Assembly: GCA_016839765.1 (NCBI GenBank)
Contig: JAEOTP010000024.1
Span: 1 to 36,235, forward strand
Origin: Promethearchaeota archaeon
GTDB taxonomy: Archaea > Asgardarchaeota > Lokiarchaeia > Sigyniarchaeales > SOKP01
Direction of reading: 5' to 3'
Length of the DNA: 36,235 nt
Part shown: one piece after another, positions 1 through 36,235 of the stretch
Layout: the number at the start of each line of letters is the position of its first letter
Numbering within the stretch: the stretch's first letter is position 1
Notes under the pieces: generated by a model
Databases searched by the model: none
What the model saw: only the letters and a program-made list of their open reading frames with translations
What the model was told of the DNA's origin: nothing
Program-made: the position numbers and the translations under genes

Positions 1-1170
1 TCTCGTCAATGGACTTTACGCCCACTAACCCGTTTCCCAAAGTCGGCGGTGCCAGCAGTTTCGGAGTTTAAGAGCTAAGCGAGGAATTTCTTCCCCTTAC
101 TTCACAATTAGTGCTCTACGCCACTGGCGACCTCGTTTGAGACTTGGCTGATACCAACTTCGGGGAGAACCAGCTATCACCGGTCTAGATTAGCCTTTTG
201 CTCCTATACCCAATTCATCCAAGCGAATTGCACGTCAGCACTGGTGCAGACCTCCATCACCCTTTCGAGTGACTTCATCTTGCCCAGGAATAGATCGACC
301 GGCTTCGGGTATTATAACAGTGACTCTTGGCCCTTTTAGACCATTCTTCTGGCTTAATCCCTTAGAAGGTTTCACTACGTCCTTTTGGAGCGGCTGAACC
401 GCTCCTTAGTACGCAGATCTACCTAATGTGATAATTAAGTTGTAAGAATATTGGTTTCCCTTTGCCTTCGCGCCGTTAGACGCTTAAGCTCGCCACTACT
501 ATAAACTCCCTGGCCAATGATTCCAGACTGATGATGCAACCCTAGTCCTCTACATTCTGATGTTCTGTCACCAGAACTCATTCACGCAGAATCTGTCCTT
601 TCAGGCCGCATCCTTACTAAACTATTTGGTTTCAAGCGCTTTTCACGACCCTTCCGGGTTTCTTTTCATCTTTAGCTCGCGCTACTATTTCGCTATCGGT
701 CTTGGGACATATTTAGATTTGCCAGCGTGTATCTGGCACGTTCGTACGAGAAAACCATCCCGCACTACTCAGGATACCACGCAGCAGCCTTCCAAATTGC
801 GGTTACGCGGCTGTCACGCTCTATGGCTCAACATTCCAGGAGTATTCACCTTCTTTGGAGAGGCCGTACGAGGTCCGTACACCACATTTCCACTAGGTTT
901 CCCTAGGGATTCGGTTTGATCTATTCCGCTTTCGCTCGCCGTTACTCACGGAATCACTGTTGTTTTCTTTTCCTCCTGGTACTAAAATGTTTTACTTCCC
1001 AGGGTTCCCCTTCCCTGCCGGGAATCTTGCAGATTATTAGGCTGCAAGTGGATGTCCTATTCGAGAATCTCGGGGTCAATGTCTACATGCGACTAACCCG
1101 AGCTTATCGCAGCTTGTCACGCTCTTCATCGGTGCCCAAGCCAAGATATCCACCAAATAGCGGAGGCGTA
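1..1170 (-). rRNA. rrl: 23S (LSU) rRNA, 5' portion (domains I-II), continuing off the left edge of the window
   Basis: GC-rich island. The reverse complement reads CCGCTATTTGGTGGATATCTTGGCTTGGGCACCGATGAAGAGCGTGACAAGCTGCGATAAGC, then AGTACCAGGAGGAAAAGAAAAC, ACCGATAGCGAAATAGTAGCGCGAGC, ACCCGAAGCCGGTCGATCTA and GATAGCTGGTTCTCCCCGAA, all conserved LSU rRNA blocks. The mature 5' end is approximate. Confidence 0.97.
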
Positions 1171-1767
1171 TTGGCGTCTACTTAAGGAAAGATTCAGATT
1201 GCTTGCACTAAGGCTTGTGTATTTAGAGACGATAATATATAAAATTAATATCGAGACGATATTTGGTTACTATATATGAGGAGTATGTTCCTATGAGCAC
1301 GAAACTTACTTATTGTCAGTGCTTGGCCCGGAATCCCTAAAACAACCAATGTATTGATTCCTTTAAGCATACATTTCCCGTAGCACCAGACATTTTGACT
1401 AAAGCCTTTCCTGGTGTACTTCCATGAAGCCGGTGCCTGCTATTGGTCATATATCATCAGTTTATGATGAGATATTTTTTCCAACCAATAACTTATCAAT
1501 GGAAAAAGATTTGTAATTTTATGATATACAGAAGTACCATCGACGAAATATAAGAATAATTTCTTAATTAAAAATTTTATGGTCAAAATTAATAAATTTT
1601 AAAAGTATATCATATAGATTTTAGATTTAGAATTAAACAATAATTTTAAAAATTTAATATCTCCGAAGTCTGAAAAAGGATGATAAATTTTAATAAAAAT
1701 TAGGAAATAGTTTGCTATTACCCAAGTAGATTGATAAAATGATACAACCTAACTTAAAATATAAAAA

Positions 1768-2646
1768 GTGAATATTTTGAAAGAAAAAATATTAATTGGA
1801 ACCTCTGGGTGGAGTTATGATGAATGGATTGGACCTTTTTATCCTCAAGGATTAACTAAAAAAGATTTTCTGTCATACTACTCTCAAATTTTTTATACAA
1901 ACGAAATTAATACTACATTCTATAATATACCTTCCCGTTATATAGTGGAGAGTTGGGTTAAGAAAACTCCTAAAGATTTTCTTTTTACGGCAAAGATTCC
2001 TCAAATTATTACCCATGAAAAAAAACTGGACATTGATGAATGTTTAAATGATTTAGATTATTTTTTAAAAGTTATGAATCCATTAATAGAATCCTCAAAA
2101 TTGTTAGCTTTTTTAATACAATTACCTCCTTCATTTACTAAGGATAAACATTTTACTAATTTAAAAGAGTTCATTGCAAATTGGCCTGAAGATTATAAAC
2201 GAGAGAATTACTACCTAGCTATTGAATTTAGAGATAGATCATGGATGCATGATGAAATTTTTACTTATTTAAAACAGAAATCATTAACGTATTGTGCTGT
2301 AATTGAACCATTATTACCACCCCGTATGGATATTACTAATGCTGAATTTGCCTATATTCGATTTCACGGATATGGTAAGGATATTTGGTTCGATTATTTT
2401 TTTAAAGAAGAGGAAATAAAGAATTGGGCAATTTCTATTAAAGATGTAATAAATCAGACACCTAATATTGGTATTTATTTTAACAATCATTTTTCTGGAT
2501 ATGCAGCAAAAAATTCATTAATGATGATGAGAGAATTAAATCTTAAGCCAAGAAATACACCAAATGATATTAGTATTTTAGACATCAAGAAAAAATCAGG
2601 TTCACTACCTAAGGGTCAATTAGGCCTCGACAAATTTTTAAAATAA
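1768..2646 (+). CDS. DUF72 (YecE-like) family protein
   Basis: IGTSGWSY..W...FYP, EINTTFY, F.AKIPQ.ITH, QLPPSF, EFR..SW, YIRFHG and YFNNH..G.A motifs; GTG start. Confidence 0.9.
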   Translation: MNILKEKILIGTSGWSYDEWIGPFYPQGLTKKDFLSYYSQIFYTNEINTTFYNIPSRYIVESWVKKTPKDFLFTAKIPQIITHEKKLDIDECLNDLDYFLKVMNPLIESSKLLAFLIQLPPSFTKDKHFTNLKEFIANWPEDYKRENYYLAIEFRDRSWMHDEIFTYLKQKSLTYCAVIEPLLPPRMDITNAEFAYIRFHGYGKDIWFDYFFKEEEIKNWAISIKDVINQTPNIGIYFNNHFSGYAAKNSLMMMRELNLKPRNTPNDISILDIKKKSGSLPKGQLGLDKFLK

Positions 2647-2668
2647 AATTAAGTTATTCAAGTTATTC

Positions 2669-3658
2669 ATGGATCAAAAAAAAATTAAAATTGGATTTAT
2701 TGGGGCAGGTTCTATTGGTAGTTTATTTGGTGGATATTTAGCAGCAATTCAATCTAAAAATTATTTACTAGAAGTAATCTTTTTCTGTAAAGAAGATCAT
2801 GCTAAAATGTTAAACAAAAATGGTCTTAAAATTGATCTTAAGGGTTCTGTTCGTATCGTAGATAATATAAAAGCTTTTAAAAATCTTGAAGATTATTTTA
2901 ATAGCCAAATGGATAAAAGCAATGGATTCGATTTTATTTTTCTTACAACAAAAACTTATGATATTGAAAATGCTTTATTTCAATATATGGATCTAATAGA
3001 GGAATGTAAATGGTTGGTTATTTTACAAAATGGAATTGGAAATGAAGATAATATAAAAAAATATTGTGACAAAACTAAACTAGTAAGAATTATCACATCT
3101 CACGGCGCATTATTGAAAAACCCAGGTTATGTTTATCACAAGGGGACAGGCTTTACATATATTGGATTTCCCTTTCAGGATTTAAAAAAATTAAGTAGAG
3201 GGGAATATCAAGATGCTCGCTATTTACTTGAAACAATTTTAAAATTAGCTGGCATTGAAAGTTCGTTTGTTGAAAATATTATTGAAAAATCATGGGAAAA
3301 AGCGTTTATTAATATCGGTATTAATGCTCTTGGAGCTTTAACACGCTTAAAAAACGGAAGATTGTTAGAAAGTAAAGGATTAAGGAGGATTATGGCAGAA
3401 GCCGTTAAAGAAGCTCTAAAAATCGCGGAATTAAAAGAAATCGAACTTTCCAATGAAGATTTTATTGAATTAACCTTTTCTGTAGCAAAAGAAACATACA
3501 ATAATAAAAATTCAATGTTGCAGGATGTGATAAAAGGTAAAAAGACTGAAATTGATTTTATGAATGGAAAAATCGTTGAATATGCGAGAGAATTAGGGTT
3601 GGAAGTTCCTATTAATGAAATCTTAACAAACTTAATAAAGGGTTTAGAGGAGTCTTAA
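2669..3658 (+). CDS. panE: 2-dehydropantoate 2-reductase (ketopantoate reductase)
   Basis: GAGSIGSLFG Rossmann motif, TKTYD, LQNGIG, WEK...N..IN, NSMLQD..KGKKTEIDFMNG. Confidence 0.92.
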   Translation: MDQKKIKIGFIGAGSIGSLFGGYLAAIQSKNYLLEVIFFCKEDHAKMLNKNGLKIDLKGSVRIVDNIKAFKNLEDYFNSQMDKSNGFDFIFLTTKTYDIENALFQYMDLIEECKWLVILQNGIGNEDNIKKYCDKTKLVRIITSHGALLKNPGYVYHKGTGFTYIGFPFQDLKKLSRGEYQDARYLLETILKLAGIESSFVENIIEKSWEKAFINIGINALGALTRLKNGRLLESKGLRRIMAEAVKEALKIAELKEIELSNEDFIELTFSVAKETYNNKNSMLQDVIKGKKTEIDFMNGKIVEYARELGLEVPINEILTNLIKGLEES

Positions 3659-3668
3659 AGAGAAAAAT

Positions 3669-4193
3669 TTATGCTTTTAAAGTCATATAATAAGCATTTT
3701 CTCCATCTCGATAATACTTATTTTTTATACTATGAGTTTTAAACTTAAATTTCTTATATAAACTTATCGCGAGGTAATTACTTACTCTCACTTCCAGTAC
3801 AAATTCATCAATATTATGGTTTTTTACTTTTAGCATTGATTTATTTAATAACGCTGAAGCAATTCCTAATCTCCTATAATTTTTTAAAACAGCTATCGAG
3901 ACTAAGTGCCCTTTATTTGTAAATTCTAGATTGTATTTTGAGGGTAGTTTTTCAACTCTCCACATAATGTAACCAATTACTTTCTCACTAGAATTACACG
4001 CTACTAAAAAGGAATCAGCATAGTTGTCAAGAATACTTTTATAGAAAAAATAGGGATAATCTTCGGGTAATTCTTTCTCATTTACCTCAATCACTCCCTC
4101 TAAATCTTCTAATGTGCATCTTCTGATTATGATTGAATCGTTATCAGTGAAAATATTGAAATATTTAGTCTGTGTATCTTTATCAGTACCCAT
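3669..4193 (-). CDS. RimI/Ard1-like N-terminal acetyltransferase (GNAT)
   Basis: LPEDY, GHLVSIAV..YRRLGIASAL, LEVRVSN..AI.LY and YYRDGENAY.M match the Ard1/Naa10/RimI family. Confidence 0.9.
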   Translation of the reverse strand: MGTDKDTQTKYFNIFTDNDSIIIRRCTLEDLEGVIEVNEKELPEDYPYFFYKSILDNYADSFLVACNSSEKVIGYIMWRVEKLPSKYNLEFTNKGHLVSIAVLKNYRRLGIASALLNKSMLKVKNHNIDEFVLEVRVSNYLAISLYKKFKFKTHSIKNKYYRDGENAYYMTLKA

Positions 4194-4290
4194 CTTTAGT
4201 ATTACTCGTGCTTTAATTGTAAAAATTTAGCTATATAAGATATTATTTTAGGACTTTTTAAGCTTTTTTAATTGAAAAACAATTTTAAAT

Positions 4291-5094
4291 TTAATCTTTC
4301 AGAATCTTAAATGCTTCTTTCTTTTGTTTTTCAATATGCTTAATTATTAAATCAAGAGCATCTTGTATATTTTTTTTATTATTAAATAGCTTGATTATTT
4401 TTTGAAGTTCTCCTTTTTTTAATTTTTTTTGTTTTTTTGCAATTTCTATCATTTTTGGTAAGACTCTGACGATATTATCTACAATAGTAATGTCTGCCCA
4501 GATTGATGTTCTACTTATTGGATTCAAATCAACTGCAATAACTTTTTTACCCAATTTTTTTAAAGCTTCTGTTCTATCACCGTCTTCTAATGGAACAAAT
4601 ACAACATCTGCTAGTTTAATTCCATGAGGATCCACTTTTCTGCGATTACTGGAAAGTTCCTGAATTTCAATCATTATATCCTCTTTAATTCCAAGAATAT
4701 TCTTTGCTCCCGCATTTTCTAATAATGCTTTAATAGCTTCAATTCTTCCTTCTTTTGCATAAAATAAATTCACTTCTAATTGTGCATTCGCAACATTTGA
4801 AAAATTTACTAATTCTTTAGCGCATAATGCGGCTGTATTACCATTTACACTTATTACTGGATGTTTAGCTAGTAGTAGTAGAGCTACTGCAGCCTCTATT
4901 GCTTTTTTCGCGTTTTCATTAGTTTTTTCTCCGAAAATATAATCAAAACATTCTCCTCTACCATGTGCGATAAGACCTGCTTCTGCTACGATCAGTTTTT
5001 CCATTCCTTCAATAATTTTATGACGGTATTTAAGACTTAGATAACGTGGATGATCTTCTGGTATTTCATGATAAAAATTTTCGTTTGGACTCAT
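4291..5094 (-). CDS. pps: 4-phosphopantoate--beta-alanine ligase (archaeal phosphopantothenate synthetase, DUF137)
   Basis: IP.DHPRY.SL..R, GLIAHGRGE.FDY, PVISVNGN.AAL, VPLEDGDR.EAL, DLNP.SRT. Confidence 0.93.
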   Translation of the reverse strand: MSPNENFYHEIPEDHPRYLSLKYRHKIIEGMEKLIVAEAGLIAHGRGECFDYIFGEKTNENAKKAIEAAVALLLLAKHPVISVNGNTAALCAKELVNFSNVANAQLEVNLFYAKEGRIEAIKALLENAGAKNILGIKEDIMIEIQELSSNRRKVDPHGIKLADVVFVPLEDGDRTEALKKLGKKVIAVDLNPISRTSIWADITIVDNIVRVLPKMIEIAKKQKKLKKGELQKIIKLFNNKKNIQDALDLIIKHIEKQKKEAFKILKD

Positions 5095-5188
5095 AATTTC
5101 GAGTTTCAGAAATTTTAGTATTTTATATAGTTTAAAATAAAGAAAAACTATTAATTTTTTGTATCTTTTAATATTTTAGTTGATAAAT

Positions 5189-6463
5189 ATGAGTTCGGTT
5201 GTTGAAATGAAAAGTAACGACTTACAGATTTATAAAACTAAAAAATTATTAGATTATTTAAAAGGTAAAAAAGGTTTTCATACTGAGTTGGTATCGTTAT
5301 ATATTCCTCACGATAGAAAAATTTCAGATGTGACTAATTATCTGAAAAATGAAGTTAGTGAAAGTCAAAATATTAAATCAAAATTAACCAGAAAAAATGT
5401 ACTTGATAGTATTGCAAGTCTTTTAGGCCAATTAAAAAATGTAGATTCCAGTCCAGAAAATGGAGTAATCATGTTTTCTGGAGCAATCCCCCAAAACAAT
5501 ACTCCAGGTACAGAGAAAAATGAGTTATATATTGTAGATCCCCCAGAAAAAGTTAAAACATTTAGGTATCACTGTGCAAGTCAATTTTTATTATGGCCTC
5601 TAGAAGAAATGCTTGTGCCAAAGGATACTTATGGTCTTCTTGTTATCGGAAGACAAGAATCTGCTGTTGGTTACGTAAAAGGAAATCATGTTGAGATTGT
5701 TAGAGAATTTACCTCAGGAATTCACAGTAAGCATAGAGCAGGAGGTCAATCCCAGAAAAGGTTTGAAAGATTAATTGAAGAGGGGGAAAAACAATTCTAT
5801 AGGAGAATATCTGACGAAATTAATGAACTCTTTTTAGAAATGGAAGATTTAAGGGGGATTTTTATCGGAGGGCCGGGCCCATCGAAAGAAAAGTTTGTAA
5901 ATGATGAAAGTATGGATTATAGATTAAGGGAGAAAATATTAGATGTAGTTGATCTTGGATATGGAGGATCTGAGGGAATTCGTGCGCTTATTAATAAAGT
6001 CAAAGATAAAATTCAAGATGTAAAGTATATTCGTGAAAAACAAGTTATGCAAAGATTCATGAAAGAAATTGCTAATGATACTGGAATGGCAACTTATGGT
6101 CTTGAAGATGTACAGAAAGCATTAAATATGGGTGCTGTTGATACCTTAATACTCTCTGAAAAATTAGATACTTATAAAGTTAGGATAGAATGTTCTAATT
6201 GTGGTTATATTGAAAATCGTAACACAAGTGAACAGAATATTGCTAATTTAGAGTCTTCTATACAAGAAGAAAGTTGTCCGAAATGTAATTCAAATACCTT
6301 TAATATGACTGATAACATATCGATGATAGAAGAACTTGGGGGTATTGCAAATACAATGGGAACAGAAATAGATATTATTTCTTCTGAAACTGAAGAAGGA
6401 GAAATGTTACATAGCACTTTTGGAGGTATTGTAGCTATTTTGCGTTTTAAACTTAACTATTAA
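5189..6463 (+). CDS. prf1: Peptide chain release factor aRF1
   Basis: ELVSLYIP, NIKS, YxCxxxF, KH.AGGQS..RF.R, Zn mini-domain (CSNC..CPKC), FGGIVAILRF. ATG at 5189 preferred over TTG at 5180. Confidence 0.97.
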   Translation: MSSVVEMKSNDLQIYKTKKLLDYLKGKKGFHTELVSLYIPHDRKISDVTNYLKNEVSESQNIKSKLTRKNVLDSIASLLGQLKNVDSSPENGVIMFSGAIPQNNTPGTEKNELYIVDPPEKVKTFRYHCASQFLLWPLEEMLVPKDTYGLLVIGRQESAVGYVKGNHVEIVREFTSGIHSKHRAGGQSQKRFERLIEEGEKQFYRRISDEINELFLEMEDLRGIFIGGPGPSKEKFVNDESMDYRLREKILDVVDLGYGGSEGIRALINKVKDKIQDVKYIREKQVMQRFMKEIANDTGMATYGLEDVQKALNMGAVDTLILSEKLDTYKVRIECSNCGYIENRNTSEQNIANLESSIQEESCPKCNSNTFNMTDNISMIEELGGIANTMGTEIDIISSETEEGEMLHSTFGGIVAILRFKLNY

Positions 6464-6541
6464 TCAAAATTTAAATTAAAAGGTTTCATTTTAATTAATT
6501 TTATAAAATTTTATGATGAATTAATTGGTAGATGATAAGTT

Positions 6542-7531
6542 TTGTTAAGAGATTTATTACTTAATTTAAAGATGATTATGTTTGGAGGGAAAGGAGGGGT
6601 AGGAAAAACCACTTGTGCTGCGAGTTCAGCAATTTGGGCTGCTGAACATGGACGAAAAACATTGATTATAAGTACTGATCCTGCTCATTCATTAGGAGAT
6701 AGTTTAGGAATGGAATTACCTCCTGGTGAACCTGTGCCTGTAAGGGGTGTTGAGAATTTAACTGCTTTGGAGATCAATCCTCAAGCAAAAATGGCAGAAA
6801 TTAAGAAATTAACTGAAGTAAATCCAATAGGAGATCTAGGGATGATGGGAGATATGATGCAAAGTATGTTAGATGGGATGGCAGGAGATACAGATGAAGG
6901 AGTATCGTTAAATCCTCCTGGTATTGATGAAACCTTAGCTTTTGGAAAAGTTTTAGAATTTATTGAGACAGAACATGATTATGATTTAATTATTTTCGAT
7001 ACTGCTCCGACTGGACATACGCTTAGATTATTAGGACTCCCAGAAACATTGTCTAGTTGGATTGGAAAAATTCTAAAATTAAGATTAAAATTAGGGCGAA
7101 TTTTTGGTAAATTTAAAAAATTATTTGGAGGAGGAGATGATCAACAAGATGATTCATTGGAGGTATTAGAAAGAATGAATAATGCTATAATAGATGCTAG
7201 AGAAGATTTAACCAATCCTAACGTAAATTCTTTTGTAATTGTTATGATTTCCGAAGAAATGGCAATAGCAGAAACAGGAAGATTATTAAATCAATTAATA
7301 AAGTATAGTATACCCAATTCAAATATTGTAATAAACCAATTATATCTGGATCCTTCTGAATTATGTGAATTTTGTAAGGCTCGTCGAGCTATGCAACAAA
7401 GAAATTTAAAAAAAATAAAAAGTATTTTTCAAGACAAACTAAATAAAAGCCTAATTGAAGTACCTTTATTTAAAGATGAAATAAGGGAATATAATATGTT
7501 AAAAGAATTTTCAAAACGTTTAATCAATTAA
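6542..7531 (+). CDS. Get3/TRC40-like (ArsA family) single-domain ATPase
   Basis: GGKGGVGKTT P-loop, STDPAHSL.D, PGIDE, FDTAPTGHTLRLL, CxxC (CEFC), Met-rich insert; TTG start. Confidence 0.92.
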   Translation: MLRDLLLNLKMIMFGGKGGVGKTTCAASSAIWAAEHGRKTLIISTDPAHSLGDSLGMELPPGEPVPVRGVENLTALEINPQAKMAEIKKLTEVNPIGDLGMMGDMMQSMLDGMAGDTDEGVSLNPPGIDETLAFGKVLEFIETEHDYDLIIFDTAPTGHTLRLLGLPETLSSWIGKILKLRLKLGRIFGKFKKLFGGGDDQQDDSLEVLERMNNAIIDAREDLTNPNVNSFVIVMISEEMAIAETGRLLNQLIKYSIPNSNIVINQLYLDPSELCEFCKARRAMQQRNLKKIKSIFQDKLNKSLIEVPLFKDEIREYNMLKEFSKRLIN

Positions 7532-7532
7532 T

Positions 7533-8519
7533 CTAAACATTTAATTCTTTTTTTAAAGTGCAATATGTGCAGATTTTTGCAATTCCAGTGGGATAACCAC
7601 AAATATTACAACTACTATATTTTTCCTTTCCATAATGATTATATATTATTTCAGAAATTTCTAAAAATCCGTTTAACAAATTAAATTCAATTTCAGGGCT
7701 ATATCGCTTACAAGATTGAATGAATTCTAAAACTCTTCTTCTTATTATTGGATCGACTTCTCTATAAGGACAATGAGGCGAATAATAATCAAATTTCTTT
7801 GTTTTAGCATATATTAATATTTCTTCTTCAGGCAGTTTAAATAATGGAGTTATTTTTTTGATATAATACGTTCTTAAATCTTTGCTTTCATCTTTTAGTA
7901 TAAATTGGCTTCCAATTAAGTGTAATCTTTTATAAAGGATATTCATTAAAAATGTTTCTGCTACATCTGTTAAATTATGCCCCATTGCTAAAACAGTTCC
8001 ACCTAATTCTCTTGCTCCATCATTTAGTAGTCTTCTTCTTATTGTGGCACAATAATTACACGCGTATTTATAATCAGGTTGTTGCTTTTTTATTTTGATG
8101 ATCTCATTTAAAGTTAAACCAAATTTCTCTTTGAATGAAAGAATTTTATATTCGATATTATATTTTTTACAAAATTTTTTTGCTATTTCAATACTATTTT
8201 CTCTATAACCCTTAATTCCTTCATCTATAGTTAAAGCTATTATTGGGTTAGGTTCATGTACTCCTTTTTGAATTTTTATAAGATTATAAAGAAGTGTAAT
8301 TGAATCTTTTCCTCCAGATAAACCAACAACAATTTTATCGCTGGGGTCAAGCATGTTATATTTTGAAATAGTTTTTGCTATAATTTTTTCAATACTAATT
8401 TGAAAACAATCTGCACATAATAATTGTCCTGAATGTTTTCTAAAAGTTAGAGCTTTTTTCCCACAAAAAGAGCAATTTGATTTTCTTTCTTGTATTCTGA
8501 GATTTTTAATGTCGATCAC
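7533..8519 (-). CDS. tRNA 2-thiolation protein, NcsA/TtuA/Ctu1 family (TIGR00269-like)
   Basis: N-terminal CxxC..CxxC, SGGKDS PP-loop, DEGI.GYR, CxxC..RR, GHNL.D.AET and C-terminal CxxC..CxxC. The GTG at 8519, just after the upstream gene's stop, is a more plausible start than 8564. Confidence 0.9.
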   Translation of the reverse strand: MIDIKNLRIQERKSNCSFCGKKALTFRKHSGQLLCADCFQISIEKIIAKTISKYNMLDPSDKIVVGLSGGKDSITLLYNLIKIQKGVHEPNPIIALTIDEGIKGYRENSIEIAKKFCKKYNIEYKILSFKEKFGLTLNEIIKIKKQQPDYKYACNYCATIRRRLLNDGARELGGTVLAMGHNLTDVAETFLMNILYKRLHLIGSQFILKDESKDLRTYYIKKITPLFKLPEEEILIYAKTKKFDYYSPHCPYREVDPIIRRRVLEFIQSCKRYSPEIEFNLLNGFLEISEIIYNHYGKEKYSSCNICGYPTGIAKICTYCTLKKELNV

Positions 8520-8532
8520 TCTGATAAATGTA

Positions 8533-10335
8533 CTAAACCCAAAAGAGGGAAAGATTAAAGCCAAATCTTATAAATGTTAAAAGGAAATTCCCGACTACGA
8601 TAATTATTGTTATAATTCGGATAATATTTAAGGTTAATTTCTTGTTTTTACTTTTTTCATCATATAAATATTCATATGAAATCTCAAAAACAGTATCTCT
8701 TTTTATTTTTGAGTCTTCTGGTAATTTTATTAAAACAGTATCTTTAAACCCATCGCCTATTTTATCAATTAACTCATAATTTTCTTTACCTAATATAATT
8801 TCACTCTTTTCTTTTAATTCTGATTTATCTTTTAATTCAATCTTTACGTATTCAATATTTTCTACGTGATATTCTGATAAATTACACTCAGTATCTTTTT
8901 CTTTATAAACAAATCTATCTTTCTTCTTTTTCTTTAAATCTTGATACTTTTCACCATATATCCAATTAATAACTTCTTTTACCATTCTATCTCCATCAAA
9001 AATAGGCAATGGCATTGTATTAAAAAGCACTAAACTAAATGAAATTACAAATAACCATAGGAGCTCTTGTTGCCAAAAATCTGGCCAATTTGCTGTGAAA
9101 AATTTTGCAAAATCATTTTTATGCATCCAGTATAAATAAGGAGTTTGCACTCCTACGTAAACGCCCGTAACTGAAACATTAACCAAATAATCAATTCCAG
9201 AATCAGAACTTAAATTCAAATAATTTAAATTAAAACTTGTTAAATTATACTCTAATGTGTTTCCATTTGAAACATCGATGAGGGTACCATTAATTTTAGT
9301 GATCGTTATATTTAAGTTCTCTTGGCTCGTATAATTATATGTTAATTTTAATTCTGTATTAGAAATGTATTCATACTCTAAACCTAAATAATATCTTGGA
9401 CCCAAGATAACATTCTTTTCCGAATAAGTATCACTAAAGGGATTATAAATTTTAAAAGTTAAATTATCACCGACGGAACATTTGATTCTTGTTTTATTAT
9501 TTAGAATTGTACTTAAACTAATTCCTTGGAGCTCATCTAAATATAAAAATTTATCATTAGTTTCATTCTGTTTTTTAATTGCATCAATTACGTCTCCATC
9601 TTCAAGATTTCCATAATTAAATCCACCCTGATAAGGTTCTAATACATTATAAATTTGGGTTACTTGTTTATAGAAGGGGGATACAATATAGGGGTAGGAT
9701 ATCAATAATAAGAATGCTATTCCAGCAGTAATAGCGTTTACATAAGTTCCTGCACCAGCTATCCTTAATCTTGTATTTCTGTGATGTTTACTTGAATTCA
9801 ATTCCCATTCATCAACTTCGACAAAAGCACCAAAACCAATTATGTAAAAAACTCCTACTCCAAGAACTCCTGTTGATTTAATTTCAACTCCATCAATACT
9901 TGCGGAAATTCCATGAGCAAATTCATGAGTGGTTAGAATAAATAATAAAGGTAAAATTAAATAAAATAAGATTGTTATATCTACAGTAACTCCCGGAATA
10001 AGTGGAACAATACCTTGCTCGGGGCTAGGAATAAAGATTAATTTTATAACGTTAGAAAAAAAGAAATATAAACCAAAAATCGTAAATCCAAACGAAATAA
10101 AAATACCAATATTCCAAAAAATCCTCCAAAAGCGCGGTCTTTTTGCAGCAATTTTTCTTATAAAATTATTCAATCTTTTTGTTTTAAACATTGCAAGTAA
10201 GGGAAAAAAAAAGCTATAAGAACCTTTTCTATTTCTCAGGAGATAAACCATTAAAGTTACAATTACCCAAAAAATTAAGGAAAGTATAAAATATGGGTTT
10301 AGAATGAATCCTAAAATGATATCAAGAAAGCTCAT
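8533..10335 (-). CDS. Site-2 protease (peptidase M50) intramembrane metalloprotease
   Basis: HEFAH zinc motif, GAFVE.D, RIAGAG..VN, N..PLPIFDG, multiple hydrophobic segments, large soluble loops. Confidence 0.92.
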   Translation of the reverse strand: MSFLDIILGFILNPYFILSLIFWVIVTLMVYLLRNRKGSYSFFFPLLAMFKTKRLNNFIRKIAAKRPRFWRIFWNIGIFISFGFTIFGLYFFFSNVIKLIFIPSPEQGIVPLIPGVTVDITILFYLILPLLFILTTHEFAHGISASIDGVEIKSTGVLGVGVFYIIGFGAFVEVDEWELNSSKHHRNTRLRIAGAGTYVNAITAGIAFLLLISYPYIVSPFYKQVTQIYNVLEPYQGGFNYGNLEDGDVIDAIKKQNETNDKFLYLDELQGISLSTILNNKTRIKCSVGDNLTFKIYNPFSDTYSEKNVILGPRYYLGLEYEYISNTELKLTYNYTSQENLNITITKINGTLIDVSNGNTLEYNLTSFNLNYLNLSSDSGIDYLVNVSVTGVYVGVQTPYLYWMHKNDFAKFFTANWPDFWQQELLWLFVISFSLVLFNTMPLPIFDGDRMVKEVINWIYGEKYQDLKKKKKDRFVYKEKDTECNLSEYHVENIEYVKIELKDKSELKEKSEIILGKENYELIDKIGDGFKDTVLIKLPEDSKIKRDTVFEISYEYLYDEKSKNKKLTLNIIRIITIIIVVGNFLLTFIRFGFNLSLFWV

Positions 10336-10426
10336 TTATTCTTACTCTTAATCTAATAATTATTACCAAATCTAAATTAAAATTAAATTTATTCTTTTTT
10401 AAAAAGTAATGAAATAAATTAAATAT

Positions 10427-11140
10427 TTAGGATATTAAATTATTTTTTTTTAAAATCCAGTTTTCTATTAAAAAACTTTGAGCATTATTTTTCCTTGGAA
10501 TATATTGAGAATGAATAGTAGATTTAGGGATCCATGCTTCTTTATCAGAATGAAATTCAATTAAAATAGCCTTATTTGACACAGCTTTAATTAAACCCTC
10601 TATTTCAGTCATAATTGGAGCATTTTTCATAGAAGGTTGCTCCTCTATTGCCTCTTTATAAATATTGGGAAAAATATTCTCAGTACTTAAATTATGATTG
10701 AATTCATCTTGAAAGACAGGTTTAGATTTTTTTTTTGAAGATGTAGCATAGATTATTTTTTCGTTTAATATGTGAGTTAATAATAATCTTAAGATTTCTA
10801 CTTGAGCGAAATTGAGCATTTTTGAATAATCACTAATATTTATCCATAGAACATCCGTATTACTATCTTCCCAGCTAAATGAAATGTGGGTTTTTTTATT
10901 TTGATATGAATGATAATTTGTCCAATTTATTATTTTCCTATTTAATACCTGTAAAATCATAACAACTTCTTCTAAGGAGAATTTTATGGTTTTCCCCTCA
11001 TTAACAGAAGGCTTTTCCCAAACTCCATTAGGTTTTTTCTTTATACATTGAAAAAATACAAAATTTTTTGATCTTGATAAGGTTTTTACGATTATACCTG
11101 TATTTTGACCGAAGAAACTTTGAATATGTGAATCAACCAT
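10427..11140 (-). CDS. Hypothetical two-domain protein; N-terminal domain possibly a Whirly/PC4-like single-stranded nucleic-acid binder
   Basis: 237-aa ORF filling the gap. Shows a repeated beta-strands-then-helix pattern (WEK...TIKFSLEE...ILQVL; SKMLNFAQVEILRLLL) and a C-terminal KA.L..E.WIPKS..W domain. Function is inferred only. Confidence 0.75.
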   Translation of the reverse strand: MVDSHIQSFFGQNTGIIVKTLSRSKNFVFFQCIKKKPNGVWEKPSVNEGKTIKFSLEEVVMILQVLNRKIINWTNYHSYQNKKTHISFSWEDSNTDVLWINISDYSKMLNFAQVEILRLLLTHILNEKIIYATSSKKKSKPVFQDEFNHNLSTENIFPNIYKEAIEEQPSMKNAPIMTEIEGLIKAVSNKAILIEFHSDKEAWIPKSTIHSQYIPRKNNAQSFLIENWILKKNNLIS

Positions 11141-11312
11141 GATTCTCTAATGATTTATTTTGATTTTAATAAATTATGAATAGAATTATTTATAATTTAT
11201 TTTCATTTTAAATTAAAAAAACCCATTAAAACATCTAAAAAGGGTAAAGATTAAAATATAAAATAATTATAAAGATATATAGAAATTAGAATTTTTTCAT
11301 AGGAGCACGTAT

Positions 11313-11447
11313 AGCGGGGTGGGCTAGCCTGGTTTATGCCGCAGGGCTCATATATGGTTTTTCCCATCCATAGAGACACCCTGAGATCGTTCTTCCACGC
11401 TCGAAAGAACGGCAGACTCGTTCGTTCAAATCGAACCCCCGCTACCA
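11313..11447 (+). tRNA. Initiator tRNA-Met(CAT) with two introns (11353-11377 at 37/38; 11387-11417 in the variable loop, about 46/47); CCA encoded
   Basis: AGCGGGG/CCCCGCT acceptor stem with A1-U72, CAGGG/CCCTG anticodon stem with three G-C pairs, CAT at 11349-11351, T-arm GTTCG-TTCAAAT-CGAAC, ACCA end. Removing both inserts gives a standard cloverleaf. Confidence 0.93.
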
Positions 11448-11603
11448 TTTACTTATATTTTCAATAACCTTTTTTCAAATTGAAATTAATTTAATTTCAG
11501 GATTTCAATATAAAAATATTTATACTTTAATAGATACATCTTTATTTTTGAGAAATTTCATTTATTATAAAGTTAGGATTCTCAAATATTGGTATATAGT
11601 TCT

Positions 11604-12320
11604 ATGAGTGAATTTCAGAGAAGACGACTACCTGCTATTCGTTGTTGGATTAAACATCTCCTCGAAGGTCAATTTATGGATGAGAAAAATATGTTAAATA
11701 CTATTTTTGGGAGTGTTAAAAGAGTTCGCATTATAGGGACAATAGTTGGAAAGAAATTAAAAGTAATTAATCAGATGTCTAATAACGCAACTTCTCAATA
11801 TAATAATGAAATCTCAAATACAAGAATAGAGTTTGAGTTAGATGATGGTACAGGATTAATTCGAGCAAATATATGGAGAGCAAATCCAAAATCCCCTAAA
11901 GAGCTTAATAAAGGCGATTTAGTTGATATTATTGGGTTAATTAATTATAAATACGACAATCTCTCAATTTCAACTGAACTTATAAAAAAAATCGAAAATC
12001 CGAATAAATTATTATTAAGGAATGCGGAAATAATAAAGAAAATTAAATTTGGAAAAACAGATGTTTTTCAGGAAACGGAACATGAGAGATCTAACATTGA
12101 TTTATTATTATTTGAACAACCAACCAATAGTATAGATCAATTTAAGGAGAAGGTTTTTTCTATAATAGATCATTTTTCTCATAGTGGAAATGGTATAAGT
12201 TTTATAGATTTATTGAATAAGATAGAGATTTCTGAGGATAAGTTAAAGAGATATATAAGAGATTTAGAAATGGAATCCAAAATTTATCAATCAGAAGAAA
12301 ATTTTTACCAAACCTATTAA
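11604..12320 (+). CDS. RPA2/RPA32-like ssDNA-binding subunit (OB fold + C-terminal winged helix)
   Basis: VKRVRIIGTIV, F.LDDGTG.IRA..W, GDLVDIIG, and C-terminal GISF..L...L...I..LE.E.KIYQ. ATG at 11604 preferred over TTG at 11589. Confidence 0.85.
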   Translation: MSEFQRRRLPAIRCWIKHLLEGQFMDEKNMLNTIFGSVKRVRIIGTIVGKKLKVINQMSNNATSQYNNEISNTRIEFELDDGTGLIRANIWRANPKSPKELNKGDLVDIIGLINYKYDNLSISTELIKKIENPNKLLLRNAEIIKKIKFGKTDVFQETEHERSNIDLLLFEQPTNSIDQFKEKVFSIIDHFSHSGNGISFIDLLNKIEISEDKLKRYIRDLEMESKIYQSEENFYQTY

Positions 12321-12440
12321 AAAAGCCACTTATATGACTAAATTTTAATCTCTTATTCAAAAAAATCTTATTAAAAATAGCAAAATTATTTTTGAAACAG
12401 TTATTACTTATTTTATTGAATATAATTTAGGTTGATGTAG

Positions 12441-12854
12441 ATGGATTTAAATGATTATGAAAAACTTCTAGAAAGAGCATATGAAAATATACCAGAAAAT
12501 GTAAAAAAGCTTTCGAGATTTGAAATACCTAAAGTGCAAATAAGAATAGAGTCAAAAAACACATACATTATAAATTTTAATAGGATTATTAATACTCTAA
12601 ATCGAGATAGGCGTCATTTTTTAGGAATTTTTCTTAAGAAAGCAGGTACGATGGGTGAAATTCGTGGACAACAATTATTTTTAAAAGGCACATATAAAGA
12701 ACAAGTCTTAAATAGATTAATTGAGCAATATTCTAAAGCTTATGTATTATGTAAAATATGTAATAAACCAGATACTGAAATTCAGCGAGAAGGCAAAAAG
12801 GAATTCCTTAAATGTACCGCTTGTGGAGCAAGAGAAGAAATTAAAGAAAAATAA
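12441..12854 (+). CDS. eif2b: Translation initiation factor aIF2 beta subunit
   Basis: YEKLLERAYE.IP, RFEIP, T.I.NF..I...LNRD, YVLCKICNKPDT, LKCTACGA. Confidence 0.95.
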   Translation: MDLNDYEKLLERAYENIPENVKKLSRFEIPKVQIRIESKNTYIINFNRIINTLNRDRRHFLGIFLKKAGTMGEIRGQQLFLKGTYKEQVLNRLIEQYSKAYVLCKICNKPDTEIQREGKKEFLKCTACGAREEIKEK

Positions 12855-12871
12855 AATTTTAATTTAAAGCT

Positions 12872-13168
12872 ATGAGAGTATATCTTAAAATTCATATAAG
12901 AAATGAGATTGAAACTGTGGCCTGTTGTGATGAGTTACTATTAAATCAGATTTTCACTGAAGGTAACTTAAGAATTGATATTAATGAACAATTTTTTGGT
13001 GGTAATCTTATAGATATTGATGATGCTATAGAAATTTTAAAAGATGCCTCTTATTTCAATATTGTTGGAGAAAATATTATTAATAAAGTAATAGATCTTA
13101 AAATCCTTCCAAAGGAGGGTGTTCGTTCAATAAATGGCGTTCCAATGGCTTTAAAGATGATGTTTTGA
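12872..13168 (+). CDS. DUF424 family protein
   Basis: VACCDE.LL...F.EG..., FFGG, NIVGE, I.GVP.A; lies in its usual position between aIF2-beta and Nmd3. Confidence 0.88.
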   Translation: MRVYLKIHIRNEIETVACCDELLLNQIFTEGNLRIDINEQFFGGNLIDIDDAIEILKDASYFNIVGENIINKVIDLKILPKEGVRSINGVPMALKMMF

Positions 13169-14907
13169 TGCCTCATAGGTTTTGTGCTATATGTGGAAGA
13201 AATATAAAAAATGATTCACCTCATTTTGGAATGTGTCTTTCTTGCTTTTTGAAAGAACATCCATTATTTGAATTACCTATAAATTTTAATTTTAAAGTTT
13301 GTTTTGACTGTGGAAGTTATTCCAAGAAAGATAATTGGATTCCAATAGAAACAGATGACATTTTTTTTATTATTGAACATGCCATTTTTCGGTTTTTATT
13401 AAAAAGCTATATGAAAATAGAGAAAATTATATTTTCCATTGACTATGAGGAAAATAGTTTTATTTACTCTTCAAAAGATTTATTGACCTCTCTAGATGTT
13501 AAAATTAAAGGAGAACTAAAGGAAGATAAGAAAATAAGGTATGAACAAAAAGTAAGGATAAATATTAGTTATGATTTTTGTATTAATTGTTTAAATTTGA
13601 GAGGAGGTAAATATTATTTATCTGTACTACAATTACGAGTTATTAATGAAAAGTACTTTGATTTAATTAAACAAGTTTTAGATAGCATCCAAAAATTTGT
13701 TGAAAAACTATTTGAACGAGATAAAAAACAATACATTTCAAAAATAATAGATCAAAAGTATGGTATTGACCTTTTATTAAGTACTAATGAATTATTAAAC
13801 CATATTATTTCCTTTCTAAAGCCTAAATACCATTTCCTTCTAAAAAGAACTAAGAAATTAGTTGGTAGAGACATTCAAAAAGGGAAAAACCTATTTAGAT
13901 TAAAAGCTTTAGTAAAATTTTTACCTTTTAAAAAAAATGATACGATTAAGATTGAAAATGATAAATTTATTGTTGATAGCATAACTAAAAATAAAATTGT
14001 ATTAAGGAGCGAAGATAATTCAAAATTAGTAAAAAATTTTTCATTTTTCTTCAACAATAAAAATTTTATTAAGATTATTGGAGGAGATTACTTGAGTAAC
14101 GATAAGGAATTTGATAATAATTATTTAAATGATAATTTTAACTCTGATGTTGATGAATTAGAAAAAAAGAGCATAGATTTTAAAAGAATAAGGAAAATTG
14201 ATCAGACAAAAAAGAGAGCTACAGTAGATTCTGTATTTGATGAGCGAACAGTTTTTAATTTAAGTAAACTATTAATTAATGGTCCATTAGATAAGATTGA
14301 GGGAATTATTTCAGCAGGTAAGGAGGCTAATATTTATTTAGCTTATGATAAAGATGGTCGAGAGGTAGCAGTGAAAATTTATAAGATTGATAGTAATACT
14401 TCAAAATGGATGCGTAATTATATCATTGGAGATCCTCGATTTAAAAAGATACCTAATAACCCTTCAAAAATTATTTTTTTATGGGCAAGTAAAGAATTTA
14501 AAAATTTGAAGAGAGCATTTAAAGAAGGTTTAAGCGTACCAGAACCTATCCATATTAAGAATAATATATTAATAATGGAATATATTGGTTTTGAATCCAT
14601 CCCTGCACCTAAACTTAAAGATATCAAGAAACCAAAAAATCCAGAGGGTTTATTGAAACAAACTTTCACATTTATTAAGGAATTATATCAAAAAGCTAAT
14701 CTAGTGCATGGCGATTTGTCAGAATTCAACATCTTATATCATAATCAAAAACCCGTTTTTATTGATATCTCTCAAGCAGTTGATACTCAACACCCTAAAG
14801 CAGAGATTTATTTAGTAAGAGATATTAAAAATGTTACTAAATATTTCGAAAAATTGGGAGTTGAAGTTACAAATCAAGAAACTTTTTATTATGAAATAAT
14901 TAAATAG
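13168..14907 (+). CDS. Nmd3 (large-subunit maturation factor) fused in frame to Rio1 atypical kinase; the Rio1 part probably has its own TTG start at 14092
   Basis: N-terminal half has four CxxC pairs (CAIC, CLSC, CFDC, CINC), GGKYY.S.LQLR and GIDL. C-terminal half has ISAGKEANIY, AVKIY, Y..GDPRF, WA.KEF.NL, LVHGDLSEFNIL and IDISQAV...HP.A..YL.RDI.N. ATG at 13168 overlaps the DUF424 stop (TGATG). Confidence 0.9.
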   Translation: MPHRFCAICGRNIKNDSPHFGMCLSCFLKEHPLFELPINFNFKVCFDCGSYSKKDNWIPIETDDIFFIIEHAIFRFLLKSYMKIEKIIFSIDYEENSFIYSSKDLLTSLDVKIKGELKEDKKIRYEQKVRINISYDFCINCLNLRGGKYYLSVLQLRVINEKYFDLIKQVLDSIQKFVEKLFERDKKQYISKIIDQKYGIDLLLSTNELLNHIISFLKPKYHFLLKRTKKLVGRDIQKGKNLFRLKALVKFLPFKKNDTIKIENDKFIVDSITKNKIVLRSEDNSKLVKNFSFFFNNKNFIKIIGGDYLSNDKEFDNNYLNDNFNSDVDELEKKSIDFKRIRKIDQTKKRATVDSVFDERTVFNLSKLLINGPLDKIEGIISAGKEANIYLAYDKDGREVAVKIYKIDSNTSKWMRNYIIGDPRFKKIPNNPSKIIFLWASKEFKNLKRAFKEGLSVPEPIHIKNNILIMEYIGFESIPAPKLKDIKKPKNPEGLLKQTFTFIKELYQKANLVHGDLSEFNILYHNQKPVFIDISQAVDTQHPKAEIYLVRDIKNVTKYFEKLGVEVTNQETFYYEIIK

Positions 14908-14922
14908 ATATTTACTACTAAA

Positions 14923-15492
14923 TTGGATGGCAAAATGAAGATTGGAAAAAATAGAATTGCTGTAATTATTGGTAAAGGTGGAGAAACTAAAAAAACAATT
15001 GAAGATGCTCTAAGTGTGAAAATTGTATTAGACAGTAAAACAGGAGATTGTGAAATAAAACCAATAATAGAAAGTCCTCAGTATAATCCTTTAAATGTTC
15101 TTACTGCAGAAAAAATTATAAATGCAATTAATAGGGGTTTCAATCCCGTAAAAGCTATGAAATTAATAGAGGTTACATTTGATCTTCAGATATTCAATCT
15201 TTATGATATTTTAGGAAAATCTGAGAAAAAAGTAAAAAGAATGAAAGGAAGGATAATTGGAAGGGGAGGTGAAATGAGAAAAGCGATAGAGAGATATGCT
15301 GAAAGTTTTATCTCCGTTTATGGTAAGACTATATCAATAATAGCAGATTATGAAAATTTACAAATATCAAGAAAAGCAGTAAATATGTTATTAAGCGGAG
15401 TCCCACATCATACTGTGTTAAGATTTTTAGAAAATAAATACAATGAGAAAAAAAGAGAAGAATTCCGAAAATTGTATAAACCTCAATTTTAA
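14923..15492 (+). CDS. KH-domain pre-rRNA processing protein Dim2/Pno1 (Krr1 family)
   Basis: R...IIGKGGETK, AI.RGF.P.KA, R.KGRIIGR.G..R..IE, VYGKTISII, G.PH..V; directly follows Rio1 as in the conserved archaeal operon. Confidence 0.93.
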   Translation: MDGKMKIGKNRIAVIIGKGGETKKTIEDALSVKIVLDSKTGDCEIKPIIESPQYNPLNVLTAEKIINAINRGFNPVKAMKLIEVTFDLQIFNLYDILGKSEKKVKRMKGRIIGRGGEMRKAIERYAESFISVYGKTISIIADYENLQISRKAVNMLLSGVPHHTVLRFLENKYNEKKREEFRKLYKPQF

Positions 15493-15854
15493 AGGAATTT
15501 TTTGTTGAATTCTCTTATAAGGTCATTAGCAATATCTTTCCCATAAATAATTTCTTTAATTTCGTATATTAGTTCATTTAAATTATAAATATTTTGATTA
15601 AAGTAAAGTTCTTTGAAGATTTCCTTGTTTTCACAGTTAAAATGAATTTCAAAACTTTTAATTGAATAGAAATTTAACTCATAAGGTTTAAAAATAACAA
15701 TATATCTCGGATATAAGTTTTTCTCTCTTAAAGAAATAGCCCATCCTTCTTGATAATAATTAATTTTAATAGAAAATAACTCTCTCCATGTATCAAGAAA
15801 GTTTAAAATATCATTAATCTGATTTTGTGTGTTAGAAGAATACTTCTTTTCCAT
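15489..15854 (-). CDS. Hypothetical protein
   Basis: 121-aa ORF filling the gap between Dim2 and ftsZ, with a 4-nt stop overlap with Dim2; no recognisable motif. Confidence 0.7.
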   Translation of the reverse strand: MEKKYSSNTQNQINDILNFLDTWRELFSIKINYYQEGWAISLREKNLYPRYIVIFKPYELNFYSIKSFEIHFNCENKEIFKELYFNQNIYNLNELIYEIKEIIYGKDIANDLIREFNKKFL

Positions 15855-15902
15855 ATAAAAGAGTATATAAAGGAGTTTATAAAGAGAAATTAAATTTTTG
15901 AT

Positions 15903-17009
15903 TTAATCAAAAGCTATCTCTCCAATATTAAAAATATCATCAGATAAACCTATCTTCTGTTTTTGGGTTTGCTTACTAGGAATCGGTGAGTTATAGTCAT
16001 TATCTTTACCAAAAATTTGTGGGGATTTGATACCTGTTATTAGAAGCATAACTCTTAAATATCCATCATATTCATCATTTACCCTTGCACCCCATATTAC
16101 CATTGAATCATTTACATCCATTTTTTCTGTAATTTTTTTCGCTACTGAATTTGCTTCTGCTAAAGTCATATCGTTTCCACCACAAATATGAATTAGAGCA
16201 CCTCTTGCTCCGTCGATAGAAACATCTAATAATGGGGAACTAAGAGCATCTTCGATTGCCTCATTAACACGATTTTCTTTATTCCCAGATTCACCAACAC
16301 CCACGATTGCTACCCCTCCTGTGCTTAATATGGTTCGAACGTCAGCAAAATCTAAATTTATTAATGAAGGAAGCGAAATTGTTTCAGTGATCCCTTTAAC
16401 CATTGTAGCTAAGACTTCATCTGCTACACTAAAAGCTTCTATAATTGGTAGATCAGGTGCTATTTCTAATAAACGATTATTATCAATTACAACTAAAGTG
16501 TCTGCATATTTCTTTAATTCATTTAAACCTATTTGAGCTTTTTCAATACGACCAATTTCTGTATCAAAGGGTAAAGTAACAACACCAACCACAATGGCAC
16601 CTTCTAGTTTAGCAATTTCCGCTACAATTGGAGCACTTCCAGTACCAGTTCCGCCACCTTCTCCGCAGGTTATGAATACTAAATTTGATTCTCTTAATAC
16701 TTTTGTTAAGTCTTCTCTTGATTCTTCAGCGGCAGCGTGTCCTATTTCTGGATTCCCTCCTGCCCCCAATCCTCTTGTTAAATTCTTCCCTATTAAAATC
16801 TTTATATGAGCCTCAACCATATCTAAATGTTGACAATCAGTATTAATCGCTACGCATTTTGCACCGCGAATACCAATTTTCATCAATCTATCAATAGTAT
16901 TGTTTCCAGCACCACCACAACCTATAATTTTTATATTGGCATATCCTAAATTTTCTTTAATTGGTCTAACCATTTCTCTTTTTCGACCAGTTCTTATTAA
17001 CGATTCCAT
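15903..17009 (-). CDS. ftsZ: Cell division protein FtsZ
   Basis: GCGGAGNN, NTD, T.GLGAGG.PE.G, GGGTGTG tubulin signature, INLDFADV T7 loop, SPLL, VIWGA. Confidence 0.96.
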   Translation of the reverse strand: MESLIRTGRKREMVRPIKENLGYANIKIIGCGGAGNNTIDRLMKIGIRGAKCVAINTDCQHLDMVEAHIKILIGKNLTRGLGAGGNPEIGHAAAEESREDLTKVLRESNLVFITCGEGGGTGTGSAPIVAEIAKLEGAIVVGVVTLPFDTEIGRIEKAQIGLNELKKYADTLVVIDNNRLLEIAPDLPIIEAFSVADEVLATMVKGITETISLPSLINLDFADVRTILSTGGVAIVGVGESGNKENRVNEAIEDALSSPLLDVSIDGARGALIHICGGNDMTLAEANSVAKKITEKMDVNDSMVIWGARVNDEYDGYLRVMLLITGIKSPQIFGKDNDYNSPIPSKQTQKQKIGLSDDIFNIGEIAFD

Positions 17010-17115
17010 TTATGGTATGCTCTTAGTTTAATTATATCTTACTGAAATAATATAACTGAAAAATTAGAATTAATATAATATGCACATATTATCTCCAGAA
17101 TATGACTCAATTATA

Positions 17116-18336
17116 TTAAACTAATGAGAAATCATGATCGATAACTGTATTAAATATTTGTTCAACATCTTTGTTTTTTACAAGGAAAATATTAGGTAAA
17201 CCATAAGGAAAGCGATTAGAAAAAGTTAAAGTATAAGCACCTACATTGGTTATTAAAACTATCTCTTCTTCATTGAATTCTTTAGTGAAGAAATAATCTT
17301 TAGCTAATACATCTTGATCTGTGGGAATAATCCCTCCAATTGACGTTTTGTATTTATGCGGACTATTAATTTGTGATGCATTATAAAATCTTAAAGAGCA
17401 TTTAGCAAATTTAGGACAAATATGGTTTCCTATATCTAAAAAAATCCATCTATTGTCTGTTTTATTAACTATTTTAGCAATAATCAGTCCAGAGTCTCCA
17501 ACAAAATACCTACCTGGTTCTAAATAAATATTTTTTCTATCTAAATTATAATTCACCAGTTGGCGCTTAATATTAAGTGCCAGCTTTTCTAATTGTTTTT
17601 CTGACATAATAGTCGCTTCAGGGAATCCGCCTCCTAAGTTAATATTCATGGGATTTAATCCTTGTCCTGAAAGAAGATGAAAAGCATTAGCTAAAGTTTT
17701 TACATTTTTATTAAATTGCTCTAAACTATTCATTTGAGTTGTATAGTGGGATAGGATGGTAGTAACTTTAATATTTTTATAATTCTTCACAAAACTCACT
17801 AATTCAATTAAACTTTTATTAGTTAACTGAATTCCTAATTTGCTTTCAAATTTTGAGGATCTTATTCTTAAACATATATTCTGAATTTTATTCAACTTTT
17901 TTGCAATATAATCTATTTGCTTTAGATATTTGATATTATAAACAATTATTTCTTTTACTCCTTTATCGACGCTCATTTCAATTAGTTCTTTTGTTAGATA
18001 TGGTCCTCCTATAATAATTTTTTCAGGAGGAAAACCTATTTCTAAAGCTAACTTAAGTTCTGGCAATCCAACTAATTCAGCGCCTATTCCTTCAGAATGA
18101 ATTATTTTACAAATTTCTGGAAGAAAATTAGCTTTAAATGAATAGAAAACCTGGACATTATCAAAAAGAGACTTAAATACTCTAGTTAAGGTCCTAACAT
18201 TATCTCTAATCTTGTTTTCCAAAAATATAAAAAATGGGGTTTTTGACCTTCCTAACAGATTAGAAAGGCTTATCGAATCTATTAAAATATCATTATCTTC
18301 TTTGATTAAATAAGGATTACCAGCAATTTTTTTCAT
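17116..18336 (-). CDS. Fold-III PLP-dependent enzyme (LysA/ornithine decarboxylase family), divergent
   Basis: YSFKAN (PLP lysine), NLGGGF, EPGRY.V and GAY are present; the usual GPxCxxxD appears as GIIPTDQD. Confidence 0.85.
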   Translation of the reverse strand: MKKIAGNPYLIKEDNDILIDSISLSNLLGRSKTPFFIFLENKIRDNVRTLTRVFKSLFDNVQVFYSFKANFLPEICKIIHSEGIGAELVGLPELKLALEIGFPPEKIIIGGPYLTKELIEMSVDKGVKEIIVYNIKYLKQIDYIAKKLNKIQNICLRIRSSKFESKLGIQLTNKSLIELVSFVKNYKNIKVTTILSHYTTQMNSLEQFNKNVKTLANAFHLLSGQGLNPMNINLGGGFPEATIMSEKQLEKLALNIKRQLVNYNLDRKNIYLEPGRYFVGDSGLIIAKIVNKTDNRWIFLDIGNHICPKFAKCSLRFYNASQINSPHKYKTSIGGIIPTDQDVLAKDYFFTKEFNEEEIVLITNVGAYTLTFSNRFPYGLPNIFLVKNKDVEQIFNTVIDHDFSLV

Positions 18337-19637
18337 TTTAATTCATTAGATATAATTAATTTTTGATAAAGTTCATTAGTCTTTTTAGCTATAGCATCCC
18401 ATTTATGACTTTCAAATACCTTTTTCTTTCCTTGTGACCCTAGGGCGTTTTTTATTCTCTTTTTCTTTAAGAGATAAATTATTTTCTCTGCAATGTCAAT
18501 ATGATTGTCAAACTCTACTAATAATCCATCTATATTATTTCTTATAACTTCAGGAGTCGCTCCAATATTCGCTCCTATAACTGGTTTTCCTGAAGCCCAT
18601 GCTTCTAAAAATGCAATACCAAAAGCATCACTTCTACTTGGCATCACATATAAATCAGTTTCTATGAACGCAGCAATCTTTTTTTTATCATAATATCCAG
18701 TAAGATTATCAGGTGTAAAGTTTATGATTCGTAGATTCTTCATTTTTTGTATCTTTGAAAGTTCCATGTTAAAAGCAGTAGTTGATGGGCCAATAAATAC
18801 GAAATAGATTTTACTATACTTCTTAATAATAAATGGGATCGCTTTTAAAATCGATATTGCTCCTTTCTCATAGTTTTTATAACCACAGAACAGAACCATC
18901 TTAAATTTCTTTTCATTAGGTTTAAAAAATTTTTGCTTAAAGTTATAGAATTCCGTACTATTAGGATTTATATTAAATTTTTCATAATCTACTCCCATTG
19001 GAATAACTTCTATAGATGAATTTGGGATTTCCAATAATGTGATTAATTTTCTCTTTTCCAGATTTGTACATGCTATTAATTTATCAAATTTCTTTAATAC
19101 GCTTAATAAATCTGAATTTAAATATCTAGGATTAGAAAAGTGAAAAAAAGGAGTACAAATAGTTGGTTTATATGTTAGTTTCCCTAATATTAAACTAATT
19201 ATAAGATTAAAGTAGGGATAAAAAGTAGTATGGATTAAATCATAATTTTGATTTTTACTATTTAAAAAAAAATTGATCAAATCATACAGATATGGACCAT
19301 TTTTTAGATATGCTTTTAGTGAGTCATCAGATATATCTAATATTCTATAAGCAGGAATTTTTTTTATTTTTTTTATCTTATCATTAAGTGAATTATTATA
19401 ATTTATAGAATAACGATTAATACTCAAATTATTCACGTTATTGAAATATTTATCATTACTTTTAATGACTTTTCCTTTAGAATCTCTTAAACTTTTAAAA
19501 TCTATTCCATCTGATGTAAAAATATCTATCGTATACTTATATTTAGATATTAATATCTCTGCCATTCGTTGAAAATAGAATTCTGCTCCTGAAATCGCTG
19601 GGTAGTATCTCGTTGGTAAATATAAAATCTTACTCAA
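18333..19637 (-). CDS. Glycosyltransferase family 4 (GT-B)
   Basis: YYP.ISGAE, IPMGVD, EKG, PSRSDAFGIAFLEAWASGKPVI, E.I....DGLLV; stop overlaps the next gene's start (ATGA). Confidence 0.92.
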   Translation of the reverse strand: MSKILYLPTRYYPAISGAEFYFQRMAEILISKYKYTIDIFTSDGIDFKSLRDSKGKVIKSNDKYFNNVNNLSINRYSINYNNSLNDKIKKIKKIPAYRILDISDDSLKAYLKNGPYLYDLINFFLNSKNQNYDLIHTTFYPYFNLIISLILGKLTYKPTICTPFFHFSNPRYLNSDLLSVLKKFDKLIACTNLEKRKLITLLEIPNSSIEVIPMGVDYEKFNINPNSTEFYNFKQKFFKPNEKKFKMVLFCGYKNYEKGAISILKAIPFIIKKYSKIYFVFIGPSTTAFNMELSKIQKMKNLRIINFTPDNLTGYYDKKKIAAFIETDLYVMPSRSDAFGIAFLEAWASGKPVIGANIGATPEVIRNNIDGLLVEFDNHIDIAEKIIYLLKKKRIKNALGSQGKKKVFESHKWDAIAKKTNELYQKLIISNELK

Positions 19638-19686
19638 ATTAATGATCCTTATTACTAATTATTGCTAATAATAATATGAATTACAT

Positions 19687-20082
19687 ATGACTAAAGATTT
19701 ACTAAGTAACTTTTTCCAAATTGTTAAGAAAAAGGGAGCTATAGATGATGAGTTAATTAATTATATAGAAGATATTTTTCCAAATAAATCACAAAAAGTA
19801 TTAGAAGTAATAAATAAAGGAGTCTCTAAATATATTTACAAGCCTTCTAATCGATCTATTTGGATAACATTAGGAGAAAATTGTGAACACTTAATATACC
19901 CAAATTTATTTTGTTCTTGCCAAGATTTTTATAAAAACGTAGTTGTTAAAAGAAAAAGGAATTTCTGTAAACATCTTCTAGCACAAATTATTTGTAGTGC
20001 ATTAAATCTACATAAGGAAGTTGAATTAAAAGATGAAGATTTTAAGAATTTATTAAATGATTTAAATATGAAATTCCAATAA
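19687..20082 (+). CDS. SWIM zinc-finger protein
   Basis: CSCQDF-x(n)-CKHLLA SWIM motif in a small stand-alone protein. Confidence 0.88.
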   Translation: MTKDLLSNFFQIVKKKGAIDDELINYIEDIFPNKSQKVLEVINKGVSKYIYKPSNRSIWITLGENCEHLIYPNLFCSCQDFYKNVVVKRKRNFCKHLLAQIICSALNLHKEVELKDEDFKNLLNDLNMKFQ

Positions 20083-20736
20083 TTCTGCAGAGTTTATTGC
20101 TTTTCTTACGAGATTATGAATTTTTATTTTAGATTCGTTATTTTGGATTTCATGCAATTTTGCATGGGTTTCAGGAAATTGTGGATTATAATGGCATGAA
20201 ATCGATAAATTTGAACTAATTTCATATAAACCAAGCTTCTTATTCAAATTAATAACTTCTAACTTATCCCATCCAATAAGAGGCCTCATAATCACATAAT
20301 CTCCAATGAGATTATTGTATGCATATATATTGTCTAAGGTTTGACTAGCTTGCTCCCCTAAAATATCTCCAGTAACTATTAGATTTGTGTTTTCTATTTC
20401 TGCAATTTGGATTGCGATTCGTATCATTAGTCGTTTACATAGAATACATGTTAATTTTCTTTCACATAATTGTTTTAGTAGATTTAAATTGAAGTCTTGT
20501 TGAATAAAGTATATTTTAGACTTAGTTTTTCCATATTTCGCTAAGATTTTAACTATTTCAACAACTTTTTCCTTCATTATTAGATTTTGATTATTAAAAG
20601 TCAAAAAAGTTAGAAATACTGGATGGAAGTTTTTTTTTATCATTAAATATGCTGCTACAGGGCTATCTAAACCTGTTGATAATAATGAAACAATTTTCTT
20701 CACATTTTGTCCCGAGTTTTTTAAATTATTTAGCAA
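20062..20736 (-). CDS. ThiI-like PP-loop protein (catalytic domain only, no THUMP domain)
   Basis: LLSTGLDSPVAAY, CILCKR.M, VTGD.LG.QASQT..N, RPLIG.DK.E, C...P..P.T. The start may be GTG at 20703. Confidence 0.87.
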   Translation of the reverse strand: MLNNLKNSGQNVKKIVSLLSTGLDSPVAAYLMIKKNFHPVFLTFLTFNNQNLIMKEKVVEIVKILAKYGKTKSKIYFIQQDFNLNLLKQLCERKLTCILCKRLMIRIAIQIAEIENTNLIVTGDILGEQASQTLDNIYAYNNLIGDYVIMRPLIGWDKLEVINLNKKLGLYEISSNLSISCHYNPQFPETHAKLHEIQNNESKIKIHNLVRKAINSAELLEFHI

Positions 20737-21319
20737 TTATTTCTTTCCGATCCCATTTTTTTAAATAATTATTAAAATTTTCTAGTGTAATTTCACGTGG
20801 AATTATGATCTTTCTTTCATATTCCAATTTTTTTATTTTTAACTGTAATTTCTTGTTTTTTTGGTAGAATTTTTGCGCCTTTGGGAATTCCTCTTCAAAT
20901 ACTTTTTCTAATTGTTTTATATCTATATCGTTTAACTCTTCGTAATTATTAATAACATAATTACATAATGGATCTATTGATATTTGAAAATTGAAGGCAT
21001 CTATACGTTTTAAAGCTAATGGATATGCTTGACAAGCTATTGGTTTTTTTTCATGTATTATGCAGCCTTTTGTAGGATTATAAAAGGGACACCTCTTTTC
21101 AGAATTATCTAAATTTATTTTATATGTAATAACAATAATTTCCTTATTTTTTATATCAGGAAATACTAAATCTTCTATTACGCTAAATTTAATGTCTTTT
21201 TTTTCAGCAACTTCTATTAAATAATCAACTTCTTCTGGATAAATAGGTATCCTTTTTGAACCTGGATTTTGAGTAATTTCATGACAACAAGTCCCACATT
21301 TTAAACATTGATATCTTAT
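20726..21319 (-). CDS. YkgJ-family cysteine-cluster (CxxCxxCC, Fe-S/Zn) protein, 197 aa; absent from the ORF track, apparent ATA start
   Basis: Manual translation gives IRYQCLKCGTCCHE...CPFYNPTKGCIIHEKKPIACQAYP...DPLC...KWDRKEIIAK*. The frame is open for 594 nt and has an in-frame TAA immediately before the ATA. Confidence 0.88.
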   Translation of the reverse strand: MRYQCLKCGTCCHEITQNPGSKRIPIYPEEVDYLIEVAEKKDIKFSVIEDLVFPDIKNKEIIVITYKINLDNSEKRCPFYNPTKGCIIHEKKPIACQAYPLALKRIDAFNFQISIDPLCNYVINNYEELNDIDIKQLEKVFEEEFPKAQKFYQKNKKLQLKIKKLEYERKIIIPREITLENFNNYLKKWDRKEIIAK

Positions 21320-21518
21320 TTAAATCACTAGTTTTGGTTAACTTGTTCTATAAAAGAAAGATATTATTCTATTTATACTATCTAAACTTCCTTATCAATT
21401 AATCTTTGTGATATTATGAAAATATTACTTTAATAGTAAATCATGTGTCTATTAGGATAACACATTGTTTTTAAAGATAAGATTTTAACTCTTTTTATAA
21501 TGAAAAAATTGGCTAAAA

Positions 21519-22340
21519 ATGAAAATGTCTGAAAATGGAATAAGGATCATAACTCATATTAATCTTTCTAAAGATGAATTTAAAAACCCGATTTGCATTT
21601 TGGGAATGCCGGGAATTGCTGATGTAGGAAAATTTGCTTTAGATTCGCTAATTGGTCAGCTTGATGCTAAAAATTTTATGGATATCATTTTTGACGATTA
21701 TCCAGCAGGTGCAATAGTAGATGATAGTATTCTTTCTGCTCCAAAAGCAGAAATCTTGTATTGGAAAGACCCCAATAACTTAAGAGATATAATACTCATT
21801 ACTGCAGATGCCCAAAGTTTAACACCAAAAGGCATATATAATATATCAAACTTTATTACAGAAATAATCCATAAATACAACATTAAACTAATTATAGCTT
21901 TAGGAGCTTATCCAGTAAGTCGTCGAAAAATAAATACGAAGATACCAAAAATCTATGCAAGTTCTACAAATCGAGAGCTATTAATCGATTTTTTGATTGA
22001 AAATAAATGTGATAGAATTCAAAAAGGAGTGATTATTGGAGCTAATGGCCTAATACCTACTTTAGCAAAAGCAAGATTTAATATAGACGGTATAGTGCTT
22101 TTAGCTGAGACAGATAACCTCGCTATGATTAATGAAGATATTACTGATTTAAAAGCATCAATAACGCTTTTAGAAATGCTTAAAAGATCATTTACCTTAC
22201 CGATTAAAAAGAAATATTCTCTTGAAAATCTTGACGATATTACAAAAAATTTGCAAAGTAAAAAAGATCAATTAGAAAGAGACTTAGATACATTTCAATT
22301 CGCTGATACAGATGATAAGAAGAAATCTTTATATATTTAA
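21519..22340 (+). CDS. PAC2-family (proteasome assembly chaperone-like) protein
   Basis: GMPGIADVGK.A..LI, D.II.T.D.Q, II.LGAY, G.IIGANGL, GI.LLAET, D.KAS..LL; C-terminal SLYI. Confidence 0.88.
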   Translation: MKMSENGIRIITHINLSKDEFKNPICILGMPGIADVGKFALDSLIGQLDAKNFMDIIFDDYPAGAIVDDSILSAPKAEILYWKDPNNLRDIILITADAQSLTPKGIYNISNFITEIIHKYNIKLIIALGAYPVSRRKINTKIPKIYASSTNRELLIDFLIENKCDRIQKGVIIGANGLIPTLAKARFNIDGIVLLAETDNLAMINEDITDLKASITLLEMLKRSFTLPIKKKYSLENLDDITKNLQSKKDQLERDLDTFQFADTDDKKKSLYI

Positions 22341-22421
22341 TTAATTTGATTATATAAAATGAATCTTGTTTAATCTTGTTTTTACGAAAAATATTTTAAT
22401 TATGGTATATTTTAGGAAATT

Positions 22422-22571
22422 ATGAATTATGTATGTGCGAGAAAAAGTTGTGGGAAAGAAGTTTCTAAAAAAGAACTTAATGCGCTTCCTGGTATTAAAT
22501 GTTCCCACTGTGGTTTTCGCATACTCTTTAAGAAAAGACCTGATGTTATTAAAAGGATAAAAATTAGATAA
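22422..22571 (+). CDS. rpoP: DNA-directed RNA polymerase subunit P (Rpo12), 49 aa; below the ORF-track cutoff
   Basis: Manual translation MNYVCARKSCGKEVSKKELNALPGIKCSHCGFRILFKKRPDVIKRIKIR* has the Y.C..CG / I.C..CG.RIL.K.R signature; AGGA lies upstream. Confidence 0.9.
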   Translation: MNYVCARKSCGKEVSKKELNALPGIKCSHCGFRILFKKRPDVIKRIKIR

Positions 22572-22614
22572 TTTCTTAAATCTAATTAATTCAAATCTAA
22601 TTTTTAAAGAATTA

Positions 22615-23544
22615 TTAAAGATTCAATTCAAATTTTAGATGACCTAATAATTCTTTATAGCGATTGCGAATGGTAGCTTCAGTAACACCTGCAGCCAATG
22701 ATATTTCTTTTTGAGTACGGCGTTCACCCTCTTGTATTGCTGCAACATATAGCGCAGCTCCTGCAAGACCCGTTGGAGCTTTACCCGCGGTGATGTGGTA
22801 TTTTTTTGCTAATTTTAAAAGTTCAGCTGCACGATTTTGGGTTCTTCCAGAAAGTTTTAATTCAGCGCAGAATCGGGGTATGAAGTTTATTGGAGAAGAG
22901 ACGTGTATATTGATTTTTAATTCACTTAATATTAAACGATAGCATCGTGCAATTTTTTTTTTATCTACCATAGCAAACTCTATGAAATCATCTAAAGTTT
23001 TCGGAATATTATTTAATCTACAAGATAGGTATATTGAGGCAATTAACATTGCTTCAATAGATCTTCCTCTTATTAAATTCTTTTGTGCCATTTTTCTGTA
23101 TATGTGAGCAGCTGATTCCTTAATATCCTTTGATAAATTCAATTGTGAAGCAAATCGATCTAACTCATTCATGGCATATGCCAAATTACGATCAATTGAT
23201 TTATTTGTACGTGTTCGAACATGCCATTTCCTTAAGCGGTAGACTTCTGCTTTCATTTTTGGACTTATACTCTTTCCAAATGCATCTTTATTTTTCCACC
23301 CAATCATAGTACTAAGTCCTTTGTCATGTAATGTGAGTGTTGTAGGTGCTCCTACTCTTACTTTTTTATTAGCTTCTTCTGATGAAAAAGCTCTCCATTC
23401 TGGACCAGAATCAATAATTTTTTGTCTCAAAACTAGACCACATACATTGCATACAATCTCGCCCCGCGCCTCATCAGATATTAAATTAGCATTTCCACAT
23501 TCTGGACATAAATTTATAATATTTTGAGGCATTGAAAGATCCAA
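22615..23544 (-). CDS. tfb: Transcription initiation factor IIB (TFB)
   Basis: CPECG..CNVCG Zn ribbon, D.GPEWRAF, RVGAP...TLHDKGLST.I, RGRSIE, GK.P.GLA.AALY, RTQ.EI...AGVTEATIRNRYKEL. Confidence 0.97.
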   Translation of the reverse strand: MDLSMPQNIINLCPECGNANLISDEARGEIVCNVCGLVLRQKIIDSGPEWRAFSSEEANKKVRVGAPTTLTLHDKGLSTMIGWKNKDAFGKSISPKMKAEVYRLRKWHVRTRTNKSIDRNLAYAMNELDRFASQLNLSKDIKESAAHIYRKMAQKNLIRGRSIEAMLIASIYLSCRLNNIPKTLDDFIEFAMVDKKKIARCYRLILSELKINIHVSSPINFIPRFCAELKLSGRTQNRAAELLKLAKKYHITAGKAPTGLAGAALYVAAIQEGERRTQKEISLAAGVTEATIRNRYKELLGHLKFELNL

Positions 23545-23712
23545 ATACGTCTACCCTTCAATATTTCAATTCCTTAATTTCTATAATTAAACTCATACAT
23601 TTAAATGTTTGCGTTTTAAAGCTTTATCAGTTAATAATTATCATATTTTTTAATATTTGATTTTCAAAATGCCCCAAAAAATTTTAATTAAATCGAATTT
23701 TCTATTCATATA

Positions 23713-24189
23713 ATGCGACATTATTATAAAAGCCACGGAAAGCATTGTTATCTACGTTCTTTTCAAACAACTTGTCCGAAGTGCGGGGTAGATGTGTTGT
23801 ATTGGGAATGTACTCACGGCAGTAAAGTTTTTTTTCAATACCCTCCTTATGGAAAGTTGGTAAGGCATTATTGTCGGCATTCTTCCAAGGTATCAAGGCA
23901 AATTGAAAAGTTTCAAGTAATAGTCAAAAAACCGAATTACCTTTTAGATAATGTATTTTTAAATTGCCCTATATGTGGAAAGCCTTTTAAAGATTTTAAA
24001 AATCTAAAAGATCATTTAAAACAAATGAAAAAAAATGATGAAAAACATAGGTTATTTTTTAGTAATACAATAAAATTTGAAGAGGATTTTATGAATTTCA
24101 AAAATGAGAAATACAAGCAAGTAAATTCTAAATATAAGCCTAAATTCGGAAAGATTAATATTAAGAAAAAGGAAAACAAAAGTCATTAA
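23713..24189 (+). CDS. Hypothetical zinc-finger protein
   Basis: CPKCG..ECTH..H.C cluster plus a C2H2-like CPICGKPF....L..H motif; basic C-terminus. Confidence 0.78.
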   Translation: MRHYYKSHGKHCYLRSFQTTCPKCGVDVLYWECTHGSKVFFQYPPYGKLVRHYCRHSSKVSRQIEKFQVIVKKPNYLLDNVFLNCPICGKPFKDFKNLKDHLKQMKKNDEKHRLFFSNTIKFEEDFMNFKNEKYKQVNSKYKPKFGKINIKKKENKSH

Positions 24190-24294
24190 GCGTAAATTTT
24201 TAATAAAAATTTTATAATTATATTTATACTATTAAATTAAAATTAAATTATTCTCTTTTAAGGATTTTAATTACTTAAAATTTGATGATTAAAA

Positions 24295-24903
24295 ATGCCA
24301 ATAGATCCTGCAACTGCAGTTTACAATTTAATGCAAAAAGATCCTAGTATTATAGCAGCAGCCGTTGTTCAAGGTAGAGATAATATTCTTTACTCCACAG
24401 ATAATTGGGATATTACTCCAGATGTAGCAAAAGTAATATCAAGCTGGAGTAGCTTAACTGCCCAATTTATAATGATTTCTGGAGTAAAATATTCAATTTT
24501 ACAATGTACATCAGAAAGATTGGTGGCAACTTCTATAAAAGGTGAAGGACACATCCTCGGCGCAAAAGATGAAGAACATAAATTGATTGTGTATCTCGAG
24601 CCTGATGGTGAACCTATGGGGGCTACAATGGATACTTCGAGAGCTTTAGCGGAAATGAGTTCTAAAGGAAGCTATATGGCCCAGAATGCTCAATTAGGTA
24701 AAAGTAATGGCTCAGTCGCACCTTCAGGAGCCATCAGTATAGATCCACAGTTAAAAGGCGAAGTCGAATCCTTTTTAGAATGGATTAAAGCCAGTGATGG
24801 TTTATCTGGATATATTAATTATTATCTTCAACAAAATAATAGTTTCATAATTTCTGAATTATCAAAAATATATGCTGAATTAAGGCAAATATTTGGTGTT
24901 TAA
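24295..24903 (+). CDS. Asgard profilin-like protein with a C-terminal helical extension
   Basis: AAAVV...ILYSTDNWDI...ISGVKYSILQCTSERLVATSIKGEGHIL...IVYLEP matches the Lokiarchaeal profilin pattern as I recall it (T.NW.I, I.G.KY.I...T.ER...T.I.G.GH). About 80 extra residues follow. Confidence 0.82.
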   Translation: MPIDPATAVYNLMQKDPSIIAAAVVQGRDNILYSTDNWDITPDVAKVISSWSSLTAQFIMISGVKYSILQCTSERLVATSIKGEGHILGAKDEEHKLIVYLEPDGEPMGATMDTSRALAEMSSKGSYMAQNAQLGKSNGSVAPSGAISIDPQLKGEVESFLEWIKASDGLSGYINYYLQQNNSFIISELSKIYAELRQIFGV

Positions 24904-25014
24904 CTTATTTTTAGTTTTTCCGTTATTTTTAAATAATTTAAATAAGGCTAAATTATTATAATATTTTATTTGCTTTTATCAATTATTAAAAATATTGTTA
25001 ACCAAGGGACTCCT

Positions 25015-25461
25015 ATGAAGCAACATATTCAAAAGGATGAAAAATCTAGACAAGATCCTACCAAACAAGAAAAAACAAAAAGTACAAACGATAAAAAGCC
25101 TGAGTCAAAATCTATTGAAAAATTTGAATTGGATGTACCGCCTGTACCTGAAGCACCAAAAAAAAAAGATAAATTAACTGCAAACTCGCCAGGTTTATCA
25201 ACTGATTTATTAGAAAAAATAAAAAAACTCAAATCAAAAGATAATAAAGTTGTATTAGTCAATTGTGAAAGGTGTGCAGGAGTTATTCCGGTCCCCATTC
25301 CAAAGAAAATAGTACTTAAATCTAAATTGCCCGTAGTTCCTGTTAGTTTTATTCATAAGAATCCTATGGGTAAAGACCAACATTGTATAACAGTTCATTT
25401 AGACCATGATTTTGATATTCGAAGGCAAAGGATATCGGATGTAGTAATTTCTTTAGATTAA
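25015..25461 (+). CDS. Hypothetical protein: charged, disordered N-terminus + C-terminal putative Zn-binding domain (CxxC...H...H)
   Basis: CERC, then FIH.....QHCITVHLDHDFDIRR. ATG at 25015, after AAGGGA, preferred over TTG at 24970. Confidence 0.78.
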   Translation: MKQHIQKDEKSRQDPTKQEKTKSTNDKKPESKSIEKFELDVPPVPEAPKKKDKLTANSPGLSTDLLEKIKKLKSKDNKVVLVNCERCAGVIPVPIPKKIVLKSKLPVVPVSFIHKNPMGKDQHCITVHLDHDFDIRRQRISDVVISLD

Positions 25462-25495
25462 AAGAATATTTTTTATTGAAATATGATTAGGAGAA

Positions 25496-25714
25496 TTATA
25501 ATATAGAAATTAAAGCAATAAGAAATGGTATTAAACATAATAAGCAAATACAAAGAATGAAACTATTCCTCCATTTTAATTCGTTAGGTTTTAAAATAGC
25601 ATTACAATTTTGACAATATTTTTGAGAAAAATCAAAAATTTCACAATCACATCTATAACATTTTGTAAGTGATTTTTTCTCCTTAAAGTTTGAGTTTAAA
25701 TTAGCATTCGACAT
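25496..25714 (-). CDS. Small zinc-ribbon protein with a C-terminal transmembrane helix
   Basis: CYRC..CQNC followed by a hydrophobic stretch that runs to the stop codon. Confidence 0.72.
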   Translation of the reverse strand: MSNANLNSNFKEKKSLTKCYRCDCEIFDFSQKYCQNCNAILKPNELKWRNSFILCICLLCLIPFLIALISIL

Positions 25715-25838
25715 TAATGCATTCCGATTTTAATATAAATATAATTAAAAAAATATCTTATACTATGATAATTAATTCTTAATTAAACTTAAATTATAAA
25801 AAAAATGGTTTCGCCTTTAAACGAAATTATTCCGATTA

Positions 25839-26225
25839 ATGAGTATCTTTTTTATGAGATTATTAATAGAAAAAGAGGAGTTATTCGAAGAAATTAAGAT
25901 ATACTTGAAAATTTTTGAACTTTTCAAAAGCTATCTCATTTTAATTTCTGATCAAGAGCAAATGGGTATTGGAAATGTGACATTAGCTAGTCCCCCTTTA
26001 ATAGAAGGAATGAAATCTACATCTACATCTTACAAATTATTTGGCGTTGAGGAGGAGTTAGTCAGTACAATTATTGCAGAGAAGAGTTCTTATATTCTTA
26101 AGGCACCAGTATTGCTCTTAACATTTATAAAATCCAAAAAGATTATTAAGAACAATATTAAACCTTTAGTTGATTTTCTAAATAATTCCCTACACTCTAT
26201 TCAAAATGAATTGAGAAAATTGTAA
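25839..26225 (+). CDS. Hypothetical protein, possibly PAC4/PSMG4-like proteasome assembly chaperone fold
   Basis: ILISD...GIGNVTLASP...STS..LFG...VSTIIAEK.S..LKAPVLL resembles the PAC4 pattern by eye. Confidence 0.7.
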   Translation: MSIFFMRLLIEKEELFEEIKIYLKIFELFKSYLILISDQEQMGIGNVTLASPPLIEGMKSTSTSYKLFGVEEELVSTIIAEKSSYILKAPVLLLTFIKSKKIIKNNIKPLVDFLNNSLHSIQNELRKL

Positions 26226-26230
26226 AGAAA

Positions 26231-26387
26231 TGCAGAGAGGGGGATTCCCGAATTTTCAAATATACGAGAAATTTTTCGAACCCCCGCAGTCCTATGACAA
26301 TGGATCTTGAGTCCATCACCGGTCGCCGCATAAATCTCAATTATATAGAATTTGCTTCATGCTTTGACCTGGCTTGGTTATCTCTGC
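26231..26387 (-). tRNA. tRNA-Leu(CAA) with two introns (D-loop 26322-26363, 42 nt; T-loop 59/60 26245-26274, 30 nt); CCA not encoded
   Basis: Reverse complement shows GCAGAGA/TCTCTGC acceptor stem, ACC/GGT D-stem, ATGGA-CTCAAGA-TCCAT anticodon arm, long variable arm, GGGGG-TTCGAAT-CCCCC T-arm after splicing, and discriminator A. Confidence 0.92.
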
Positions 26388-26469
26388 ATTATAGAACTTT
26401 TAGAAATTATTAAATTATTATAATTATAATATAAGCTGTCTAAAAAATCTTTCATTTTAGTTAATTGGG

Positions 26470-26703
26470 TTATGCACCCCAAGGTATAAACATAATTACC
26501 ATCAATACCACCATTATTACAGCAAAAAAAATACATTGTAACCTTCCTTTTTTCTTTTGCTTCCTTTCACGTGTCAAGTAATTATCTCTACAGCTCTGAC
26601 TACAAAATTGTTTATCTGAAGACATCGCCTTGCCACATATAGGACAATGGATGTGAGGACCCCATTTTTTCTGAATCTTTTCTTTCCATGAGGATTGAGA
26701 CAT
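26470..26703 (-). CDS. DUF2116-like Zn-ribbon protein with a C-terminal transmembrane helix
   Basis: PH.HCPICG......FCS..C motif, then a basic stretch, then a hydrophobic tail. Confidence 0.82.
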   Translation of the reverse strand: MSQSSWKEKIQKKWGPHIHCPICGKAMSSDKQFCSQSCRDNYLTRERKQKKKGRLQCIFFAVIMVVLMVIMFIPWGA

Positions 26704-26783
26704 ATTATTATTAAAAATTTACAATATGATTAGTAATATATTAGTAAAATCTTAAAGTTTAAAATAATTTATGATATTACTGA

Positions 26784-27497
26784 TTAATTTGTTATAATTG
26801 TTCCCTTTATTTTTGTATTGCCGTTCCAAAATTTGCTAAATTCATTTAAATCTTTTCCAGAAATGATATAAACAGTAATTCTGCTTCTTTTTAGAATTTG
26901 TAATGAAACAAAATCAAATATTCTATACTCTCCTGCTGCTGCTTGCTTATTTCCTGATTGTTTAAGAATTATTTTTTGTAGTTGATTGTAATCTAAAGAT
27001 TCAATCAATTTGGAATCGGTATATTTTTTTGGATCTTTATCATAAATTCCTTCAACATCTGTTAAAATTACCAAGCTTTCAGCATTGATCAATTCTGCTG
27101 CTTCAAATGCAACAGAAGTAGTTGATTGTCCTGGTTGTAACCCTCCCATTACTACGATTTTATTAAAGAGTATAGCTTTGGATAAATCCTCAACATTTTT
27201 AGGTACTGTAGGATATGCGCTTTCTCCTAAACTAGCAATAATTAATCTAGAATTAATTTGAGAAATATCAATGCCAATAGTATCACAAAATGCTTCATTT
27301 CGTTTAAAAAGGCGTACAGTTTTAATATATTCCCTTGCTATCAAACCACCGCCACAAACAACTACAATTGAGTCATACTTTACCTTATTTCTGATAATAG
27401 TGGAAAATTGAATAATTTTTTCAGTATTAATTTGAAAAGTATTATTAAAGAGAAGTGATCCTCCTATTTTTATAACAATATTTTTCATAATAATCAA
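26784..27497 (-). CDS. pyrH: Uridylate kinase (archaeal type)
   Basis: VIKIGGS, VVCGGG.IAREYI, D..GI..S..N, MGGLQPGQST.SVA, TDVEGIYDKDP, AG.Y...D. The start may be ATG at 27488. Confidence 0.93.
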   Translation of the reverse strand: MIIMKNIVIKIGGSLLFNNTFQINTEKIIQFSTIIRNKVKYDSIVVVCGGGLIAREYIKTVRLFKRNEAFCDTIGIDISQINSRLIIASLGESAYPTVPKNVEDLSKAILFNKIVVMGGLQPGQSTTSVAFEAAELINAESLVILTDVEGIYDKDPKKYTDSKLIESLDYNQLQKIILKQSGNKQAAAGEYRIFDFVSLQILKRSRITVYIISGKDLNEFSKFWNGNTKIKGTIITN

Positions 27498-27552
27498 ATT
27501 TGATTTTTCTTTCTATTTATTAATAAATAGGTGATATGATAAAATAAGTTTC

Positions 27553-28515
27553 ATGATTCCTCAGAAACACAAAGTTATAGTAGAAGTTCCACATAGAATC
27601 TCTGGTTTTTTCGAAATAGTTGATGAAATCAATGGTATGAAAATTAACAATCCAGAAAAAATAGGATCTAGAGGAGCTGGTTTCAATTTAAATAGTTTTG
27701 GAAGAACTGAGATAATGATTGAAGATCAGGAGGATTTAAAACAAAATCATTGTCAAGTCTATATCAACAATGAAGAGTTGAATGCGAATGCAGAAACTAC
27801 ATATTATATTTTTAATTACTTAAAAAATTTCTTTAAAAAATATATAAAAATAAAAATTGTTCATAAATTTGATTTACCAGTAGGATGTGGATATGGAGCA
27901 AGTGGTTCTGGGGCTCTAGGGACAGTTTATGGTTTAGATTGTTTATTAAATTTAGACTTTTCTCCTTATGAAAAAGGGAGGATAGCCCATATAGCAGAAG
28001 TGATTAATAAGACTGGCTTAGGGACAGTTTGTGGGCAATTAGCAGGGGGTTTATGTATGTTAAAAGAGCCAGGATATCCTTGTAATTTTGAAAGGATATC
28101 AATTCCTCATAATTTAAAAATTTTTTGTGGATCTTTTGGTATAATCGCCACAAAATCTATTTTAACTAATCCAGAATTAAGTTTAAGAATAAAAAAAGCT
28201 GGTAATAAAGCCCTAGCTAAGTTAATGAAAAATCCTAATATTAAAACATTTGTGTCAGTTTCAAATGAGTTTGTCAAAGACACTGACATGCTTAGTATAC
28301 TTGATTTAAAGGAAGTTAAGGAATTAATTGAGAATTTAAATCAATTGAATATTATAGGAGCTAGTATGAATCAATTAGGAAGATCAGTATATGCAATTTG
28401 TAAAAAAAGAGATGAGCGTAAAGTATTAGAAGTTTTTGAATGCTATCACCCAAAAATAAGGATCTTTGAATCTTCTATTCGTGAAAGCACGAAAATACCT
28501 TTAGAAAAAAGTTAA
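27553..28515 (+). CDS. Pantoate kinase (GHMP family)
   Basis: P..ISGFF, GSRGAG, LPVGCGYGASG.GAL, AH.AEV..KTGLG.V, ASM.QLG.SVYA. Confidence 0.9.
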   Translation: MIPQKHKVIVEVPHRISGFFEIVDEINGMKINNPEKIGSRGAGFNLNSFGRTEIMIEDQEDLKQNHCQVYINNEELNANAETTYYIFNYLKNFFKKYIKIKIVHKFDLPVGCGYGASGSGALGTVYGLDCLLNLDFSPYEKGRIAHIAEVINKTGLGTVCGQLAGGLCMLKEPGYPCNFERISIPHNLKIFCGSFGIIATKSILTNPELSLRIKKAGNKALAKLMKNPNIKTFVSVSNEFVKDTDMLSILDLKEVKELIENLNQLNIIGASMNQLGRSVYAICKKRDERKVLEVFECYHPKIRIFESSIRESTKIPLEKS

Positions 28516-28525
28516 ATACGACTTA

Positions 28526-29347
28526 TTATTCAACTTTCGAAGAATTCAGTGATTTTGATTTTATACTAGCGGCTTCTACAGCTCTGATTAAAGTTGCTCT
28601 TAATTTTGCTGATTCAATTTCATGTATAGCGGTTATTGTAGTACCTCCAGGTGTTGCTACCATATCTTTTAATTCGCCAGGATGTTTATTTGTTTCTAGC
28701 ACTAACTTAGCTGAGCCTAATACTGTTTGAGCGGCTAATTTTTGAGAGATGTCACGTGGTATCCCCATTTTGACGCCTCCATCAGCCAGAGCCTCAATTA
28801 TTATAAAAATGTATGCTGGACCACTACCAGATAATCCAGTAACTGCATCTAAATGTGTTTCATCGAGTTCAACAACCATACCGACAGAATCAAAGAGATT
28901 TTGTACATAGCTTTTCTCTTTTTCAGTAACTTCCGCATTGGAAGCGATTACCGTAGCAGCGGCTCCAACTATAGCAGGTGTATTAGTCATAATTCTTACT
29001 ATTCCAACAGGCTTATTTATAAATTTTTCAATATGACTAATAGATACGCCTGCTACGATAGATACGATAGTATGTTGTTTTGTTATTGCTGGGCTAATTT
29101 CATTTAAAACTTTATCTATAACTTGAGGAATTACTGCAATTAATACATATTTTGCTGATCTAACAAGTGAGACATTATTTTCAGCATATTCAACATTCAG
29201 TTCCTTGGATCTTTCAACAAGTTTATTGTTATCAATATCGAATATTATAATTTCATTTTTTTCAATTGTTTTTGTAGAGATAAATCGATTTATTAAAGCA
29301 TATCCAATCTTTCCAACACCAATTACACCTAATTGTTTCTGAAACAT
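28526..29347 (-). CDS. proC: Pyrroline-5-carboxylate reductase
   Basis: GVIGVGKIG, SIVAGV, R.M.NTP, DAVTGLSGSGPAY, EALADGGV..G, HPGELKD.V.TPGGTTI. Confidence 0.95.
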   Translation of the reverse strand: MFQKQLGVIGVGKIGYALINRFISTKTIEKNEIIIFDIDNNKLVERSKELNVEYAENNVSLVRSAKYVLIAVIPQVIDKVLNEISPAITKQHTIVSIVAGVSISHIEKFINKPVGIVRIMTNTPAIVGAAATVIASNAEVTEKEKSYVQNLFDSVGMVVELDETHLDAVTGLSGSGPAYIFIIIEALADGGVKMGIPRDISQKLAAQTVLGSAKLVLETNKHPGELKDMVATPGGTTITAIHEIESAKLRATLIRAVEAASIKSKSLNSSKVE

Positions 29348-29567
29348 ACTTTTAAATTAGAAGCGTAACCAAAATAATTTTACTATTAAATAATGTCTAG
29401 TGTTGGGCTTAATGAAATATTTAAAGCATAACATGAAGCAATTTTTAGTAAAAATTCAATTAGAATTTCTAATCATTATAATTGGCTCGAATTTTGAAAA
29501 CTTTTAGATTTAAATTAATGAAACTTAATTTTAAGAAGAAGGGTTTATCAGTTATTATCTATGATTA

Positions 29568-30296
29568 TCAATATAATTCATTTCTTAATTCTTCAATAAG
29601 ATGACGTTGAATAGTTCCGTTTTGTCTATCAAATCCTTCACAAACGACACTTCTAACACCTATTAAATCAGGAGAGATTACTTTTATTTTAGAAATAGAA
29701 TCTTTTCTTAAATTACCTGCCAGAGCAACTTCTAAATTCAAATCATTTGCTAAATTCTTAAACTGAAGTAACTGCTTAACACTTAAAAAGTCAAATAAAC
29801 CTTTATTATCTTTTATGAAAGTATCAAGCATTACAATTTCAGAGCCCGAATCAGCAGCAATTTTAGGAAGATCCAAAAAACTAGGTGAAGAATCCATTCT
29901 TTTTTTATCTGCATATCCTGCCGTTACAATTTTTATATCATTATTATAATGTTTAACTGCTTTTACAACTTTTTGCATCAATTTAATACCTTCTTCTAAA
30001 TTTCTGGGGCCTTTCAAACCCACTTTTATTATATCTGCTCCTGATACTGCGGCTCCTAATGCAGCTAATGAAGCAGACCCCGGCAAGTAGGGAAAATCTC
30101 CTATTGTAGCACTTAATAATTGAGAACTGTTAGAGGGAATTAATTTCTTCATTGCTTTAATGATCCATGGAAAATTTGCTCCCAGTGAACCTTCATCAGG
30201 ATTTTTGCAATCAATATAATCTACCTTAGATTCAATAGCTACAGTCGCTTCTTTTAAATTTCTTGGGCTTACTAAAAGTTTTATTATTTTTCGCAT
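29568..30296 (-). CDS. mfnB: (5-formylfuran-3-yl)methyl phosphate synthase (methanofuran biosynthesis, DUF556)
   Basis: LLVSP...EA, IDCKNP.EGSLGANFPW.I, SATIGD.P..PG.ASLAA.GAA..GAD.IKVGL, MLDT..KD, ALAG.L, GVRS.VC. Confidence 0.93.
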   Translation of the reverse strand: MRKIIKLLVSPRNLKEATVAIESKVDYIDCKNPDEGSLGANFPWIIKAMKKLIPSNSSQLLSATIGDFPYLPGSASLAALGAAVSGADIIKVGLKGPRNLEEGIKLMQKVVKAVKHYNNDIKIVTAGYADKKRMDSSPSFLDLPKIAADSGSEIVMLDTFIKDNKGLFDFLSVKQLLQFKNLANDLNLEVALAGNLRKDSISKIKVISPDLIGVRSVVCEGFDRQNGTIQRHLIEELRNELY

Positions 30297-30449
30297 ATCA
30301 AATCATATTTAATGTAAAAGTTCCAATAAAATTTTTTAACCTTATTAATAAATTAGCTTATCTTTTCCAAAACAATTAATTAAATATAATGATATAAAAA
30401 TTTAAATTAAATAATTATTATTAAATATCAAAAAAATTATGATTTAAAT

Positions 30450-30980
30450 ATGTCGCCTAAAGAAATTACGAAATTAGACATCACTAATGAAGTTTTTAAA
30501 GAACCGTTCGAAGTAATAAGACAGATCGCCTCAAACCTAGAAGATATGAAGTATACAAAAGTAATACAAACCTTTGTTATGGAAGATCGAAGATTAAATT
30601 TATCTTTAGAAAGAGAGGGTTCCAGTTATTTTAAAGGTAAAGTTGTTTGGATTGGAAATAAAAAGGATGATAGTGAAGGTACAATTTTTTGTGTTGATAA
30701 TAAAACAGAATTAAAGCAAATTAATCCAAATCCGGAAAATACCGAAAAAGTAATACTTGATATTAAAAAGGAAACTATTAAAGTATCCACTGCTTCAAAA
30801 ACTAAATGTGCTGTATGTGGAAAGAATATTGAAATTTTTGATGAAGTTGCTGGATGCCCTTTATGTCAATCAAGAGCACATAAAGAACATATGATTGACT
30901 GGGTAAGAATGAAACATTCTTGTCCTATTTGTAAGAAATCTTTAAATGTTTCAAGCTCAGGAGTTATCTTTATTGATTAG
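30450..30980 (+). CDS. Protein with a C-terminal RING-like zinc finger (putative E3 ligase)
   Basis: CAVC-x12-CPLC-x4-HxxH-xxx-W-x6-CPIC at the C-terminus. Confidence 0.82.
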   Translation: MSPKEITKLDITNEVFKEPFEVIRQIASNLEDMKYTKVIQTFVMEDRRLNLSLEREGSSYFKGKVVWIGNKKDDSEGTIFCVDNKTELKQINPNPENTEKVILDIKKETIKVSTASKTKCAVCGKNIEIFDEVAGCPLCQSRAHKEHMIDWVRMKHSCPICKKSLNVSSSGVIFID

Positions 30981-31719
30981 ATTTTGAAAACATATTTAAT
31001 TTATTAAGATTTATTGTTCCATCATATATAGCAGTTCCAATTAAAACTCCTGAAAAACCATTTTCATAATAAAATAGAACATCATTTAAATTTTTAATTC
31101 CTCCTCCTACTAAAACATTGCCATTAAAATTCTTTTTAATTTTAAGATACAGCAGGGGAATTCCTCCTATTTTTTGACCAACTTTAAAAATATCTAATAA
31201 AATAATGTTTTTTATCCCGATTTTTTCTAATTTTCTAACTACAGTTAATGGTGTTAAATTTTTTAGTTTATTTATCTTAGTAATTATTCTTTCTTTATAC
31301 ATATCTATGCTGATTATAACCTTATTCTTTTTGAAAATCTTAAAGCTCTCTTTGATGGTTTTTATTTTTTGGATAGTCTCTAAACCAAGAATTATACTTT
31401 CTATTTTAAATTCTAAAAATTTTTTAAGATCATTAATAGATTTAATACCAGGGTCAACAATTATTTTAATATTTTCAATTTCCAAAATTTTTTTAAGTAT
31501 TCGAAAATTAGGTTTTTGTTTTATAATTGCATCTAAATCAGCAATATAAAATTGTTTAATATTATATTTTTCTTTTAAATTTCTGATAATGTCAAAAGGC
31601 TCACTTGTATTAAACAAAGGAGATTTCAATGGTTTATAATTATCTCTTTCACCCTTAATTGCATGTACTGCTGTTGAATTTAAAATATCAATTACAGGGA
31701 ATACTTTAAAATTAGACAT
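30970..31719 (-). CDS. HisA/HisF-related TIM-barrel protein (hisAF-related family, not necessarily histidine synthesis)
   Basis: PVIDI....AVHA..G.R..Y.PL.S, YIADLDAI, VD.G, LGLET, SID, ILLDI.KVG, VGGGI, G..GVL.GTA...G. Confidence 0.85.
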   Translation of the reverse strand: MSNFKVFPVIDILNSTAVHAIKGERDNYKPLKSPLFNTSEPFDIIRNLKEKYNIKQFYIADLDAIIKQKPNFRILKKILEIENIKIIVDPGIKSINDLKKFLEFKIESIILGLETIQKIKTIKESFKIFKKNKVIISIDMYKERIITKINKLKNLTPLTVVRKLEKIGIKNIILLDIFKVGQKIGGIPLLYLKIKKNFNGNVLVGGGIKNLNDVLFYYENGFSGVLIGTAIYDGTINLNKLNMFSKSNQ

Positions 31720-31898
31720 AATCTCGACAAAATTTTAACTAAATCAATTTAATAATAAATTAACAAATTACCATTTTGAAATACTCTTTTTTTTTAAAAA
31801 TATTGATTATTTAATTAATTACTAAATAAATTTATTTTTAAGGTATAGAATCTAACTTTTTCATTAAATATTCTAAATAATTTTTGTTGGTGGGATAA

Positions 31899-33605
31899 AT
31901 GAAAACAGATGCGTATATTACGAAAATTATACAAGATACTGGATTAACTAGGAGTGAAATCCATAACAAAGTTGAAGAAAAAAAAAGTGAGTTAAAAGGG
32001 TTAATATCTGATGAAGGAGCATTATTTTTAATAGCTAAAGAGTTTGGTGTAGATGTTTCAAATGAAAATATTGATTTAATAAAAGATATTGAAATAAACA
32101 TCTCCGATATTAGTTTAAATATGAAAAATATCACATTAATTGGAAGAATTAAAGAAATATATAGTGTTTATGAATTTAATAAAGAAAACCAAGAGAAAGG
32201 ATATGTAGGATCCTTTTTATTACACGATACTACAGGAGAAATTCGAATAGTTCTGTGGAATGAACATGCTAATATGTTCACAAATGAGAATTTTAAAAAA
32301 AATGAACTAGTTAAAATTTTAAATGGTTATACTAAAGAAGGTAGGTATGGCACAGAGTTGCATATTGGAAGATTGGGAAAAATTATTTTATCTCCAGATG
32401 ATGTTGATTATAAGAAATATCCAAAAATAAAAGAAGAATTTATAGATATAAACAAAATAAGTAAAATGTTAAAATCTGTATCTATTGAAGGCAAAATTTT
32501 ACGAATATATCCAACCAAAACTTTTACTAAAAAGTCTGGTGAAAATGGCACTTTGGTTACAATTAATTTAATGGATTCTACAAGCACCGTAAGGGTTAAT
32601 TTTTGGAATGATGATATTTCTAAAATGAATAATATTAAAATAGGTGATTATGTTTCGATCACTTCTTTAAGGCCAAGAGAGAGCAATTTAAATCCTAATT
32701 TAATAACTTTACATGCAACTAGAAATACAAATGTATCGAAAAAAGAAAAAAAACTGAAATTAAAAATAGATTTGAGTAATTCAATAAAACAACTCCAAAA
32801 TAAAGAAAATCTTGTATCATTTAAAGGAATTATTACCTCTATTGACAACCTGAGAAAAATTACGCTAAAATCAGGAGATGAAGTTAATTTATTGAATTTT
32901 ATAGTAAGTGATGATACAGATTTTATTAGAGTTGCAGCATGGCGTGAAATAGCAGAAAGTCTATCGAAAGAATTATCAAATGATACAGGAGTAATGATTA
33001 AAAATGCACTTTTAAAATATAGTAATTTTTCCGGGAGAAAAGAAGCTACTATAATAGAAGAAACAAATTTAGAAATAATTGATCTCAGTCTTAGCAACCT
33101 CAAGAAATTTGAAGGTACATCAGAAACTAGAAATATTTCTCATTCAAATAATATTACAAAAATTAGTGATATAAACTCATCAGGTATTTTTGAAATAAAA
33201 GGTTTAATTGTTAAAGAAATAAACAGAATAAATATTTATAATGCCTGCTCTAAATGTTTTAGAAAGATAGAAAATTGTAATTGTGAAGAAAAGGGTGAAA
33301 TAAAACCTAGAATGATTTTAAACCTTTTAATTGACGATGAGAGTGGTATAATGCGTTCTTCATTTATAGGTGACATTGCTGAGAAATTACTTGGAAAAGA
33401 AACTGAAATTATTATGAAAGTAATGGATACTCCTGATTATGATAAAGTTTTGGAAAAATTTTCAAGCCAGTTAGTTGGAAGAGATATTTATATCAAAGGA
33501 AAGGTTAAATTCAATGATTATTCAAATGCTTATGAATTAAATGCTTTTGATTTTCAAGAAGTCGATGTTAATTATGACTTAGAGCAAATAATCAACGAAA
33601 TTTAA
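31899..33605 (+). CDS. Replication protein A large subunit (RPA1-like; tandem OB folds + Zn finger)
   Basis: N-terminal GLISDEGAL..IA..G, repeated OB motifs (L.D.TG.IR.VLW; L.DST..VRV.FW; VSDDT..IRV.AW; IDDESG..R..F), CSKC..CNC. SD-like GGTGG upstream. Confidence 0.9.
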   Translation: MKTDAYITKIIQDTGLTRSEIHNKVEEKKSELKGLISDEGALFLIAKEFGVDVSNENIDLIKDIEINISDISLNMKNITLIGRIKEIYSVYEFNKENQEKGYVGSFLLHDTTGEIRIVLWNEHANMFTNENFKKNELVKILNGYTKEGRYGTELHIGRLGKIILSPDDVDYKKYPKIKEEFIDINKISKMLKSVSIEGKILRIYPTKTFTKKSGENGTLVTINLMDSTSTVRVNFWNDDISKMNNIKIGDYVSITSLRPRESNLNPNLITLHATRNTNVSKKEKKLKLKIDLSNSIKQLQNKENLVSFKGIITSIDNLRKITLKSGDEVNLLNFIVSDDTDFIRVAAWREIAESLSKELSNDTGVMIKNALLKYSNFSGRKEATIIEETNLEIIDLSLSNLKKFEGTSETRNISHSNNITKISDINSSGIFEIKGLIVKEINRINIYNACSKCFRKIENCNCEEKGEIKPRMILNLLIDDESGIMRSSFIGDIAEKLLGKETEIIMKVMDTPDYDKVLEKFSSQLVGRDIYIKGKVKFNDYSNAYELNAFDFQEVDVNYDLEQIINEI

Positions 33606-33724
33606 TTCTAATTTAATTATATAATACACCTTTTTTAACTTGTTTTTATTATCTTTATCATGATTTTTATCAATAAATTAATTTGTTAGATTATAATTAG
33701 TATAGAAATTAAGATTTATTTTTT

Positions 33725-34660
33725 ATGAAGGAAGTTGATATTGTAGGATTAGGGGAAGCCGTCATAGATTGGGTGGCTGAAATACCACATTTCCCGAGAC
33801 CTGATGAAAAAGTTGATGCAATAACTGAGAACTATTTTCCAGGTGGAGTGACAGCTAATTTTTTAGTAGCAGTAGCTAGACTTGGAGGTAAGTGTGGATT
33901 TATTGGTGCCGTTGGTGATGACTTTTATGGAGATTACTTGATAGATGATTTTAAACATGAAAATATAGATACAACCTTTACTCTTAAAAAAAAGGGTAAA
34001 AAAACACCTATGAATTTTATTTTCGTTACAGAGGGAGAAAAGACAATCATACAATCTCCACATATGCAAAAAACGAAAATAAATCTTACTGATTTAGACC
34101 AACAATATATAATTAATTCAAAAGTACTTCATACTACAATGATACATCCAGAAATCGCTGGAAGAGCAATAGCTATAGCAAAGAGAAATGAAGTTAAGGT
34201 AACTATAGATTTAGAATCGCAAATAGCAAAGAGAGGATGGAAAAGTCTAAGCGAAATGATTTTAAATGCTGATATACTAATTCCCAATAAAGAAGGAGCA
34301 AAATTAATTACAAAACATGAAAAACTTGATGATGCTGCTAAAGTTTTGGTTGAAAAAGGAATTCCAATTGTAATTATTACTTTGGGGCGTGATGGAGTGT
34401 TAATTACCACAGAAAAATATCAAAAAAAGATTCCAGCATTTGATGTTAGAAATATTATTGACACAACTGGTGCAGGAGATACTTTTAACGGAGCATTCTC
34501 ATATGCTTATTGGATTAAAAAATGGGATTTAGAGAGATCTTGTAAATATGCTAATGCTGCTGCTGCTTTAAAAATTCAGAAGTTGGGAGCAAGAACTGGT
34601 ATGCCTAATGAGAGCATGTTAATGAATTTCTTAAACAGGCAAAGGGAAATTTTTCTGTAG
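33725..34660 (+). CDS. PfkB/ribokinase family carbohydrate kinase
   Basis: PGG..AN..VA.ARLG, IGAVGDD.YG, PN..E-like motif, ITLG..G, DTTGAGD.FNG. Confidence 0.93.
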   Translation: MKEVDIVGLGEAVIDWVAEIPHFPRPDEKVDAITENYFPGGVTANFLVAVARLGGKCGFIGAVGDDFYGDYLIDDFKHENIDTTFTLKKKGKKTPMNFIFVTEGEKTIIQSPHMQKTKINLTDLDQQYIINSKVLHTTMIHPEIAGRAIAIAKRNEVKVTIDLESQIAKRGWKSLSEMILNADILIPNKEGAKLITKHEKLDDAAKVLVEKGIPIVIITLGRDGVLITTEKYQKKIPAFDVRNIIDTTGAGDTFNGAFSYAYWIKKWDLERSCKYANAAAALKIQKLGARTGMPNESMLMNFLNRQREIFL

Positions 34661-34667
34661 ATATCTC

Positions 34668-35108
34668 TCAAGAATAAATAAGGCAAATTTTGCGATAATT
34701 TTGTGGTTTAGCAATAAGATCATTAAAAATACTATCAATTTCCTCTGATGTTAAAATATCTGATTTTTGCGTAAAAGGCCAAATTCCTAATAAAATATCT
34801 CCCCTTTTTTTTACATTACCAATTAGAAAGCCCTTTTTATTTCCATTTAATTTGGTTATATAAAGTAATACAATATAATAATTAATTTGAAAATTCGGTG
34901 TATTCTCCCCAATTCTAATTACTTCTTTAATGTTTTGGAAATTAATAATATTTTGGCTTGTTTGGCTTAGTTTCTTTAGCATAGAAATATATTTTGGGGA
35001 TACGTTAATTGGTTCATTATAAGAAATTTCCTTAAAGGTTAAAGTTAAATCTTTTATCTCATTTTCTATATTACCTTTAAAGATTACTTTATAAACTATT
35101 AGACTCAT
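34668..35108 (-). CDS. Hypothetical protein
   Basis: 146-aa ORF filling the gap between the pfkB-family gene and aIF1; no recognisable motif. Confidence 0.68.
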   Translation of the reverse strand: MSLIVYKVIFKGNIENEIKDLTLTFKEISYNEPINVSPKYISMLKKLSQTSQNIINFQNIKEVIRIGENTPNFQINYYIVLLYITKLNGNKKGFLIGNVKKRGDILLGIWPFTQKSDILTSEEIDSIFNDLIAKPQNYRKICLIYS

Positions 35109-35177
35109 TGAAAACTGGAAATTATTTTTTCTTATGAAAAAAGTTTTTTACTTTTCCCTTATATTATTTTGGTATTC

Positions 35178-35519
35178 TTATTTTTTATATGAACTTTTCA
35201 TCCTTTCCTGAATTAATATATTTTCTTCTGGAAACCCCAAATCCATTAAGAATTTTTTGAGTTTAAATTTATGATCTCCTTGAAGTTCAATTTCATTTCC
35301 CCTTACTGTTCCCCCAGAGGCACACTTTTTTTTTGCTTTGGTTAAAATATCCTTCAAATTAGCATCAAAATTACCTTCAAATTTGATGACTGTAACCACT
35401 CGCCCCCATTTTCTTCTGTCATTAGTAATAATTATTTGTTGTTCGTCAGCACTTAAACTATCACATATACATAGCTCTTTCGGAAAACTACATATAGGAC
35501 AAATCTCGTCGTCTTTAAT
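35178..35519 (-). CDS. Translation initiation factor aIF1 (SUI1 family), 113 aa, apparent ATT start
   Basis: Extending the 73-aa track ORF upstream gives IKDDEICPICSFPKELCICDSLSADEQQIIITNDRRKWGRVVTVI...KKKCASGGTV...IELQGDH, the full archaeal SUI1 pattern. An in-frame TGA at 35529-35531 bounds the frame. Confidence 0.93.
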   Translation of the reverse strand: MKDDEICPICSFPKELCICDSLSADEQQIIITNDRRKWGRVVTVIKFEGNFDANLKDILTKAKKKCASGGTVRGNEIELQGDHKFKLKKFLMDLGFPEENILIQERMKSSYKK

Positions 35520-35695
35520 ACTCTTTTTTCACAACCTTTTATATTAAAAACTTAATATAGTACAGTATAAAAAATAATAGAATAAAATCTTATAAAAATC
35601 TTTTTTTTATTTTATGATTTTATCGTTAAACAATATTATAAAAATAAATTCTTTCATATTATTATTAGAAAAATTCTTTATGATTAAGTTTAAAA

Positions 35696-36226
35696 ATGTT
35701 TAGCTCATGGATCTTTAAGGTAATTATAGCGGGTGCAGGTGGAGTAGGTAAAACTGCCATGGTTACTCGATATTGTACCGGTAAATTTGAAGAGGGGTAT
35801 AAGATGACTATAGGAGCTGGTTTTCATACAAAATCAGAAACCCTTGATACAGGAGAAGCTGTCAAAATGCAATTATGGGATTTTGCCGGAGAAAAACGTT
35901 TTCGTGAACTATTACCAGATTATTGTAAAGGTGCAAGTGGCGCTTTCATTTGCTTTGATATAACAGATTATGACACGTTTAGAGATATTCCTGAATGGTT
36001 AAGAATTATACGCCAAAAAGCAGGTTTTATTCCTATAATCCTTTTAGGAATGAAATGGGATCTCGATAATCATGAGGTTGATTATAATGTGGCCAATGAT
36101 TATGCTGGAAAAGCAAAATGTAATCAATGTGTTTACAGCTCTTCTAAAGAAAATATCAATGTTAATGAATCATTTCAAGCAATGGCGAAATGGTTGATTT
36201 ATTATGCTAAACAATCCGAAACTTAA
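35696..36226 (+). CDS. Rab/Ras-like small GTPase (Asgard type)
   Basis: GAGGVGKT (G1), YKMTIG (G2), QLWDFAG (G3), G.K.D (G4), SSK (G5); no C-terminal prenylation cysteines. Confidence 0.93.
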   Translation: MFSSWIFKVIIAGAGGVGKTAMVTRYCTGKFEEGYKMTIGAGFHTKSETLDTGEAVKMQLWDFAGEKRFRELLPDYCKGASGAFICFDITDYDTFRDIPEWLRIIRQKAGFIPIILLGMKWDLDNHEVDYNVANDYAGKAKCNQCVYSSSKENINVNESFQAMAKWLIYYAKQSET

Positions 36227-36235
36227 TTTCTTTAA

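Follow-up and report, generated by a model that had tools for sequence, protein, structure and literature searches.

The gene for translation initiation factor aIF1 (SUI1 family) of this Loki-type Asgard archaeon very probably begins at AUU, not AUG, judging from comparison with its relatives. The account that we regard as likely on the whole has three parts: an AUU-started aIF1, lineage-wide use of AUU, AUC, and AUA (AUH) as start codons, and a possible negative feedback of aIF1 on its own synthesis. Coordinates refer to the window, i.e. the whole stretch of 36,235 nucleotides that was analysed. The features of the gene and its 5′ end are as follows.

35178..35519, minus strand: aIF1/SUI1 coding sequence, from ATT to the TAA stop, 113 codons plus stop
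35517..35519, minus strand: ATT, inferred aIF1 start codon, based on conservation among relatives and the stop just upstream
35529-35531, minus strand: in-frame TGA upstream of the ATT, with three codons between the two
35530-35532, minus strand: GTG, out of frame (+1 relative to the aIF1 ORF)
35524..35529, minus strand: A6 run; the run is not conserved, the frame is
35397..35399, minus strand: GTG, first canonical in-frame start, 40 codons downstream of the ATT, used by gene finders
35463..35501, minus strand: zinc-knuckle codons CPxC...CxC (Cys 7, 10, 17, and 19), aligned to EICPRCGLPKELCVC of M. jannaschii aIF1
35229..35444, minus strand: SUI1 domain, residues 26-97 (Pfam PF01253, E = 7.6e-17)

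At the 5′ end of the gene, the minus strand reads AAAAGG TTG TGA AAA AAG AGT ATT AAA GAC GAC GAG ATT TGT CCT ATA TGT. Between the TGA and the CPxC motif there are no in-frame ATG, GTG, or TTG codons. The positions that the first-pass annotation gave for the ATT, the TGA, the out-of-frame GTG, the A6 run, and GTG 35399 are all correct when the sequence is re-read. On sequence grounds, the ATT-led product is a typical archaeal aIF1. In particular, when the protein is read from the ATT, the PF01253 match spans profile positions 2-77 of 77, and the NCBIfam PRK00939 match, in which residue 4 falls on model position 2, scores 110 bits against a cut-off of 98 bits. M. jannaschii aIF1 (PDB 4MO0, also in 5JB3/5JBH) aligns from its residue 3 (E = 6e-24), and all four knuckle cysteines are matched between our protein and residues 3-17 of 4MO0.

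A start at GTG 35399 would remove the zinc knuckle. If aIF1 were truncated or decaying, only the 73-aa SUI1 core from this GTG would be made, and that is the product in the mechanical ORF list and exactly the one that standard gene finders predict (P0077). However, strong purifying selection with third-position bias acts on the 40 upstream codons, which encode the four-Cys knuckle of the solved aIF1. Over the first 40 codons after the ATT (75 distinct relatives), the mean per-site entropy is 0.19 at the first codon position, 0.08 at the second, and 0.79 at the third. By this evolutionary signature, the N-terminus downstream of the ATT is translated, as the first-pass annotation held when it counted 40 conserved residues lost from GTG 35399. 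In addition, the gene encodes a core initiation factor, and the genome of this archaeon (3.32 Mb, 96% complete) has one copy of it. We consider a truncated product highly unlikely.

The public aIF1 calls that we compared (P0006, P0013, P0015, P0016, P0026, P0028, P0037, P0047, and P0077) disagree with one another. NCBI annotation starts aIF1 of several relatives at the ATT (MKDD.ICP...) and that of one relative (P0028) at the second ATT, the codon immediately ahead of CPxC. The JGI and ENA callers give shortened products of 73-90 aa, P0077 among them. The second ATT was rejected as the start: orthologues whose canonical starts lie farther upstream conserve Ile/Val at this codon, so the start must sit upstream of it, and the coding signature already begins at the first ATT. 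The NCBI name for the archaeal protein here is that of the bacterial "stress response translation initiation inhibitor YciH".

To describe the close relatives, we use 80 named public loci from MAGs titled Promethearchaeota archaeon (including Loki_b31 and Loki_b32), which give 70 distinct sequences. The start codon is ATT in 67 and ATC in 3 of them. An in-frame stop lies 1-3 codons before the start in all 70, with a canonical start in between in none, and the spacer between an upstream box and the start is exactly 9 nt in 70/70. The AUU initiation that the first-pass annotation proposed finds strong comparative support, and the Shine-Dalgarno (SD)-like element that it placed about 9 nt before the ATT is correctly described. 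One relative reads TGA TAA TAG AGC ATT, leaving a single open codon ahead of the ATT. The arrangement of GGTTGTGA, 9 nt, and ATT AAA GA was seen repeatedly, in 18 and then in 34 genomes of the same genus as well as across the family. A non-canonical start is forced, with no in-frame ATG, GTG, or TTG from the upstream stop to CPxC, in 62/70 family loci. Kept to this extent, and in 70/70 distinct close relatives, the arrangement goes beyond chance. In the other 8/70, the GTG of the box is in frame (the spacer is 8, or the genus is g12), and a GTG start is possible there. ATG is absent from the aIF1 start codon in the ~140 family loci examined. Orthologues that generally start with ATG, which the first-pass annotation named as counter-evidence, are therefore not what the family presents.

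Two side observations concern the loci collected. A second aIF1 copy with ~60-64% identity occurs in several family genomes (G005:C60:41196-41516, G007:C23:10882-11208, G044:C222:16424-16744, and others); these copies could be paralogues or come from co-binned relatives (contamination 4-9%). Loci 88-95% identical to the Loki-type aIF1 gene also turn up in records (L221, L222, L228, L233, L238, and others) whose titles name Odinarchaeota, Thorarchaeota, Hodarchaeota, Hermodarchaeota, and even "Nanopelagicaceae bacterium"; these taxon labels look wrong.

Immediately upstream of the ATT lie three further features.

35520..35528, minus strand: 9-nt spacer AAAAAGAGT, fixed in length and free in sequence
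35529..35538, minus strand: invariant box AAGGTTGTGA, an imperfect Shine-Dalgarno element that holds the in-frame TGA and the out-of-frame GTG
35537..35560, minus strand: AT-rich, partly conserved TATA-like blocks, candidate promoter of the aIF1 transcript from the alignment

The spacer varies among relatives (AAAAAGAGT, AGAAAGAAC, AACAAGAGT, ATAAAAAGT, AAAAGGAGT, TAAGAGAGC, TAATAGAGC, and others), with a per-site entropy of 0.3-1.24 and codon periodicity in neither frame (75 distinct relatives). This variation bears on the A6 run. Homopolymer errors are common, and a 1-nt deletion to A5 would bring GTG 35532 in frame, so an assembly or sequencing error could in principle have created the problem. 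But the same frame and the same 9-nt spacing recur in 70/70 independent assemblies, and in many relatives the A-run is broken by G, C, or T (GTGAAGAAAGAAC, GTGAAACAAGAGT, GTGATAAGAGAGC) with frame and spacing unchanged. The error is thereby ruled out for practical purposes, its probability being negligible. The first-pass annotation had named an A5 reading as the observation that would overturn its claim; the comparison contains no A5 variant that places GTG in frame.

The same spacer bears on a reading in which translation starts at GTG 35532 and the aIF1 frame is reached either through a +1 frameshift or because ribosomes terminate at the TAA within T ATT AAA and re-initiate at AUU. A GTG mini-ORF of 5 codons, its TAA overlapping ATT-AAA, is present in 66/70 close relatives. 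Termination-reinitiation occurs in archaea and may tolerate weak restart codons. However, genus g17 has GGAAGGAA, without GTG, genus g16 reads GTG ACA TAA, and the mini-ORF is 14 codons long in three g21 genomes. No slippery site is conserved, the codon before the stop varies (TAT or CAT), the spacer has no coding periodicity in the GTG frame, and GTG 35532 lacks an SD of its own, AAAGG abutting the GTG. On the evidence of g17, g16, and g21, together with the missing shift site and periodicity, the GTG mini-ORF with frameshift or re-initiation was rejected as a general mechanism, a prfB-like programmed +1 frameshift included. Every GGTGA-type SD includes GTG, and the mini-ORF can therefore be seen as a by-product of the SD. 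We regard translation from GTG 35532 as very improbable and retain direct initiation at the ATT.

The box itself has an entropy near 0 across relatives, and its 8-mer GGTTGTGA is identical in 69/70. GGTTGTGA pairs with the SD consensus GGAGGTGA at 6/8 positions, and the two central mismatches are invariant in 69/70 relatives (GGAGGUGA is the repaired form of this SD). The 3′ end of 16S rRNA in this genome is the canonical GGATCACCTCCT. For SD 5-mers genome-wide, the GGAGG end peaks 7-10 nt from the start. The aligned SD spacing of aIF1 is 12, versus a mode of 9 for other AUH starts and a genome optimum of 7-10; a long spacing is also found in the TTG-start aIF1 orthologues of the sister family. 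We infer an SD role for the aIF1 box, given a spacing that is long for this genome. Judged by pairing and spacing, the aIF1 ribosome-binding site appears unusually weak compared with those of other AUH genes. RNAalifold on 23 leaders found no conserved RNA structure: the consensus fold (-2.7 kcal/mol) has 0 compensatory pairs and leaves the SD and the start unpaired.

The sequence of the box has two further peculiarities. AAGGTTGTGA holds an in-frame TTG-TGA "start-stop". Elsewhere in the genome, AGGTTGA (AGGTGA with an extra T) is found 5-8 nt before ATG starts at 337 sites (e.g. C11:22582, C14:3449, and C33:96217). AGGTTGA could be taken for a Shine-Dalgarno variant with a bulge, and GGTTGTGA of the aIF1 box resembles it.

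The gene upstream of aIF1 (35696-36226, plus strand) is divergently transcribed. The transcript might be leaderless or have a very short leader, with the AT-rich block as TATA box and AAGGTTGTGA as a promoter-proximal or operator DNA element instead of an SD. A partly conserved AT-rich block is indeed located 18-31 nt upstream of the ATT, about 25 nt away. The box also shows stricter conservation than an SD would require, at a spacing that is long for one. Several points stand against this. Leaderless initiation is expected to rely strongly on cognate AUG. The other AUH starts of this genome follow clear SDs with a sharp spacing optimum. An unmistakable AGGAGG lies 9 nt ahead of the aIF1 start in other Asgard families, and TATA-like strings are everywhere at 30% G+C. 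A leaderless mRNA is improbable in our estimate, and the box is better read as an SD element.

In other Asgard families, the position of the start is kept and the codon changes. The sister family f2 has TTG (g2, g9), GTG (g10, g11), or ATG (g8) where the ATT aligns, and in genus g5 of that family this codon is ATA with an in-frame TGA just upstream. Family f4 has ATG at the aIF1 start. ATG is also the start in f5, f10, f14, f15, f20, f22, f23, f25, and f27, and GTG in f7, f12, f19, f26, and part of f9. Three or four f9 genomes have CTG, with an in-frame stop 1-2 codons upstream. ATA is found in f11 and f17 behind AGGAGG + 9 nt, and in one f16 genome behind AGAGGT + 9 nt. A Shine-Dalgarno element is present 9-10 nt before the aIF1 start in all Asgard families compared, and the GGAG(TGA) or AGGAGG of other families occupies the position homologous to the aIF1 box. 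The AUU start of aIF1 is well supported because sister lineages and other Asgard families place TTG, GTG, ATG, ATA, and CTG at the same codon. By this alignment, the place of the aIF1 start is fixed while its codon shifts between weak and near-cognate ones, as expected if the marked codon is the start. The alignment of aIF1 5′ regions suggested in the first-pass annotation shows ATT/ATC conserved in close relatives; beyond the family, AUU gives way to ATG, GTG, TTG, ATA, and CTG. Within f9, the start toggles between GTG and CTG at one aligned codon (L141, L144, L145, and L140 versus L139, L142, L143, and L146).

Weak or near-cognate aIF1 starts occur in at least 6 Asgard families, about 6/24. 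For comparison, the starts of aIF1A in 13 Asgard families (L189-L218) are TTG in 8, GTG in 1, and ATG in 4. No near-cognate aIF1A start was found in these 13, which include families whose aIF1 uses ATA or CTG. The two aIF1A paralogues in this genome (C47:4912-5118 and C63:901-1107) both start with ATG. The contrast between aIF1 and aIF1A is suggestive only, the families being few and not independent.

To find AUH starts genome-wide, we consider codons that lie at most 10 codons from an in-frame stop, have at least 100 open codons downstream, and have no canonical start within 12 codons; a hit has an exact SD 5-mer at an aligned spacing of 7-11. The G+C content of the genome is 29.7%. The results are as follows.

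ATT: 25 hits at 486 positions, 4.2-fold over controls (p = 3e-9)
ATC: 9 hits at 138 positions, 5.4-fold over controls (p = 5.5e-5)
ATA: 10 hits at 348 positions, 2.4-fold over controls (p = 0.011)
Pooled control codons: 74 hits at 6084 positions, 1.0-fold

The AUH excess amounts to ~30 cases, versus 241 canonical starts in this genome under the same SD criterion, and the AUH hits have a sharp spacing peak at 9. In the following genes, Pfam matches precede or straddle the first canonical start.

C17:40284-41243, plus strand: TFB, ATT; zinc ribbon at residues 22-60, first canonical start at codon 36
C17:132496-133455, minus strand: folE2, ATC; profile positions 2-260 at residues 6-302, first canonical start at codon 60
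C96:75689-77494, plus strand: ABC ATPase, ATT; Walker A region precedes the first canonical start
C87:10435-11352, plus strand: zinc-ribbon protein, ATT; ribbon at residues 4-25, cut at the first canonical start

The test also recovers the CxxC protein "ykgJ" (window 20726-21319, minus strand), for which the first-pass annotation had proposed an AUA start: its ATA directly follows TAA, with AGTGAT 4 nt upstream, 197 open codons, and the next canonical start 164 codons on. For an intron-bearing initiator tRNA that had been noted near 11313-11447, ARAGORN gave no hit. Taking enrichment, spacing, and domain matches together, we conclude from sequence that AUU, AUC, and AUA are genuine start codons in this Lokiarchaeial family.

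It follows that the atypical start is not specific to the gene of a fidelity factor: by the genome-wide SD test and Pfam, AUH starts serve dozens of genes. Nor is the conservation of the ATT special to aIF1. The unrelated folE2 is conserved just as well, having ATT or ATC behind GGTGA + 6 nt in 27/30 family loci and ATG in 3/30, with ATG in the sister family. Since AUH starts are common and folE2 is equally conserved, the fact that aIF1 keeps its AUU does not by itself indicate feedback. These data favour a reading to which we give nearly an even chance, namely that AUU starts aIF1 without regulatory meaning, selection on the third position of start codons being relaxed and aIF1 being one of dozens of AUH genes. 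ATT, ATC, and ATA are all enriched behind SD motifs, TFB, folE2, and the ABC ATPase require AUH starts, and because folE2 keeps ATT/ATC in 27/30 family loci, long-term AUH conservation needs no tie to initiation fidelity.

On the other side, any preference of aIF1 for AUG over AUU would make feedback automatic. Weak aIF1 starts are found in several unrelated Asgard families, and none is found for aIF1A. The aIF1 gene combines AUU with an invariantly mismatched SD and an over-long spacing, whereas the SDs of other AUH genes are strong and optimally spaced. Finally, ATG is unseen at the aIF1 codon in the ~140 family loci.

In our account, the ribosome is probably positioned by the imperfect SD box GGUUGUGA, 9 nt upstream of AUU 35519, and the initiator tRNA would read AUU with a third-position mismatch, aIF1 being one case of the lineage-wide AUU/AUC/AUA starts behind SD motifs. 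The feedback, if it operates, could work as follows. aIF1 would reject mismatched start codons, its own AUU included. With AUU, a weakened SD, and a long spacing, aIF1 synthesis would then drop as the aIF1 concentration climbs, a negative feedback resembling those of bacterial infC and eukaryotic eIF1. The premise has a biochemical precedent in S. solfataricus, where aIF1 blocks 30S complexes on AUU mRNA in vitro (PMC4705826); its discrimination against AUU is also described in PMC6237735. Should any of the discrimination seen in S. solfataricus, the one archaeal system tested, remain here, an AUU-led aIF1 mRNA would be repressed by its own product; where AUU starts are routine, aIF1 may hardly select against them.

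Autoregulation is less compelling than the first-pass annotation thought, because AUH starts are routine in this genome. We hold selected autoregulation of aIF1 to be possible, at somewhat short of even chances. Four comparisons favour it. The repeated use of weak or near-cognate codons to start aIF1, in at least 6 Asgard families, and the absence of near-cognate aIF1A starts in 13 families are both suggestive only. It is plausible that the weaker aIF1 initiation region (6/8 SD pairing, spacing 12 versus 9 in other AUH genes) and the lack of ATG at the aIF1 codon, set against 3/30 ATG for folE2, point the same way.

A broader version of this idea is more tentative still. A homeostatic loop acting through the aIF1 AUU might set the translation of all AUH-start genes (~1-3% of the genome, including TFB). 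A deliberately weak start on a fidelity factor would then occur in all three domains, and the recurrent ATA, CTG, and ATT at aIF1 in at least 6 Asgard families might reflect repeated selection for the loop among the archaea nearest to eukaryotes.

Bacterial infC, which encodes IF3, starts at AUU and is translationally autoregulated (PMC4705826, PMC4611024). As in infC, a codon-rejecting factor is encoded here by a gene that starts at AUU after an SD, relatives retain the codon, and the negative-feedback logic would be identical if it is real in aIF1. In contrast, IF3 is unrelated to aIF1 as a protein, AUU starts in E. coli are almost confined to infC and pcnB while AUH starts occur here in dozens of genes, and the feedback of infC is experimentally shown, whereas that of aIF1 is a proposal. 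Eukaryotic eIF1 has an AUG in poor Kozak context and is autoregulated (Ivanov et al. 2010, as cited in PMC6237735 and PMC4705826). Within the SUI1 family, eIF1 and aIF1 are homologues, and the mechanism turns on a deliberately weak initiation site carried by the mRNA of the fidelity factor itself. But the eIF1 codon is a cognate AUG, poorly flanked and used in a scanning system, and the aIF1 studied here uses a near-cognate codon that would be positioned by an SD. The characterised archaeal aIF1 proteins (M. jannaschii 4MO0, P. abyssi 30S 5JB3/5JBH, and S. solfataricus) have the same SUI1 domain and four-Cys knuckle, and the alignment covers the whole protein.

The set of start codons, AUG plus AUH, has its own parallel. 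Animal mitochondria use AUA and AUU starts read by tRNA-Met with a modified C34. The likeness lies in the same start set and in relaxed third-base reading by Met-tRNA; the difference is that mitochondria are an organellar system with a changed genetic code.

The reviews and primary papers searched give AUG, GUG, and UUG as archaeal start codons (e.g. PMC7531240), and for an Asgard tubulin gene a "rare ATT start codon" is noted in a 2026 paper (PMC13394414). We found no description of a near-cognate aIF1 start or of aIF1 autoregulation in archaea in the literature searched, in which eIF1 and IF3 autoregulation appear only as parallels, not for aIF1. The first-pass annotation was aware of no such case described in archaea. 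This appears to be so for the regulatory idea within that literature, but the ATT start is already implicit in public annotation, NCBI having placed it in relatives.

One consequence holds regardless of feedback. Because AUU, AUC, and AUA are genuine starts in this family, Prodigal-type gene calls truncate aIF1 to 73-90 aa, and they truncate TFB, folE2, and others as well. If the feedback is real, archaea would control their own start-codon stringency as bacteria do through IF3 and eukaryotes through eIF1. Such control would have been found in the lineage closest to eukaryotes, acting via the eIF1 homologue itself, and the evolution of start-site fidelity control would become directly testable.
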